DNA of 64,000 nt, taken from positions 3,306 through 67,305 of the forward strand of contig DCRZ01000003.1 of the NCBI GenBank assembly GCA_002325375.1, in the 5' to 3' direction. Both the position numbers and the translations under genes were made by a program. How positions within the stretch are numbered: position 1 is the stretch's first letter; each line of letters begins with the position of its first letter. The notes beneath the pieces are model-generated. The model saw only the letters and a list, made by a program, of their open reading frames with translations. It made no database searches and was not told where the DNA came from. This document shows, piece after piece, positions 1 through 64,000 of the stretch. This DNA comes from Rhodospirillaceae bacterium UBA1479. Lineage in GTDB: Bacteria > Pseudomonadota > Alphaproteobacteria > Rhodospirillales > Casp-alpha2.

Positions 1-1078
1 GGGCCGACGCCATCTTGGGTGCTTCCGGCTGCATCGCCTTTTCAATGGCGGCGCGTTCGCGGGTGTATTCGTCTGACGAGATATAACCGCTGTCCCGCAG
101 TTGCTCGAGACGGCGCACCATGTCGGCGGCCTCCATCAGGCCCTGGGGCGGCGGCGCCGGATTGACCAGACGCACGGGCGCGGCCGGCATCAGGGCGTCG
201 AGGATCATGTTGCGTTCCGCCGCATGCTGCGAAACGGAAATGGCGCGCAGTTCAAGGGCGCGGCCAATGGCGCGCAGGCGCCCGGAAATCTGTTCCGTGG
301 TCGGCACGGGCCGGTCCAGCCCAGCCGACGACGGCGGCGAGGTCAGCGGCAATAAGGCGCCGACATTGGCCTGACGCCGGGTCGCATATTCCTGCGGCGT
401 GACGAGGCCCTGGTCCTTCAGGGCGCGCATGGTCGAAAACCGTGAAATCACGTTCTGGTCGCCGCCGGAGAAAGAATCCATGGTGGTCACCGGCATGCCG
501 GGGGTCGCCATGGCCTGCTGCGGCTGGGCCGATGCCATGGGCGGGGGTGCTCCGAACGAGGCCGCCGGTGCGCGGCCCGTGGGCGATGCGGAAACCGTGG
601 CAGGTGCCCCCGGGAACCCGGCCGGGGCCTGCCCCAGACGCACGGCACTCGGCACTTCGCCTGAATCGAGCAACGACAGGTTGACGCTGGCGATCTGCGA
701 GGCAGGCCGCGTCGCCAGATTATTCCACACCACGAATTGCTGTGATTCTTCCGGACGCAGGGCCAACACGGCCTCGTACATCTGGCGCGACTTCGTGATC
801 TGGCCTGTATTCTGATAGAGGATGCCCGCACCAAGCAGGGCGTCGACATCCTTCGGGTTGGCCTGCAAGGCCCTCTGGAAATGGCTTTCGGCCGTGACGA
901 AGTTGCCCTTGGCCAGTTCGGCGATGCCCAATTCGGCCTCGTCGTTCTTCTTCAAGGGGCTTCCCGCCCAGAAGGTATCCGTGAAGATCTGCGATTCCTG
1001 CAAGGCGCCACAGGCACCAATGCCCATGCTCGCCACCGCAACAAACGCAAACCGCGCCATAAGACGTCGACCGGTCAT
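1..1078 (-). CDS. Lipoprotein with TPR-like region and three SHOCT-like repeats (partial, runs off the left edge)
   Basis: Not in the ORF track because its stop lies outside the window. ATG at 1078; hand translation MTGRRLMARFAFVAVASMGIGAC (lipobox IGAC), TPR-like AESHFQRALQANPKDVDALLGAGILYQNTG, Pro/Ala linker, repeats ALKDQGLVTPQEY and QLRDSGYISSDEY. Confidence 0.75.
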   Translation of the reverse strand, partial: MTGRRLMARFAFVAVASMGIGACGALQESQIFTDTFWAGSPLKKNDEAELGIAELAKGNFVTAESHFQRALQANPKDVDALLGAGILYQNTGQITKSRQMYEAVLALRPEESQQFVVWNNLATRPASQIASVNLSLLDSGEVPSAVRLGQAPAGFPGAPATVSASPTGRAPAASFGAPPPMASAQPQQAMATPGMPVTTMDSFSGGDQNVISRFSTMRALKDQGLVTPQEYATRRQANVGALLPLTSPPSSAGLDRPVPTTEQISGRLRAIGRALELRAISVSQHAAERNMILDALMPAAPVRLVNPAPPPQGLMEAADMVRRLEQLRDSGYISSDEYTRERAAIEKAMQPEAPKMASA

Positions 1079-1284
1079 GATCCTCTCCCGCAGCTAAGAC
1101 AGCGCGCCGCCCCGGCGTTCACTCCCAAGAAAACGCCGGAAATTACCCAGGATGGCGGCGCCATGTCTGGATCAACTCAAGGATAGTGAAAACCATTGGG
1201 GTAAACAATTGGTAAAAAAGGAGGAATCATTCGCCCGCGCCAGAACGGGCCCAGGTTTTCCGGGGGCTTTCCCCGGCAGTGTAC

Positions 1285-1755
1285 CTAGAGGACCCGTTCC
1301 ATGAACCGCATGCCGGGGGCCGTGTCGTCGTGATAGGCTGGGATGTCGACGAACCCCATGGCGCGATAGAGGGCCTGTGCGCCCTTCATGTGATCGAGGG
1401 TATCCAGGCGAAGAGAGCGAAACCCGGCGGCCCGGGCGTGTCCCATGGCGGCTTCCGCCAGCATGCGGCCGAAGCCCTGCCCCTGCCAGGCCGGTCGCAC
1501 GTACAGGCGTTTCATTTCCGCACAGTCTTCGGACAGGGCGCGAACGCCGACCACGCCGGCGGCGGCACCATCGGCCCGCAGCAGCAGTAGGCATCCCCGG
1601 GGCGGACCATAGGCTCCAGGCAGCCCCGCCAGTTCGGCGTCGAAACCGTTCAGGCAATAGGCGCGGGAAACGTCGGCCCCATATTCGGCGAACATTTCCC
1701 GCACCGTATCAAGATCCGGGCCGCCGGTGACCGTCGAAATGACCGCGTCCGGCAT
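1285..1755 (-). CDS. GNAT family N-acetyltransferase
   Basis: Start trimmed to MPDAVIST. AEMKRLYVRPAWQGQGFGRML acetyl-CoA motif A, LRLDTL, AQALYRAMGF. Confidence 0.9.
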   Translation of the reverse strand: MPDAVISTVTGGPDLDTVREMFAEYGADVSRAYCLNGFDAELAGLPGAYGPPRGCLLLLRADGAAAGVVGVRALSEDCAEMKRLYVRPAWQGQGFGRMLAEAAMGHARAAGFRSLRLDTLDHMKGAQALYRAMGFVDIPAYHDDTAPGMRFMERVL

Positions 1756-1768
1756 CCCCGTATTTCCC

Positions 1769-2839
1769 TTAAGAGGACAGCGCCTCGGCGATGGCCGCAC
1801 CCAGTTCCTGGGTCGACGCCGTGCCGCCCATGTCGCGGGTCTTGGGTCCGTCGCCGGCGACCACCTGTTCGATGACGCGCACGATCTCGTCGGCGGCATC
1901 CTTCTGGCCCAGGTGTTCCAGCATCATCGCCGCCGACCAGATCTGGCCGATGGGGTTGGCGATGTTCTGCCCCGCGATATCGGGGGCGGAACCGTGGACC
2001 GGCTCGAACATCGAGGGATAATCCCGCTCCGGATTGATGTTGGCCGACGGCGCGATGCCGATGGTGCCGGTGCAGGCCGGCCCCAGGTCGGACAGAATAT
2101 CGCCGAACAGGTTGGATCCGACGACCACGTCGAACCAATCGGGGTTGCGCACGAAATGGGCGGTCAGGATGTCGATGTGGAACTGATCGGTCTCGACGTC
2201 CGGATATTCCTTTGAGATGGCTTCGAAGCGTTCATCCCAATAGGGCATGGAGATGCTGATGCCGTTGGATTTGGTGGCCGAGGTCACCTTCTTGCGCTTG
2301 CGCGTGCGGGCCAGCTCGAAGGCGACGCGCATGATGCGGTCGCAACCGTTCTTAGTGAAAATGGAAGTCTGCGCGGCGAATTCCTGGTCCGTGCCGACAT
2401 GAGCACGGCCGCCGATGTCGGAATATTCGCCTTCGTTGTTTTCGCGCACGACCAGGAAATCGATCTCGCCCGGCTTACGGTTCGCCAACGGACAGGGCAT
2501 GCCTTCCATCAGCTTGACCGGGCGCAGCGACAGGTACTGGTGGAACTGGCGGCGGATGGGGATCAACAAACCCCAGAGCGAGACATGGTCCTTCACGCCC
2601 GGAAAGCCGACAGCGCCCAGCAGGATCGAATCATGACCCTTGATGGTGTCCAGCCCGTCTTCCGGCATCATGGCGCCTTCCTTGGCGAAGCGCTCGCAGC
2701 TCCAATCGAACTCATCGAACTTGAACGACAGGTCGTGCTTGCGGCCGATCACTTCGAGCACACGCAGCGCTTCGGGCATGACTTCGTTGCCGATTCCATC
2801 CCCTGGAATGACGGCGATGCGGTAGGCGTTGGTGGACAT
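1769..2839 (-). CDS. ttuC: Tartrate dehydrogenase / D-malate dehydrogenase (decarboxylating), TtuC/DmlA family
   Basis: Start trimmed to MSTNAYRIAVIPGDGIG. VSLWGLLIPIRRQF, VVRENNEGEYS, SATKSNG, NLFGDILSDL, MFEPVHGSAPDIAG. Confidence 0.9.
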   Translation of the reverse strand: MSTNAYRIAVIPGDGIGNEVMPEALRVLEVIGRKHDLSFKFDEFDWSCERFAKEGAMMPEDGLDTIKGHDSILLGAVGFPGVKDHVSLWGLLIPIRRQFHQYLSLRPVKLMEGMPCPLANRKPGEIDFLVVRENNEGEYSDIGGRAHVGTDQEFAAQTSIFTKNGCDRIMRVAFELARTRKRKKVTSATKSNGISISMPYWDERFEAISKEYPDVETDQFHIDILTAHFVRNPDWFDVVVGSNLFGDILSDLGPACTGTIGIAPSANINPERDYPSMFEPVHGSAPDIAGQNIANPIGQIWSAAMMLEHLGQKDAADEIVRVIEQVVAGDGPKTRDMGGTASTQELGAAIAEALSS

Positions 2840-2891
2840 GGATGGCTCCCTTATGAATTGATTATGCCGCAGGTCGGGCGGGAGAACGGTT

Positions 2892-3866
2892 TTAGCCCCC
2901 CGCCCCATTTCCGGCAAGTACGCGGACCAGCAAATCCTTGTCCACGTTGCCGCCCGACAGCACCACGCCGGTCTTCTTCCCGGTCATGAGGTCGCGTTCC
3001 TGAAGACGCGCCGCCAGGGACGCGGCCCCCGCCCCTTCGGCCAGATTATGGGTGTCCGTGAAATAGGCCGCCATGGCGGCGGAAATTTCCTCATCGGAAA
3101 CCGTGACGATGCGCGAGGCCCCCTTGCGAATGATGTCAAGCGCCAGGGCGTCAGGTTGACGAACCGCAAGCCCCTCGGCAATGGTCGCGACGCCGTTGGT
3201 CGCGACAACCTGACCGGCCGCATAAGACAACGCGTAACAGGGTGCGCCTTCGGCGGCGACGCCGACGATCTCGGCCGTCAAGCCAAGCGCATCACGCGCG
3301 GCAATCACGCCGCAGATACCGGATCCCAGCCCGATCGGCACATAAACGGTGTCCAGATCCGGCTGCGCCTCAAACAATTCCAATCCATAGCTTGCCACGC
3401 CCTGAACCAGCCAGGGGTGGAACGACGGCACCATATGCAGGCCGCGCGCCGCCGCGAGCCCCTCGGCGAACTCCTTCGCCGACTGAAAATCGTCGCCCTG
3501 TTCGATCAGATCGACGCCCTGCGCCGCCATGGCCGCACTTTTGCCCGGATTGTTCCCCTTCGGCACGACAATGGTCGCCGACAGGCCGACCATGCGAGCC
3601 GCCCGGCCGACACTCTGTCCGTGGTTGCCGGTGGTCGCCGTGATAACCCCCGCAAGATCCGGATAGTCGGCCTTCAGACGCGTGAGGTAGACAAGACCAC
3701 CCCTGACCTTGAAGGCGCCGACGGGGCTGTGATTCTCGTGCTTGACCCAAACCTCACCGCCGGCGCGTTGGTCAAGCAGCGGCCAGTTGTGGGTCGGTGT
3801 CGGCATTATATGGCGAGCGACGATGTCCCGCGCGGCCGCCAGTTCCGTCCTTATCAGCCAATCCAT
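2892..3866 (-). CDS. PLP-dependent serine/threonine dehydratase-like protein (fold type II, no regulatory domain)
   Basis: VWVKHENHSPVGAFKVRGG (PLP Lys), TGNHGQ, VPIGLGSG, EGAGAA, LSGGN. Confidence 0.88.
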   Translation of the reverse strand: MDWLIRTELAAARDIVARHIMPTPTHNWPLLDQRAGGEVWVKHENHSPVGAFKVRGGLVYLTRLKADYPDLAGVITATTGNHGQSVGRAARMVGLSATIVVPKGNNPGKSAAMAAQGVDLIEQGDDFQSAKEFAEGLAAARGLHMVPSFHPWLVQGVASYGLELFEAQPDLDTVYVPIGLGSGICGVIAARDALGLTAEIVGVAAEGAPCYALSYAAGQVVATNGVATIAEGLAVRQPDALALDIIRKGASRIVTVSDEEISAAMAAYFTDTHNLAEGAGAASLAARLQERDLMTGKKTGVVLSGGNVDKDLLVRVLAGNGAGG

Positions 3867-3902
3867 GAAGCGTCTCCCGACATTCTCCGCCTATTGTTCC
3901 CC

Positions 3903-3970
3903 ATCAATGTCATATTGATCCCAAACATTCAGACAATAACTCAATACAATTGACATACAATCGATACAAT
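3903..3970. promoter_or_regulatory. Probable MocR operator: three ATACAAT direct repeats plus an ATCAAT-N5-ATTGAT inverted repeat
   Basis: ATACAAT at 3944-3950, 3955-3961 and 3964-3970; an extra ACAAT at 3933-3937; inverted repeat 3903-3919. Lies in the AT-rich gap between the divergent dehydratase and MocR genes. Confidence 0.65.
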
Positions 3971-3985
3971 CCTTAAAATCGCATC

Positions 3986-5452
3986 ATGACAATCTGGATG
4001 CCCGAACTGCGCGGCCGTGCCGGCCCCAAATACCAGGCCATCGTCGACGCCATCGTCGATGCCCTGGAAACGGGCGACCTGAAGCCGGGCACCAAGCTTC
4101 CGCCGCAACGCAATCTGGCCTACGACCTGGGCGTGACGCTGGGCACCGTGACCCGCGCCTATCAGGAATTGGAACGCAGCGGCCTGGCCCGCGGCGAGGT
4201 CGGGCGCGGCACCTTCATCACCGCCCCCGCCGACCGCATCCCGGCGCCGTCCCTGAACGATAACATCGACGCGCTGCGCAACAGTGTCGATTTGGTCGCC
4301 TCCCCGTACAACGCCATGTACGGCACGGACTTCATGGGTTCGGAAGGGCTTGAGCTTGCCTCCAACTACCCCGTGACCGTAGGTGTCGGTGCCCTGACTC
4401 AACGCGCAATCGCCCGCGTCAATCACGAGGCGGTGTGGGAAGCGGTTTCCCGCTATCAGGCGCACAACGGCCTGCGCCCGCATCTCGAAGCAAGTGCGGA
4501 ATGGTTGACCGGCCTGGGGGTGAATGCCCGCGCCGAAGATATCCTGATTGCGCCGGGAGCGCAGGCCGCGACCCAGACGGCGCTGATGGCCTTGGCCAAA
4601 CCGGGCGACCTGATCGTCGCCGAAGCATTGAGCTGGCCAGGGGTCAAGGTCACGGCCGCGCCGCTCGGCCTGCGGGTCGAAGGCCTGGCGATGGACGAAC
4701 ACGGCCTGATTCCGGACGCCTTCGAGCAAGCCTGCCGCGAGCGGGCACCCCGCCTGCTCTATCTGCTGCCGACGTTGCAGAACCCGACGGCAAGCATCAT
4801 GCCGGAGGACCGCCGCCGTCAGATCGCCGAGATCGCCCGCAAGTACGGCGTGTTCGTGATTGAGGACGATGTTTACGGCTTTCTTGTCGACGATGCCCCA
4901 CCCCGCGTTCACAGCATCGCACCGGACGTCACCGTCTATGTGACCAGCCTGTCCAAGGCCGTGTCACCGGGCTTGCGCGTCGGCTATGTCCTGGTCCCTC
5001 AGGGCCTCATGGCGTCGTTCGTGAACGCCTTGCGTTCCTCGACCCTGATGGCCTCGCCGCTGGCCGTCGAGATCGCCAGCGAGATGATTCGCGGCGGCGA
5101 AGCCGACGAGATGATGGCTCAGCAGCGCCGCGAAGTCGAAAGCCGCCAGAAGGAACTGGTGCGCCGCCTGGGCCACCTTGACCTCCGCACCCACCCGCGC
5201 TCGCTGCATGCCTGGCTGCCGGTGCCCCGGGAATTCACCGGACCCGAGTTCCGCACCCGGCTGTTGGAGCGTGGCGTGTCCGTCACCCCGGGCAACGCCT
5301 TCGTCATGGACGAACGCCATCGCCCGGACCGGCCGCACGTACGCATCTGTCTTGGCGCCGAGCAGGACCGCCAGCGCCTGGAACGGGCCCTTGGCATCAT
5401 CGCCGAGGTGGCGGGCGCGACCAGCCACACGGCCGAACCGACCTACGTCTGA
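3986..5452 (+). CDS. MocR/GabR family transcriptional regulator (GntR wHTH plus PLP aminotransferase domain)
   Basis: LPPQRNLAYDLGVTLGTVTRAY...GEVGRGTF wHTH; PTLQNPT, IEDDVY, SLSKAVSPGLRVG (PLP Lys). Confidence 0.93.
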   Translation: MTIWMPELRGRAGPKYQAIVDAIVDALETGDLKPGTKLPPQRNLAYDLGVTLGTVTRAYQELERSGLARGEVGRGTFITAPADRIPAPSLNDNIDALRNSVDLVASPYNAMYGTDFMGSEGLELASNYPVTVGVGALTQRAIARVNHEAVWEAVSRYQAHNGLRPHLEASAEWLTGLGVNARAEDILIAPGAQAATQTALMALAKPGDLIVAEALSWPGVKVTAAPLGLRVEGLAMDEHGLIPDAFEQACRERAPRLLYLLPTLQNPTASIMPEDRRRQIAEIARKYGVFVIEDDVYGFLVDDAPPRVHSIAPDVTVYVTSLSKAVSPGLRVGYVLVPQGLMASFVNALRSSTLMASPLAVEIASEMIRGGEADEMMAQQRREVESRQKELVRRLGHLDLRTHPRSLHAWLPVPREFTGPEFRTRLLERGVSVTPGNAFVMDERHRPDRPHVRICLGAEQDRQRLERALGIIAEVAGATSHTAEPTYV

Positions 5453-5460
5453 CCAATCAG

Positions 5461-6276
5461 CTAATTTTTCGGTTCAAAAGGAATAACCGTGAACCCGTGA
5501 TTCAGCGGCCCATGGCCTTTGCCCAGGCCGGGCGCCGTTCGGATCGCTTCCGCCACAAAGGCATGGGCGCGGGCCACCGCGTCGACCAGGTCCAGCCCCT
5601 GGGCCAGCCCGACCGCGCAGGCGCTTGCCAGCGTACAGCCCGTGCCATGGGTATGGAGCGTGTCGATGCGGGGGTGCTCCCAGCCCACGCAGTCTTCGCC
5701 TGTGACAAGAAGGTCCGTCACCGTGTCGCCGTCCAGATGCCCACCCTTCATCAGCGCGGCCTTGGCACCCAACGCCAGAATGTCCTCGCCCGCGTCCATC
5801 ATGTCCTCGACCGTGCGCACGGGCAGGCCCGTGAGCGCTTCCGCCTCGGGCAGGTTGGGTGTGACCAGGGCTGCCCCCGGCAGCAGCCGGGTCTTGATGG
5901 CACCAACGGCATCATCGTCCAAAAGCGCATGACCGCCCTTGGCGATCATCACCGTATCCAGAACGACCGGGATGTTGGCCGCGGTTTCGGCCAAGGCATC
6001 GGCGACGGCCACAACAACCTCGGCCCGATGCAACATGCCGATCTTGATGCAGTCGGCGCCCAGGTCTTCCATCACCGTGCGGATCTGCTGGGCGACGAAA
6101 TCGGCGGGGACGCCCTGAATGCCCGTGACGCCCAGGGTATTCTGCGCCGTCAACGCGGTGATCGCGGTCATGGCGTAGCCGCCCAGCGCCGACACCGTCT
6201 TGATGTCGGCCTGAATGCCCGCACCACCGCCGGAATCCGAACCGGCAATAATCAGGACACGGCCCTTGGCATGCAT
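5461..6276 (-). CDS. thiD: Hydroxymethylpyrimidine/phosphomethylpyrimidine kinase
   Basis: IAGSDSGGGAGIQADIKT, TPNLPEAEAL, KGGH, HTHGTGCTLASA. Confidence 0.95.
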   Translation of the reverse strand: MHAKGRVLIIAGSDSGGGAGIQADIKTVSALGGYAMTAITALTAQNTLGVTGIQGVPADFVAQQIRTVMEDLGADCIKIGMLHRAEVVVAVADALAETAANIPVVLDTVMIAKGGHALLDDDAVGAIKTRLLPGAALVTPNLPEAEALTGLPVRTVEDMMDAGEDILALGAKAALMKGGHLDGDTVTDLLVTGEDCVGWEHPRIDTLHTHGTGCTLASACAVGLAQGLDLVDAVARAHAFVAEAIRTAPGLGKGHGPLNHGFTVIPFEPKN

Positions 6277-6280
6277 GGAA

Positions 6281-7633
6281 TTAGGTCCGAACTTCCGTTT
6301 CCAGGACAGAGATCAGCTCATCCACCACCCGGGTGATGAGCACATCATCCTCGCCCTCGGCCATGACGCGGACCAGGGGCTCCGTACCCGACGGGCGGAC
6401 CAGTAAACGCCCCTTGTCCTTCAGCATGGCATGGGCGTCCTTGATCGCATCCTGGACGGTCGCGGCCTCAAGCGGCGACGCGCCGTCAAAGCGAACGTTC
6501 TTCAACAGCTGCGGCATGGGTTCGAACGGGCGGCAAACCTCGCTCGCCCGCTTGCCCGATTTCTTGACCACGGACAGAACCTGCAATGCCGCAATCAACC
6601 CATCGCCGGTCGTCGAATAGTCGCCCAGGATGATATGGCCCGATTGTTCCCCGCCCAGGTTGAAGCCCTTGGCGCGCATGTATTCGACCACGTATCGGTC
6701 GCCGACCTGGGTGCGTTCCAGCCCCAGACCCAAATCGTCGTTGAGAAACCGCTCCAGACCCAGGTTCGACATCACCGTGGCGACCACACCGCCGCCCTTG
6801 AGGATGCCGCGTTCCAGCCAGTTGCGCGCGACCAGCCCCAGGATCTGGTCGCCATCGACCATGTCGCCCTTTTCGTCGCAGACCAGAACCCGGTCCGCGT
6901 CGCCGTCGAGCGCGATGCCCAGGTCCGCGCCATGGGCCAGGGTCTGGGACTGCATGGCGTCCGTATTGGTGGACCCACAATCCTTGTTGATGTTGAAGCC
7001 GTCGGGGTCGACGCCGATGGGGATGACTTCCGCCCCCAGTTCCCACAGGACCTCGGGCGCCACGCGGTAGGCGGCGCCGTTGGCACAGTCGAGCACGACC
7101 TTGAGCCCGTCGAGAGTATGTTCCCGCGGGAAGGTGCGCTTTACGTAATCGTTGTAGCGCCCGCGCCCGCTGTCCAGGCGCCAGGTCCGGCCGAGCTTGT
7201 CCGATGGCGCCAGGTCCGCCGACTGATCACCGGCCATGCGGGCCTCGATCTCGATCTCGATCTCGTCCGACAGTTTGTAGCCGTCCGGCCCGAACAGCTT
7301 GATGCCGTTGTCGTGATAGGGATTGTGCGAGGCCGACAGCATGACGCCCAGGTCGGCACGCAGCGACTGCGTCAGCATGGCGATGGCCGGGGTCGGGATC
7401 GGGCCGACGATGATCACGTCCATGCCGACGGAAACGAATCCGGCAACCAGCGCCGGTTCCAGCAGATAGCCCGACAGCCGCGTGTCCTTGCCGATCACCA
7501 CACGATGGCGGTGGTCGCCGCGGATGAACTGGGCCCCCGCCGCCATGCCGACCTTCAGAGCCGTTTCGGCGTTCATGGGGTCTGAATTGGCGGTGCCGCG
7601 GATGCCGTCGGTGCCGAACAGTTTGCGTGTCAT
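6281..7633 (-). CDS. glmM: Phosphoglucosamine mutase
   Basis: Start trimmed to [46 protein letters not shown]. Confidence 0.96.
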
Positions 7634-7670
7634 GGCTCGATTTGTACCAAAGCGTTGGTTAACAGGCCCC

Positions 7671-8545
7671 TTATGAACCCTTCCCGCCGGCCTCCGCAAT
7701 AGCGCCGTAAACGGCCAATGCCTGGCGGTGTTCGGCGACATCGTGAACCCGGAAGAGGCGCACGCCCTGATCCCAGGCGGCCAGCGCCGTGGCCACGGAA
7801 CCGGCGACCCGTTCACCGGGTGGCACGTCGCGGTCGATCCTGGCGATATAGCTTTTGCGGGACACGCCGAGCACCACCGGATGGCCGGTCGCCGTCAGGC
7901 TGTCCAGGTGGGCGAGCAGCGCAAGATTATGCGCCACGGTCTTGCCGAAACCGATGCCGGGGTCGAGCGCGATGTCCTTCGCGGCGATCCCCGCCTCCCG
8001 GCAGGCCTGGGCGCGGGCCAGAAGGCCGTCCCGCACCTCGGCCACCACATCGCCGTAGCTGGGGTTATCCTGCATGGTGCCGGGTTCGCCCTGCATGTGC
8101 ATGAGGATCACTGGCACGCCCAGGTCGGCAGCGGCCTCCAGGGCCCCCGCCCCGGAAAGCGCCGAGACGTCATTAATGATGCGGGCTCCCGCGTTTACGG
8201 CGGCGCGCATAACCTCGGCGCGGCGGCTGTCGATGGAAATCAGCGCCCCCTCGACCGCCAGGGCCTCGATCACCGGCACGACGCGGCGGATTTCCTCGGC
8301 CACCGGCACCGGTTCGGCCCCGGGGCGGGTCGACTCCCCGCCGACATCCAGGATATCGGCACCTTCGGCCAGGAAGACACGGCCGCGGCGCACCGCGTCC
8401 TCAACGGCGAAGGCTTCGCCGCCGTCGGAAAAACTGTCGGGCGTTGCGTTGATCACCGCCATCAGGCGCGGCCGGTCAAGGGTCAGGCCCGCAAACGACG
8501 AGGGCGCCGCGGACGGCACCCCCTCGCCCGCCGAAACGGTCGTCG

Positions 8546-8549
<4 letters not shown>
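7671..8549 (-). CDS. folP: Dihydropteroate synthase
   Basis: [45 protein letters not shown]. Confidence 0.95.
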
Positions 8550-10483
<1,934 letters not shown>

Positions 10484-10589
10484 CGATTAAGTCCTTTTAA
10501 GAGGTTGGACGAAGGCCGCAGGGACGACGTATCGACGCCGCATGCAGCGCCCACAGGGCCCTTCTTTCAGAGATAGTACTCCGAAACCC

Positions 10590-11909
10590 TCACGCAATAC
10601 AAAACCCGTTAAAGCCCAAGGTATTTTTTGCCCGGAAGCGGATGGAGAGTTCCTCCGCACCGCCGCCGGGAACCGCATGGGCCAGGAGAATACCGTTTTC
10701 GAACAGGGCCGGCAACGTGCGCGCGGCGGCGGCGGGCACCCCGGTTACCCGGCGCATACCCTTTGGAATTTGCCGCCAGCCCTCGGCCCTCAGGGGGGCG
10801 ATAACCGCCCCCGGGGGGATACCCGCCGGCAGGTCGATGACGAAACGGCCGTCCCAACCGGCCACGCGCCCCGCGTCGGCCACCACGGGCTCAGGCAACC
10901 CGCGTCCATCACGGCAAACAAGGATGCGCCCGGCCTGTTCCGCCAGGAACCGGCAGCGGCCCAGGCTGGCGCCGGGAAAGGCCCCGTCCTTCGCGATGCG
11001 CCGGGCCAGGCGATCCGCCCGCGCCACCGGGGGGGCATGATCGGCACCGCCCAGAACCTGTGCCAACCGGGCGGCCAGACGCGCCGCCACATCGGGGGCC
11101 AGGCCGGAGAACGCCTGGCGGTCGAGATATGCAAAGCCGAGAGGATACAGGGAAACGGTTTCCGCGAGCGCCCGGTTGACCGCATCCTCAAGCAGCCTAC
11201 GCGCCGTCCCCGCCGCATGCGTGTCCGCACGTGCGCGATCCGCCACCCCCGCGTCACCTGCAAGGCGCTGCCGCGTGCGCACCCGTTCGAAATCAGTATT
11301 GGCATTGGAGGGATCTTCGATCCACGTAACGTCCCTCGCCGCAAGAAAAGCCGTCAGTTCACCATGGCGGATCCCGAGAAGCGGGCGCAGCAGGCGCACG
11401 TCGGGAAAGGTCACCAGGGCGCTCATGCCCGCGGCGCCGAAGCCGCCGCCCCGGCTTTGCCGCATCAGGTGGGTCTCCACCTGATCATCGCCGTGATGCC
11501 CGACCAGAAGATGCAGCACCCCGGCGGTCCGGCACCAATTCCGCAACAGCCCATAGCGCGCCGTCCGCGCCACCGCCTGCACCGCCGCAGCCGGCTTGGC
11601 CCCCTCCCAGGTCAGGATATGCGCCGCAATGTCGAGGGATTTGAGACGCGCCGCCGTCCCCGCCGCTTCCGCCACCGAGCCGTCCCGCAGCCCATGATCG
11701 ACGATCAGCGCCGTCACCCGCCCGTCCCGGTCCGCCGCCCATTCGCGGGCCAGCAAGGCCAGGGCCGTGCTGTCCGCCCCACCGGAAACGGCAATGGCCA
11801 AATGCGGACCCGCCTCGAACGGGCCGAAATGGTCCATCGCCCGGGCAAACCGGCGGCCAAGGCCATCGGAGGCATCGCTTGATACAGGATGGGCGGTCGC
11901 CGTCATCAT
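10590..11909 (-). CDS. tilS: tRNA(Ile)-lysidine synthase
   Basis: AVSGGADSTAL PP-loop, VDHGLR, HHGDDQVET, RPLL, WIEDPSN; usual position between cpoB and ftsH. Confidence 0.93.
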   Translation of the reverse strand: MMTATAHPVSSDASDGLGRRFARAMDHFGPFEAGPHLAIAVSGGADSTALALLAREWAADRDGRVTALIVDHGLRDGSVAEAAGTAARLKSLDIAAHILTWEGAKPAAAVQAVARTARYGLLRNWCRTAGVLHLLVGHHGDDQVETHLMRQSRGGGFGAAGMSALVTFPDVRLLRPLLGIRHGELTAFLAARDVTWIEDPSNANTDFERVRTRQRLAGDAGVADRARADTHAAGTARRLLEDAVNRALAETVSLYPLGFAYLDRQAFSGLAPDVAARLAARLAQVLGGADHAPPVARADRLARRIAKDGAFPGASLGRCRFLAEQAGRILVCRDGRGLPEPVVADAGRVAGWDGRFVIDLPAGIPPGAVIAPLRAEGWRQIPKGMRRVTGVPAAAARTLPALFENGILLAHAVPGGGAEELSIRFRAKNTLGFNGFCIA

Positions 11910-11975
11910 CTGCCGTCCGGGTGGTCTCCAGAGGGCGCAGGCCCGTGAACCTGGCGCGGCGTCAGGCCGGGCCGG

Positions 11976-13097
11976 TCACTGCTTGCAGTTCATCTGCCGC
12001 TGCTGGCGGGTGGCCGTGCGCTTGAGGGAGCTATTGGCATTGGGGAAATCCGCAAACAGCTTGTCGATGGCCGCACAGCCTTCATTGTTCTGGCCCAGTT
12101 GGCCCAGCGACATGGCCAGCTTCAGCAGGCTGTCCGGCGCCTTGCCGCCCTTGGGGTCCTTTTCGAACCCCTGAAGGAAGACTTCGGCCGCCTTCACGTA
12201 TTCGGCCCGCGCGTAATGGGTTTCACCCAGCCAATAGCGCGCGTTGCTCGAAAGACTGCTGCCATCGTGCTTGCCCAGGAATTCCTTGAAGGCCGCTTCC
12301 GCCTGATCGAACTGGTGTTTGCGCAACAGGTCGAAAGCGAATTTGTACTGTTCCTCGGCCGTGCCGTCCGGCAGCACCGGGCCCTGTACCGCGCTGGACG
12401 GAGGCACGGACGCAGTCTGTTGCGGCGCCTGGACGCGGGTGACGGCGGCCGGGTTGGGGGCACCGGCAGGTGCCGGCATGGGCGCGGCCTGAACCGGCCC
12501 ACCAACGCCCGACGGGGCGGCCTTGGCGCCCCCCGGCTCGGCCGGCGAAGCATCGGATTTGACGAGATTGGGATCGATCTGGCCCAGGGTACCCGCAGGG
12601 CGGCCGATGATGCGGACCTCTCCCGGCGTCGGCGCCGCGTTGGCCTGGGGCCCGGCCGCACCCGGCTGCATGGCCGAGGAAGCCCCCGGCACGCGGCCCT
12701 GCTGTTCCAGCCCGGACAGGCGGAAATCCACATCGGTGACCAAGCGATCGACCCGCGCCGTCAGTTGATCCACGTTGTAGGTCATTTCTTCGATCCGCCC
12801 GGTCACGTCACGCAGTTCGTTTTCCAGCGTATCAAGCCGCACGCCGATGCGCGCCACGGCGTTCTGCGGCAGGTTGGGCATCGGCTCAACCGGTTTGGCG
12901 GCGGCCGGGAGGTCCGCAGCCGGCACGGCACCCGGGCCGCGGACGACCATTTTCGACAAGGTCTGGATATCCCGTTCCAGCCGTTCGAGACGCTGCGACA
13001 GGGCCTGCGCGTCCTGGGCCCGGGCCGGAACGGCGGCAGTCAGAACGGCGGCAAGGCAGAGCGTGGTCAGCGCGGTCGGGAATGTCATCAGACGCAT
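11976..13097 (-). CDS. cpoB: Tol-Pal system protein CpoB/YbgF
   Basis: Signal peptide, coiled coil, C-terminal TPR NARYWLGETHY...KAPDSLLKLAMSL; follows pal. Confidence 0.9.
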   Translation of the reverse strand: MRLMTFPTALTTLCLAAVLTAAVPARAQDAQALSQRLERLERDIQTLSKMVVRGPGAVPAADLPAAAKPVEPMPNLPQNAVARIGVRLDTLENELRDVTGRIEEMTYNVDQLTARVDRLVTDVDFRLSGLEQQGRVPGASSAMQPGAAGPQANAAPTPGEVRIIGRPAGTLGQIDPNLVKSDASPAEPGGAKAAPSGVGGPVQAAPMPAPAGAPNPAAVTRVQAPQQTASVPPSSAVQGPVLPDGTAEEQYKFAFDLLRKHQFDQAEAAFKEFLGKHDGSSLSSNARYWLGETHYARAEYVKAAEVFLQGFEKDPKGGKAPDSLLKLAMSLGQLGQNNEGCAAIDKLFADFPNANSSLKRTATRQQRQMNCKQ

Positions 13098-13201
13098 GGG
13101 AATTCGAGTGTCCCTGTTGTCGCGGTTGAAACGGGCGCGGCAATCCGAAACATCGGTTTCGCGGCCGCAGGCTGAATGCCCGTAATCCCAGGAATTTTAG
13201 G

Positions 13202-13250
13202 CAAAACTAAGGCGCTTGCCCATACCGCAATCCGCGGCCGGACAAGCGCC
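13202..13250 (-). terminator. Possible intrinsic terminator or attenuator after pal
   Basis: GGCGCTTG (13211-13218) / CAAGCGCC (13243-13250) stem, followed on the minus strand by TTAGTTTT. Confidence 0.4.
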
Positions 13251-13279
13251 CTAGAAAGGCTAGACGGTCAGCCCGAAGA

Positions 13280-13780
13280 TCAGGAGCCGGGGCCCGTCAC
13301 GACGGTCACGCCACGGCGGTTCTGCGACCAGGCGGTTTCGTCGGAGCCGAGCGCCACGGGGCGTTCCTCACCGTAGGAGACAGTCTTGATCCGCTTGGCG
13401 TCGATGCCGAGATAGATCAGATATTCTTTCACCGCATTGGCGCGGCGTTCGCCGAGCGCCAAGTTGTATTCCCGCGTGCCGCGTTCGTCGGCATGGCCTT
13501 CGATCGTCACCGTCACGGAGCTGTATTTCTTGAGCCAGGCGGCCTGAACATCCAGGACCTTCTTCTGGTCCTGCTCGACATCGAAGCGGTCGAACGAGAA
13601 GAACACCCGATCACCGACATCAACGACGAACTGATCCTTCAGAGCCAGCGGCGCGGCGGCCGGCAGCGGTGTAATCGACTGGCCAGAACCGGAGGCGCCG
13701 GCGCCCGATCCTGACGTGGATTCGCAGGCCGAAACTGCCAAGGCAAGAGCGGCGACCATTCCGAGAACTTTAAAGCGCAT
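13280..13780 (-). CDS. pal: Peptidoglycan-associated lipoprotein Pal
   Basis: Start trimmed to MRFKVLG. Lipobox VSAC; IEGHADERGTREYNLALGERRANAV. Confidence 0.96.
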   Translation of the reverse strand: MRFKVLGMVAALALAVSACESTSGSGAGASGSGQSITPLPAAAPLALKDQFVVDVGDRVFFSFDRFDVEQDQKKVLDVQAAWLKKYSSVTVTIEGHADERGTREYNLALGERRANAVKEYLIYLGIDAKRIKTVSYGEERPVALGSDETAWSQNRRGVTVVTGPGS

Positions 13781-14001
13781 GTAATCCCCCATTTGTCGGG
13801 TTTTAGTGCATTGCAAATCCGCCGGGGCTGCCGACGGTGAATTCTGCTTGGCCTTATAAAAAAAGGCCGTTCGTGTGATGTATTAACGGTTAAGCGTTCT
13901 GATTCCAAGTACTTTTTAAGTTCAAAGGCGTTCCGAGACCCTGCATTTTTGCATGCGCGAAATGTCTTTTTGTATGATCACTGTCACAACATTTCCGCTT
14001 G

Positions 14002-15402
14002 TCAGGGAATAAGTGGCGACCACGCTGGGTCGGACGCATCCATGGGGGTCGGAATCTCGCGTTCGTTATGCCCGGTCAAGTCAATGGACCACAGCTTCGA
14101 CTGCCCGCCGCTGCCGTCCTTTTCCGACCGGCCCTTGCGATAGAAGATCAACACACGCCCGTTGGGCGACCAGGTCGGCCCCTCGATCTTGAAGTCCTCG
14201 GCCAAAAGCCGTTCTCCCGATCCGTCCGGCTTCATGACGCCGATGAAGAACCGCCCGCCCGACAACTTGGTGAAGGCGATCAGATCGCCGCGCGGCGACC
14301 ACACGGGCGTGGCGTAACGCCCGTTGCCGAAGCTGATACGGCGCACGTTCTTGCCGCGGTCGTCCATCACGTAAAGCTGCTGGCTGCCGCCCCGGTCGGA
14401 GTTGAACACGACCTGATTGGCATCGGGCGAAAAGCTGGGCGAGGTATCGATGGCGGAATGGAACGTCAGCTGCCGCACCACGCGGGTGCGCAGGTCCATG
14501 ACATAGATTTCCGAGTTCCCGTCCTTGGCCATGGACATGATGATCTTCTTGCCGTCCGGCGAGAACCGGGGCGCGAAGGTCATGCCGGGAAAGTCGCCCA
14601 GGACTTCCTGACGGCCCGTGTCGATATTGAAGATATAGACGCGCGGGTTGTTGCGGAAATAGGACATGTAGGTGATTTCCTGCAACGTCGGCGAGAACCG
14701 GGGCGTCAGCACCAGGGTCGTGCCGTCGGTCAGGAAGCGGTGGTTCTCGCCGTCCTGATCCATGATCGCCAGCCGCTTGCCGAACGGGTTCAGGCGGTTG
14801 CGCCCGACCCCCTTGGCGTCCTTGGGCTGTTCCGCGACATAGACGATGCGCGTGTCGAAGTAACCGTCCTCGCCGGTGATGCGCTTGTAGATCGAATCAG
14901 AAATGATATGCGCCACGCGCCGCCAGTTGTCCGGCACGGTGAAATAGGCAAGGCCGATCATCTGCTGTTCCGAGAACACGTCCCACAGGCGGAATTCGAC
15001 GCGCAGCCGCCCGTCGGACACGACCTCGGTCCGGCCCTGGACCAGGGCCTGGGCGTTGATGACGCGCCAATCGCCGAACCGGGGCAACGCGTTGAGCGCC
15101 CCCGCCGACTGGATGAAAGCCTTGGGGTCAATCGGCTTGAACAGGCCGGAGCGTTCAAGGTTGGCGGCGATCACGCCGGCGATCTCGCGCCCGGCCCGGG
15201 CCGCGGCGCCGGATTTGCCGACGAAGTCGGTGACCGCGATGGGCAGCGGTTCAACGTTGCCCCGGGTGATGTCGATGGTGATCTCGGCGCGCGCCGGGCG
15301 GGCGTCGCTCAACGCCGCGGCGAAAGCCAACAGCGCGATCAGCGGGGCAAAGGTCTTCAGTGCGAATTTAGCGGGCATAATCATCGGCCTAATGGTCATC
15401 AC
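14002..15402 (-). CDS. tolB: Tol-Pal beta-propeller protein TolB
   Basis: [16 protein letters not shown], repeated [28 protein letters not shown] blades; exact start uncertain. Confidence 0.96.
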
Positions 15403-16346
15403 AGCATTCCGCTCGGGTCAAATATGAACTTCAGATCGCGCCAGACATGATACTTGTCCGGCGGCAGGTTGAACTTGTTGCAGCGCGGATCCAGAACCGC
15501 ACGGCGGGCCGCCTCGACGGCGACCTGGAAATAACGGTCGGTGAACATGCGGCCCGTGTCCTCGACCTCGACCGACTGCACGGAACCGTCGGGGTTCATG
15601 GTCAGTCGAAGTTCCGGCCTCAGCTTTTCCGCCCCCGGCGCACCATAGGGCGGCGACCAGCACTTGGACACCTGGTTGCGGATCATCGTGCGCCACTGGT
15701 CGATCTCAAGCTGCGATACCTTCTTGTCCGGATCGTACTTGATCGACTTGGAATTGTTCTGCAAGGCCGCCCGGATGCGCGCCATGGTGTCGTCCTTGGG
15801 CGCTTCAGACACTTTCTTCTCCGGCTTTTCCTCGGGCTTGGGCGTCGGCTGCTGCTTGATCTTCTCAAGCGTCTTCAGCACGGAGGCCGTGTCGAAGGTC
15901 GGCTTCTGCGGCTTCTTGGGCTTCTTCGGGACCTCGACTTGGGCCAGTTTCGGTTTGGGCGGCTCCGGCTTTTTCTCGGGCTTGGGTTCCGCTTCCTTCT
16001 TGGGCTCCGGCTCGGGCTTGGGTTCCGGTTTCGCCTTGGGCAGGGGTTCGGGCTCCGCCTCCGGCTTGGGCGGCAGGGCCGCGACCTCCGGCTGCTTGGG
16101 CGTCGGCGGCGCCGGTTTCGGCTTGGGCGGCGTCGGGGGCTTGGGCGGTTCGGCCTTGGCCTCTTTCTTCGGGGTTTCCTGAACCGGGATCGGCGGCGCG
16201 TTGCGCATCTCATCGACGTCGACGATCTCGACGAAGATCGGCTGCTCTTCATGCAACGGCGTGATCTTGTTGAACGGCAGACCAAGCCAAGCAGCCAGCA
16301 CCAAACCCACGTGCAGGGAGACGGATGTGATCAGTGCGGTCCGCAA
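15399..16346 (-). CDS. tolA: TolA (TonB-like energy transducer)
   Basis: N-terminal TM with SxxxH (SVSLH), Pro/Glu/Lys-rich linker, C-terminal CWSPP...AARRAV domain; lies between tolR and tolB. Confidence 0.88.
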
Positions 16347-16357
16347 GGGGCCCCGGC

Positions 16358-16816
16358 TTACTTCTTGGCAGGCGGGCGTTTCGCCGCCTTGCCCGGTTCC
16401 TGCGCGATCAACGCCACACGCCGGTAGCCGGCTGCGTTGATCTGTCCCATCACCGCCATGACACGCCCGTAATTGATGGCCCTATCCCCTCTGACGAAGA
16501 TCCGAATGTCCGGATTGTTACCGGTGATAGCGTGCAATCTTGGCACCAATGTGTCCAAGTCGACGGCCGTGTCCTGAATATAAATCTGCCCGCCGGCGTC
16601 GACGCTGACGGCCAACGGCTCATCCTGGCCGCTGACGGCACCCGCCTTGGTGTCCGGCAGGTCGACCTGAACCCCCACGGTCAGCAGCGGCGCCGTGACC
16701 ATGAAGATGATGAGCAGGACCAACATCACGTCGACGAACGGCGTAACGTTGATGTCGCTCATCAGCGCCCGGTTCTTGCGTCGTCGGCGCGAGGTCCGCT
16801 GTATGGTGACGGCCAC
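16358..16816 (-). CDS. tolR: TolR
   Basis: DINVTPFVDVMLVLLIIFMV; IRGDRAINYGRVMAVM. Confidence 0.95.
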   Translation of the reverse strand: MAVTIQRTSRRRRKNRALMSDINVTPFVDVMLVLLIIFMVTAPLLTVGVQVDLPDTKAGAVSGQDEPLAVSVDAGGQIYIQDTAVDLDTLVPRLHAITGNNPDIRIFVRGDRAINYGRVMAVMGQINAAGYRRVALIAQEPGKAAKRPPAKK

Positions 16817-16833
16817 GTTTCTGTTCCCCCGCC

Positions 16834-17544
<711 letters not shown>

Positions 17545-17569
17545 CTTTGTCCGTCTCGTTCCGTTTTTC

Positions 17570-18007
17570 TTAAGCCTCGCCGCCGACGTCGGCGATCCGG
17601 GCCATTTCAATTCGCACCTCGGCCGGCAGGCGCACGGGCCGTCCGGCCGTGTTCATACAGGCGAGGGTCAGGCTCATCTGCACCAGGTCTTCATCGTCCC
17701 GGCGCACCACTTGGGCCATCTCCACGGTCGCCCCCCGCACCGCCAGCACCCGTGTTTCGACGCTGAGGGCGTCGTCCAGCCGCGCCGGCTTCAGGTATTC
17801 GGCACTGACCCGGCGCACGGCAAGCGCGACGCCCTTCTGCGCCAAAATCGCGGAATTTTCAAATCCCAGTTCACGCAGAAGCTCCGTCCGGGCGCGTTCC
17901 GCATAGCGCAGATAGTTGGCGTAATAGACGATGCCGCCGGCGTCCGTATCCTCGTAATAGACACGCACGGGCATGCGGTGGCAGGGCGTTTCTCCTGTTC
18001 CGATCAC
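17570..18007 (-). CDS. ybgC: Tol-Pal associated acyl-CoA thioesterase
   Basis: [28 protein letters not shown]; lies upstream of tolQ. Confidence 0.93.
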
Positions 18008-19065
18008 GCATCATCCTCCGTCCTACTTGTGGCGGAAAGAAGGTCAAGTTGCGGCGCACCCGGCGGCAGGTCGAGCCCCAGATGCCGGAACGTCTCCGGC
18101 GTCACGGCGCGACCGCGCGGCGTGCGCATCAATAATCCCTGCTGGATCAGGAAGGGTTCGATCACTTCCTCGATGGTGTCGCGCTGTTCCGACAGGGCGG
18201 CGGCCAAGGTTTCGACGCCGACCGGCCCGCCGCCGTAATTGCCGCAGATGCAGGTCAGGTAGCGGCGGTCCATGGCGTCGAGCCCGCGCTGATCGACCTC
18301 AAGCCGCGTCAGGGCCGCATCGGCGATCCGGGCATCCACGGACCCGGACCCGTCGACAGCGGCGAAATCGCGGACCCGGCGCAGCAGGCGTCCCGCGACC
18401 CGCGGCGTTCCGCGGGACCGGCGGGCGATTTCCAACGCCCCCTCGGACGTCAAGTCCAGGCCCAGCAATGCCGCCCCCCGGCGCACGATTCCTTCGAGTG
18501 CTTCCGGGCTGTAAAAATTGAGCCGCACCGGAATGCCGAAACGGTCGCGCAGCGGCGTCGTGATCAGGCCGGAGCGGGTCGTGGCGCCGACCAGGGTGAA
18601 GGGCGGCAGGTCGATGCGCACGGAGCGCGCCGCCGGCCCCTCGCCGATGATCAGGTCGAGCTGATAATCCTCCATCGCCGGATAGAGGATTTCCTCGACA
18701 ATCGGGCTGAGGCGGTGGATTTCGTCGATGAACAGAACGTCGCGCGGCTGCAGATTGGTGAGGATCGCCGCCAGGTCCCCCGCCTTGGCGACCACGGGGC
18801 CCGAGGTGGCGCGGAAGCCCACGCCCAGTTCGCGGGCGACGATCTGCGCCAGGGTCGTCTTGCCCAATCCCGGAGGACCGAAGAACAGGACATGGTCCAT
18901 GGCTTCGCCGCGTGACCGCGCGGCCTCGATGAACACCTTCAGGTTTTCACGCGCCTGGTCCTGGCCGACGAAATCGTCAAGCGCTTGGGGTCGCAGGCCG
19001 GGGTCGGCGGCAAAGTCGTCTTCCACGACTTCCGGCTGGATCATGCGTTCCTCGGCCATCGTCAC
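18004..19065 (-). CDS. ruvB: Holliday junction branch migration helicase RuvB
   Basis: [36 protein letters not shown]. Confidence 0.97.
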
Positions 19066-19725
19066 TTACGCCCCCCGCCGCTGGTCGCTTGGGGCAAGCT
19101 CGGCCAGCCCGGCACGGATCAGGGCCTCCAGGGTCAAGGCGGCATCCGACGCCTGGGCGGCGCGGGACACCGCCCCCAAGGCTTCCGACGGCGTATAGCC
19201 GAGGTTGACCAAGGCCGAGGCGGCGTCGCGCAGCAGATCCTGCGCCGCGTCGCCGGCGGTGTCCGGTTTGGCCGCACCCGGGGCCGGTGCCACACCGCCC
19301 TTGGCCGCCACCGGACCCAGGGCCAAGGCACCGACCTTGTCCTTCAATTCATGGAGAATACGCTGCGCCAGCTTGGGCCCGACGCCCGGTGCGCGGCAGA
19401 TCGCCGCCTTGTCACCGGCCGCGATGGCCTGCAGCAACATGTCGCCGGTCAGCGCCGACAGCATGGCGAGGGCAACCTTGGCGCCGACGCCCTGCACGGT
19501 GGTCAACAGGCGGAACCAATCCTGTTCGTCGGCGCGCAGAAAACCGTACAGATGGATGTGGTCTTCGCGCACATGGGTTTCGATGAACAAGGCGACCGCA
19601 TCGCCCTGCCCCATTTGCGACAGGGTCCGCGACGACGCGTGCACCAGATAGCCGACACCGTTCACGTCGATCACGGCAGTGTCCGTCCCCACCGCATCGA
19701 CCAGTCCTTTCAGACGCGCGATCAC
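19066..19725 (-). CDS. ruvA: Holliday junction branch migration protein RuvA
   Basis: [36 protein letters not shown]. Confidence 0.96.
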
Positions 19726-20234
19726 CGGGCCGCCCCCGCCATGGCGGCGTTCGACGCATGGCCCGGGGCCGTGCGGTGATGAGCGTGACAGATGGCGACG
19801 GCCAGGGCATCGGCGCTATCGGCACTTTTGAAGGCCGCCCCCGGCAACAGCGTGCGCACCATCATCTGGACCTGTTCCTTGGCCGCATGGCCGGTGCCGA
19901 CCACGGTCTTTTTCACAAGGTTGGGGGTGTATTCGAACACCGGCAGACCGGCCAGGGCCGGCACCAGCATGGAAATGCCGCGGGCCTGGCCCAGTTTCAG
20001 GGTCGTCGTCGGATTGGTGTTGACGAAGGTTTCCTCGACCGCCGCCTCGACCGGGGCCATGGCGCGGATGACCTCGACCAGCCCGTCGTGAAGTTGCACC
20101 AGACGTTCGGCAAGGCTGGCCTTCGGATCGGAGGAAACAACGCCGTCGGCGACATAGCGAAGCCGGTTGCCGGCGTGTTCGATGACGCCCCATCCGGTGT
20201 TCTTCAACCCCGGGTCAAACCCGATCAGCCGCAT
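19722..20234 (-). CDS. ruvC: Crossover junction endodeoxyribonuclease RuvC
   Basis: [36 protein letters not shown]. Confidence 0.96.
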
Positions 20235-20280
20235 CCGTGTTCCATTCCGCTCCGTATCCCTGTGGCGTCCGCTTTACGGT

Positions 20281-21024
20281 TTAAGCGCTCAGCCTTTCCA
20301 TGATCTCGTCGTCGACCTCGAAGTTGGCGGCGACGCGCTGCACGTCGTCATTGTCTTCCAATGCATCAATCAGCTTCAGCAATGTCTGCGCCGTGCCTTC
20401 ATCGACGGAGATGGAATTCTGCGGCTTCCAGGCCAGGCGCGCCTCTTCCGGCTCGCCGAAGCGTTCTTCGAGCGCGTCACGCACGGCGGCGAAATCGTCA
20501 GGCTGGCAGGTGATGGTGTGGTTTTCGTCATCCGATTCCACGTCCTCCGCGCCCGCTTCCAAAGCCCCTTCGAACATGGCCTCGGCGCCGGCGACGGCGG
20601 CCGGATAGGTGATCTGGCCGACCCGGTCGAACATGAAGGCGACGCTGCCCGTCTCGCCCAGGTTGCCGCCGTTCTTGGAAAAGGCGGTGCGGACTTCCGA
20701 GGCCGTGCGGTTACGGTTGTCGGACAGGGCCTCGACGATCACGGCGACGCCGCCCGGGCCGTAGCCTTCGTAACGGATTTCCTCGTAATTCTCGGCGTCG
20801 GAGCCCTGGGCCTTTTGGATCGCCCGATTGATGACGTCGTTGGGCATGTTCAGGGCCTTGGCGTTGGCGACGGCCAAACGCAAGGCGGCATTGAAGTTGG
20901 GATCGGGGCCGTTGCGCGCGGCGACCGTCACTTCGCGGCCCAGTTTGGCGAAGACCTTCGCCCGCTTGGCGTCCTGACGGCCTTTGCGGTGCATGATGTT
21001 CTTAAATTTGGAATGACCAGCCAT
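20281..21024 (-). CDS. yebC: YebC/PmpR family protein
   Basis: [37 protein letters not shown]. Confidence 0.95.
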
Positions 21025-21191
21025 TTTGGCGGGAACCCCCTATATGTCGTGGCGATTCGTCGGGATTATACCCAAATGATGGGACCGGCGCGAGTGTCAC
21101 CGGCGATGAAGCTAGGCCCGCAATATGGCAAGATTTCGTCCGCCGTGAAAGGCCGCAGGCCGTGGAAAAGGTTGATTCTCAGGTTAACCGG

Positions 21192-22019
21192 CTATCCCGG
21201 CACCGCCGGTGCCAGGCGTCCGCCCAGGCGCACGGGCTCCGCCCGCGTCGCCAGACCCGTGCCATCGTCGGTTTCCAGGTACATGGCGCAGAAGGTCGCC
21301 TCGCCGCTCGCGGGCTCCAACCGGCCCTGCGGCAGCTTGGTGGTGAACCGCGCCGTGGCGTTTTCCTTCTGCATGCCGATCACGGAATCATAATCGCCGG
21401 TCATGCCCAGATCCGTCTGATAGGCCGTGCCGCCCTTGAACACCTGGGCGTCCGCCGTCGGCACATGGGTATGGGTCCCGACCACCGCCGACACCCGGCC
21501 ATCCAGGAAATGGGCCATGGCCATCTTTTCCGACGATGCCTCGCCGTGCAGGTCGAGCAGGATGGCATCGACGTTGCCACGCCCGCCGGCCGCCCCCAGG
21601 CGGTGGTTCTTCAAAGCCTCGTCCACCCCGGCGAAGGGGTCGTCGAGCGGGTCCATGAACAAACGGCACATGGCGTGCACGACCATGACCTTGCGGCCGT
21701 CCTTGGTCTCGAACACGCCGGCCCCCTTGCCGGGCGTGCCGGCGGGAAAATTCAGGGGCCGCAGCAAGCGGTCGTCGCCGTCGATGTAGTTCATGATCTC
21801 GCGCTGATCCCACACATGGTTGCCCGTGGTGATGACATCCGCCCCCTGGGCGTACAGATCGTTGCAGATCGCCTCGGTGATGCCGAAGCCATGGGCCGCG
21901 TTCTCGCCGTTGACGATGACGAAGTCGAGGTCCAGTTGCGCACGCAAGGCCGGCAGATGTTTGGCCACGGCGTCCCGGCCGCTACGGCCGACCACATCCC
22001 CGACAATCATGATTTTCAT
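21192..22019 (-). CDS. ymdB: YmdB-like metallophosphoesterase (TIGR00282 type)
   Basis: VGDVVGRSG, NGENAAHG, TTGNHVWD, DLHGEASSEK, GTHTH, TDLGMTG. Confidence 0.9.
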   Translation of the reverse strand: MKIMIVGDVVGRSGRDAVAKHLPALRAQLDLDFVIVNGENAAHGFGITEAICNDLYAQGADVITTGNHVWDQREIMNYIDGDDRLLRPLNFPAGTPGKGAGVFETKDGRKVMVVHAMCRLFMDPLDDPFAGVDEALKNHRLGAAGGRGNVDAILLDLHGEASSEKMAMAHFLDGRVSAVVGTHTHVPTADAQVFKGGTAYQTDLGMTGDYDSVIGMQKENATARFTTKLPQGRLEPASGEATFCAMYLETDDGTGLATRAEPVRLGGRLAPAVPG

Positions 22020-22071
22020 AAACTGACCTTAATACCTAGTGCCTTGGCCCCAAAATGCCATGCCGGGACCG

Positions 22072-22665
22072 TTAAGGCGTAATTTTAATGATGTCGTCCT
22101 CGGTCACGACCCAGTCAAGGCGTGCGTCGTAATGGTCGCGCGGCACGGCGTCAACTTCCTGGGCCGAATAACCGACCCCGACAGCGGCAACCGGCGTGCC
22201 GGAATTTCGCAGTTCGGCCAAGGTCCGGTCATAGAATCCGCCCCCCCAGCCAAGCCGATATCCGACCCGGTCGAAGGCAAGCAGCGGCACCAGGAGCAAA
22301 TCAGGGCGCACGTCCTCCGCTCCGTCCGCCGGATGACGGGTGCCGAACACGCCGTTCGTCAGCTTCGCCCCCGGTGCCCAGGCCCGGAACCGAAGCGGCT
22401 GTGCCTTGCCCACGACCACGGGCAGACAGCCCTGCCAGCCGTTGGCGGCCAGGGCCAGGATTGCGGGGAGGACGTCCATTTCGTCCTGCATGGCGAGATA
22501 GCCGGACACCCAGCCCGGCCCGGTTGCGGCGCTCAACCCTTGCGCCAGCGCCACGGCATGACTGGCGACGGCGGTGGCACCACCTGACCCCAGGCCGGCA
22601 CGCGCGCGAACACGGCGGGCGGCGGCTTCTTTACGCAGGAGACGCTTTTGCTCGAGGAGATCCAT
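22072..22665 (-). CDS. ygfA: 5-formyltetrahydrofolate cyclo-ligase
   Basis: Start trimmed to MDLLEQK. LVPLLAFDRVGYRLGWGGGFYDRTL; follows 6S RNA. Confidence 0.92.
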   Translation of the reverse strand: MDLLEQKRLLRKEAAARRVRARAGLGSGGATAVASHAVALAQGLSAATGPGWVSGYLAMQDEMDVLPAILALAANGWQGCLPVVVGKAQPLRFRAWAPGAKLTNGVFGTRHPADGAEDVRPDLLLVPLLAFDRVGYRLGWGGGFYDRTLAELRNSGTPVAAVGVGYSAQEVDAVPRDHYDARLDWVVTEDDIIKITP

Positions 22666-22734
22666 AATGATTTGATGACGGGCCCCGAAATTCGGGCGCC
22701 GTAACAATATCCAAACAATACCCAGGACGAAAAA

Positions 22735-22890
22735 AGTCGGCGGTGCCGCAGTAGCCGTCGGCGTTAAGATCCTCCGTGGCCTGCTCTCAACAGGTTGGGC
22801 ACCGTGATACCGAGTGTCCAGGACGAACCCGTGCAACCCGGCAGGGACAGCACCCTTAAAGGACGCATCGCCCCAGGGATAATGTGCCTA
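22735..22890 (-). ncRNA. ssrS: 6S RNA (boundaries approximate)
   Basis: Classic zapA-ssrS-ygfA position. Minus strand reads CCTTTAAGGGTGCTGTCCCTG...GGTGCCCAACCT...GGATC...ACGGCTACTGCGGC, resembling alphaproteobacterial 6S motifs as recalled; GGCG/TCCT can pair with AGGA/CGCC. Confidence 0.75.
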
Positions 22891-22922
22891 ACGCGCTCCG
22901 CAGCGCTCCGCCTGAGCGGAAG

Positions 22923-23258
22923 TTAGGCTTGTTCAAGCCCCACGGCAATGCCTTCGATGCGATCGGCGATACTTTCCAGGGTGCGGCTGACCTTTTCCTC
23001 GGATTCGATCAGCCGGGCGACGCCTTCGCTTTTGCGGCTGATCGACTCCAGTTCCGCATAGGCGTCGGACAATTCGTCGGCGAGAAGCAGGCTGACCATG
23101 ACCAGAAGCCGGGCATCGCCGGCCTGGCCGACGGCGGCGACCAGTTCCTGAACCCGGTTGTCGACATACTTGCCGAGCCGCGACAGGTGCGCTTCCTGCC
23201 CGTCGTCGCAGGCGACCTGATACTGACGTCCGTTGATGGTGACGGTGACATGGGCCAT
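22923..23258 (-). CDS. zapA: Cell division protein ZapA
   Basis: VTVTINGRQYQVACDDGQEAHL, RLLVMVSLLLADEL. Confidence 0.93.
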   Translation of the reverse strand: MAHVTVTINGRQYQVACDDGQEAHLSRLGKYVDNRVQELVAAVGQAGDARLLVMVSLLLADELSDAYAELESISRKSEGVARLIESEEKVSRTLESIADRIEGIAVGLEQA

Positions 23259-23272
23259 GGCGTGATCCGACC

Positions 23273-23503
23273 CTAGCCTTCGAGGACTTTTTCAAGGCGG
23301 CCGATGGCGCCGTCGAGACGCCCCTTGACCTCCTCGGTCACGGTCTGCAAGCGGGCGTTCTCCGCCCGCAATGCCGCCGTGTCGCCGCCGCCCTCGGCCG
23401 CGGCGGTGCCGCGTGCCTGTACGGCCTTTTCCAGACGCGACAAAGCGCCTTCCAACCGCTCGAAAGCGCGGTCCACTCGTGATGGTTTACTGATGGTCGC
23501 CAC
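23273..23503 (-). CDS. Small coiled-coil protein upstream of zapA (DUF4164/ZauP-like)
   Basis: Probable GTG start at 23503. RLEGALSRLEKAV...LRAENARLQ...VKGRLDGAIGRLEKVLE heptads; conserved position. Confidence 0.75.
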   Translation of the reverse strand: MATISKPSRVDRAFERLEGALSRLEKAVQARGTAAAEGGGDTAALRAENARLQTVTEEVKGRLDGAIGRLEKVLEG

Positions 23504-23520
23504 AAACACCCCCCGACCCA

Positions 23521-23545
23521 ACTAAGAAAATATAATTGTCTTAGT
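23521..23545. promoter_or_regulatory. Inverted repeat ACTAAGA-N11-TCTTAGT in the divergent gap promoter region
   Basis: Perfect 7-bp arms at 23521-23527 and 23539-23545 around an AT-rich spacer. Confidence 0.35.
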
Positions 23546-23743
23546 GGGTAAAAATTTTATGAAGAATAGGTGCCTATGCACATAAGTTCAACCACCACAT
23601 CAATTGGACGGCATTGCGCCCCAGACAACCGGGCGTTCGCGGGTTTACAGGGGGCGGTGGGTAGCCTATATGCTCGCCCCGGACAGAGGCATCCGTCGCA
23701 GGGGCCTCAAGGCAGGAAATTCAACAAATTTACGGAGGCATTC

Positions 23744-24751
23744 ATGGCGGTTCGGGTTGCGATCAACGGGTTCGGAAGAATTGGTCGTTTGGTTCTTCGG
23801 GGCATTTTGGAATCGCGGCGTAACGACATCGAAGTCGTCGCCATCAACGACCTGGGCTCGCCCGAAATGAATGCCCACCTTCTTAAATACGATTCCGTGC
23901 ACGGGCCCCTGGGCATGGACGTGTCGGTCGCGGGCGACGTCATGAACGTCGGCGCCGGGCCGATCAAGGTGACGGCCGAGCGTAATCCCGCCGATCTGCC
24001 CTGGAAGGAACTGGGCATCGACGTGGCCCTGGAATGCACGGGTCTGTTCACCGACCGCGACAGCGCCGCCAAGCATCTGGACGCGGGTGCGGCCAAGGTT
24101 CTGGTCTCGGCCCCGGCCTCGGGCGTCGATCTGACCGTCGTCTATGGCGTCAACCACGACAAGCTGGAAGCCGGCCATACGGTCGTTTCCAACGCGTCCT
24201 GCACGACCAACTGCCTGGCCCCCGTGGCCGACGTGCTGCACAAACTGGTCGGCATCGAAAAGGGCTATATGACGACGATCCACGCCTACACCGGCGATCA
24301 GCGTCCGCTCGACACCCTGCATTCGGACCCCCGCCGGGCGCGCGCCTGCGCGGTGTCCATGATCCCGACCTCGACCGGTGCGGCCAAGGCCGTCGGCCTG
24401 GTCCTGCCCGAACTGAAGGGCAAGCTGGACGGCACCGCGATCCGCGTGCCGACCCCCAACGTGTCGCTGATCGACCTGACCTTCACGGCCGGGCGTTCGA
24501 CCACGGCCGAGGAAATCAACGCGGCCATGCTGGAGGCCTCCAACGGCCGGCTCAAGGGCGTGCTCGCCTACAACACCGAGCCCCTGGTCTCCATCGACTT
24601 CAACCATAACCCGGCCAGCTCGAGCTTCGATTCCACCCAGACCCAGGTGATCGACGGCAACTTCGTGCGCGTGCTCAGCTGGTACGATAACGAATGGGGC
24701 TTCTCCAACCGCATGCCGGACACCGCGCTGGCCATGCATGGTGCGAAATAA
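23744..24751 (+). CDS. gap: Type I glyceraldehyde-3-phosphate dehydrogenase
   Basis: Start trimmed to [23 protein letters not shown]; [10 protein letters not shown]; WYDNEWGFS. Confidence 0.97.
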
Positions 24752-24765
24752 GCGACGGGTTTGAG

Positions 24766-25212
24766 ATGACGGGGGGCGCGACCAGGCAACCGGCCGCCCC
24801 CCCGGCATCCGTCGTCATCCACGACCTGAACCACGCAAAACAAGCGCTGAGCGCCGCCCGCCGCACGGGCCGCCCCGTGCATCTGGTCAGCGCACCCGGC
24901 GCCGCCGGCTACCTCGGCCCTGCCTTGTTCAAACAAATCATCGATCAGGCCCGCGCCGCCGAACCGGTGGTCCGTGCCACGTCCTGCCTTGATTGCGCGG
25001 ACGAACCGGGCACGGCCCTGGACGCCATCAGGCTGGGCGTCGAAGCCGTGTCCCTGTCGGCCGCCCCCGAGGTTCTGGCCAAAATCGAGAGTGCGGCAAT
25101 TGCGGCCGGCGCCAAGGTGGCCAACCGGCCTGCACAGGCATTGGACATGGCGGACGCCGACGCCGACCGGCGGCTCGACACATGGCTCATGGGAGACTTC
25201 CAACATGGCTGA
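24766..25212 (+). CDS. Conserved hypothetical protein resembling the N-terminal half of class II fructose-bisphosphate aldolase
   Basis: [31 protein letters not shown]...CLDCA...[11 protein letters not shown] parallels class II FBA NLEQ..AI..A....SPVILQ.S.GA..Y...HLDHG...AI..GFTSVM. Its stop overlaps the thiE start. Confidence 0.6.
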
Positions 25213-25867
25213 CACTGATGACGGCTGCCTGCTCTACCTGGTCACGCCCCCTGCCTTCGACCCGAACGTCTTCGCGGGCGATCTGGCGGCGGCGCTTGAC
25301 GCCGGCCCCGTCGGCGCCGTGCAGTTGCGCCTGAAGGCCCCGGATGGCGCGCCCGACAGCGACGACGACATCCGGCGCGCCGCCGAGATCCTGCTGCCCG
25401 TCTGCCGCGACCGCGGCGTGCCATTGATTTTGAACGACCGCCCCGACCTGGCGGCGGAAACCGATTGCGACGGCGTCCATGTCGGCCAGGGCGACGCGTC
25501 CTACCGGGACGCCCGCAAAACCCTGGGCGACAGGCGCATCGTCGGCGTGACCTGCCATGCATCCCGTCACCTGGCCATGGAAGCCGGCGAGGCCGGGGCC
25601 GACTACGTCGCCTTCGGCGCGTTCTTCCCGACCGGCACCAAGAACGTCACCCATCATGCGGATATCGACCTGCTGCGCTGGTGGAGCGAGATTTTCGTCG
25701 TGCCCTGCGTCGCCATCGGCGGCATCACGGTCGACAATTGCCACCCCCTGGTCGCCGCGGGTGCTGACTTCCTGGCCGTGGTCTCCGGGGTCTGGCAGCA
25801 TGCGCAAGGACCGGCCGCCGCGGTCGCCGCCTTCAACAAGGTAATTGCCGATACCCAACGCCCCTGA
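25205..25867 (+). CDS. thiE: Thiamine phosphate synthase
   Basis: Start trimmed to [54 protein letters not shown]. Confidence 0.93.
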
Positions 25868-25956
25868 CGGCGGCGTTGGGCCGTTGCTATGCACGAAACA
25901 AACTGGTAGCTTCCGCGCCGCTTTCACCCCCTATCAACATATAAACGGGCACGGAC

Positions 25957-26526
25957 ATGAAAATCGACGGCAACGCCATTCGACCCGGTATGGTCATCGA
26001 ACATCAGGGACGCCTGTGGCGCGCGGTCAAGATCGCCCATACGCAGCCCGGCAAGGGTGGCGCCTATCTTCAGGTGGAATTGCGCGAACTGCGCGACGGC
26101 ACCAAGCTGAACGAACGCTTCCGCTCGTCGGAAAAGGTCGAACGCGCGACCCTGGAACAGAAGGAATACCAATTCCTGTTTTCCGACGGCGAAATGTTCA
26201 CCTTCATGGACAACGAAAATTACGAACAGGTCGTCCTGAACAGCGATCAGATCGGCGAGGATCAAACCCCCTATCTGCAGGACGGCATGGAAGTGACCAT
26301 CGAAAGCCATGACGGTGACCCGATCGGCGTTCAACTGCCCGACCGGGTGACCCTGACCGTGGTTGAAACCGAAGCCGTGGTCAAAGGCCAGACGGCGGCG
26401 TCGAGCTACAAACCGGCGCTTTTGGACAACGGTGTGCGCACCAGCGTGCCGCCGCATATCGAGACCGGCACCCGCATCGTCGTCAATCCCGCCGAAGGCA
26501 CCTACGTCGAGCGGGCCAAGGACTAG
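25957..26526 (+). CDS. efp: Elongation factor P
   Basis: HTQPGKGGAY, FMDNENYEQ, KGQTAASSYKPA, VPPHI. Confidence 0.97.
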   Translation: MKIDGNAIRPGMVIEHQGRLWRAVKIAHTQPGKGGAYLQVELRELRDGTKLNERFRSSEKVERATLEQKEYQFLFSDGEMFTFMDNENYEQVVLNSDQIGEDQTPYLQDGMEVTIESHDGDPIGVQLPDRVTLTVVETEAVVKGQTAASSYKPALLDNGVRTSVPPHIETGTRIVVNPAEGTYVERAKD

Positions 26527-26579
26527 GCTTCGGCTGCGTTCTTCCCGCCCCTTTCCGATCGCTTGAAACAAGGCCCGCC

Positions 26580-27383
26580 ATGCTGCGCACGCCCCTGATA
26601 AACGTCATGACCGCCGCCGCCCAAAAGGCGGCGCGGGGCCTGATCCGCGATTTCGGTGAGGTCGAACACCTACAGGTCTCGAAGAAGGGACCGGCCGACT
26701 TCGTCTCGACCGCCGACCGCAAGGCCGAGAAGATCCTGTTCGAAGAACTGCAGCGCGCACGGCCCAAATACGGCTTCCTGATGGAGGAACGCGGCGCGGT
26801 CGAGGGCGTCGATACCTCGAATCGCTGGATCATCGATCCCTTGGACGGCACCACCAACTTCCTGCACGGTATTCCCCAGTTCGCCATCTCCATCGGCCTG
26901 GAACGCGATGGTCAGATCTTCGCCGGCGTCGTCTACAACCCGATCACGGACGAGATGTTCGTCGCCGAAAAGGGCCAGGGCGCCTTTCTCAACGGGCGGC
27001 GCCTGCGCGTCTCGGCGCGCCGCGACGTTGCCGAATCCCTGTTCGCGACGGGCATTCCCTTCGTCGGCCGGGGCAACCACGATCTGTTCCTGAACCAGCT
27101 GCGCGCGATCATGGCCGTGTCCGCCGGCGTACGGCGCAACGGTGCGGCCTCGCTTGATCTGGCTTGGGTCGCCGCCGGGCGCTTCGAAGGGTTCTGGGAA
27201 CAGAACCTGCAGCCCTGGGACATGGCAGCAGGCATGATCCTGGTCGCCGAAGCGGGCGGTTTCGTCACTGACCTTTCCGGCGGTCGCGATATCTTCCAGC
27301 GCGGCGACATCGCCGCCGGCAACGACGCCATGCATCCAGTCATGTTGAAAACCCTGGCCGGTGCCGGCGCGGCGGCCACCTAA
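26580..27383 (+). CDS. suhB: Inositol monophosphatase family protein SuhB
   Basis: KGPADFVSTAD, WIIDPLDGTTNFLHG, WEQNLQPWDMAAG. Confidence 0.94.
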   Translation: MLRTPLINVMTAAAQKAARGLIRDFGEVEHLQVSKKGPADFVSTADRKAEKILFEELQRARPKYGFLMEERGAVEGVDTSNRWIIDPLDGTTNFLHGIPQFAISIGLERDGQIFAGVVYNPITDEMFVAEKGQGAFLNGRRLRVSARRDVAESLFATGIPFVGRGNHDLFLNQLRAIMAVSAGVRRNGAASLDLAWVAAGRFEGFWEQNLQPWDMAAGMILVAEAGGFVTDLSGGRDIFQRGDIAAGNDAMHPVMLKTLAGAGAAAT

Positions 27384-27642
27384 CCCCATTCTCGCCTCGC
27401 CGAAGGGCTGTTTCCAGTCGCCCCGAAAGCGTCATATTTAGCTGATTTCATACAAGGGCTTTACGGTTGTCCAGCGCATCGCCGTTGGTTAAGGTGATCG
27501 CCTTGGTTTCCGCCGCAGGCCGGAGGGTCCCCGGACCGTCCCGGCGGCGGAATGCCAAGCCTGCCGCAAACGGGATACACATACCCGAACACGACAACGG
27601 GCCGGAAGACGACAACAGGGAAGAATGGGGAGTGACCGTCCG

Positions 27643-28635
27643 ATGACATCCTCACGTTTTTTGACCGGGCTTTTGGTCATTGCCGTGGCGCCGCTGGCGC
27701 TGGCATCAGGCCCGGTCGAGGCACAGGTGAGCAACTACGCGGACGGTGCCGTGACCATCGACATGGGCGCCCTGCCCGGCGGCGGATACGGCCACACCGT
27801 GGACATATCGTCGGAACCGGCCGCTCCCGCCTATGGGGGCGGACTGCGCCTGCCGGGCGCCAGCCGACCGACCTCTCAGTTGTTCGTCGCCCCTGAAAAA
27901 TCTGTCCCCATCCGCAAGTTGAGGGTGACTCGCGCCGAAGCCGCGCCGGCCCCCCGCGCCAGCCGCATGGAAACGGAGATGCGCCCGCCCGCCGCCAAGG
28001 CGCCGCCGCCGCCCATGCCGTCGAAACCATCACCCGCGCCGGCCCCCGCCGCCGATGCCCCGGCACAGTTGACGGCCAGCGCGCCGACGCCGCCCGCCGC
28101 ACCGACGCCCCCCGGCACGCAAATAGCCGATGCGCCGCCGCCCGCCCCCAAGGCCGAGGCCGTGAAGGACACCGCGGACAAGGTACCCCCGCCGCCCCCG
28201 CCAGCAACCGCTCCGGGTGCCGCCGTTCCGCCGCCCCCGCCGCCGCCCGCCACGGCCATGGCGGTGCCCACGCCGCCGGAGCCCAAGGCGGAAAGCACCG
28301 CGTCCCTGACCACCGGCGAAGATGGTCGGCTAATCCGCGTGGTGTTTGACGAAAGCCAGTCGAAACTGCCCGAAACCGCCAAGCCGAACCTGCTCAAGCT
28401 GGCCGATCAGGTAAAAAACCAGCGCGACGTGCGGCTGCAGCTTCAGGCCTATGCCGGGGGTGAAGACCTGAAATCCAACCGGGCCCGCCGCCTGTCCCTG
28501 TCCCGCGCCCTTTCCGTGCGCTCTTTCCTGATCGAAAGCGGCATCCGCTCGACCCGGATCGATGTACGGGCTCTCGGCGACAAGACCTCCGACGAGCCCA
28601 AGAACCGGGTCGACATCACCCTGGCCCCGCGTTGA
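27643..28635 (+). CDS. Exported proline-rich protein with a C-terminal OmpA-like domain
   Basis: Start trimmed to MTSSRFL. Signal-like LLVIAVAPLALASGPVEA; long Pro/Ala linker; VVFDESQSKL...QLQAYAG...RLSLSRALSVRSFLIESGI...RIDVRALG...NRVDI. Confidence 0.8.
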   Translation: MTSSRFLTGLLVIAVAPLALASGPVEAQVSNYADGAVTIDMGALPGGGYGHTVDISSEPAAPAYGGGLRLPGASRPTSQLFVAPEKSVPIRKLRVTRAEAAPAPRASRMETEMRPPAAKAPPPPMPSKPSPAPAPAADAPAQLTASAPTPPAAPTPPGTQIADAPPPAPKAEAVKDTADKVPPPPPPATAPGAAVPPPPPPPATAMAVPTPPEPKAESTASLTTGEDGRLIRVVFDESQSKLPETAKPNLLKLADQVKNQRDVRLQLQAYAGGEDLKSNRARRLSLSRALSVRSFLIESGIRSTRIDVRALGDKTSDEPKNRVDITLAPR

Positions 28636-28698
28636 CGGCACCGTCGGGTTCCGCGTGACGTCCGTGCCTCCGAAAGGACCTCGTAAGGGCTTCCCTAC

Positions 28699-29805
28699 AT
28701 GACGCGCCCCAACCGATACCTGTTCAGGATGATCCTGTTCCTCGGCGCTGTTCTCGCCGTCTGCGCCCCCCTGTTCCAGCCGCTGCGCGACGCCTTTCTG
28801 GCCAACGCGCCCCTGAACGGCGGCATCCTGGCCGTGCTGGCCCTGGGCATCGCCTACAATTTCCTGCAGGTCGCGCGCCTGAAGCCCGAGGTCGAATGGG
28901 TGGACAGCTACCGCCGTGACGGTGCGCAGTTGTCACAGCCGAGCCCGCCCCGCCTGCTCGGCCCCATGGCAAGCATGCTCGGCCAGCGTTCCGGCCGCCT
29001 GACACTCTCGACCACATCGCTGCGCACCTTGCTTGACGGTCTGGTTTCGCGCCTTGACGAATCGCGCGATATTTCGCGCTACATCATCGGCCTGCTGATC
29101 TTCCTGGGATTGCTCGGCACCTTCTGGGGGCTTCTCGAAACGGTTGCCTCGGTCAAGGACGTGATCGTTGGCCTGACCGTCGATGGCGGCGACATCAATG
29201 GGACGTTCGAAAAGCTGAAACACGGCCTGGAAACGCCATTGTCCGGCATGGGCACGGCCTTTTCATCATCCCTGTTCGGGTTGTCGGGCTCGCTCATCCT
29301 GGGCTTCCTCGACCTACAGGCCGGCCAAGCGCAGAACCGTTTCTACAATGATCTGGAAGAGTGGCTGTCGAGCCTGACCCGCCTGTCGTCGGGGGCCCTT
29401 TCCGGCGACGGCGATCAGTCCATGCCCGCCTATGTGCAGGCACTGCTGGAACAATCGGCGGAAAACCTGGAGAATTTACAGCGCACCCTGTCACGCGGTG
29501 AGGAAAGCCGCGCCGAAGCCAACCAAGGCATCCTGGCCCTGACCGACAAACTGGACACCCTGACCGACCACCTGCGTGCGCAGCAGCAGCTGATGAAGGA
29601 CATGGCCCAGAGCATGAACCGGAGCGACGGCGGTGGCATGGATGCGGAAACCAGGACCAGCATCCGCAACCTGGACCGCGCCGTGACCCGTCTGGCCGAC
29701 GACGTCAGCCATGGCCGCGACGAAATCATCAAGGAAGTGCGGTCCGAAATCAAACTTCTGGCCCGCACCATGGCCAACATCGCCGACGGCGAATATGACC
29801 GCTGA
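28699..29805 (+). CDS. MotA/TolQ/ExbB-type ion channel protein with a long C-terminal helical tail
   Basis: Four hydrophobic segments; LIFLGLLGTFWGL and LSGMGTAFSSSLFGL channel helices; about 164-residue polar tail after residue 204. Confidence 0.85.
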   Translation: MTRPNRYLFRMILFLGAVLAVCAPLFQPLRDAFLANAPLNGGILAVLALGIAYNFLQVARLKPEVEWVDSYRRDGAQLSQPSPPRLLGPMASMLGQRSGRLTLSTTSLRTLLDGLVSRLDESRDISRYIIGLLIFLGLLGTFWGLLETVASVKDVIVGLTVDGGDINGTFEKLKHGLETPLSGMGTAFSSSLFGLSGSLILGFLDLQAGQAQNRFYNDLEEWLSSLTRLSSGALSGDGDQSMPAYVQALLEQSAENLENLQRTLSRGEESRAEANQGILALTDKLDTLTDHLRAQQQLMKDMAQSMNRSDGGGMDAETRTSIRNLDRAVTRLADDVSHGRDEIIKEVRSEIKLLARTMANIADGEYDR

Positions 29806-29871
29806 CGCCGTGACGCCGGCTCTCTGCCCCCGTCACATCCCAGCGGCCCCCCGGCAAGGGAAGACGTAACC

Positions 29872-31107
29872 ATGGCCAGCCTCGCCAGGCGCCACGAACG
29901 ATCAACCAACATCTGGCCCGGCTTCGTCGACGCCCTGGCGACGCTGCTGATGGTCATCATCTTCCTGTTGCTGATCTTCATCATGGCCCAGGTCTTTCTG
30001 GGGCAGGCATTGACCGGGCGCGATCAGGCGCTGCGTAAGCTGGAGGGCGAAATCAGCGAACTGGCGAGCCTATTGGCCCTGGAACGCAAAACCACGGACA
30101 GCCTGCGCGCCGATGTCAGCCGCCTGTCGAGTGAACTGGAAGTCTCGGTCGGCGAACGCGAACGGTTGAGCGCCAGCGTTGCCGGACTGCGCATGCGCGC
30201 GGAATCGGCGGAACAGCAGCTTGTCGATGCCATGGTCTCCATGGAAGCCAGCCGCCAGACCATCGGCCGCCTGGAAACTTCGTTGGCGGACACCAAAAAG
30301 ACGCTCGCGGTCCGCGAGGAGGAACTGGCCGACCGGGTGCAGCGGCTCAACAACCTGGCACGCGAGATCGAGGCCCTGACGGCGCTTCGCGACGAGTTGA
30401 CCGCGAAGGTCATGGAGCTCGGCAAACAGGCCAATGAAAAAGGCGAGGCGCTGATCAACGAGCGCAACATTTCGGAATCCGCCCGCGCCCAGGTCGCCCT
30501 GATGAACCGCCAATTGGCGGCGCTTCGCGAACAGTTGGCGACGCTCGAGGCGACGCTCCGCGCGGCCGAGGAAAAGGCCCAGTCGCAGGGCGTGCAGATC
30601 GAAAGCCTGGGCAAGCGGCTTAACGCCGCGCTGGCATCCAAGGTTCAGGAACTCAGCCGCTACCGCTCGGAATTCTTTGGCCGCCTGCGCGAGGTTCTCG
30701 GCAACCGTCCCGGCATCCGCATCGTCGGCGACCGCTTCGTGTTCCAATCGGAGGTGCTGTTCGACGTCGCCTCGGCTGAATTGGGCCCGGCGGGCAAGGA
30801 ACAGATGGGCGCACTGGCCCAGACCCTCAAGGAACTGGTCGTGAAAATCCCCGAGGACATCGACTGGGTGCTCCGCGTCGACGGGCATACAGATAAAACG
30901 CCCATTTCCACGGCCCGTTTCCCCTCCAACTGGGAATTGTCGGCGGCGCGCGCCATCTCCGTGGTCAAATACCTGATCGACCAGGGACTGCCTCCCGTGC
31001 GTCTGGTCGCCGCCGGGTTCGCAGCCAACCGGCCCATTGACCCCGGCGTCGACGAAATCGCGCTTCGGCGAAACCGCCGGATCGAACTCAAACTGACCCA
31101 GCGCTGA
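29872..31107 (+). CDS. MotB/OmpA family peptidoglycan-binding membrane protein with a long coiled coil
   Basis: IWPGFVDALATLLMVIIFLL TM with Asp20; heptad-rich middle; VDGHTD...SNWELSAARAISVVKYL...RNRRIE. Confidence 0.9.
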   Translation: MASLARRHERSTNIWPGFVDALATLLMVIIFLLLIFIMAQVFLGQALTGRDQALRKLEGEISELASLLALERKTTDSLRADVSRLSSELEVSVGERERLSASVAGLRMRAESAEQQLVDAMVSMEASRQTIGRLETSLADTKKTLAVREEELADRVQRLNNLAREIEALTALRDELTAKVMELGKQANEKGEALINERNISESARAQVALMNRQLAALREQLATLEATLRAAEEKAQSQGVQIESLGKRLNAALASKVQELSRYRSEFFGRLREVLGNRPGIRIVGDRFVFQSEVLFDVASAELGPAGKEQMGALAQTLKELVVKIPEDIDWVLRVDGHTDKTPISTARFPSNWELSAARAISVVKYLIDQGLPPVRLVAAGFAANRPIDPGVDEIALRRNRRIELKLTQR

Positions 31108-31120
31108 TCGGCCAACCAGA

Positions 31121-32326
31121 ATGCTCGCTATTTTCCTGATCGTCGTCGTCGATCTTATCGGTTTCGGTATCATCATTCCGTTGCTGCCGTTTTACGGCGA
31201 GCATTTCCAGGCCGACCCGCAGACCGTGGGCCTGCTGATGGCGACCTATTCCCTGGCACAGTTCATTTCCGCCCCCCTGTGGGGACGGCTCAGCGATCAT
31301 GCCGGACGGCGCCCGGTCCTGCTCCTTAGCCTCGCCGGGGCGGCCGCGGCCTATGTCTGGCTGGCCTTTGCCGATGCGCTGTGGATGCTGTTCATGGCGC
31401 GCGCCCTGGGCGGCCTGATGGCCGGCAACATATCCGCCGCCTTCGCCTATATGGCCGACATCACGACCAAGGAGAACCGCGCCAAGGGCATGGGCCTGAT
31501 CGGCGCCGCCTTCGGCATCGGCTTCATCCTGGGCCCCGCCATCGGCGGCATCCTGGCCGGACCGGACCCGCTGACCGCCGATTACCGCAGCCCGGCCCTG
31601 GCCGCCGCCGGCCTGTCCCTGTTCGCCCTTCTGCTCGGTATCGTAAGACTGCCGGAGTCCCTGTCGGCCGAGGTCCGCGCCCGCGCGGCTGCGATGCCGC
31701 GCCGGCGGCGTATGTCGCAGTTCGCGGATGCCCTAAGACTGCCTGGGGTGGGACTGCTGATGCTGCTGGGGTTCCTCGCGACCTTCGTGTTCGCGGGCCT
31801 GGAAACCACCTTCGCCATGTGGTCCCGGCGCGCCTTCGACTGGGGCCCGGAACAGAACGGCTGGTTGTTCGCCTATGTCGGGGTGCTGTCGGCGGCGGTC
31901 CAGGGCGGCCTGATGGGGCGCCTCGCCAAGCGCTATGGCGAACGGGCCTTGCTGATCCAGGGGGCGGTCGCCCTCGCCCTCGGCATCGGCGCCATCCCCT
32001 TCTGCACCGAAGTCTGGCACCTGCTGATTGCCATGGCTGTTGCGGCCTACGGCTTCAGCGTCATTAACCCTGCCTACAACAGTTTGATTTCCCAACAGGT
32101 TCCCGACACGGACCAGGGCGGCGTGATGGGCGTGACACGGTCGGTGACGACCATGGCACGCGTCCTCGGCCCGGCCTGGGCAGGCGTGCTGTTCGCCCAG
32201 ATCGGGCGGGACTGGCCCTATTACTCAGGCGCCCTGGTGATGGCGGCGGTGCTGCTCCTTGCCCTCGCCATTCCGGCTGGATTGCGCCCCGCCCCATCAT
32301 CACAGACGGACGGCGACCCCCGTTGA
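31121..32326 (+). CDS. MFS transporter, TetA/DHA1-like
   Basis: DLIGFGIIIPLLP, GRLSDHAGRRPVLL (motif A), GFILGPAIGG (motif C); about 12 hydrophobic segments. Confidence 0.9.
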   Translation: MLAIFLIVVVDLIGFGIIIPLLPFYGEHFQADPQTVGLLMATYSLAQFISAPLWGRLSDHAGRRPVLLLSLAGAAAAYVWLAFADALWMLFMARALGGLMAGNISAAFAYMADITTKENRAKGMGLIGAAFGIGFILGPAIGGILAGPDPLTADYRSPALAAAGLSLFALLLGIVRLPESLSAEVRARAAAMPRRRRMSQFADALRLPGVGLLMLLGFLATFVFAGLETTFAMWSRRAFDWGPEQNGWLFAYVGVLSAAVQGGLMGRLAKRYGERALLIQGAVALALGIGAIPFCTEVWHLLIAMAVAAYGFSVINPAYNSLISQQVPDTDQGGVMGVTRSVTTMARVLGPAWAGVLFAQIGRDWPYYSGALVMAAVLLLALAIPAGLRPAPSSQTDGDPR

Positions 32327-32629
32327 CGCCTTGAGTTCGGCGACCAGTTTCTCATCCAGGAATTCACCCGACCGCGTGCAGCGCCACTGTTCCTTGTCCG
32401 TGTCAAAATCGTAATGGGTGGCACCGCTGACCGGCGACGACATCCAGATTTGGCGGTTGGGCGCGTGCTTGTTGATGACGTACTGACCGCCCGTATCCAA
32501 TTCGATGGTCAGGATGCCGCCTTCCAGGTCCACGTCGGCCTGATCGCCGATCACCGCCTCGATCGCATCCATGAACGATTCCAAGGTCTTGTCGGCGATG
32601 TGCGTGAATGACGTGTCGTCCAGGGACAT
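32300..32629 (-). CDS. cyaY: Iron donor protein CyaY (frataxin)
   Basis: Start trimmed to [39 protein letters not shown]. Confidence 0.93.
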
Positions 32630-32749
32630 ATGGTGAGACTCCTTGAGTTTGGGTCGAAAAGGCCAGCGTACCAGCGGGGATTCATGAAACCTTGCGCATG
32701 GCAGGTCAGGTCTGTATATAGAGCGCCACTTTTGCCGGAGCCAAGCCAA

Positions 32750-32977
32750 ATGAAAAAAGATATCCACCCGGACTACCACGAAATCACCGTTCAGATGACG
32801 GATGGTAGCTCGTTCACGACGCGCAGCACCTGGGGCAACCCCGGCGATGTGCTGAAGTTGGAAGTCGACCCGAAGAGCCATCCGGCTTGGACGGGCGGCG
32901 GACACCGCCTGGTTGATGCCGGCGGACGCCTTGCGCGCTTCAACAAGCGGTTCGGGAACAGCGGCCTGAAGATGTAG
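32750..32977 (+). CDS. rpmE: 50S ribosomal protein L31 (cysteine-free type)
   Basis: [41 protein letters not shown]. Confidence 0.97.
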
Positions 32978-33035
32978 GAATTCGTCCCTTCGGGGGCGAT
33001 CTCCGGCACTGGCCGGAACCTGGATCGACGTGCAC

Positions 33036-33064
33036 AAGGGCGCACCCCAAGGGCGCGCCCTTTT
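33036..33064 (+). terminator. Intrinsic terminator after rpmE
   Basis: AAGGGCGC (33036-33043) / GCGCCCTT (33055-33062) stem followed by TT; a UUCG hairpin precedes it near 32982-32999. Confidence 0.6.
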
Positions 33065-33290
33065 CCGTGCACAATTCCTGGGATAAGGCGGTTAAAATCA
33101 ACCCCTCCCATAGCATGAACAGCTATGCTAACTTTTATGCAATCGGGTAGGGAAATGTTTACCTGCCCGCATCAAAATTGCTCTTCTGGGAAGTACCGAA
33201 ACATCCGGTAGCCCCGTTCGACCGGGGAAGGCGACCTGCGGCTACAACGGTAATTCGGTCTGATTAATGGGGAGCGGCTGGGTAACGGCC

Positions 33291-35147
33291 ATGGCAAGAC
33301 ACATTCATTTCGAGGTCCACGTGCAGCAGGCCGGCCGCTGGTCGATTCATGCCCAGTTCGGCGCCGCGCAACGTGAAAAGGCCATCGAAGAAGCCAAGAA
33401 GATCGAGAAGACGCCCGGTTTCGATGCCGTCAAGGTGGTCAAGGAAACCTATGACAGCGATATCGGCAACCACCAGGACACGACGATCTATCGTGGTCCC
33501 AAAGGCGCCGAGGAACACAAGGGCTTTCGCGACATCGGTGGCGGAAAGGCTGACGGCGGCGGTGGCGGCGACTGGTCCATGTCGCGCGGTGACGACGACG
33601 ATGATGATTACGACGATGACGACGACGCGCCGAAAAAGCGCCGCGCCGCAAGCAATGCCAACAGCATCACCGCGACGGCGACGGCGGTCGTCATCAAGAT
33701 GCTCATGCTGGCTTTGGTCAGCCTGCTGGTGTCCGGTGGTTTCGCGGTCGCCTTTTCCTGGTACTTCAGCGGCAAGATGCTGTTCGGCTACAAAATTTCC
33801 GGCACGGTCGAAGCCAACGCCATCTTCCTGGTGTTTGTCTCCAGCTTCCTTCTGACCGCTTCGACCCTAGCGGTCACCTATCTCCGGAATATTCGGCTCA
33901 AGGGACGGCAGGCATCCGGCAGTATGCCCATGCAACAGACAGCCGGCGGCACCAGTGTGGCCTCCATCCTCGACCGGGCGGCATCGGCATTGGGGCAACC
34001 GCCGGCAAATACCCTGGAAGTCGACACGGAAAAGCCGGAAGGCACGGTCGGTGATTGGCGCGAACAGGCCAAGGCCGAAGAGGCGGCGCGCGGCGAGACC
34101 GACGACGCCGCCAACCAGCGCCTGCGCGAGGAACTGGAGAACGACGAGACCAAGCGCGGCGTGACCCTGGAAGCCGACAAGTACGGCGGCGGTCAGGAAC
34201 CGCAACCCATGCTCGACGCCGCCGGCGAAAAGCAGAAGGCCTACATGATGAAGTTCCTGGGCCAGCTTCTCGACGTCACCGGCCAGGACAAGAAAAAGCT
34301 CGATAACTTCACCAAATTCGGGATCAACCTGTTCCTCGCCGGTGCTTGTGAATCCCTGTCGTCAAAACGCGATCTGGAACCTTCGACGCGGTCCCGCATT
34401 CTGGCCGACAGCGTCCAGGTCATGGGCTTCAAAAAATCCCATGCCGCGTCCTTCGCCGACCGCTACGAGGAATACCTGCTGCAGGATTCCCGCTACATGA
34501 GCATGTTCCAGGCGGGCCGCAACGCCATGGCCAACCACCTGACCGACAACGCCTCGGGCCCGTCTCACCTGAAAACGGCGCTGGAAGACTGGAACAAGCC
34601 GAAGCCGAAGGAAGCCCAGGCGCGGGTCGTCGCCGTGCTGTTCACGGACATCGCCGGATCCACCGCGCTGACCCAGGAATTGGGCGACGCCGGGGCCCAG
34701 GAAGTCGTGCGCGCCCACAACAAGATCGTGCGCGAGAACCTGACCCGCTACCACGGCCGCGAGGTCAAGCACACGGGCGACGGCATGATGTGTTCCTTCG
34801 ACCAGCCGACCAACGCGGTCGAGGCGTCGATCGAAATCCAAAAGGAAACCATTCAGCTGCGGTCTTCCAACCCCAACCTGCCGCTCAAGCTGAAGATCGG
34901 CATCAACGCGGGCGAGCCCATCGCCGAGGACAACGACCTGTTCGGCACCACGGTGCAGCTTGCCGCGCGGATCGTCGACAAGGCCCAAGCGGACCAGATC
35001 TTCGTGTCGGAAACCGTGCGTGGCATCTGCACCGGCAAGGGCATTTCCTTCAAATCCGCGGGCGGCTACGCCATGAAGGGATTCGACGGGGACGTCAATC
35101 TGTACGAGGTCATGTGGCAGTCCGGCAACGCGGCCAAGGCCTCTTAA
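33291..35147 (+). CDS. Membrane-anchored class III adenylate/guanylate cyclase domain protein
   Basis: C-terminal VLFTDIAGSTAL, VKHTGDGMM, GINAGEP, DLFGTTVQLAARI; two TM helices after an Asp-rich tract; unknown N-terminal and central domains. Confidence 0.85.
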   Translation: MARHIHFEVHVQQAGRWSIHAQFGAAQREKAIEEAKKIEKTPGFDAVKVVKETYDSDIGNHQDTTIYRGPKGAEEHKGFRDIGGGKADGGGGGDWSMSRGDDDDDDYDDDDDAPKKRRAASNANSITATATAVVIKMLMLALVSLLVSGGFAVAFSWYFSGKMLFGYKISGTVEANAIFLVFVSSFLLTASTLAVTYLRNIRLKGRQASGSMPMQQTAGGTSVASILDRAASALGQPPANTLEVDTEKPEGTVGDWREQAKAEEAARGETDDAANQRLREELENDETKRGVTLEADKYGGGQEPQPMLDAAGEKQKAYMMKFLGQLLDVTGQDKKKLDNFTKFGINLFLAGACESLSSKRDLEPSTRSRILADSVQVMGFKKSHAASFADRYEEYLLQDSRYMSMFQAGRNAMANHLTDNASGPSHLKTALEDWNKPKPKEAQARVVAVLFTDIAGSTALTQELGDAGAQEVVRAHNKIVRENLTRYHGREVKHTGDGMMCSFDQPTNAVEASIEIQKETIQLRSSNPNLPLKLKIGINAGEPIAEDNDLFGTTVQLAARIVDKAQADQIFVSETVRGICTGKGISFKSAGGYAMKGFDGDVNLYEVMWQSGNAAKAS

Positions 35148-35195
35148 CCCTCTGACTTTCCCTGTGTTTTCCAGTGGAAAAATTTTCGCCAGGGA

Positions 35196-35224
35196 CTTGC
35201 GCGGTATTTTTCCCAACCCTATCT
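35196..35224 (+). promoter_or_regulatory. RpoH (sigma-32) promoter of ibpA
   Basis: CTTG (35196-35199)-N18-CCTATCT (35218-35224), matching the alphaproteobacterial RpoH consensus, upstream of a small heat shock gene. Confidence 0.7.
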
Positions 35225-35229
35225 GATTC

Positions 35230-35373
35230 CTGGAAGCGGGTGCCCGAACGGGGCCCGCAAGACCTGAACCGCCCGACCCGCGCGGTTCGTCGGATCGGCC
35301 ATTGCGGCGGTCCTGAACGGCAACTCGCGCTGGCGGGCACCATATCGCTTCGTTCAAGGAGGACTTGGTTATG
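35230..35373 (+). ncRNA. ROSE-like RNA thermometer in the ibpA 5' UTR
   Basis: UCGCU motif at 35345-35349 pairs across a 5-nt loop with AAGGA (35356-35360), leaving a bulged G. Upstream hairpins GCGGG/CCCGC and GAACCGC/GCGGTTC. Confidence 0.7.
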
Positions 35374-35826
35374 CGTACCATCGATTTCACCCCCCTGTTT
35401 CGTCATTCCGTCGGCTTCGACCGGCTTGAGCGCATGCTCGACAGCGCCATGCGTCATGACGACGGCAATTCCTATCCGCCCTACAACATCGAACAATTGG
35501 GCGAAGACACCTACCGGATCACCATGGCCGTCGCCGGCTTCGGCGAGAACGACCTTGAGGTTACCGTCAACGACGGCACCCTGATCGTCACCGGCAAGCA
35601 TGCGGACACGAAGGACGAGAATGTCGTCTACGTTCACCGCGGCATCGCCGGCCGTGCGTTCGAACGCCGCTTCCAGCTTGCCGACCATATCGAGGTCAAG
35701 GGCGGCTCCCTTGAAAACGGCCTTCTGCACATCGAACTGGAACGCGTCGTTCCGGAAGAAAAGAAACCCCGCAAGATCGCGATCACGGGCGGGCAGAAGA
35801 AACTGTTCAGCCGCAAGGCCGCCTAA
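35371..35826 (+). CDS. ibpA: Small heat shock protein IbpA (Hsp20)
   Basis: MRTIDFTPLFRHSVGFDR, YPPYNIE, AVAGF, HRGIAGRAFERRFQLAD, LENGLLHI. Confidence 0.94.
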   Translation: MRTIDFTPLFRHSVGFDRLERMLDSAMRHDDGNSYPPYNIEQLGEDTYRITMAVAGFGENDLEVTVNDGTLIVTGKHADTKDENVVYVHRGIAGRAFERRFQLADHIEVKGGSLENGLLHIELERVVPEEKKPRKIAITGGQKKLFSRKAA

Positions 35827-35851
35827 TCTCACGCAGTTACGTCAGACGGAA

Positions 35852-35888
35852 GGGGCGCGTTCGGGAAACCGGGCGCGCCTTTTCTTTT
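35852..35888 (+). terminator. Intrinsic terminator after ibpA
   Basis: GGCGCGTTCGG-GAAA-CCGGGCGCGCC stem-loop followed by TTTTCTTTT. Confidence 0.8.
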
Positions 35889-35894
35889 GCCTGC

Positions 35895-36341
35895 TCAGCG
35901 GAACCGTTCGTAGACGGCGCGGGCCGCATCCGGCATGGGCACGGCGGTTTCCGCGTCCCGGTCCGAATAGACATGGATGAAATGACCCGTGGCCGCGGGG
36001 GCGTCGCGGTTGGACGCACCGAACAGGCCGATCAGGAAGGTGACGCTGGAATTTCCCAGGCGCCCGACGCGGAGCCCCGCATGGACGGTTTCCGGATAAC
36101 TGAGGGAGCGGTGGAAACGGCAGAGCGTTTCCACGGCGACCGGGGCGATGCGATGCCGGGCATAGTCGACGCCTGCTTCCTGCATCTGGAATTGCGTCAC
36201 CACGGCCTCGACATAGCGGTTGTAGGCCACGTTGTTGGCGTGGCCCAGCATGTCGTTGTCGCCGAACCGGGTCGGAATTTCGATGCGGTAGGGATAGGCC
36301 GAGAGAGGAACCTGGCGCAGGTCGACAGTGGTGCCGCTCAT
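35895..36341 (-). CDS. Acyl-CoA thioesterase (4HBT/hotdog family)
   Basis: RFGDNDMLGHANNVAY, GLRVGRLGNSSVTF, GHFIHVY. Confidence 0.88.
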   Translation of the reverse strand: MSGTTVDLRQVPLSAYPYRIEIPTRFGDNDMLGHANNVAYNRYVEAVVTQFQMQEAGVDYARHRIAPVAVETLCRFHRSLSYPETVHAGLRVGRLGNSSVTFLIGLFGASNRDAPAATGHFIHVYSDRDAETAVPMPDAARAVYERFR

Positions 36342-36790
36342 TTTCCGCCCATCCCGACCACGAGTTTTTCCAAGGCCGCGCGAATGGCCGCCGGGACCGG
36401 CGTCGGCCGGTCCGTCCGGCGGTCGACGAAGACATGCACGAAATGGCCCGCAGCGGCGGCCGTGTCCTCGCCGTCCTTGAAGATGGCGATTTCGTAACGG
36501 ACGCTGGAATTGCCCAGCTTGCCAACCCGCAATCCCGCCGCCAGCTTTTCCGGAAAGGCCACGGGCTTGAAGAACCGGCAGGTCGTTTCGACCGCGAAGC
36601 CGACGACCGTGCCGTCATGGATGTCCAGCCCGCCCACATCAATCAGATAGCTGTTCACCACCGTGTCGAAGTAGCTGTAATAGGTCACGTTGTTGACGTG
36701 GCCGTAGATGTCGTTATCCATCCACCGGGTCTGGATCGGCAGGATATGCGGATAGGCGGCGCGGGTTTCGGGGGTCTTTTCGTCGGCCAT
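36338..36790 (-). CDS. Acyl-CoA thioesterase (4HBT/hotdog family)
   Basis: RWMDNDIYGHVNNVTYYSYFD, GLRVGKLGNSSVRY, GHFVHVF. Confidence 0.9.
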   Translation of the reverse strand: MADEKTPETRAAYPHILPIQTRWMDNDIYGHVNNVTYYSYFDTVVNSYLIDVGGLDIHDGTVVGFAVETTCRFFKPVAFPEKLAAGLRVGKLGNSSVRYEIAIFKDGEDTAAAAGHFVHVFVDRRTDRPTPVPAAIRAALEKLVVGMGGK

Positions 36791-37143
36791 GGCGGGCGGG
36801 TCTTTTCGTTGAGGCGGGAAGTCCGGAAATACGGATCCGGAATTGATTAAGGGCCGCCGGTTTGCCCAGCGACCCTTTAATTATTTTATATGCCTCACAC
36901 CTGTCAAACTCGCCTGAATGACAAGGGAAGCGTAGTCAGCCACCCTATACCCGTCAACTGTAAAGGGTTATTGACAACCATGAATCTACGCTGCCCCGAC
37001 ATAAAAATAACCGCCCCCGGGTTGGGAGGGCGGTCGCGAGTTTCAGGGAGGCATAGAAGTAAAGGACACTTTCGCCTCGTGTCCTGCTTACAGGCTACCC
37101 TTGGGATGTTAAGTTTCCCCTAATCGAAAGCAGAGGATTTGCC

Positions 37144-37410
37144 ATGTCGCCTGCCGCCGCCTGGGCCGTGATCGTGATCGGCTTCGTTCTGCCGCTGATT
37201 CATGTCGCCCTGTCGAAAGCCATTTCCCCAGCCAAACCAGCCGAGGACGGCGCCGCCTGCCCGTTCAGCCCGCGCATGGGTTGGCTGGTCATCGTGCTGT
37301 TCCTGGGGCCTGTCGGCTGGCTGATGTTCATGGCGTCGCGGCGCAAAAGACGCGCGATGGCCGCTGCCCGCGCGGCGGCGGCGCCAGAGCCGCAAGAACC
37401 TATGACTTGA
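37144..37410 (+). CDS. Small membrane protein (two hydrophobic helices, basic tail)
   Basis: GAGGA RBS; WAVIVIGFVLPLIHV and WLVIVLFLGPVGWLMF, resembling PLDc_N-type hairpins. Confidence 0.65.
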   Translation: MSPAAAWAVIVIGFVLPLIHVALSKAISPAKPAEDGAACPFSPRMGWLVIVLFLGPVGWLMFMASRRKRRAMAAARAAAAPEPQEPMT

Positions 37411-37588
37411 AAAAGCTGTCGGCGCTTTGGCGCGCCGCTTCCTTGGCCTTGATGGTCTCGCGCACGCGCGTGATTTCGGTCTCCAGATCGCCGATATAAT
37501 CGTTCAACGCCTCGATCGACATCACCTCGAGATTCTTCAACTCCGGCTTTTTCTTCTGCGGTTCCAGGTCGTCCACATCCATGGCCAT
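37400..37588 (-). CDS. DUF1192-like small coiled-coil protein
   Basis: MDVDDLEP...NLEVMSIEALNDYIGDLETEITRV...KEAARQSADSFFKS. Confidence 0.8.
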   Translation of the reverse strand: MAMDVDDLEPQKKKPELKNLEVMSIEALNDYIGDLETEITRVRETIKAKEAARQSADSFFKS

Positions 37589-37672
37589 GGTGTCATCCCC
37601 TCTTGCGCTGTGGGGTCTCAATCTACTAGGTGAAGGGGCCATTGGAAAACCCACTAGCGAACGGATTGCCTC

Positions 37673-38674
37673 ATGTCCCTGCCCACGGAAATGACCTGCG
37701 TCGAAATCGCCGAGCCCGGCGGCCCGGAACAGCTGCGCATCACGACCCGCCCCGTGCCGGCCCCCGCCAAGGGCGAGGTCCTGATCAAGGTCGCGGCCGC
37801 CGGCGTCAATCGCCCCGACGTGGTGCAGCGCCTAGGCCATTACGCCCCACCCGAAGGCGTGACGGACATTCCGGGCCTGGAGGTTTCGGGCACCGTGGCC
37901 GCCTTGGGCGACGGCGTCGAAGGCTGGGCCGTAGGCGACGCCCTTTGCGCCCTGGTCGCGGGCGGCGGTTACGGCGCATACGTCACGGCCCCCACCGAAC
38001 AATGCCTGCCGGTGCCGAAGGGCCTGTCCATGGTCGAGGCCGCGGCCCTGCCGGAAACCTTTTTCACCGTGTGGACCAACCTGTATGAGCGCGGCGACCT
38101 GAAACCGGGCGAAGCCCTGATGGTCCACGGCGGCACGTCGGGCATCGGCACCACGGCGATCCAGGTCGCCAGCCGCCTGGGGGCGAAGGTCATCGCCACG
38201 GCGGGCAGCGCCGAAAAATGCCAAGCTTGCCTGGACCTGGGGGCCGAACGCGCCGTCAACTACCGGGAAGAAGACTTCGTCGCGGCCGCCAAGGACTTCA
38301 CCGACGACAAGGGCGTCGACGTGATCCTCGACATGGTCGGCGGCGACTACATCGAAAAGAACCTGAAATCCCTCAATCGCGACGGCCGCCTGGTCAATAT
38401 CGCGTTCATGAAGGGATCCAAGGCCGAAATCAACTTCATGCCGCTGATGCTGAAGCGTCTGACCATCACTGGATCGACCCTGCGGGCCCAGTCGGTCGCC
38501 CGAAAAGGCGTGATCGCAAAGGCCGTGCGCGAAAACGTCTGGCCCCTGATCGAGAAGGGTGAGGTCAAGCCTGTGATTTACAAGACTTTTTCCCTAAATC
38601 AGGCGCGCGAAGCCCATGAATTGATGGAATCCAACCAGCACATCGGGAAAATCGTGTTTCAGGTTGCGGAATAG
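37673..38674 (+). CDS. NAD(P)H:quinone oxidoreductase, PIG3 type (MDR superfamily)
   Basis: AAGVNRPD, DIPGLEVSG, AALPETFFTVWTN, HGGTSGIGTTAIQ, HIGKIV. Confidence 0.9.
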   Translation: MSLPTEMTCVEIAEPGGPEQLRITTRPVPAPAKGEVLIKVAAAGVNRPDVVQRLGHYAPPEGVTDIPGLEVSGTVAALGDGVEGWAVGDALCALVAGGGYGAYVTAPTEQCLPVPKGLSMVEAAALPETFFTVWTNLYERGDLKPGEALMVHGGTSGIGTTAIQVASRLGAKVIATAGSAEKCQACLDLGAERAVNYREEDFVAAAKDFTDDKGVDVILDMVGGDYIEKNLKSLNRDGRLVNIAFMKGSKAEINFMPLMLKRLTITGSTLRAQSVARKGVIAKAVRENVWPLIEKGEVKPVIYKTFSLNQAREAHELMESNQHIGKIVFQVAE

Positions 38675-38816
38675 ACCCCAAAATCAATCTGATCCTTTGA
38701 CCCGAGGGCCCTTGTGCCTATATAACGTCGCAAGTTCCGGTGCGTCCCCGTACGCGCGGGGGCGTGCTGGTCGATTAAGACAATCCCGAAATCCAACACC
38801 GAATGGGAAGGTAATT

Positions 38817-39497
38817 ATGGCGCGTCCGTTGATGCCGAAGGCCACAGCCGTCTGGCTTGTGGAGAACACGGCCCTCACCTTCAGGCAGATCGCCGAATTC
38901 TGCGGCCTGCATGAACTGGAAGTTCAGGCCATCGCCGACGACGAAGTCGCCATCGGAATGCAGGGGCTCGACCCCGTGCAGGCCGGTGAACTGACCCAGG
39001 AGGAGCTGGAGCGCTGCGAAGGCGACGCCACAGCCAGCCTGAAAGCCGCCAAGCCGTCCCTGCCCCTGCCGAAGAAAACCAAGGGTGCGCGTTACACCCC
39101 CGTGGCCAAGCGCCAGGACCGGCCCGACGCCATCGCCTGGCTGGTGAAGAACTATCCGGAAATGTCCGACGGCCAGATTTCCAAACTGATCGGCACGACT
39201 AAGCCGACCATCATGTCCGTGCGCGACCGTTCGCACTGGAACACCTCGAACATCAAGCCGCAGAACCCGGTGGGTCTGGGCTTGTGTACGGCTGACGATC
39301 TGGAAAAGGTCATCGCCGTTGCCCGTGCGCGGGCCGGTACCGTCCACGGCCCGGCAGCCCAGGCGTCCGGCGTCCAAGGCATGGAACCGGCGGCACCGCC
39401 GGCACCGGCCGAACCCGCCCCGGCACCCGAGCCCAGCGCGGAATCCGTCTGGCCGACCACGGAAAATGCACCGGCCACCGAGGGTGCCCAGGACTGA
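38817..39497 (+). CDS. trcR: DUF1013 family cell cycle transcriptional regulator (TrcR)
   Basis: Start trimmed to MARPLMPKATAVWLVENTALTF. RYTPVAKRQDRPDAIAWL, IGTTKPTI. Confidence 0.88.
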   Translation: MARPLMPKATAVWLVENTALTFRQIAEFCGLHELEVQAIADDEVAIGMQGLDPVQAGELTQEELERCEGDATASLKAAKPSLPLPKKTKGARYTPVAKRQDRPDAIAWLVKNYPEMSDGQISKLIGTTKPTIMSVRDRSHWNTSNIKPQNPVGLGLCTADDLEKVIAVARARAGTVHGPAAQASGVQGMEPAAPPAPAEPAPAPEPSAESVWPTTENAPATEGAQD

Positions 39498-39515
39498 TTC
39501 CGCACCGGCCTTCCG

Positions 39516-40301
39516 TCACCGTCCTTTGAAGACGGCGGCCCGTTTTTCGGCAAAGGCCTGCTCGGCCTCGCGGTGATCCTCGGAAAACCACAAGTCTTCC
39601 AGAAGCGCCTCTCCGGCCGCCCGGCCCTCGCCGCGCGCGGCCGCGCGCAGCGCCCGTTTGGTCGCCGATACCGCCAGGGGCGCCGCCGGCATGGCGGTGA
39701 GAAACCCCACCGCATGGTCCACGACGTCTTCGCCCACAGCCACCGCGTCGATCAGCCCCTGGTCCAGGGCCTCCCCGGCGGACAACTGTTCGCAGCTTAG
39801 CAACATGCGCATGGCGCGGGCGTATCCCACCACATGCATCAACCGTTCGGCGCCGTTCCATCCGGGAATGATGCCGAGCCGCGCCTGCGGCAGGCCGATC
39901 TTCGCATCCTCGGCCATGAACCGCAGATCGCAAGCCAAGGCCAGTTCCGCGCCGCCGCCCAGGGCATAGCCGTTGATCGCCGCGATGACCGGCAGGGGAT
40001 GAGCCTCGAACGCGTCGAGCAGGCCGCGGACGACGCCGAAGGTCTCAGCCAGTTCCTCGGGCGAGGAAATCGCGCGGTAGGCCTTCAAATCACCCCCGGT
40101 GCAGAAGAAACGATCACCGGCGCCGGTCACCACGATACCACGCAGGTCCGTCCTGCCGGCCGTGCCGTCCAATGCGTCGCGCATGGCCTGGGCCGTGTCG
40201 CGGGAAATCGAGTTCCCGGCCTGCTCACGGTCGATGGTGAGGATCAGGACGCCGGCGCGTTCCGCCGCGCGAACCAACGGCTTAATCACGCTGGACGACA
40301 T
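39516..40301 (-). CDS. Enoyl-CoA hydratase/isomerase family protein
   Basis: FFCTGGDL, AAINGYALGGGAELALACDLR, GLPQARLGIIPGW. The second catalytic Glu position (usually PE) reads PQ. Confidence 0.9.
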   Translation of the reverse strand: MSSSVIKPLVRAAERAGVLILTIDREQAGNSISRDTAQAMRDALDGTAGRTDLRGIVVTGAGDRFFCTGGDLKAYRAISSPEELAETFGVVRGLLDAFEAHPLPVIAAINGYALGGGAELALACDLRFMAEDAKIGLPQARLGIIPGWNGAERLMHVVGYARAMRMLLSCEQLSAGEALDQGLIDAVAVGEDVVDHAVGFLTAMPAAPLAVSATKRALRAAARGEGRAAGEALLEDLWFSEDHREAEQAFAEKRAAVFKGR

Positions 40302-41211
40302 GAATCAGAAGTCCGCCAAGGCTTTTGGGATGGATGAACCCGATCAGCGCCCGCCGCGACCCCGGCCGTCCCACGGTGTCGATCATGGTGCATCCGGCGT
40401 CGCCGAGGGCGGCCAGCGTCGCGTTGATGTCCGGCGACTTCAGGGCGACATGATGCAGGCCCTGGCCGCGGGTTTCGATGTACTTGGTGATCGCCCCCTG
40501 GTCCTGCCGGGTCGTACCGGATGCGCCATGGGCGATCTCCGCCCCGTGGGACGGATCGAAGTTCTGCAGGAACTCCAGTTCGCAATCGCCGGCGGTCAGG
40601 AACGCGACGCGCAGGCCGCCGACGGGCCGGGGCGGGCGGCTGTGATAGACGACGCCGTATTTGTCCGAGGTGAAGCTTTCGACCGTCGTCTGGACCTCCA
40701 TGTCCGTCTGCTGGCTTTCGATGGGCAGGCCGAGCGTATCGGTGAACACCGAGATGGCTTTCCGGTTGTCGGCGCTGGCGACGCCCAGATGGTCGATGCG
40801 CTCGATCCGGGGCGACGCCGACCTGTCGATGGTCAAGGGATCGACCAGACAGGTCCGGACCCCGACGGTGGCGTCCGGGTCCAGTTCCACATGGCGCCCG
40901 CCGGCCAGGCCCGGCCGGCCCGCATCGCGCGCGGAAATGCCCGCCGCCGCAAGGCGCGCGGTGGTCCCGTCCACGTCATCGACGGACAGGCCGATGTGAT
41001 GCACGCCGGTGCGGTCCGTTTCGTGGACGAAGGGGTCGCCCGGCTCGAACACGGCGAGGGCCGCGTCGCCAACGGCGAACACCGGCACGGTGTCGCCGCC
41101 CAGGGCACAGTCGGTCCGCGTCAGTCCGAGCACCCTGCCCAGCACATCGCATGCAGCGGGCACATCGCGGGAAACCAGGGCGACGTAGGAAAGGCTGGGT
41201 GATGATGTCAT
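40282..41211 (-). CDS. Tandem VOC-domain protein, methylmalonyl-CoA epimerase-like
   Basis: C-terminal domain IDHLGVA...ELEFLQ...RGQGLHHVAL...PGSRRALIGFIHPKSLGGLLIHVVQ; degenerate N-terminal domain with GVHHIGL. Confidence 0.8.
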   Translation of the reverse strand: MTSSPSLSYVALVSRDVPAACDVLGRVLGLTRTDCALGGDTVPVFAVGDAALAVFEPGDPFVHETDRTGVHHIGLSVDDVDGTTARLAAAGISARDAGRPGLAGGRHVELDPDATVGVRTCLVDPLTIDRSASPRIERIDHLGVASADNRKAISVFTDTLGLPIESQQTDMEVQTTVESFTSDKYGVVYHSRPPRPVGGLRVAFLTAGDCELEFLQNFDPSHGAEIAHGASGTTRQDQGAITKYIETRGQGLHHVALKSPDINATLAALGDAGCTMIDTVGRPGSRRALIGFIHPKSLGGLLIHVVQRD

Positions 41212-42419
41212 GTCATCCTCGCTGTGCTGTTCTCGATTGATCCGTCATGGATAAGCTGCTGGATGCGGTCCGGGGCGATGCCCCAATCCGCAAGAACCGT
41301 TTCGCTGTGTTCGCCCAGGGCCGGCGGCGCGAACCGCACGGTCTTCGGCCCGACCGCGTCCAGGCGCAAGGGATTGGACAGCAGGTTCAGGTCCCCGATG
41401 ACCGGGTGGCTGATCGTTTCCACCATCCCCGCGTGCGCCACCTGAGGGTCGTTGAACATCTGTCCCAGGTCGTAGACGGGCCCGGCGGGAATGCCGGCCT
41501 CCATCAGTTCATGGGACCATTCGATGGCGGTCTTGGACGCCAGTTTCCCGTTCAACAAACCACGCAAGCGGGCTCTATTTCGGTCGCGTCCCGTGTTGTC
41601 GGCGAAGTCGGGGTCGTCCACCAATTCGGAGAGCCCCAAAGTGTCGCAGAGCTTTTTCCATTGGGTCTGGTTGGCAGCGGCGATGTTGACGAGAGCATCC
41701 GAGGCCTGAAAGGCGCCGTAAGGGTAGATCACCGGATGTTCGTTGCCCATGCGGCCGGGAACGTCCCCCAGGCTCAGGTATCGCTGGCCCTGGACGCAGA
41801 GCATGCCGACGACGGAGGCCAGCAGCGAGGTATCGACCTTTTGCCCCTGCCCCGTCGCCGTGCGTTGATGGATGGCGGCGGTGATGCCCGTGGACAGCCA
41901 CATGCCCGACACAAGGTCGGCCAAGGGCACGCCCAGGCGCGTCGGCGGGCCGTCGGGTTCGCCGGAAAGGCTCATCATGCCCGACATGCCCTGGGCGATC
42001 TGATCGAACCCGGGCCAAGTGCCATAAGGCCCGTCGGAACCGAACCCCGTGATGGTGGCGTGGATCAGGCGCGGGTTGTCCTGTTTCAGGCTGTCGTAAT
42101 CCAGGCCCAGCTTTTCGATGGTTCCCGGTTTGAAATTCTCGACCAGGACATCCGACTCGCGGGCCAGATCACGCAACACCGCCTGGCCGCCGTCACTGCG
42201 GAAATCCACGGCCAGGGACCGCTTGTTCCGGTTCACGGACAGGAAGAAACAGCCGATGCCGTGATCGAACGGCCCCCAGGCGCGGCACATGTCGCCCTCG
42301 CCCACCGGCTCCGCCTTCAGAACGTCCGCCCCCAGATCCCCCAGGATCATCGTGCAGAACGGACCGGACAGGGCCCGCGTCAGGTCGAGCACGCGGATTC
42401 CGTCCAAAGGTAGCGCCAT
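41208..42419 (-). CDS. Family III CoA transferase (CaiB/BaiF)
   Basis: LDGIRVLDLTRALSGPFC, DLGADVLKAE, NRNKRSL, DVLVENFKPG, PGFDQIAQGMSG. Confidence 0.92.
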   Translation of the reverse strand: MALPLDGIRVLDLTRALSGPFCTMILGDLGADVLKAEPVGEGDMCRAWGPFDHGIGCFFLSVNRNKRSLAVDFRSDGGQAVLRDLARESDVLVENFKPGTIEKLGLDYDSLKQDNPRLIHATITGFGSDGPYGTWPGFDQIAQGMSGMMSLSGEPDGPPTRLGVPLADLVSGMWLSTGITAAIHQRTATGQGQKVDTSLLASVVGMLCVQGQRYLSLGDVPGRMGNEHPVIYPYGAFQASDALVNIAAANQTQWKKLCDTLGLSELVDDPDFADNTGRDRNRARLRGLLNGKLASKTAIEWSHELMEAGIPAGPVYDLGQMFNDPQVAHAGMVETISHPVIGDLNLLSNPLRLDAVGPKTVRFAPPALGEHSETVLADWGIAPDRIQQLIHDGSIENSTARMT

Positions 42420-42480
42420 TCCGTCCTCCCATGATTATTGCCGCCCGCGTCATTCGCGACAGGCTGACCGGGAATTTAAT

Positions 42481-42504
42481 ATTGTTAGACAATTAGTCAA
42501 TTAG
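42481..42504. promoter_or_regulatory. Probable GntR operator: palindrome ATTGT-TAG-ACAAT plus two CAATTAG direct repeats
   Basis: Palindrome at 42481-42493; CAATTAG at 42490 and 42498; lies between the divergent CoA transferase and GntR genes. Confidence 0.55.
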
Positions 42505-42556
42505 AAAATATATAATGCTTTCATAACGCTCGGCGGCGACCTATCAAGAGAACGAC

Positions 42557-43252
42557 ATGAGCAGCGCATCTGGCCCCACCGACTTTCCCCGCCCGGACCT
42601 ATTGCCGGAGCGGCTTGCCGAATGGATTTCAGGTGAAATCGTGGCCGGCCGCTTTCCGCCCGGCGAACGTCTCGTGGAACATGCCCTGTCGAAACGCTGC
42701 AACGTCAGCCGGGTGCCGCTGCGCGAGGCCCTGCGCATCGTGGCGGCCCAGGGGTTGCTGATTCTGGAACCCCACCGGGGGGCCGTCGTCACGCCCCTGT
42801 CGGAAAGCGAATTGCGGGAACTGTTCGACCTGCGCATGGCGATCGAGGGCTTTGCCGCCGCCTCGGCGGCCCGGCAGCAACCGGCGGCGGCCTTCGCCGC
42901 CCTGCGCCGCATGAACGCGGACCTGGATGAATTGATCCAGGCCGAGGATTACGAGCGCTATTACGCCCTGGCGGCGGAATTTCACGATGCCCTGGTCGCC
43001 GCGGCGCAAAACGGCCTATTGGTGGAAACCTACAACCGGGTAAAGATCCGTTTCCGGCGTTATCAGGCCGTGCTCGCCAACATCCCCCATCTGCCGCCCC
43101 GGTCCGTTGCCGAACACACACGGATACTGGCGGCCATGGAAGCCGGTGACGCGGACGGCGCCCGTGCCCTGGTCGAAGCGCACATCCGGGATCTGGTCGA
43201 TGCCTATGGCCAATCGGACGCGGGACGCCGGTTCTTCGATCAGGCGTCCTGA
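42557..43252 (+). CDS. GntR family regulator (FadR/FCD type)
   Basis: GRFPPGERLVE...VSRVPLREALR wHTH; LFDLRMAIEG, EFHDAL, SVAEHTRIL, EAHI. Confidence 0.92.
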   Translation: MSSASGPTDFPRPDLLPERLAEWISGEIVAGRFPPGERLVEHALSKRCNVSRVPLREALRIVAAQGLLILEPHRGAVVTPLSESELRELFDLRMAIEGFAAASAARQQPAAAFAALRRMNADLDELIQAEDYERYYALAAEFHDALVAAAQNGLLVETYNRVKIRFRRYQAVLANIPHLPPRSVAEHTRILAAMEAGDADGARALVEAHIRDLVDAYGQSDAGRRFFDQAS

Positions 43253-43264
43253 CCGACCCGGCGG

Positions 43265-44545
43265 TTATTTCCCGTCTTCGGCCAGTTTGTTGAGGCAGGC
43301 CAGTTCGACGCAGGCGCAGACCACGTCCATGGCCTGAACCACTTCCTCCAGCGGCGGCAGGGTCGGCGCCAGGCGGATGTTGCGATCGTTGGGGTCCTTG
43401 CCGTAGGGGAAGCACGACCCGGCGGGGGTCAGCTTGACTCCAGCCTCGCCGGCCAGGCGGATGACCTCCTTGGCGCAGCCGTCGAGCACGTCCAGGCTGA
43501 CGAAATAGCCGCCCTTAGGTCTTGTCCAGGTCGCGATGCCCTTGCCCGCCAGATGCTTGGTCAACGCGTCGTCCACGGCCTTGAATTTTGGCGCGCAGAG
43601 TTTCGCATGGCCGTCCATATGGGCCAGGATGCCGTCCATGTCCTTGAAGAACTTGACCTGACGCAGCTGGGTGATCTTGTCCGGGCCGATGGTCTCGAAG
43701 AACAGATGGTCCAGGGCGTCCTTGACGTTGGCCTTGGAGCCGGCGAACACGGCGATGCCCGCCCCCGCGTACGTGATCTTGGAGGTCGAGCCGAAGATGA
43801 ACGGCCGGTCCGGGCAGCCCGCTTTTTCACAGACCGTCAGGATGTCGGCGACCGTGTCCAGGCCCTGGCCCAGATGGTGCACGGCATAGGCGTTGTCCCA
43901 CAGGATGCGGAAATCAGGCGCCGCCGCTTTCATTTTGGCCAGGCGTTCGACGACCGCGTCGGAATAGGTCGCCCCCGTCGGGTTAGAATACTTGGGCACG
44001 CACCAGATGGCCTTGACCTTGGGGTCCTTGACCAATTCCTCGACCGCATCCATATCCGGCCCGTCGTCCTTCATGTCGACGGAGACCATGTCCAGGCCCA
44101 GTTCTTCGCAGATCGCGAAATGCCGGTCATAGCCCGGCACGGGACAGATCACCGTCGCCCCTTCGTCCCGCCACGGCCCCTTCCCGCCCACGACACCGAA
44201 GGTCATGGCCCGGGCCAGAACGCCGTACATCATCTGCAGGGAGGAGTTGCCGCCGATCACGACCTGATCGGCGGGCACGCCCAGGTATTCGCCGAACAAC
44301 TTGCGGCAGGCAGGGGTGCCGGCAAGGCCCCCGTAATTGCGCAGGTCCGTGCCGTCGTCGTCGCGCACGTCCTCCACCGTCACGTTGGTCAGAAGCGCAT
44401 CGGACAAATCCAACTGCGCCGCCGACGGCTTGCCGCGGGTCATATCCAGGGCCAGATTACGGCCCCGAATATCGTCGTAATGCCCCTTGGCCCGGTCGTG
44501 GGATTGGGCAAGGACGTCGCCGCCCGCCTGTGTCAGGTCCGTCAT
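43265..44545 (-). CDS. PLP-dependent aminotransferase (PF12897-like putative aspartate aminotransferase)
   Basis: Start trimmed to MTDLTQ. LDMTRGKPS, RNYGGL, CPVPGYDRHF, VPKYSNPTG, WDNAY, STSKITY, NIRLAPT. Confidence 0.85.
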   Translation of the reverse strand: MTDLTQAGGDVLAQSHDRAKGHYDDIRGRNLALDMTRGKPSAAQLDLSDALLTNVTVEDVRDDDGTDLRNYGGLAGTPACRKLFGEYLGVPADQVVIGGNSSLQMMYGVLARAMTFGVVGGKGPWRDEGATVICPVPGYDRHFAICEELGLDMVSVDMKDDGPDMDAVEELVKDPKVKAIWCVPKYSNPTGATYSDAVVERLAKMKAAAPDFRILWDNAYAVHHLGQGLDTVADILTVCEKAGCPDRPFIFGSTSKITYAGAGIAVFAGSKANVKDALDHLFFETIGPDKITQLRQVKFFKDMDGILAHMDGHAKLCAPKFKAVDDALTKHLAGKGIATWTRPKGGYFVSLDVLDGCAKEVIRLAGEAGVKLTPAGSCFPYGKDPNDRNIRLAPTLPPLEEVVQAMDVVCACVELACLNKLAEDGK

Positions 44546-44585
44546 GGGTCTCTCCATGCTCCGTCGCAAGAAGTCCGGGCGGGCC

Positions 44586-46019
44586 TTACAGGCTCGCCTG
44601 GGTCACGAACTTCGGGTTCAGATAGGCTTCGATGGCTTCCGTGCCGCCCTCGGACCCGTAACCCGAATCCTTGACGCCGCCGAACGGCGTTTCCGGCAGG
44701 GCGATGCCATGATGGTTGATGGAAATCATGCCGCTTTCCACGTTGGCCGCCAGGTCCTGCGCGGTCTTGGCCGAGCCCGTATAGGCATAGGCGGCCAGGC
44801 CGAAGGGAAGCCGGTTGGCTTCCGCGATCACGTCGTCAAAGCCCTTGAACGGGGCGATCACGGCGACCGGGCCGAACGGTTCCTCGGTCATGATCCGGGC
44901 ATCAAGGGGCACGTCGGTCAGCACGGTGGGCTCGAAGAAATTGCCCTTATTGCCGATGCGCTTGCCGCCGGTCTTGAGGTTCGCGCCCTTCTGCACGGCG
45001 TCGCCGATGAATTCCTCCATGGCGGTGATGCGCCGGGGATTGGCCATCGGACCCATCTGGCTGTCGGCGGACATGCCGTCGCCGACCTTGATCGACTTCA
45101 TGCCGTCGGTGAACTTGCTGACGAACTGATCGTAAATGCCTTCCTGGATCAGGAAGCGGGTCGGCGACACGCAGACCTGGCCCGCGTTGCGCTGCTTGTT
45201 GGCGCGCAGGATCTTTACCGCCAGATCGACGTCGGCATCGTCGAACACGATGGACGGCGCATGCCCGCCCAGTTCCATGGTCGCGCGCTTCATGTGCGTG
45301 CCGGCCAGGGCTGCCAGATGCTTGCCGACCACGGTCGAGCCGGTGAAGGAAATCTTGCGGATCACCGGATGGGGGATCAGGTATTCGGAAATCTCGGCCG
45401 GCACGCCGTAGACTAGGTTGACGGCCCCGGCGGGCACGCCCGCGTCGGCGAAGCAGCGGATCAGTTCCGCTGGCGACGACGGGGTTTCCTCGGCCGCTTT
45501 GACGATGATGGAGCAGCCGGCGGCAAGCGCGCAGGCGATCTTGCGCACGGCCTGGTTGATGGGGAAGTTCCAGGGCGTGAAGGCGGCAACGGGGCCCACG
45601 GGCTCCTTGATCACCATCTGATAGACGTTGCCCGCGCGGGCCGGAATGATGCGGCCGTAGGTGCGGCGCGCTTCCTCGGCGTTCCAGTCGGTGACGTCGG
45701 CGGCGACCAGGATTTCGCCCTTGGCCTCGGGCAGGGTCTTGCCCTGTTCCAGGGTCATCAGGGGGGCGATCTTGTCGGCCCGTTCGCGCAGCAGGTCAGC
45801 CGCCTTGCGCAGCACCTTGGCACGGTCGAAGGCCGAGACCTGCCGCCAAGCCTTGAAGCCTTTGTCCGCCGCTTCAAGGGCGCGGTCCAGATCCGCCTGT
45901 TCCGCATGGGCAACGGTGCCGATGACTTCGCCCGTGGCCGGGTTTTCAATCGGCATCGTGCGGCCCGCGGCCGCCTTGGTCCATTCGCCGTCGATGAACA
46001 GCAAGACATCGTTATACAT
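44586..46019 (-). CDS. NAD-dependent succinate-semialdehyde / alpha-ketoglutaric semialdehyde dehydrogenase
   Basis: [49 protein letters not shown]; resembles Azospirillum KGSADH-I as recalled. Confidence 0.88.
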
Positions 46020-46167
46020 GGTCGGATTCCTCGAAATTTTGATTAGGGAAGCGGGCGCAGCGCACCCTCAGGCGGCCAAGCGCCGCCCGTTGCCCGCACC
46101 ATGCCCGATCCGGCGTCTGGTCTCAATGGGCCAGACGGGAAAAACAGTTAGGTCATGATGGCACGAC

Positions 46168-48081
46168 TTAGGCCTTGCGGGACGCCCCGTAGCCGATGTC
46201 CTTCAACGCGCTGGTGATTTCGTCCAGGATCGCCGGGTCGTCGATGGTCGCCGGCATCTTCCATTGCTCGTTGTCAGCGATCTTCTGCATGGTGCCGCGC
46301 AGGATCTTGCCCGATCGGGTCTTGGGCAGACGCGGCACCACCGTCGCCTGCTTGAAGGCGGCAACGGGGCCGATCCTCTGGCGGACAAGTTGCACCACCT
46401 CGTTGACGATCTCGGCGGCGTCCTTGGTCACCCCGGCCTTGAGCACGAGAAAGCCCACGGGCAACTGCCCCTTCAATTCGTCGGCGACACCGATCACGGC
46501 GCATTCGGCGACGTCCGGGTGGGCGGCCAGGACTTCCTCCATCCCACCGGTGGACAGACGGTGCCCGGCCACGTTGATGATGTCGTCCGTGCGCGCCATG
46601 ATCGAGATATAGCCGTCCTCGTCGAACACCCCGGCGTCGGCGGTTTTGTAATAGCCGGGATATTCGTTCAGGTACGCCTCGCGGAACCGTTTATCCGCGT
46701 TCCACAGGGTCGGCAGGCTGGACGGCGGCATCGGCAGCTTGACGCAGATCGCGCCGATTTCCCCCGGCTTCACCGGCTCGTGCGTTTCTTCGTTGAGTAC
46801 CTGGACGTTCCAACCCGGGCACGGCTTGGTCGGGGAGCCCGCCTTGACCGGGAAGCGGTGCAGACCCATGCAGTTGGACGCGATGGCCCAGCCCGTTTCC
46901 GTCTGCCACCAATGGTCGATGACCGGCACGCCCAGGGTTTTTTCGGCCCAGTCCAGGGTCGGCGGGTCGGTCCGCTCGCCGGCCAGGAACAGCATCTTGA
47001 ACGAGGACATGTCGTATTTCTTCAGGAACTCCCCATTAGGATCTTCCTTCTTGATGGCGCGGAACGCCGTAGGGGCGGTGAACAGGATCTTCACCTTGTG
47101 GTCGGCGATGACCCGCCAGAAGGCCCCGGCATCGGGCGTGCCCACGGGCTTGCCTTCGTAGAAGATCGTCGTGCAGCCCTGCAGCAGCGGCGCATAGACG
47201 ATATAGGAATGGCCGACCACCCAGCCCACGTCGGACGCCGCCCAGTAGACGTCGCCCGGGTCCGCGTCATAGACGTTCTTCATGGACCATTTCAGCGCCA
47301 CCGCATGGCCGCCGTTGTCGCGCACCACGCCCTTGGGCTCGCCCGTGGTGCCCGAAGTATAGAGGATATACAGCGGGTCCGTCGCCGCCACGGGAACGCA
47401 ATCGTGCGGGGCCGCCTTGGCGGCTTCCGTGGCCCAATCCAAATAGCCGTATGAAGCCAGATCAACCGCGCATTCCGGGCGCGACAGGATGATCACCGTA
47501 TCCGGCTTGTGCTTGGCCAAGTCGATGGCGCCCTGCAACAACGGCATGTATTCAAGCACCCGGTTGACCTCGATCCCGCAGGTCGCGCTGACGATGGCCT
47601 TGGGCGCCGCGTCGTCGATGCGCACGGCCAACTCGTTCGAAGCAAACCCACCGAATACCACGGAATGAATGGCCCCCAGGCGGGCACAGGCCAGCATGGC
47701 GATGGCCGCTTCCGGCACCATGGGCATGTAGATGATGACCCGGTCGCCCTTGCCGACACCCTGGGCCGCCAGAACGCCCGCGAATTTGGCGACCTCGTCG
47801 CGCAATTGGAGATACGAGTACTTGCGCTGTGTGCCGCCGGTGACCGGGCTGTCATAGATCAGCGCCGTGCGGGCCCCATTGCCCTCGTCGACATGACGGT
47901 CCAGGCAGTTGTAGCAGGTGTTCAGCTCACCGCCCGTGAACCAGCGATAGATGGGCGCGCCGCTGTCATCCAGCACCTTGTCCCATTTTCGGGTCCACAC
48001 CAGGGCCTCCGCCGCCTCGCCCCAGAAACCGTCGGGATCATCGAGAGCGCGCGCATATGCGGCGTCATAGGCATTGGTCAT
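46168..48081 (-). CDS. prpE: Propionyl-CoA synthetase
   Basis: YRWFTGGELNTCYNCLDRHV, YTSGTTGEPKGVVRDNGG, DHWWQTETG, GHRLSTG, LPKTRSGKILR. Confidence 0.9.
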   Translation of the reverse strand: MTNAYDAAYARALDDPDGFWGEAAEALVWTRKWDKVLDDSGAPIYRWFTGGELNTCYNCLDRHVDEGNGARTALIYDSPVTGGTQRKYSYLQLRDEVAKFAGVLAAQGVGKGDRVIIYMPMVPEAAIAMLACARLGAIHSVVFGGFASNELAVRIDDAAPKAIVSATCGIEVNRVLEYMPLLQGAIDLAKHKPDTVIILSRPECAVDLASYGYLDWATEAAKAAPHDCVPVAATDPLYILYTSGTTGEPKGVVRDNGGHAVALKWSMKNVYDADPGDVYWAASDVGWVVGHSYIVYAPLLQGCTTIFYEGKPVGTPDAGAFWRVIADHKVKILFTAPTAFRAIKKEDPNGEFLKKYDMSSFKMLFLAGERTDPPTLDWAEKTLGVPVIDHWWQTETGWAIASNCMGLHRFPVKAGSPTKPCPGWNVQVLNEETHEPVKPGEIGAICVKLPMPPSSLPTLWNADKRFREAYLNEYPGYYKTADAGVFDEDGYISIMARTDDIINVAGHRLSTGGMEEVLAAHPDVAECAVIGVADELKGQLPVGFLVLKAGVTKDAAEIVNEVVQLVRQRIGPVAAFKQATVVPRLPKTRSGKILRGTMQKIADNEQWKMPATIDDPAILDEITSALKDIGYGASRKA

Positions 48082-48271
48082 CGGTGGAGCCTCCCTTTAA
48101 GTCAGCGCTTTGGCCGTTTTGCCGCCCTGTCCCCGGTTCCGAGGCGGCGGCGTTTATCTGCTCAGTGTGGGCCAAAACAGCGTTTTTTGCCAAGGTGCTT
48201 TGTGGCACATTGACCCTCAGGTCCGCGGTCAACGAACAGGCCCGAACATAACGGTTTTGCCGGAGGCTGCC

Positions 48272-49906
48272 TTGAGCGAAGTCAATATGTACGAACAGGC
48301 GCTGGACGCCGTTCGCGCCAATTACACCCCCCTGTCGCCCAATACGTTCCTGAAACGGGCGGCCCGCGTGTACCCGAACCATCCGTCGGTGGTGCACGGG
48401 GCCAAGCGCTTTACCTGGGGCGAGACCTATACTCGGGTGAGAAAGCTCGCCTCCGCGTTATCCAAGCGGGGCATCGGCCATCTGGATACGGTCGCCATCA
48501 TGGGCGCCAACACGCCCGAGATGTATGAGGCGACCTTCGCCGTACCCATGGCGGGGGCGGTCATCAATACGCTCAACGTGCGCCTGGACGCCGAGGCCAT
48601 CGCCTTCTGCCTCAACCATGGCGAGGCCAAGCTGCTGCTGACCGATACCGAATTCGCGCCGACGGTGAAGGCCGCACTGGCCCTGATCGGCCGCGACATT
48701 CCGGTGATCGACATCGTCGACAGCGAAGCCGGGCACGAGCATGTCACCCTGGGCGAAACCGATTACGAAAGCCTGCTCGCCGAGGGCGACGAAGATTACC
48801 CGTGGGACCTGCCCAAGGACGAATGGCAGGCGATCTCGCTCAACTACACATCCGGCACCACGGGCGATCCCAAGGGCGTGGTCTACCACCACCGCGGCGC
48901 CTATCTGAACGCGGTGTCCAACGCCGTCGGCTGGAACATGGCGCATCATCCGGTCTATCTCTGGACCCTGCCCATGTTCCACTGCAACGGCTGGTGCTTT
49001 CCCTGGACCATTGCGGCGCTGGCGGGCACCAACATCTGCCTGCGCCGGGTCACCGGCGCCAACATCTACGACGCCATCGCCACCCACAGGGTCACCCATA
49101 TGTGCGGCGCGCCCATCGTCATGAGCTTCCTCGTCAATGCGACCCAGGCGGAACGCAAGGAATTCAGCCACAAGGTCAAGTTCATGGCCGCCGCCGCCCC
49201 GCCCCCGGCCGCGACCCTGGAGGCCATGCAACGCGAAGGCATCGAGGTCACCCATGCCTACGGCCTGACGGAAACCTACGGCCCCGCCGTGATGTGCGCC
49301 TGGCATCCGGAATGGGATGCGCTTCCGATCGAGGAACAGGCCCAGAAGAAATCCCGCCAGGGCGTGCCCTATCACGCGCTCAACGACCTGCAGATCATCG
49401 ATCCGGACACCATGCAGCCCGTGCCCGCCGACGGCGAAACCATGGGCGAGGCCATGTTCCAGGGCAACATCGTCATGAAGGGCTACCTGAAGAACCCGGA
49501 GACGTCGGAAAAGTCCCTCGCCGGCGGCTGGTTCCATTCCGGCGATCTCGGCGTCATGCATCCCGACGGCTATATCCAGCTCAAGGACCGGTCCAAGGAC
49601 ATCATCATTTCCGGCGGCGAAAACATCTCGTCCATCGAGGTCGAGGGCGTGCTCTACAAACACCCCGCCGTCCTGACCGCCGCCGTGGTCGCCAAGCCCG
49701 ACGACAAATGGGGCGAAACCCCCTGCGCCTTCGTGGAACTGAAGGCGGGCGTGCCGGCGCCGACGGCGGAAGACATCATCCAATTCTGCCGCGACAACTT
49801 GGCCCATTACAAATGCCCGAAAACCGTGGTGTTCGGCGACCTGCCGAAGACCAGCACGGGGAAAATTCAGAAGTTCAAACTTAGAGAATTGGCTAATGAA
49901 ACCTAA
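48272..49906 (+). CDS. Medium-chain acyl-CoA synthetase (PRK08162-like; family includes DmdB-type ligases)
   Basis: TTG start after GGAGG (alternative ATG at 48287). ANYTPLSP, NYTSGTTGDPKGV, WTLPMFHCNGW, YGLTETYGP, LPKTSTGKIQK. Confidence 0.88.
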   Translation: MSEVNMYEQALDAVRANYTPLSPNTFLKRAARVYPNHPSVVHGAKRFTWGETYTRVRKLASALSKRGIGHLDTVAIMGANTPEMYEATFAVPMAGAVINTLNVRLDAEAIAFCLNHGEAKLLLTDTEFAPTVKAALALIGRDIPVIDIVDSEAGHEHVTLGETDYESLLAEGDEDYPWDLPKDEWQAISLNYTSGTTGDPKGVVYHHRGAYLNAVSNAVGWNMAHHPVYLWTLPMFHCNGWCFPWTIAALAGTNICLRRVTGANIYDAIATHRVTHMCGAPIVMSFLVNATQAERKEFSHKVKFMAAAAPPPAATLEAMQREGIEVTHAYGLTETYGPAVMCAWHPEWDALPIEEQAQKKSRQGVPYHALNDLQIIDPDTMQPVPADGETMGEAMFQGNIVMKGYLKNPETSEKSLAGGWFHSGDLGVMHPDGYIQLKDRSKDIIISGGENISSIEVEGVLYKHPAVLTAAVVAKPDDKWGETPCAFVELKAGVPAPTAEDIIQFCRDNLAHYKCPKTVVFGDLPKTSTGKIQKFKLRELANET

Positions 49907-49915
49907 TTTGCGTGG

Positions 49916-50350
49916 ATGTTGAACTTCGTTATCAACACGGCATTGCCCATTCTAGGCACCTTTATGATCGGTGCCGTTGGATGGATTTCGACTAATTTTG
50001 TTTTGAACCCGATTTTGAAGTTCAGCCAGCTTCGTGAAGAAATCAACGTTGCTCTTGAGTACCACGCTAACGTCTCTACGGACGAAGTGGGTACGCAACG
50101 TTATTTGGCCGCTTGCGAAGAAATTCGACGCCTTGGAACCAAGATGATCGCCTTTCACAATACCGCTCACTGGGCCGTGCACATGTATCTCGACATTCGA
50201 GGATTTAATTTGAAAACGGCCAGCGGTGCACTTATCGGCCTTTCAAATTCGATGAGTGATAAAGGTGGTGGACGGGCAATGTTTAAATGGGATGTTCAGA
50301 CAAGCCTCAAACTCCCAACAAGCTACGAAACTAGGCCTGTTGGAGACTAA
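49916..50350 (+). CDS. Low-GC orphan hypothetical protein with an N-terminal TM helix
   Basis: 144-codon open frame; hand count 84/180 GC (about 47%) in 49921-50100 versus 40/60 in 49681-49740; TM LPILGTFMIGAVGWISTNFVL. Confidence 0.6.
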   Translation: MLNFVINTALPILGTFMIGAVGWISTNFVLNPILKFSQLREEINVALEYHANVSTDEVGTQRYLAACEEIRRLGTKMIAFHNTAHWAVHMYLDIRGFNLKTASGALIGLSNSMSDKGGGRAMFKWDVQTSLKLPTSYETRPVGD

Positions 50351-50385
50351 GACGACCCTCCCCAACCTGCATTCCAACCTATTCA

Positions 50386-50425
50386 TAAAAAACGCGGCAG
50401 CCCTCGCAGGCTGCCGCGTCTTGTG
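50386..50425. terminator. Bidirectional intrinsic terminator
   Basis: 11-bp stem ACGCGGCAGCC (50392-50402) / GGCTGCCGCGT (50409-50419) with an A-run on the left and a T-rich right side, between convergent genes. Confidence 0.7.
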
Positions 50426-50511
50426 TTCCCCGATCATCTGAAACGCTTCGCAGCGGGGTATTGCCGCCGGCTTAACCCCGGCAGCCGTCCGCGCGCAAAC
50501 GCCGCCATCCC

Positions 50512-50682
50512 TTAGTGCCGGGTGGCGATCCCTTCCATTTCGTCTTTGATCCTGAGTTTTTCTTTCTTGAGGGCGTGTATTTCAATGTCGTCGGGGAGAG
50601 GTCTTGAGCTTTCCTGGTTGATCAGGTCTTCCAGTGTTGAATGACGTACCTTTAAGGCTTCCAACCGTTGTTCAAGACTCAT
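50512..50682 (-). CDS. DUF465/YdcH family small protein
   Basis: MSLEQRLEALKVRHSTLEDLINQE..RP.PDD.EI..LKKEKLRIKDEM. Confidence 0.85.
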   Translation of the reverse strand: MSLEQRLEALKVRHSTLEDLINQESSRPLPDDIEIHALKKEKLRIKDEMEGIATRH

Positions 50683-50905
50683 ATTGACGAACTCCTTCCT
50701 CAATGGGGGGCCGTCAGACCGTCGACGGCCCGTATCAAGCACGTTTGTCACGACAGTGTCATGGTAGCCGAAATTGGAACAAAAATAAACCTATCGACCC
50801 GAAAACGACAGATTATGTCGCGGCCATAACCTCCTGAATCCAGGGCCGTTCATCCTGTTCGGTGGATTTTCCTAGGGAAAATTCCGGCCTTTTCCCGCGC
50901 CCGGG

Positions 50906-51985
50906 TCAGCGGTCGCCCAGGCAGATGCCGAGGCCGCGCGCCGTGCGCGCCTGGGAGCCCTGCAGATCGACGCAGCGCGGCCCGTCGGCCAGGTCCCGGA
51001 GCGCCGTGTCGATGGTATCGCCGCCCCGCCAGCCAACCATGCGCCCCGTTTTCCCCGCCGCCGCCAGGTCCACGGCATGAACGCCGAAGGCCGAGGCCAG
51101 AAGCCTGTCGATGCTGGTCGGCATGCCGCCGCGCTGCACATGGCCCAGCACGGTGACCCGCACGTCGGCCCCCGTGGCCCGGGCGATCTCCGCGCCCACG
51201 ACCTGCCCGGCGCCGCCGTAATGCGCCTTGCCGCCGGGATCGGGGCGGGTTTCGATATGCCCGCCGATGGGTTTCGCCGCCTCGGCGCAGATGACCAGCG
51301 CGTGGTTGCGGCCTTCCTGGGCCACGGACGCCAGCTTGGCGGTGATGGCCGCCGGGTCGTAGGGAATTTCCGGGATCAAGATCACGTCGGCACCGCCGGC
51401 GATGCCGGCCGCCAGCGCGATATGCCCCGCGTCGCGGCCCATGACCTCCAGCACCATGACGCGCTGATGACTGGCCGCCGTGGGCTGTAGGCGATCCAGG
51501 GCCTCCACCGCCGTCGCCACGGCGGTGTGATAGCCGATGCACATCTCCGTGCCCGGCACGTCGTTGTCGATGGTCTTGGGAATGCCGACGAAGGGCAGGT
51601 TTCCCTGGTCGGCCAGGCGCTTGAGAATGCGCATGGAGCCGTCGCCGCCGATCCCGATCAATGCGTCCAGGTCAAGCTGGCGGATGCCGTCGAGAACCTC
51701 GGCCGAACGGTCGGAGACCCCACCCTTGCCGTCCGGGAAGGTGAAGGGATTACCCTTGTTGACGGTGCCCAACATGGTGCCGCCCTGGCGCAGGATGTCG
51801 CCGGTGAAGACGGCAAGGTCAAGCGGCCGCGCCTTCACGGGCCGTTCCATCAACCCCCGCGTGCCCTGGAGGATGCCCACGACTTCGGCCCCGTATCCGG
51901 TCACCGCGCGCTTCACCACGGCGCGGATGGCGGCGTTCAATCCGGCGCAGTCACCGCCACTGGTCAGCAGCCCCAGGCGTTTCAT
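50906..51985 (-). CDS. pfkA: 6-phosphofructokinase (PfkA family, GGDG + PKTIDND type)
   Basis: Start trimmed to MKRLGLLTSGGDCAGLNAAIRAV. GGTMLGT, GIGGDGS, PKTIDND, EVMGRDAG, TVLGHVQRGG. Confidence 0.92.
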   Translation of the reverse strand: MKRLGLLTSGGDCAGLNAAIRAVVKRAVTGYGAEVVGILQGTRGLMERPVKARPLDLAVFTGDILRQGGTMLGTVNKGNPFTFPDGKGGVSDRSAEVLDGIRQLDLDALIGIGGDGSMRILKRLADQGNLPFVGIPKTIDNDVPGTEMCIGYHTAVATAVEALDRLQPTAASHQRVMVLEVMGRDAGHIALAAGIAGGADVILIPEIPYDPAAITAKLASVAQEGRNHALVICAEAAKPIGGHIETRPDPGGKAHYGGAGQVVGAEIARATGADVRVTVLGHVQRGGMPTSIDRLLASAFGVHAVDLAAAGKTGRMVGWRGGDTIDTALRDLADGPRCVDLQGSQARTARGLGICLGDR

Positions 51986-52115
51986 GGTGTCGGCCCTCTT
52001 GGATTCCGGTTGAGTGGCGTCTATAGGATCGATAACCATTCTGCTATCATGAAAGACAAGCAGACGGAAACAACCGTCGCCGCGGGTTTGGCGGCCATTT
52101 TCCCCACGGAGCACC

Positions 52116-52316
52116 ATGGACGAGCAGGACGCGTTACGCCGCAGGCTAGAGGAATTGAAGGTCGAACACCGCGACCTGGACGAGGCCATCAGCCACCTCG
52201 CCGATTCCCCGCCTTTCGACCAGATCAAGCTGCAGCGCCTGAAAAAGCGCAAGCTGATCCTGAAGGACGAAATCGCGTCGCTTGAGGATCAGCTGCTGCC
52301 CGACATCATCGCCTAG
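52116..52316 (+). CDS. DUF465/YdcH family small protein
   Basis: GGAG RBS; LKVEHRDLDEAI...QLQRLKKRKLILKDEI...PDIIA. Confidence 0.9.
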   Translation: MDEQDALRRRLEELKVEHRDLDEAISHLADSPPFDQIKLQRLKKRKLILKDEIASLEDQLLPDIIA

Positions 52317-52317
52317 G

Positions 52318-52872
52318 TTATTTGCTCAGGACGGCCTCGACCGCCTTCAGCACCCGGGGTGCGGTCGGCGAGGTCGGTGTGGAAAACCAGTCGACCAGCC
52401 GCCCGTCGGGGGCGATCAGATATTTGTGGAAGTTCCAGCGCGGCTTGGCCAGCGCCCCCAGTTCCTTGCCCGCCCAGGCGTAGAACGGGTGGGCCCCCTC
52501 ACCCGTGACCGCGACCTTTTCCGTCAACGGAAAGTCGACGCTGAAATTGACCTCGCAAAACTCCTTGATTTCGGCCGCCGTGCCCGGTTCCTGTCCGCCG
52601 AAGTCGTTGGACGGCACACCCAGCAGCACGAAGCCCTTGTCCCGATAGCGGGTCCACAGGTCCTGCAGGGCCGCGTACTGCGGCGTGAAGCCGCATCGTG
52701 AGGCCGTGTTGACGATCAGCACCGCCTTGCCCGCGAAGGACTTCAGCGGCAACGGCGCGCCGTCGATGGCGGTGAAGACGAAATCATGGGCGGTGGTCTT
52801 GGGGGCGTCGGCGGCCATGGCGGGTCCTGAAATCAACAGGGCAAGCAGGGACAGGATGCGGATTGCGACCAT
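52318..52872 (-). CDS. Glutathione peroxidase family protein (Cys type, signal peptide)
   Basis: VNTASRCGFTPQY, GVPSNDFGGQEPG, PRWNFHKYLI. Confidence 0.92.
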   Translation of the reverse strand: MVAIRILSLLALLISGPAMAADAPKTTAHDFVFTAIDGAPLPLKSFAGKAVLIVNTASRCGFTPQYAALQDLWTRYRDKGFVLLGVPSNDFGGQEPGTAAEIKEFCEVNFSVDFPLTEKVAVTGEGAHPFYAWAGKELGALAKPRWNFHKYLIAPDGRLVDWFSTPTSPTAPRVLKAVEAVLSK

Positions 52873-52905
52873 AACGGCCCCCCGGCAACATCGAAACACC
52901 CAAGG

Positions 52906-54516
52906 TTAGTGGGCACCACCCAGACTACCGGTTTTCACGAAATAGTCGACGGCGATGCCGTAGTTGGGGTCGTCGTCGGAATCCAGCATCAATTGGCCGG
53001 CGCGGCTGAGGAGCTGATGGCAATCCTTGGACAAATGCCGCAATTGCAGGGTCTTGCCCTGGGCATTGTATTTCACGGCCAGGGCCTCGATGGCCTGCAG
53101 AGCCGAATGATCGACAACCCGGCTGTTCATGAAATCGATGATGACCAGGCCCGGGTCGGATTCCGGCTTGAACAGTTCGTCGAACCCGTCGGTCGACCCG
53201 AAGAACAGCGGCCCTTCGATCTGATAGACCTTGCCGCCCTCGGGCGTTTCGTGGGTCTTGGCATGGATGCGGGTCGCGTTGTTCCAGGCATAGGCCAGAG
53301 CCGAAACGATGACCCCGACGACCACGGCGACAGCCAGGTCGGTGGCCACGGTAACCACCGTGACCAGCCCCATGACCAGGGCGTCGGTCAGGGGAATCCG
53401 GCGCACGATCAGGAAGCTCTGCCAGGCGAAGGTGCCGATGACGACCATGAACATGACGCCGACCAAGGCGGCCAGGGGGATCTGTTCGATCAGGCTGGAG
53501 GCGACCAGGATGAAGGCCAGAAGGAACAGCGCCGCCGAAATCCCCGACAGCCGCGTGCGCCCGCCCGATTGCACGTTGATCATGGATTGGCCGATCATCG
53601 CGCAGCCGCCCATGCCGCCGAACAGGCCCGTGACCGTGTTGGCCACGCCCTGGGCGACGCATTCCTGGGAAGCCCCACCGCGCTTGCCGGTGATCTCGCC
53701 GACCAGGTTGAGGGTCAAAAGGCTTTCGATCAGGCCGATGGCGGCCAGGATGACCGCATAGGGGATGATGACTTTCAGGGTCTCCAAGGTCAGCGGCACC
53801 ATGGGGATATGGAAATCAGGCAGCCCGCCCTTGATCGTCGCCAGATCGCCGACCCGGGGCACGTCGAGACCGAAACCGATGACGATGGCCGCGACCACCG
53901 CGATCCCCGCAAGGGGGGCCGGAACGACGGAGGTGATTTTCGGCATCGCCCAGATGATCGCCATGGTCAGACCGACCAGGCCCAGCATGACGGCAAGCGG
54001 CCAGCCGGTCATCCAGACCTTGGCGCCGTCGGCGTCCGTGACCTGGAATTGCGTCAACTGGGCCAGGAAGATGACGATCGCCAGGCCGTTGACGAACCCC
54101 ATCATCACCGGGTGCGGCACCAGACGGATGAACTTGCCCAGGCGCAGCAGCCCGGCCGCGATCTGGAGAAGGCCCATCAGAACGACCGTGGCGAACAGAT
54201 ATTCGACCCCGTGGCTGGCGACCAGGGCCACCATGACCACGGCCAGGGCCCCGGTGGCACCGGAAATCATGCCCGGCCGGCCGCCGATGACGGCCGTGAT
54301 CAGGCCCACCAGGAAGGCGGCATACAGCCCGACCAGAGGATGCACCCCGGCGACGAAGGAAAAGGCCACGGCCTCGGGCACCAGGGCAAGCGCCACGGTC
54401 AACCCCGACAGCAGTTCCGTCTTGATGCGGGCAAGAACCTGGGCAGGCGATCCGTCGCCCTGCCATCCGGCAAAGGAAAAACTATCCGCAAGGGCGGCAA
54501 TCAAACGAAGTGACAA
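52906..54516 (-). CDS. SulP family inorganic anion transporter with a STAS domain
   Basis: ALVPEAVAFSFVAG, GRPGMISGATGA, GMGGCAMIGQS, GPLFFGS STAS. Confidence 0.92.
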   Translation of the reverse strand: MSLRLIAALADSFSFAGWQGDGSPAQVLARIKTELLSGLTVALALVPEAVAFSFVAGVHPLVGLYAAFLVGLITAVIGGRPGMISGATGALAVVMVALVASHGVEYLFATVVLMGLLQIAAGLLRLGKFIRLVPHPVMMGFVNGLAIVIFLAQLTQFQVTDADGAKVWMTGWPLAVMLGLVGLTMAIIWAMPKITSVVPAPLAGIAVVAAIVIGFGLDVPRVGDLATIKGGLPDFHIPMVPLTLETLKVIIPYAVILAAIGLIESLLTLNLVGEITGKRGGASQECVAQGVANTVTGLFGGMGGCAMIGQSMINVQSGGRTRLSGISAALFLLAFILVASSLIEQIPLAALVGVMFMVVIGTFAWQSFLIVRRIPLTDALVMGLVTVVTVATDLAVAVVVGVIVSALAYAWNNATRIHAKTHETPEGGKVYQIEGPLFFGSTDGFDELFKPESDPGLVIIDFMNSRVVDHSALQAIEALAVKYNAQGKTLQLRHLSKDCHQLLSRAGQLMLDSDDDPNYGIAVDYFVKTGSLGGAH

Positions 54517-54551
54517 GATGATAACTTCCGATGTGAGGGATCAGGGGCAGC

Positions 54552-56501
54552 CTAGTCGGCGTGTTTCTTTGGCTTCTTGCGCTTTAAAGGCGCATCACCG
54601 GCCGACTTGGGGCCGCCAGGGGCTTGGCCCCGATGAGGCTTCTTTACCTTGTACGACGTCTTCCCCTTGGCCTTCTTACCGGCGCCGTCCCAGGGCTTGT
54701 CTCCCCGGGGCTTTTGCGGACGGTCGGCGGGCGGCGGGCGGTCGTCGTTCATGGCATCCGCCCGGGCGTCCTCGCGGCGTGAGAACTTTTTCTTCTTGGG
54801 CGCGTCGCCACGGGCGGCCGCCTGTGGGTTCCAGGCCGGCTTATCGCCCTGGTAGGTCTTGCCGCGCTGTTCGCGGCCACCGTCGGCCGGCATGTCCGGC
54901 AGACCGTCGACCCGCGCCACGCGGATGGTCTTTTCCATGGTCATGTCGGAACCCAGTTCCTCGACGAAGCGCTCGGCGCTATCGGCGCTCAGTTCGACGA
55001 AGGTTTCCGTGTTGAAGATGCGGATGGCGCCGATTTCGCGCTTGGTCATATGACCGGCGCGGCACAGCATGGGCAGCAGCCAACGCGGTTCGGCATTCTG
55101 TTTATGGCCGACGGAAAGAGAGAACCACACCCCGCCCTTGAAGGCGTCGCGGCGGCTTTCCTTGCGCTCCGCCGAGCGGTCGGACGGGCCCGTATCCAGC
55201 AGTTCCTCCGGCGCCGACATGCCGGCCATCTGCTGACGCAGGAAGGCGCCGGCGATCTGCTCGGCGCTATAGCGGCTGAGAAGTTCGGTTGCGAATGCCT
55301 GCTCCTCGTCGTTCAGGGGCTCACTCAGGACCGGGTCCGTCAGAATACGTTCGCGGTCGCGGGCCAGGATTTCATCGGCCGACGGCGCCTTGGCCCAGGT
55401 CGCCTCGACATTGGCGCTGTCCAGCAGGCGTTCCGTGCGGTAGCGCAGATTGTGCGGCACGATCAGGGCACAGACACCCTTGCGCCCGGCCCGGCCCGTG
55501 CGGCCGCTTCGGTGCAGCAGGGTTTCCCGGGTCTTCGGGATGTCGGCATGGATCACCAGTTCCAGATCGGGCAGGTCGATGCCGCGCGCCGCCACGTCAG
55601 TGGCGATGCAGACTTTGGCCCGGCCGTCGCGCATGGCCTGGAGTGCGTGGGTGCGTTCGTTCTGGCTCAGCTCTCCCGACAAGGCGACGACGGCGAAGCC
55701 CCGGTTGGCGAAGCGGCTGGTCATGTGGTTGACCGTGGCGCGAGTCGCGCAGAACACCAGGGCGCTTTTCGCGTCGTAATAGCGCAGCAGGTTGATGATG
55801 GCGTTTTCCCGGTCGTTGGGGGCCACGGCCAGGGCGCGGTATTCGATGTCGAGGTGCTGTTTCTGCTCCTCCGTCGTCGCGACCCGCACGGCGTTGCGCT
55901 GATAACGCTTTGCCAGGGTCGCGATGCTGCGCGGCACGGTGGCGGAAAACATCAGGGTGCGGCGGTCCGCGGGGGCCGAGTCGAGGATGAATTCAAGATC
56001 TTCGCGGAAGCCCAGGTCGAGCATCTCGTCGGCCTCGTCCAGCACCACGGCACGCAGGCTGGAAACATTGAGCGATCCGCGTTCGATATGATCGCGCAGA
56101 CGCCCCGGCGTGCCGACGACGATATGCGCCCCCTTGTTGAGAGCCCGGCGTTCGCCGCCCATGTCCATGCCGCCGATGCAGGAGGCAGAAACCGCCCCCG
56201 TCATTTCGTACAGCCAATCCAGTTCGCGTTTGACCTGAAGCGCCAATTCCCGCGTCGGCGCCACGACCAGGGCCAGCGGTTCCCGCGCGCGCTCGAAACG
56301 CTCGGCCCCCGCCAACAGGGTCGGCGCCAACGCCAGGCCAAAGGCCACGGTCTTGCCCGACCCGGTCTGGGCCGAGACCAGAACATCCGCATCTCGAAGC
56401 TCCGGTGCGAGGATCGCGGTCTGCACGGGGGTCAGGACGGTATAGCCGCGTTTGGTCAACGCCTGGCCAAGCGCCATCGCGACGCCGTCGAATTCTGTCA
56501 T
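54552..56501 (-). CDS. DEAD-box RNA helicase with a DbpA-type RNA-binding domain
   Basis: Start trimmed to MTEFDG. TPVQ, AQTGSGKT, PTRELA, DEADEM, SAT, HRSGRTGRAG; basic C-terminal tail. Confidence 0.94.
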   Translation of the reverse strand: MTEFDGVAMALGQALTKRGYTVLTPVQTAILAPELRDADVLVSAQTGSGKTVAFGLALAPTLLAGAERFERAREPLALVVAPTRELALQVKRELDWLYEMTGAVSASCIGGMDMGGERRALNKGAHIVVGTPGRLRDHIERGSLNVSSLRAVVLDEADEMLDLGFREDLEFILDSAPADRRTLMFSATVPRSIATLAKRYQRNAVRVATTEEQKQHLDIEYRALAVAPNDRENAIINLLRYYDAKSALVFCATRATVNHMTSRFANRGFAVVALSGELSQNERTHALQAMRDGRAKVCIATDVAARGIDLPDLELVIHADIPKTRETLLHRSGRTGRAGRKGVCALIVPHNLRYRTERLLDSANVEATWAKAPSADEILARDRERILTDPVLSEPLNDEEQAFATELLSRYSAEQIAGAFLRQQMAGMSAPEELLDTGPSDRSAERKESRRDAFKGGVWFSLSVGHKQNAEPRWLLPMLCRAGHMTKREIGAIRIFNTETFVELSADSAERFVEELGSDMTMEKTIRVARVDGLPDMPADGGREQRGKTYQGDKPAWNPQAAARGDAPKKKKFSRREDARADAMNDDRPPPADRPQKPRGDKPWDGAGKKAKGKTSYKVKKPHRGQAPGGPKSAGDAPLKRKKPKKHAD

Positions 56502-56671
56502 GTCACATCTTTCGGAATGCGGGTTTCGTGCGCCCGGAAGCGGTTCACCACCTTCGGCGCACGCGCGCCGCCGCACAATGCGCGGCGATACATGCGTGTT
56601 GGCCCGTGTTGTAGTTAACGCGGAGGAGCCTGTAAAGCCTGGACCTTCGCTCTAGAGCAGGTTCCGGCACC

Positions 56672-57385
56672 CTAGCGCAGGTTGCGGTCGGCGGCGGCGA
56701 TGGCCGCTCCGCCGGTCATGCCCGGCTCCAGCATGGCAACGCCCGTGCGCGCCTCCAGGAAAAGGCCCTGGGTCGTATGGGTGGCGCGCAGCGCCGCTTC
56801 GATCTCACCGGCCTTGCGCCGCGCCCCTTCGAGTCCGTCTTCCAGCACGACCATGGCGAAATCGTTGCCGCCCAGGCTGCCCATGACCATCGCCTGATGA
56901 CTGTCCGATCCCAGCACGTCGCAGGTCAGGCATAGGGCCTGATCCAGCACCGCGATGCCGTGGGCCCGGCGGATATCATCGCCGTTGGCGAGATGAATCA
57001 GAATCAGCGCCGGCCGCGCCTCGATATGCCCCAGACGGTGGATCAGTTTTTCCATCTCGGCCATGACGCCCCGCCGGTTCAAGGCCGGCACCACCGGATG
57101 GCGGAACGCGTTCTCGCGCGCCGCGGCCAGTTCCTCCTGGGCATGGACAAGCTGGCGGCGCAGGGGTTCGATCTCGGACGCCATGCGTTCGATGGCATGC
57201 TGAGCCTCCGGCGACAGGCCTTCCATCGACAGAAGGCCCGACACGTTAATGGCCGGTTCCGAATGGCCGTTCTTGGCCTGCTCTTCGTGGTGCTCTTCTT
57301 TCTTACCGCCGCCCGGGCCGGCGCCGCCGCCGTGCCCTCCGCCAGGTCCTACCGGCTGGACGGGGATGGCATGGTTCACATCCAT
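56672..57385 (-). CDS. Degenerate GGDEF domain protein
   Basis: LNRRG, SLGGNDFAMV (GGNDF); the metal-binding Asp and the NDxxGH motif are replaced (HLANGDDIRRAHG). Confidence 0.75.
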   Translation of the reverse strand: MDVNHAIPVQPVGPGGGHGGGAGPGGGKKEEHHEEQAKNGHSEPAINVSGLLSMEGLSPEAQHAIERMASEIEPLRRQLVHAQEELAAARENAFRHPVVPALNRRGVMAEMEKLIHRLGHIEARPALILIHLANGDDIRRAHGIAVLDQALCLTCDVLGSDSHQAMVMGSLGGNDFAMVVLEDGLEGARRKAGEIEAALRATHTTQGLFLEARTGVAMLEPGMTGGAAIAAADRNLR

Positions 57386-57459
57386 GGCCGGGTCTCCCTT
57401 CCAGGTCGCCGTTCTCGGCGAACAAACGGACTGCTGTCACATTAGATTACCTTTATATT

Positions 57460-57475
57460 GTTAATAAAGCCTTAC
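57460..57475 (-). promoter_or_regulatory. CtrA-like box GTAA-N7-TTAAC
   Basis: Minus strand GTAA GGCTTTA TTAAC, one mismatch to TTAA-N7-TTAAC, 75 bp upstream of the GGDEF start. Confidence 0.5.
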
Positions 57476-57585
57476 GTTTCAAGGATATTTGAACCCTTGC
57501 GGTGACGGCGGCGGGCCATATAATGACGCGCTTCCCGTCACCCGAAGGCCACCGATGCGGCCTTCACCGGAAGCGAGGTCTCAAC

Positions 57586-58101
57586 ATGCCGCAATCGGCC
57601 GCCGACACACCCCTGGTCGGCATCATCATGGGCAGTCAATCGGACTGGGACACCATGCGCCATGCGGCGGATGTGCTGGCCGAACTCGGCGTCCCGCACG
57701 AGACCCGCATCGTTTCCGCCCACCGCACCCCCGATCGCCTGTACGACTACGCCAAGGCGGCGCGCGGCCGTGGCCTCAAGGCGATCATCGCCGGCGCCGG
57801 GGGGGCCGCCCACCTGCCCGGCATGGCGGCGGCACTGACGCCGCTGCCCGTGTTCGGCGTGCCGGTGGAAAGCAAGGCCCTGAAGGGCATGGATTCACTG
57901 CTGTCGATCGTGCAGATGCCGGGCGGCGTACCCGTCGGCACCCTGGCCGTCGGCAAACCGGGGGCCAAGAACGCGGGCCTGCTGGCGGCCGCCGTGATCG
58001 CGCTGATGGACGACGGCGTCGCCGCAGCGCTCGACGATTTCCGCGCCAAGCAGACGGCCTCCGTCGCCGACGTCCCCATGGACGATCCCAAAGGTTCCTG
58101 A
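57586..58101 (+). CDS. purE: N5-carboxyaminoimidazole ribonucleotide mutase
   Basis: [39 protein letters not shown]. Confidence 0.97.
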
Positions 58102-58102
58102 C

Positions 58103-59203
58103 ATGGCCCCCCGTTCCGTTCACCCGCTGCCTCCCGGCAGCACCATCGGCATTATGGGCGGCGGCCAGCTCGGCCGCATGACGGCCCTGGCGGCGGCCCG
58201 GCTCGGCTACAAATCCCATATCTTCTCGCCGGAAGACGATTCCCCCGGCATCCAGGTCTCGGCGGCGGCGACCATCGCCGATTATCAGGACCGCACGGCC
58301 CTGCAATCCTTCGCCGAAGCCGTCGACGTGGTGACCTTCGAGTTCGAGAACGTGCCGGCGGACAGCGCCGCCTTCCTTGCCGACCACGCCCTGGTCCGGC
58401 CCGGCCCGCAATGCCTGGCCATTGCCCAGGACCGCCTGCTGGAAAAGGAATTCATTAACAAGACGGCGCCGACCACGCCTTATCGACGGGTCACCTCCGC
58501 CGAGGATTTGGCCAAGGCCGCCGACGAGATCGGCCGCCCGGCCGTGCTCAAGACCTCGCGCATGGGATACGACGGCAAGGGCCAGGTGCTGATCGCCCCC
58601 GATTGCGATTACGCCGCCGCCTGGGCGGAAATGGGCGCCGAGATCGGCATCCTGGAAGCCTTTGTCGATCTGGACTGCGAGATTTCGGTGATCACCGCCC
58701 GCTCCCCCCACGGCGGCTGGGCGACCTATCCGGCGGTTGAGAACCGCCACGTCAATCACATCCTGGACACCACCATGGCCCCGGCCCGTCTGCCGGACGG
58801 CTTGGCCGATCAGGCCGTCGCCATCGCCCACGATTTGGCCGAAGCGCTGGACCTTGTCGGTCTGCTGGCGGTCGAGATGTTCGTGACCCGGGATCAGCGC
58901 ATCCTGGTCAACGAAATGGCCCCCCGCCCCCATAATTCCGGCCATTGGACCATGGATGCCTGCGCCACCAGCCAGTTCGAGCAACTGGTGCGCGCGGTCT
59001 GCGGCCTGCCGCTGGGCTCCGTCGACTGCCACCACGACGCGGTCATGAAGAACCTGATCGGCGACGCCGTGAACGGCTGGCCCGACCTTTTGGCCGATCC
59101 GGGCGCCCGCCTGCATCTTTATGGCAAAGCCGAAGCCCGGCCGGGCCGCAAGATGGGCCACGTCAACCGACTGTACCCCAAGGGCAAGCTGCCCAACGGG
59201 TGA
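58103..59203 (+). CDS. purK: N5-carboxyaminoimidazole ribonucleotide synthase
   Basis: GIMGGGQLGRM, TFEFENV, MGYDGKGQ, NEMAPRPHNSGH, GRKMGHV. Confidence 0.97.
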   Translation: MAPRSVHPLPPGSTIGIMGGGQLGRMTALAAARLGYKSHIFSPEDDSPGIQVSAAATIADYQDRTALQSFAEAVDVVTFEFENVPADSAAFLADHALVRPGPQCLAIAQDRLLEKEFINKTAPTTPYRRVTSAEDLAKAADEIGRPAVLKTSRMGYDGKGQVLIAPDCDYAAAWAEMGAEIGILEAFVDLDCEISVITARSPHGGWATYPAVENRHVNHILDTTMAPARLPDGLADQAVAIAHDLAEALDLVGLLAVEMFVTRDQRILVNEMAPRPHNSGHWTMDACATSQFEQLVRAVCGLPLGSVDCHHDAVMKNLIGDAVNGWPDLLADPGARLHLYGKAEARPGRKMGHVNRLYPKGKLPNG

Positions 59204-59219
59204 CGGAGGAATCCCGGGA

Positions 59220-60083
59220 TCAGGCCGTGCCGGCCAGATCGTCCAGAGTGATGCGGCGCATCCGGTAGGCTTCCAGCAATTCGATCTCGACCGCGACGGA
59301 ACGGCCCAGTTCGGCCAGCACCGTGTTCTTGACGAAGCGCTTCAGGTCCTCGGTCTGGCCGGGGAACACCAGGATATTGGTCAGCAACTCGCGCCGCACC
59401 AGGGGCGGAAACACCAGCAATTCACCGACCAGCAACTGCTTGACCGCCGACGGGATGCGCAGGCTGCCGAACAGACGGTCGAGGCAGAAGCTGTAGATGC
59501 CGAAATCCAGGCGTCCGGCAACATTGGCGGTGAAATCCTTGAATTCCTCGACGAAAGCCGCGGGCGTCATGGCGCCGTCCATCATGCGCCGGACATGGTC
59601 GAGGAATTCACGATAGCGTGCCCGGGCCGGGCTCAACTGATCGTTCAGTTCGGCCTCGATGGACTTGATCTCGGCCTCGCGGAAGCCCTTTTCCAGCAAG
59701 GTATGGGCGCTGTCGCGCACCCGCTCGTCCAGGGCCTGTTCCTCGATCAGCGAGAACAGCCGTTCATAGCTGTCGCGGTCGCGCTTTTTCTTCAGTTTCT
59801 TGGCCAACTGGCCGAGGGGCAGGATCGCCGCCTGGGCGACCAGTTTGTCACGGGAATAGATTGCCGCCATGGCGGCCGCGTCGGGGGGGATCGCGATGTT
59901 GCGCGCGAAATCCTCGGTAATGACGAAGCGATGGCCGTCGACGACGGTCAGGTAGCGATTAAGCTTGCAGCATTCCAGGAAGTGATTGGCCAGATTGACC
60001 GGCGCGACGGCGGCTTCCTGACGATAGGTCCGGCCGTTGGCCGGAGTGGCGGCGGCGGTTGTACCGGTTTGCGCAGCGCTCAC
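59220..60083 (-). CDS. Hypothetical alpha-helical protein
   Basis: 287-codon open frame (GTG start) that exactly fills the purK-COQ9 gap, with host-like composition; no recognisable motif. Confidence 0.7.
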   Translation of the reverse strand: MSAAQTGTTAAATPANGRTYRQEAAVAPVNLANHFLECCKLNRYLTVVDGHRFVITEDFARNIAIPPDAAAMAAIYSRDKLVAQAAILPLGQLAKKLKKKRDRDSYERLFSLIEEQALDERVRDSAHTLLEKGFREAEIKSIEAELNDQLSPARARYREFLDHVRRMMDGAMTPAAFVEEFKDFTANVAGRLDFGIYSFCLDRLFGSLRIPSAVKQLLVGELLVFPPLVRRELLTNILVFPGQTEDLKRFVKNTVLAELGRSVAVEIELLEAYRMRRITLDDLAGTA

Positions 60084-60198
60084 GGTCCGCGTCTCCTTTT
60101 GCTCAAGACCCCATCAATCCCTGGGCAAAGCATAACCGACTGCGGCGCCGCCTGAAAGGTTTCCATAATGCGGGAAATTCAGCCCCGGCAGGGCCGCG

Positions 60199-60906
60199 TC
60201 AGGCCACCGGTCCGGGCCGGTGACGGTTGGTGGCCGCCTTCAGACGCTTGAGGAAGCCCAACGGCGACGGCAGACGGCCGAGCGCCTGTTCCGCCTTGGC
60301 TTTGTACATGGGAATCTTCAGGACATCGGCCAAACGCCGGTCCAGATAACCCCAAGTGTCGGCGAAACCGTCCGAGGAATCGGACAGCCAATACAGAATG
60401 GTCGAGGTATAGACCGGGGCCAGCAGCCCCCGCTTGGTATAATGGTTGAAATCCGCCGCCCGGTCGCCGGCCGCGTGCCAGATATGATCGCAGGTGCGCC
60501 AGGTCATACGCGCCGCCAGGGGCGCGTTCTGCGGCATCGCCAGGAACGACAACAGCCGTCGCATGGCCTCGCGGTAGGGCGCGTTCATTTCCAGCCGCAG
60601 GCGCACGCCCAGAGCCACCCGTTCCCGCACCTTGAGGGCATCCAGGTCGACCTTCGCCAGTTCCGACAGCATGCGCCGGTCGGACCAGTCGGCGAAATGG
60701 TCGGCGGCATCCGCCATGCCGCCCGGAAAGGCGCGCAGCACGTCCGCCGGCCCCAAGTCCAGGTCCCCTGCTCCCCGTTCCAGGGCTTTCCGCGACCAGC
60801 CGTCGAACGGCACGTGGTCAAGCGCCGCCGCGATCAGGCGGTCGCGCAGGGCCATGTGGCGGGTGCGGGCCTCGTCGGCGGTCATGCGCGTCGTTTGGGC
60901 AGTCAT
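60199..60906 (-). CDS. COQ9 family ubiquinone biosynthesis protein
   Basis: HVPFDGWS, KVRERV, CDHIWHAAGDRAADFNHYTKRGLL, DTWGYLDRR; overlaps the def stop. Confidence 0.88.
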   Translation of the reverse strand: MTAQTTRMTADEARTRHMALRDRLIAAALDHVPFDGWSRKALERGAGDLDLGPADVLRAFPGGMADAADHFADWSDRRMLSELAKVDLDALKVRERVALGVRLRLEMNAPYREAMRRLLSFLAMPQNAPLAARMTWRTCDHIWHAAGDRAADFNHYTKRGLLAPVYTSTILYWLSDSSDGFADTWGYLDRRLADVLKIPMYKAKAEQALGRLPSPLGFLKRLKAATNRHRPGPVA

Positions 60907-61466
60907 GCGGCTTCTCCGTCTTCGCTGTCGCTCTCATCGGCCATGATCGTGCGGGGCGCGCGGGCCATTTCCTCCGCAAAGCCGAAGGTCGACAGGTCGG
61001 TCATCCGCATCGGGTAGAGAATACCGTCCAGATGGTCGCATTCATGCTGCACCACGCGGGCGTGATAGCCTTTGGCCTCGCGCTCGAAGGTTTTGCCGTC
61101 CAGGCCCTGGGCGCGATAGCGGATATGGACTGCGCGCGGGACCCGGCCGGTCATCTCCGGCAAGGACAGGCAGCCCTCCCAGCCTTCCTCGACCTCGTCG
61201 CCGATGACCTCGATCACCGGATTGACCAGCACGGTCAGCGGCACGTCCTTCTTATCCTCACAACGCTCGCCCGGCACGCGGAATACCACGATGCGCAGCG
61301 GCACATGGACCTGGGGGGCCGCCAAACCGATGCCCGGCGCGTCGGCCATGGTTTCGACCATGTCGGCGATCAGGCCGTGAATGCGCGGATCCTTGGGGTC
61401 TTCGACCGGCTGGGCCGTGCCCATCAACACCGGATGTCCCATGCGCGCGATTTTCAGAATGGCCAT
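60903..61466 (-). CDS. def: Peptide deformylase
   Basis: Start trimmed to MAILKIARMGHPVL. GIGLAAPQV, EGCLS, QHECDHL. Confidence 0.96.
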   Translation of the reverse strand: MAILKIARMGHPVLMGTAQPVEDPKDPRIHGLIADMVETMADAPGIGLAAPQVHVPLRIVVFRVPGERCEDKKDVPLTVLVNPVIEVIGDEVEEGWEGCLSLPEMTGRVPRAVHIRYRAQGLDGKTFEREAKGYHARVVQHECDHLDGILYPMRMTDLSTFGFAEEMARAPRTIMADESDSEDGEAA

Positions 61467-61651
61467 CGTCGAAATCCTCTTGATCGGGGGGAGTGAAGAC
61501 GCCTTTATGACGCCGGATGGTTCCCCGGGAAATAACACGTTTGCTCCTTCACAAGGGGATATCTATGTGATAGAAGCCCGTCTTCCCGGACCGGTGATAG
61601 CACAGGTCCGATTGATTTTGTTGACTATAAGATTAGGAGCGTGACCTTACC

Positions 61652-61855
61652 GTGCAAGTCATTGTCCGAGACAACAACGTGGATCAGGCCCTCAAGGCCC
61701 TGAAAAAGAAGATGCAGCGCGAAGGCATCTTCCGCGAAATGAAGCTGCGCCGCTCCTACGAAAAACCCTCTGAGCGCCGGGCCCGTGAAAAGGCCGAAGC
61801 CGTGCGTCGTGCGCGCAAGCTTGAGCGCAAGCGGATCGAGCGCGAGGGCTTCTAG
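61652..61855 (+). CDS. rpsU: 30S ribosomal protein S21
   Basis: [31 protein letters not shown]. Confidence 0.97.
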
Positions 61856-61868
61856 CTCTCCGCCGGCC

Positions 61869-61947
61869 GCCGGTCCTTGGATGACCGGCCGTTTTCAATT
61901 TTTCGCAACGCCCCAGGTCCCGATTGGGACGGTGGGGCGTTTCGTTT
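61869..61947 (+). terminator. Two tandem terminator-like hairpins after rpsU
   Basis: GCCGGTC/GACCGGC (61869-61889) followed by TTTT; AACGCCCCA..GTCCC-GATT-GGGAC..TGGGGCGTT (61907-61941) followed by TCGTTT. Confidence 0.6.
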
Positions 61948-62058
61948 GCGCGAACCGCAGTTGCGGAACCTTTTCGCGTGGATGCTTGACAGCCCTCTCC
62001 GAAATCCCTACCCGGATTGCACCCTGATGGCCGAATGTTCGGAAATGGGAAGGTGGCG

Positions 62059-64000
62059 ATGACGGCGGCGGACCTGCGGAAAGGGAATCTGGCCTTCCTG
62101 GAACAAGCCGCCGCGCCGGTGGCCGAAGCCCTTTCCCATCTACCGCCATCCGCCCCGGCGGCCCCTTCCCCCGAACCCCCGGCCAACCCGACTTTTATGT
62201 CACGCCTGGCCGTCCAGGCCCCGGAACCCGACGGTCGGGACCCTTATCTCACTCGTTTCATTCAGGATATCCTTACCGAGGCGCGGGCCGCGGACATTCC
62301 CCTTTTATCCTCTCCCACCTTTACCCTGTCCTGCGCCCTGATGGTGATGGGGGCACTGGAAACAGGCGGTTTGTTGAACTTTGTCCGCAAAACACGCTGC
62401 ATCTATCTGTTCGTCGTCATCGACGACCTTGAGCGGTTCAACGCCAACCTAGACCTCGTCGACTGGCCCGCCACGGCGCGTCAGGTGCGCAACCATGGGG
62501 GAGAGATATTCTTCATCCCATCGGATGATCCGGTCGTGATCGCCGGCAAGGCATATTCGATCCTTTCCGCGACCGCCCCCTGGGCCCTGGACGCCATGAC
62601 GATTGCGGCCTTCGGCCCTGTCCCCATCGCCCAACCCCTGGCCGACACCCTGGGCCGTCTGGGCTATCAGGCGCTTTCGACGCTCGGCACCTTCTATGAC
62701 AACTGCCTGATGCTGCGAAATTCAGAGAGCAACCTGCGGCAGCCGGAATCCTTTCTGTACACACGCCGGGCGCGGCCGGCGCAAAGCCTCCCGGCCTGGG
62801 TGGTCGGCAGCGGCCCGTCGCTGGACACGGACCTTGCCTTCCTGAAGAAAAACCAGGATCGCGCGGTGATGATCAGCTGTGGGTCCGCCTTGGCGCCTTT
62901 GATGGCGGCGGGCATTTGTCCGGATTTCCATGTCGAGTTGGAAAACCTGAATGTCGGCATGGTCCTGGATCCGGTGGCCCGATCGTTCGATCTAAGCCCC
63001 ATTCCCCTGGTTGCGCCGATCTCCGTCGATCCCGACGCCGTCGGCAAGTTCCGCTGCACCGTGTTCACCAGCCGCCAAAACCTGCCGACCCACTCCCTCT
63101 ATGCCCTGGATATGGACTGCCAGCCGATCCTCGGGGAGCCGACGGTCAGCAACCTCGCCCTGGCTTTTGCCCGTGAACAGAATTTCCCGGAAATCTGCTT
63201 CTTCGGCACCGACATGGGCGCGCGCGACCGCGACCGCGACCATGCGGACGGCACCTGGCACCGAACGTCCGGCGACGATTACCACGCCCCTGAATATGAC
63301 ATTCCGGTGCCCGGCAACTTCGGCGGCACGTGCCAGACCTCCGCAGGTCTCTACCAGGCTCTACAGGCCCTGTCCCTGGCCGTGAAACACGACCCTAATG
63401 ATCGCATCTATCTCAACTGTTCAGACGGCGCGGCGATCGAGGGCGCCCGGGCGGTTCGGTCTGCGGACCTGACGCCGCCGCCCGCGACGCAGCCGAAACA
63501 AAAAACCGTCGCGGCAATCCTCGACGATTTTGTTCCCTGGAACGCCTCCCGGATGCCGTCCCCCTGGCCGGGGCCGGAGATGATCGCGGAGATCGAGGGC
63601 CAGTTCCAACAACTCCGCGGTATCCTCAAGGGGATCCGGAATTTCGCCGACAAGGCCTATATCCCCATGGCCGGGCAGGTTTTCCGTTATGCGGAGGGGC
63701 ATACCGAACTCGCCCCGGCGGGCGCAAAAAGCGCTGCCAACATCCTGGTCCGCGGGACCGTCGGCATGCACCTCGTATTCATGGAATACTTCCTCAACCG
63801 GCTGTCGACGCCCGACCATCTGGCGCATATGGGCCAAGCTTGCCTGCGGTTCCTGGACCGGTCGTTGAACGAGATCCTGGCAGATGCCCGGGATCGCATC
63901 GGCGGTGACCGCGTTCGAAACATCCCGGATTTCGATGCGATCCGCACACCGCCCGGCGCACAATTTCCGCCGGGGCCGCCGATGCCGCGCAACGCGCCTT
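62059..64000 (+). CDS. maf: Maf/DUF115 (MptE-like) motility-associated factor glycosyltransferase (partial, runs off the right edge)
   Basis: Not in the ORF track because it has no stop in the window. Hand translation gives LGTFYDNCLMLRNS, VVGSGPSLD, ISCGSAL...PDFHVELE, PTVSNLAL, FFGTDMG, VPGNFGG, YLNCSDGAAIEGA. Confidence 0.8.
   Translation, partial: MTAADLRKGNLAFLEQAAAPVAEALSHLPPSAPAAPSPEPPANPTFMSRLAVQAPEPDGRDPYLTRFIQDILTEARAADIPLLSSPTFTLSCALMVMGALETGGLLNFVRKTRCIYLFVVIDDLERFNANLDLVDWPATARQVRNHGGEIFFIPSDDPVVIAGKAYSILSATAPWALDAMTIAAFGPVPIAQPLADTLGRLGYQALSTLGTFYDNCLMLRNSESNLRQPESFLYTRRARPAQSLPAWVVGSGPSLDTDLAFLKKNQDRAVMISCGSALAPLMAAGICPDFHVELENLNVGMVLDPVARSFDLSPIPLVAPISVDPDAVGKFRCTVFTSRQNLPTHSLYALDMDCQPILGEPTVSNLALAFAREQNFPEICFFGTDMGARDRDRDHADGTWHRTSGDDYHAPEYDIPVPGNFGGTCQTSAGLYQALQALSLAVKHDPNDRIYLNCSDGAAIEGARAVRSADLTPPPATQPKQKTVAAILDDFVPWNASRMPSPWPGPEMIAEIEGQFQQLRGILKGIRNFADKAYIPMAGQVFRYAEGHTELAPAGAKSAANILVRGTVGMHLVFMEYFLNRLSTPDHLAHMGQACLRFLDRSLNEILADARDRIGGDRVRNIPDFDAIRTPPGAQFPPGPPMPRNAP

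What the first reader, a model, noticed from the sequence alone, without database searches (positions are those of the whole stretch)
27643..31107. Orphan MotAB/ZorAB-like ion motor with a TonB-like Pro-rich partner: candidate undescribed envelope machine
Seen: three co-oriented genes with about 65-bp gaps and no flagellar, TonB-receptor or defence genes nearby; a complete Tol-Pal system is encoded separately at 11976-18007. Gene 2 has the channel helices GLLGT141FWG and GMGT186AF plus a polar tail of about 164 residues. Gene 3 has WPGFVD20A, one TM, roughly 220 residues of coiled coil and a canonical GHTD...SNWELS..RA domain. Gene 1 is an exported Pro-rich rod ending in an OmpA-like domain. 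Knowledge: two Thr residues on the A subunit and an Asp on the B subunit form the ion path of 5:2 motors (MotAB, ExbBD, TolQR, ZorAB); a long A-subunit tail with a peptidoglycan-bound B subunit is the ZorAB layout. Inference: a housekeeping ion-driven motor with a periplasm-spanning stalk and an unknown load. I recall similar gene pairs next to efp-suhB in other alphaproteobacteria but know of no assigned function.
Basis: partly seen in the sequence, partly recalled or inferred. Interest (0 to 1): 0.72.

Follow-up and report, generated by a model that had tools for sequence, protein, structure and literature searches.

The report
Uncharacterised ZorAB-like ion motor of Alphaproteobacteria
Two adjacent genes, usually with a third, encode a widespread alphaproteobacterial relative of the proton-driven motors behind flagella, Tol/Ton and Zorya phage defence; it is anchored to the cell wall by a long coiled-coil stalk and has no published function.

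Summary
There are three co-oriented genes at 27643-31107, with housekeeping neighbours and a separate, complete Tol-Pal cluster.

- **Gene 2** is a remote member of the MotA/ExbB/TolQ superfamily, and ZorA is its closest described family. It has four predicted TM helices, the TolQ-type FLGLLGT141FWGL helix, and a conserved cytoplasmic tail of 162 residues.
- **Gene 3** is the B subunit. It carries the WPGFVD20 motif in its single TM helix, which runs straight into about 230 residues of heptad-regular periplasmic coiled coil. It ends in a MotB-type peptidoglycan-binding domain.
- **Gene 1** is a secreted accessory protein, not a TonB-like one. It has a signal peptide, a conserved VTIDxxAL motif, a Pro-rich spacer and a divergent OmpA-like domain. 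Many lineages lack it.

The A-B pair is adjacent in 80 of 80 related loci, mostly behind efp-suhB. It occurs in at least 579 species-level genomes, including Sinorhizobium meliloti (by inference SMc03993/SMc03992). Marine metatranscriptome contigs cover it.

I found no defence or flagellar context and no paper on its function. The best reading is a housekeeping, peptidoglycan-anchored ion motor of the 5:2 type with an unknown load. Stoichiometry, rotation and physiological role are untested. I class it as a new variant of a known kind.

The parts
27643..28635 (+). g1: secreted Pro-rich accessory protein with an OmpA-like C-terminus (an alternative start lies at 27625)
   Evidence: ORF. The only hydrophobic segment is residues 2-27; 16.7% Pro. 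OmpA PF00691, E 1.8e-11. Equivalents lie upstream of the A gene in most Rhodospirillales/Acetobacteraceae loci, and their stop codon often overlaps the A start.
27751..27774 (+). g1 conserved N-terminal motif VTIDMGAL (family consensus VTVDLSVL / VTIDLRAL), just after the signal peptide
   Evidence: Translation. The same motif is found in 24 or more related loci. Its role as a docking strand is inference.
27931..28287 (+). g1 Pro-rich spacer (about residues 97-215, up to 15 Pro per 30 residues)
   Evidence: Composition by 30-residue blocks. Its length and sequence are not conserved among loci.
28345..28590 (+). g1 divergent OmpA-like domain (LSLSRA kept; GHTD replaced by AGGED)
   Evidence: Pfam stretch 241-322 of the 336-aa form. 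27% identity to the g3 PG-binding domain.
28699..29805 (+). g2: A subunit, a remote MotA/ExbB/TolQ/ZorA-superfamily protein with four predicted TM helices
   Evidence: PADLOC ZorA1 E 3.9e-15; Pfam MotA_ExbB 18.1 bits, below the 22.9 cutoff. hhalign against the window's own TolQ, E 5e-5. Foldseek top hits are ExbB/TolQ/ZorA, from a low-confidence model. Hydropathy and charge distribution.
29080..29154 (+). g2 TM3, channel helix YIIGLLIFLGLLGT141FWGLLET148VASV
   Evidence: Translation. Aligns to TolQ FIGLFGTVWGI. T141 is invariant in 255/255 family members and T148 in 245/255.
29248..29316 (+). g2 TM4, channel helix MGT186AFSSS191LFGLSGSLILGFLD205L
   Evidence: Translation. S191 253/255, T186 207/255, D205 219/255.
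29317..29802 (+). g2 cytoplasmic helical tail (residues 207-368; conserved YVQALLEQ and RSEIKLLART blocks)
   Evidence: Alignments A1 and A2. AF2 helices 166-234, 244-306 and 316-362. The cytoplasmic location follows from the predicted topology (inference).
29872..31107 (+). g3: B subunit (TM with Asp, then coiled coil, then a MotB-type PG-binding domain)
   Evidence: NCBIfam PRK09039.1-2, 454.5 bits against a cutoff of 305. PADLOC ZorB3 E 2.5e-28. AF2 model pLDDT 72.6.
29914..29997 (+). g3 TM helix WPGFVD20ALATLLMVIIFLLLIFIMAQVF (the D20 codon is 29929-29931)
   Evidence: Translation. WPGFVD is present in 119/120 homologues. Same pattern as the window's TolR, TPFVDVMLVLLIIF.
29998..30699 (+). 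g3 periplasmic coiled coil (helix 43-187, hinge 188-201, helix 202-276)
   Evidence: AF2 shows one continuous helix 15-187 and a second helix 202-276. The heptad register is unbroken from residue 43 to about 155. Indels among relatives lie at about residues 105-150, and close relatives differ by whole heptads.
30757..31077 (+). g3 OmpA/MotB-type peptidoglycan-binding domain (GHTD, NWELSxxRA)
   Evidence: PF00691 E 6.6e-16. PDB sequence hits MotS/MotB/PomB. Foldseek MotS 5.7e-10, H. pylori MotB TM-score 0.74 normalised to the target.
31121..32326 (+). MFS transporter gene 13 nt downstream; possibly co-transcribed, not a core part
   Evidence: PF07690 E 8e-59. Metatranscriptome contigs span the g3-MFS junction. 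It follows g3 only in the nearer relatives (12 of 80 loci).

Best explanation
g2 and g3 encode the A and B subunits of a chromosomal, vertically inherited ion-conducting membrane complex. It belongs to the MotA/ExbB/TolQ/ZorA superfamily, the '5:2 motors'. It is neither the flagellar stator, nor the Tol or Ton motor, nor a Zorya defence system.

**Shown**
- A has the TolQ/ExbB-type channel helices with invariant polar residues (T141, T148, S191).
- B has one TM helix with a nearly invariant Asp (D20).
- That helix continues without a break into a heptad-regular coiled coil and ends in a MotB-type peptidoglycan-binding domain.
- The two genes are always adjacent in the main clade.
- The family is spread across Alphaproteobacteria in housekeeping neighbourhoods, and the genes are covered by metatranscriptome contigs.

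**Inferred**
- The complex assembles as A5B2.
- Protons pass via D20 and the Thr/Ser residues.
- B2 is held to the cell wall as a rigid stalk.
- Ion flow turns the A ring, with its conserved 162-residue cytoplasmic tails, around B. That is the ZorAB/MotAB logic, and it would place the output on the cytoplasmic or membrane side.
- g1 is a secreted, lineage-variable accessory protein (docking motif, Pro-rich spacer, OmpA-like domain). It probably helps or modulates wall attachment in the periplasm.

**Guess, low confidence**
- The physiological role is cell-envelope upkeep or envelope-state sensing, rather than motility, nutrient import or phage defence.
For: **A subunit**
- All 48 aligned relatives hit ZorA models (best E 5.5e-17), and 38 of 48 hit Pfam MotA_ExbB at E <= 0.01.
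- hhalign against the window's TolQ gives E 5e-5 and aligns both channel helices.
- The Foldseek top 30 are ExbB, TolQ and ZorA chains.
- T141 255/255, T148 245/255, S191 253/255.

**B subunit**
- NCBIfam PRK09039.1-2 is above its cutoff, and ZorB3 scores E 2.5e-28.
- WPGFVD in 119/120 homologues.
- AF2 gives a continuous helix 15-187 and an OmpA-like fold that matches MotS/MotB/PomB.
- Heptad register is unbroken from residue 43 to about 155.

**Linkage and spread**
- A and B are adjacent in 80/80 loci, with efp-suhB upstream in most.
- At least 579 species-level genomes carry the family.
- 2729 clusters at 50% identity reach E <= 1e-3.
- S. meliloti has the pair in the same thiE...suhB-A-B...rpmE context, at 42-43% identity.

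**Housekeeping context**
- Neighbouring genes are housekeeping.
- The plasmid collection gave hits only on megabase-sized, non-mobilizable Sinorhizobium/Shinella records. The best is labelled pSymB but is 3.72 Mb and has chromosomal content.

**Expression**
- Metatranscriptome contigs span the g1-g2, g2-g3 and g3-MFS junctions.
Against: - Stoichiometry, ion conduction and rotation are not tested.
- The g2 monomer model is poor (pLDDT 59). Its fold matches have weak E-values (0.015) and TM-scores of 0.25-0.45.
- The window protein itself falls below Pfam's MotA_ExbB cutoff, and no PDB chain is found by sequence or by profile.
- In a distant Paracaedibacteraceae-like subfamily the A gene stands alone, with no B gene within 5-6 kb in four contexts. 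A may therefore work with an unlinked B, or differently.
- B length varies from 332 to 995 aa, which is hard to fit to a simple fixed stalk between membrane and wall.
- Nothing points directly to the load or the phenotype. The S. meliloti orthologues are absent from the essential-gene lists that are held as text, so the function may be conditional.
Confidence: 0.62

Rival explanations
1. A static inner-membrane-to-wall tether or gated ion channel rather than a rotary motor. The B dimer would be a structural coiled-coil strut fixed to peptidoglycan. A would be its membrane socket or a regulated proton leak, with no mechanical output.
For: Long periplasmic coiled coil plus a PG-binding domain. 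No recognisable load or partner is encoded nearby. Coil length is very variable.
Against: The ion-path residues of both subunits are invariant over 255 and 120 diverse members, which a passive strut would not need. Every characterised relative of this superfamily converts ion flow into movement (established knowledge; PMC11946911, PMC12204202).
Confidence: 0.15
2. A Tol/Ton-like force transducer in which g1 is the TonB/TolA-like arm pulled by the motor.
For: g1 has a Pro-rich spacer of about 120 residues like TonB. It often overlaps the A gene start, which suggests coupled translation. It has a conserved N-terminal motif that could dock onto a partner.
Against: g1 has a signal-peptide-like N-terminus as its only hydrophobic segment, so no membrane anchor to sit beside the A ring. 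It has no TonB_C domain; its C-terminus is OmpA-like. It is absent where suhB directly precedes A (for example L012, L036, L040) and in S. meliloti. The spacer length of g1 does not co-vary positively with B length (rho -0.42, n = 24).
Confidence: 0.08
3. A Zorya-type anti-phage sensor core (ZorAB) whose effectors are encoded elsewhere or are unknown.
For: ZorA and ZorB models are among the best HMM matches of known function. A has a C-terminal helical tail and B binds peptidoglycan, as in Zorya.
Against: No ZorC/D/E/F/G or any other defence gene is nearby. Synteny with efp-suhB is stable across orders, including S. meliloti, which is the opposite of a defence island. The NCBIfam ZorA models score far below their cutoffs (15.3 against 100). 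The tail is 162 aa, and B has a 230-residue coil where ZorB has no linker. The family was not found on mobilizable plasmids.
Confidence: 0.05
4. A second flagellar stator, as the NCBI name 'flagellar motor protein MotA' implies.
For: Names given by NCBI and JGI. A has the four-TM MotA topology. The B PG-binding domain is closest to MotS/MotB/PomB.
Against: No NCBIfam MotA model matches g2. The MotB/MotS/MotD models match only the C-terminal domain of g3, at 50-101 bits against cutoffs of 250-312. The loop between TM2 and TM3 is about 65 residues and shows no hit to MotA's cytoplasmic domain. There are no flagellar genes nearby. The A gene also occurs in genomes that carry ATP/ADP translocase genes, i.e. 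endosymbiont-like genomes.
Confidence: 0.05

Closest known systems
ZorAB, the membrane core of Zorya anti-phage systems (types I-III)
   Same: ZorA is the best HMM match of the A subunit (ZorA1 and ZorA3 models hit 48/48 relatives). ZorB3 (97.1 bits) is among the best matches of known function for B, just behind the MotD model (100.8 bits). Both systems have an A subunit with a helical cytoplasmic C-terminal tail and a B subunit with a TM Asp and a dimer-type PG-binding domain.
   Different: - Four predicted TM helices here, against three in ZorA.
- Tail of 162 aa here, against about 500 aa in E. coli ZorA.
- B carries about 230 residues of periplasmic coiled coil, whereas ZorB's PG-binding domain is fused to the TM helix without a linker.
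- No effector genes.
- Fixed housekeeping synteny and vertical inheritance.
- NCBIfam ZorA cutoffs are not reached.
TolQR and ExbBD (the Tol-Pal and Ton motors)
   Same: The channel helix motif FLGLLGTFWGL matches TolQ FIGLFGTVWGI. The post-TM4 segment AQNRFYNDLEEW matches TolQ AYNKFSRDLDRY. The B-subunit motif PGFVDALATLL matches TolR TPFVDVMLVLL. ExbB and TolQ are the top fold hits.
   Different: - A complete Tol-Pal system is encoded separately in the same window.
- There is no TolA/TonB-type anchored transducer.
- B ends in a MotB-type OmpA-like domain, not a TolR/ExbD periplasmic domain.
- A has an extra N-terminal TM helix and a long tail.
MotAB/PomAB/MotPS flagellar stators
   Same: A has a four-TM topology. 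B has a TM Asp and an OmpA-like PG-binding domain that is closest in sequence and fold to MotS/MotB/PomB.
   Different: - No MotA-type torque-generating cytoplasmic domain, and no match to the MotA models.
- No flexible plug-and-linker of the MotB kind; the helix runs continuously from the TM into the coil.
- No flagellar gene context.
GldLM/PorLM (gliding / type IX secretion motor)
   Same: By analogy only: a 5:2 motor whose B-type subunit carries a long rod into the periplasm (established knowledge; cited in PMC12204202).
   Different: No sequence relation was tested or seen. The GldM rod is made of globular domains and has no PG-binding domain. Here the rod is a coiled coil that ends in a wall anchor.
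NCBIfam PRK09039 'peptidoglycan-binding protein' (equivalog models without assigned function)
   Same: g3 scores 454.5 bits against a cutoff of 305 for PRK09039.1-2. This is the database family to which it belongs.
   Different: The model carries only a generic name. No function, partner or mechanism is attached to it, and two text hits for 'PRK09039' were irrelevant.

Membership tests
MotA/ExbB/TolQ proton-channel superfamily (A subunit) | Match to Pfam PF01618 above the gathering score | tested here: not met
   g2 scores 18.1 bits against a cutoff of 22.9. 38 of 48 close relatives match at E <= 0.01, best 7e-5. Some distant relatives carry a precomputed PF01618 hit.
MotA/ExbB/TolQ proton-channel superfamily (A subunit) | The two C-terminal channel helices with the G-x-x-G-T-x-W-G motif and a conserved Thr/Ser on the last helix | tested here: met
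   hhalign against the window's TolQ gives E 5e-5 over both helices. T141 255/255 and S191 253/255.
MotA/ExbB/TolQ proton-channel superfamily (A subunit) | Fold similar to solved A subunits | tested here: inconclusive
   The top Foldseek hits are ExbB, TolQ and ZorA with probabilities up to 0.97. However, E is 0.015, TM-scores are 0.25-0.45 and the model pLDDT is 59.
5:2 motor B subunit (MotB/ExbD/TolR/ZorB) | A single N-terminal TM helix with a conserved Asp, encoded directly downstream of A | tested here: met
   D20 lies in WPGFVD, present in 119/120 homologues. A and B are adjacent in 80/80 loci.
5:2 motors in general | A5B2 stoichiometry and ion-driven rotation | not testable with these tools
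   Only single-chain structure prediction is available.
Zorya (ZorAB plus effectors) | ZorA/ZorB family models above curated cutoffs | tested here: not met
   NCBIfam antiphage_ZorA_2 scores 15.3 bits against a cutoff of 100, and ZorA_4 scores 12.5 against 500. The PADLOC ZorA1 hit (53.6 bits) covers only profile positions 105-256 of 683.
Zorya (ZorAB plus effectors) | Adjacent effector genes (ZorC/D, ZorE, or ZorF/G), in the variable or mobile genomic context typical of defence systems | tested here: not met
   PADLOC finds nothing for g1, and only ZorA/ZorB-type matches plus weak matches to coiled-coil-rich proteins (LmuB, JetC and similar) for g2 and g3. The neighbours are housekeeping genes. 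The synteny is conserved across orders.
Zorya (ZorAB plus effectors) | Very long ZorA tail, and a ZorB PG-binding domain fused to the TM helix without a linker (PMC11946911) | tested here: not met
   The tail is 162 aa. B has about 230 helical residues between the TM helix and the PG-binding domain.
Flagellar stator MotAB/PomAB | Match to MotA and MotB equivalog models; flagellar gene context | tested here: not met
   No MotA model matches g2. The MotB/MotS/MotD models reach 50-101 bits against cutoffs of 250-312, on the C-terminal domain only. No flagellar genes lie within about 10 kb on either side.
TonB/TolA force transducers (proposed for g1) | N-terminal TM anchor that docks on the motor, and a C-terminal TonB/TolA domain | tested here: not met
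   The only hydrophobic segment of g1 is a signal-peptide-like N-terminus (residues 2-27), followed by an Ala-rich putative cleavage region. The C-terminus is OmpA-like, and there is no TonB_C hit.
NCBIfam PRK09039 peptidoglycan-binding protein | Score above the curated cutoff of the equivalog model | tested here: met
   454.5 bits against 305 for PRK09039.1-2, and 389.2 against 372 for PRK09039.1-4.
OmpA-like / MotB-type peptidoglycan-binding domain (g3) | PF00691 above cutoff, with the GxTD and NxxLSxxRA motifs and the matching fold | tested here: met
   58.9 bits against 27.2. DGHTD and NWELSAARA are invariant in alignment A3. Foldseek MotS 5.7e-10. Actual PG binding was not tested.

The most novel reading that the evidence does not exclude
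This is the housekeeping, vertically inherited sister of the Zorya motor. It would be a wall-anchored rotary sensor or actuator that couples the state of the peptidoglycan and periplasm to the cytoplasm, through its rigid TM-to-coiled-coil B shaft and the conserved A tail. Alternatively, in GldLM fashion, it would do mechanical work on the wall or on the wall-bound g1 protein. Either way it would be a fifth physiological use of 5:2 motors, beside motility, Tol/Ton, gliding/T9SS and phage defence, and a likely evolutionary source of ZorAB.
Probability: 0.2. Interest if true: 0.85.

Novelty: new variant of a known kind. Interest (0 to 1): 0.6.

Why it matters
Ion-driven 5:2 motors are known to power flagella, Tol-Pal, TonB-dependent uptake, gliding/T9SS and Zorya defence. 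Recent surveys say explicitly that further uses remain to be found (PMC12204202).

This family is large: at least 579 species-level genomes and thousands of protein clusters. It is strongly conserved and expressed, and it is present in tractable models such as Sinorhizobium meliloti and Azospirillum.

Databases file it only under generic or wrong names ('peptidoglycan-binding protein', 'flagellar motor protein MotA').

Its architecture is not that of any described motor. It combines a TM helix continuous with a long periplasmic coiled coil on B, a short conserved tail on A, and an optional secreted Pro-rich OmpA-like partner.

Finding its load would add a new function to this motor class. It could also show where the Zorya sensor came from.

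Tried and rejected
1. **Rgs proteins.** I suspected the pair might be RgsA/B/C, the rhizobial growth and septation proteins of S. meliloti. The paper shows that RgsB, RgsC and the others are different proteins. Only a neighbourhood link remains: rgsF (SMc03995) lies two genes upstream of the S. meliloti pair.
2. **Literature.** Searches on ZorAB, stator phylogeny, MotA/TolQ/ExbB plus OmpA/MotB, MotAB-like, PRK09039 and locus tags found no functional study. The two PRK09039 hits were irrelevant. The RL4036/RL4037 guesses for R. leguminosarum failed: RL4036 is cheY3, so synteny differs there.
3. **PDB sequence and profile searches with g2.** These gave only coiled-coil noise.
4. **AF2 monomer of g2.** The model is low confidence (pLDDT 59), so I use its fold matches only as weak support.
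5. **The listing of cluster members on distant representatives.** It gave no taxon names.
6. **Promoter/terminator scan and Rfam scan of 24.5-33.5 kb.** Nothing rose above background.
7. **Shared-distance test.** I checked whether the g1 spacer and the B coil span the same distance. There is no positive co-variation (Spearman rho -0.42, n = 24, not corrected for phylogeny).
8. **Periplasmic ruler.** A ruler of fixed length is weakened by B lengths of 332-995 aa across orders.

Full report
**1. What is in the sequence.**
Three + strand ORFs lie at 27625/27643-28635 (g1), 28699-29805 (g2) and 29872-31107 (g3), separated by 63 and 66 bp. An MFS transporter gene starts 13 nt after g3. Upstream lie GAPDH, a thiE-like gene, efp (25957-26526) and suhB (26580-27383). 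Downstream lie the MFS gene, a CyaY-like gene, rpmE and an adenylate cyclase.

A complete cpoB-pal-tolB-tolA-tolR-tolQ cluster sits at 11976-17610 on the minus strand. No flagellar, TonB-receptor or defence gene lies within about 10 kb.

**2. Gene 2, the A subunit.**
Standard libraries barely recognise it.
- Pfam MotA_ExbB scores 18.1 bits, below the 22.9 cutoff.
- NCBIfam gives only faint ZorA hits.
- PDB sequence and profile searches return only coiled-coil noise.

Homology to the 5:2 motor A subunits is nevertheless well supported.
- PADLOC ZorA1 scores E 3.9e-15 over residues 123-293.
- All 48 aligned relatives hit several ZorA models (best 5.5e-17), and 38 of 48 hit Pfam MotA_ExbB at E <= 0.01.
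- A profile of the family aligns to the window's own TolQ at E 5e-5. FLGLLGTFWGL lies on TolQ FIGLFGTVWGI, and AQNRFYNDLEEW lies on AYNKFSRDLDRY.
- Even a poor AF2 monomer (pLDDT 59) retrieves ExbB, TolQ and ZorA as its top fold hits.

Over 255 diverse family members, T141 is invariant, T148 is found in 245 and S191 in 253.

Hydropathy and charge distribution indicate four TM helices with the N-terminus inside. There is a basic cytoplasmic loop of about 65 residues, an acidic periplasmic loop of about 30 residues, and a cytoplasmic helical tail of 162 residues with strongly conserved blocks.

**3. Gene 3, the B subunit.**
It passes the curated cutoff of NCBIfam PRK09039.1-2, named 'peptidoglycan-binding protein' (454.5 bits against 305). 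It also matches ZorB3 (E 2.5e-28), and it matches the MotD/MotS/MotB models on its C-terminal domain only.

The N-terminus carries WPGFVD20ALATLL. This is the same pattern as TolR TPFVDVMLVLL in this window, and it is present in 119 of 120 homologues.

The AF2 model (pLDDT 72.6) has:
- one uninterrupted helix from residue 15 to 187, so the TM helix continues directly into the periplasmic rod;
- a low-confidence hinge at 188-201;
- a second helix at 202-276;
- an OmpA-like domain whose best fold matches are the MotS, MotB and PomB periplasmic domains.

The heptad register is unbroken from residue 43 to about 155.

Among close relatives, B lengths form a ladder of 390, 397, 404, 411, 418, 425, 432 and 439 aa. 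103 of the 120 best hits have a length of 5 mod 7, although 43 of them are 411-aa near-identical proteins. All indels sit in the middle of the first helix. Across orders, B ranges from 332 to 995 aa.

**4. Gene 1.**
It has a signal-peptide-like N-terminus as its only hydrophobic segment, followed by a short motif, VTIDMGAL. Then come a Pro-rich stretch (up to 15 Pro in 30 residues) and a divergent OmpA-like domain (PF00691, E 1.8e-11), which is 27% identical to the g3 domain.

Equivalents stand upstream of the A gene in most Rhodospirillales and Acetobacteraceae loci. They have the same build and the motif VTVDLSVL / VTIDLRAL, and their stop codon often overlaps the A start.

Several lineages lack it, with suhB directly preceding A, and so does S. 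meliloti. g1 is therefore a frequent accessory and not a core part. It fails every defining feature of TonB/TolA.

**5. Distribution and context.**
- An exhaustive search finds 2729 clusters at 50% identity with E <= 1e-3, and 579 with E <= 1e-30.
- A pattern scan of one genome per species confirms at least 579 genomes. The best 80 include Rhodospirillales, Acetobacteraceae, Azospirillum, Thalassospira, Kiloniella, Dongia, Defluviicoccus and others.
- In all 80, B follows A. efp-suhB lies upstream in most loci that are long enough to show it.
- A megabase-sized Sinorhizobium record in the plasmid collection revealed the S. meliloti pair, in the order thiE - sel1 repeat gene - suhB - A (42% identity) - B (43% identity) ... 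rpmE.

By coordinates and gene order I infer that A is SMc03993 and B is SMc03992.
- The sel1 gene is SMc03995 (RgsF). It is in an operon with thiE2 and carries Sel1-like repeats.
- sRNA sm84 lies between SMc03988 and SMc03989 at 2.9865 Mb.
- A ChvI-bound fragment at 2991422-2991677 is assigned to SMc03993.

A distant subfamily at 36-41% identity includes Paracaedibacteraceae. It keeps the channel residues, but its A gene is solitary in four contexts, one of them directly after murG-murC-murB-ddl-ftsQ.

**6. Expression.**
Contigs of four marine biofilm metatranscriptomes, from a strain about 96% identical, cover the locus. They span the g1-g2, g2-g3 and g3-MFS junctions, and one runs from suhB into g2. 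This fits an expressed operon, but DNA carry-over in such libraries cannot be excluded.

**7. How it most likely works.**

*Shown:* an A/B gene pair of the 5:2 motor superfamily, with intact ion-path residues, a MotB-type wall anchor on B, and conserved housekeeping synteny.

*Inferred from the solved relatives (MotAB, ExbBD, TolQR, ZorAB):*
- Five A subunits surround two B TM helices.
- Protons pass via D20 and the Thr/Ser ring.
- With B2 fixed to peptidoglycan, the A ring turns.

Here the B helices leave the ring as one rigid helix each, and presumably pair as a parallel coiled coil. The heptad-quantised indels fit a register that must be kept along a continuous rod. The conserved A tail is then the most likely output element, as in Zorya. 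A GldLM-like alternative, with B acting as a turning or twisting shaft on the wall or on g1, is not excluded.

The load is unknown. The context points to an envelope-related role, but only weakly: the family is widely conserved and chromosomal, and the S. meliloti pair lies near rgsF and contains a ChvI-bound fragment.

**8. Comparison and novelty.**
ZorAB is the closest described family by HMM score, but three of its defining features are not met: curated cutoffs, effector genes with a defence context, and tail/linker architecture. TolQR/ExbBD share the channel motifs but not the partner proteins. MotAB shares the B anchor and the A topology but not the torque domain or the gene context.

Database names exist for the family: PRK09039, and 'flagellar motor protein MotA', which is probably a misannotation. 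I found no paper on its function. I class it as a new variant of a known kind.

The S. meliloti orthologues do not appear in the held lists of essential genes, so a conditional phenotype is likely.

**9. Limits.**
No multimer modelling was possible, and no structure coordinates were available for measuring the B hairpin geometry. I had no whole genomes to search for unlinked B genes or for canonical stators. The locus-tag assignment in S. meliloti 1021 is inferred from coordinates and was not read from an annotation.

Noticed in passing
window 30184-30321 (g3 residues about 105-150) and homologues P0121-P0240: B-subunit lengths among close relatives form a heptad ladder (390, 397, 404, 411, 418, 425, 432, 439 aa). 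103 of the 120 best hits have a length of 5 mod 7, though 43 of them are 411-aa near-identical proteins. All indels lie in the centre of the first periplasmic helix. Across orders the ladder dissolves and lengths run from 332 to 995 aa.
   Followed up: partly
L081-L086 (Paracaedibacteraceae-like and related metagenome contigs): A distant subfamily of the A subunit (36-41% identity, channel residues kept) is encoded alone, with no B gene within 5-6 kb. In L084/L085 it directly follows murG-murC-murB-ddl-ftsQ. In L083/L086 it sits next to an ATP/ADP translocase gene.
   Followed up: partly
L087 (S. meliloti CP090106.1, 3078088-3093092): The S. meliloti A-B pair lies two genes downstream of the sel1-repeat gene SMc03995 (RgsF, an essential polar-growth/septation factor). 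By coordinates, a ChvI-bound DNA fragment (F10, PMC3687685) falls inside the A gene. Both are leads towards an envelope role and are not evidence of one.
   Followed up: partly
PLSDB record CP090106.1: The record is titled 'plasmid pSymB' but is 3.72 Mb long and carries chromosomal genes (rpmE, purE, purK, suhB, thiE). It looks like a mislabelled chromosome. The three 3.52 Mb Sinorhizobium sp. records and the 4.6 Mb Shinella record in the plasmid collection are probably the same kind of case.
   Followed up: no
window 31121-32326: An MFS transporter gene starts 13 nt after g3, and metatranscriptome contigs span the junction. It follows the pair in only 12 of 80 related loci.
   Followed up: partly
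window 33267-35147: An adenylate/guanylate cyclase has an N-terminal region containing a run of Asp residues (DDDDDDYDDDDD) and hydrophobic segments. It lies just after rpmE. In S. meliloti a cyclase (cyaF2, SMc03985) also lies a few genes from rpmE and the A-B pair.
   Followed up: no
homologue names: NCBI and JGI name the A subunit 'flagellar motor protein MotA' and the B subunit 'chemotaxis protein MotB' in many genomes. No MotA/MotB equivalog model supports this, so the names are probably misannotations that could inflate counts of flagellar stators in Alphaproteobacteria.
   Followed up: partly
window 28097-28137 (g1 Pro-rich region): The metatranscriptome strain differs from the window by several small indels (2, 1 and 3 bases left out; CGCCGC put in) within the Pro-rich spacer of g1. 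That fits a fast-evolving linker of loosely constrained length.
   Followed up: no
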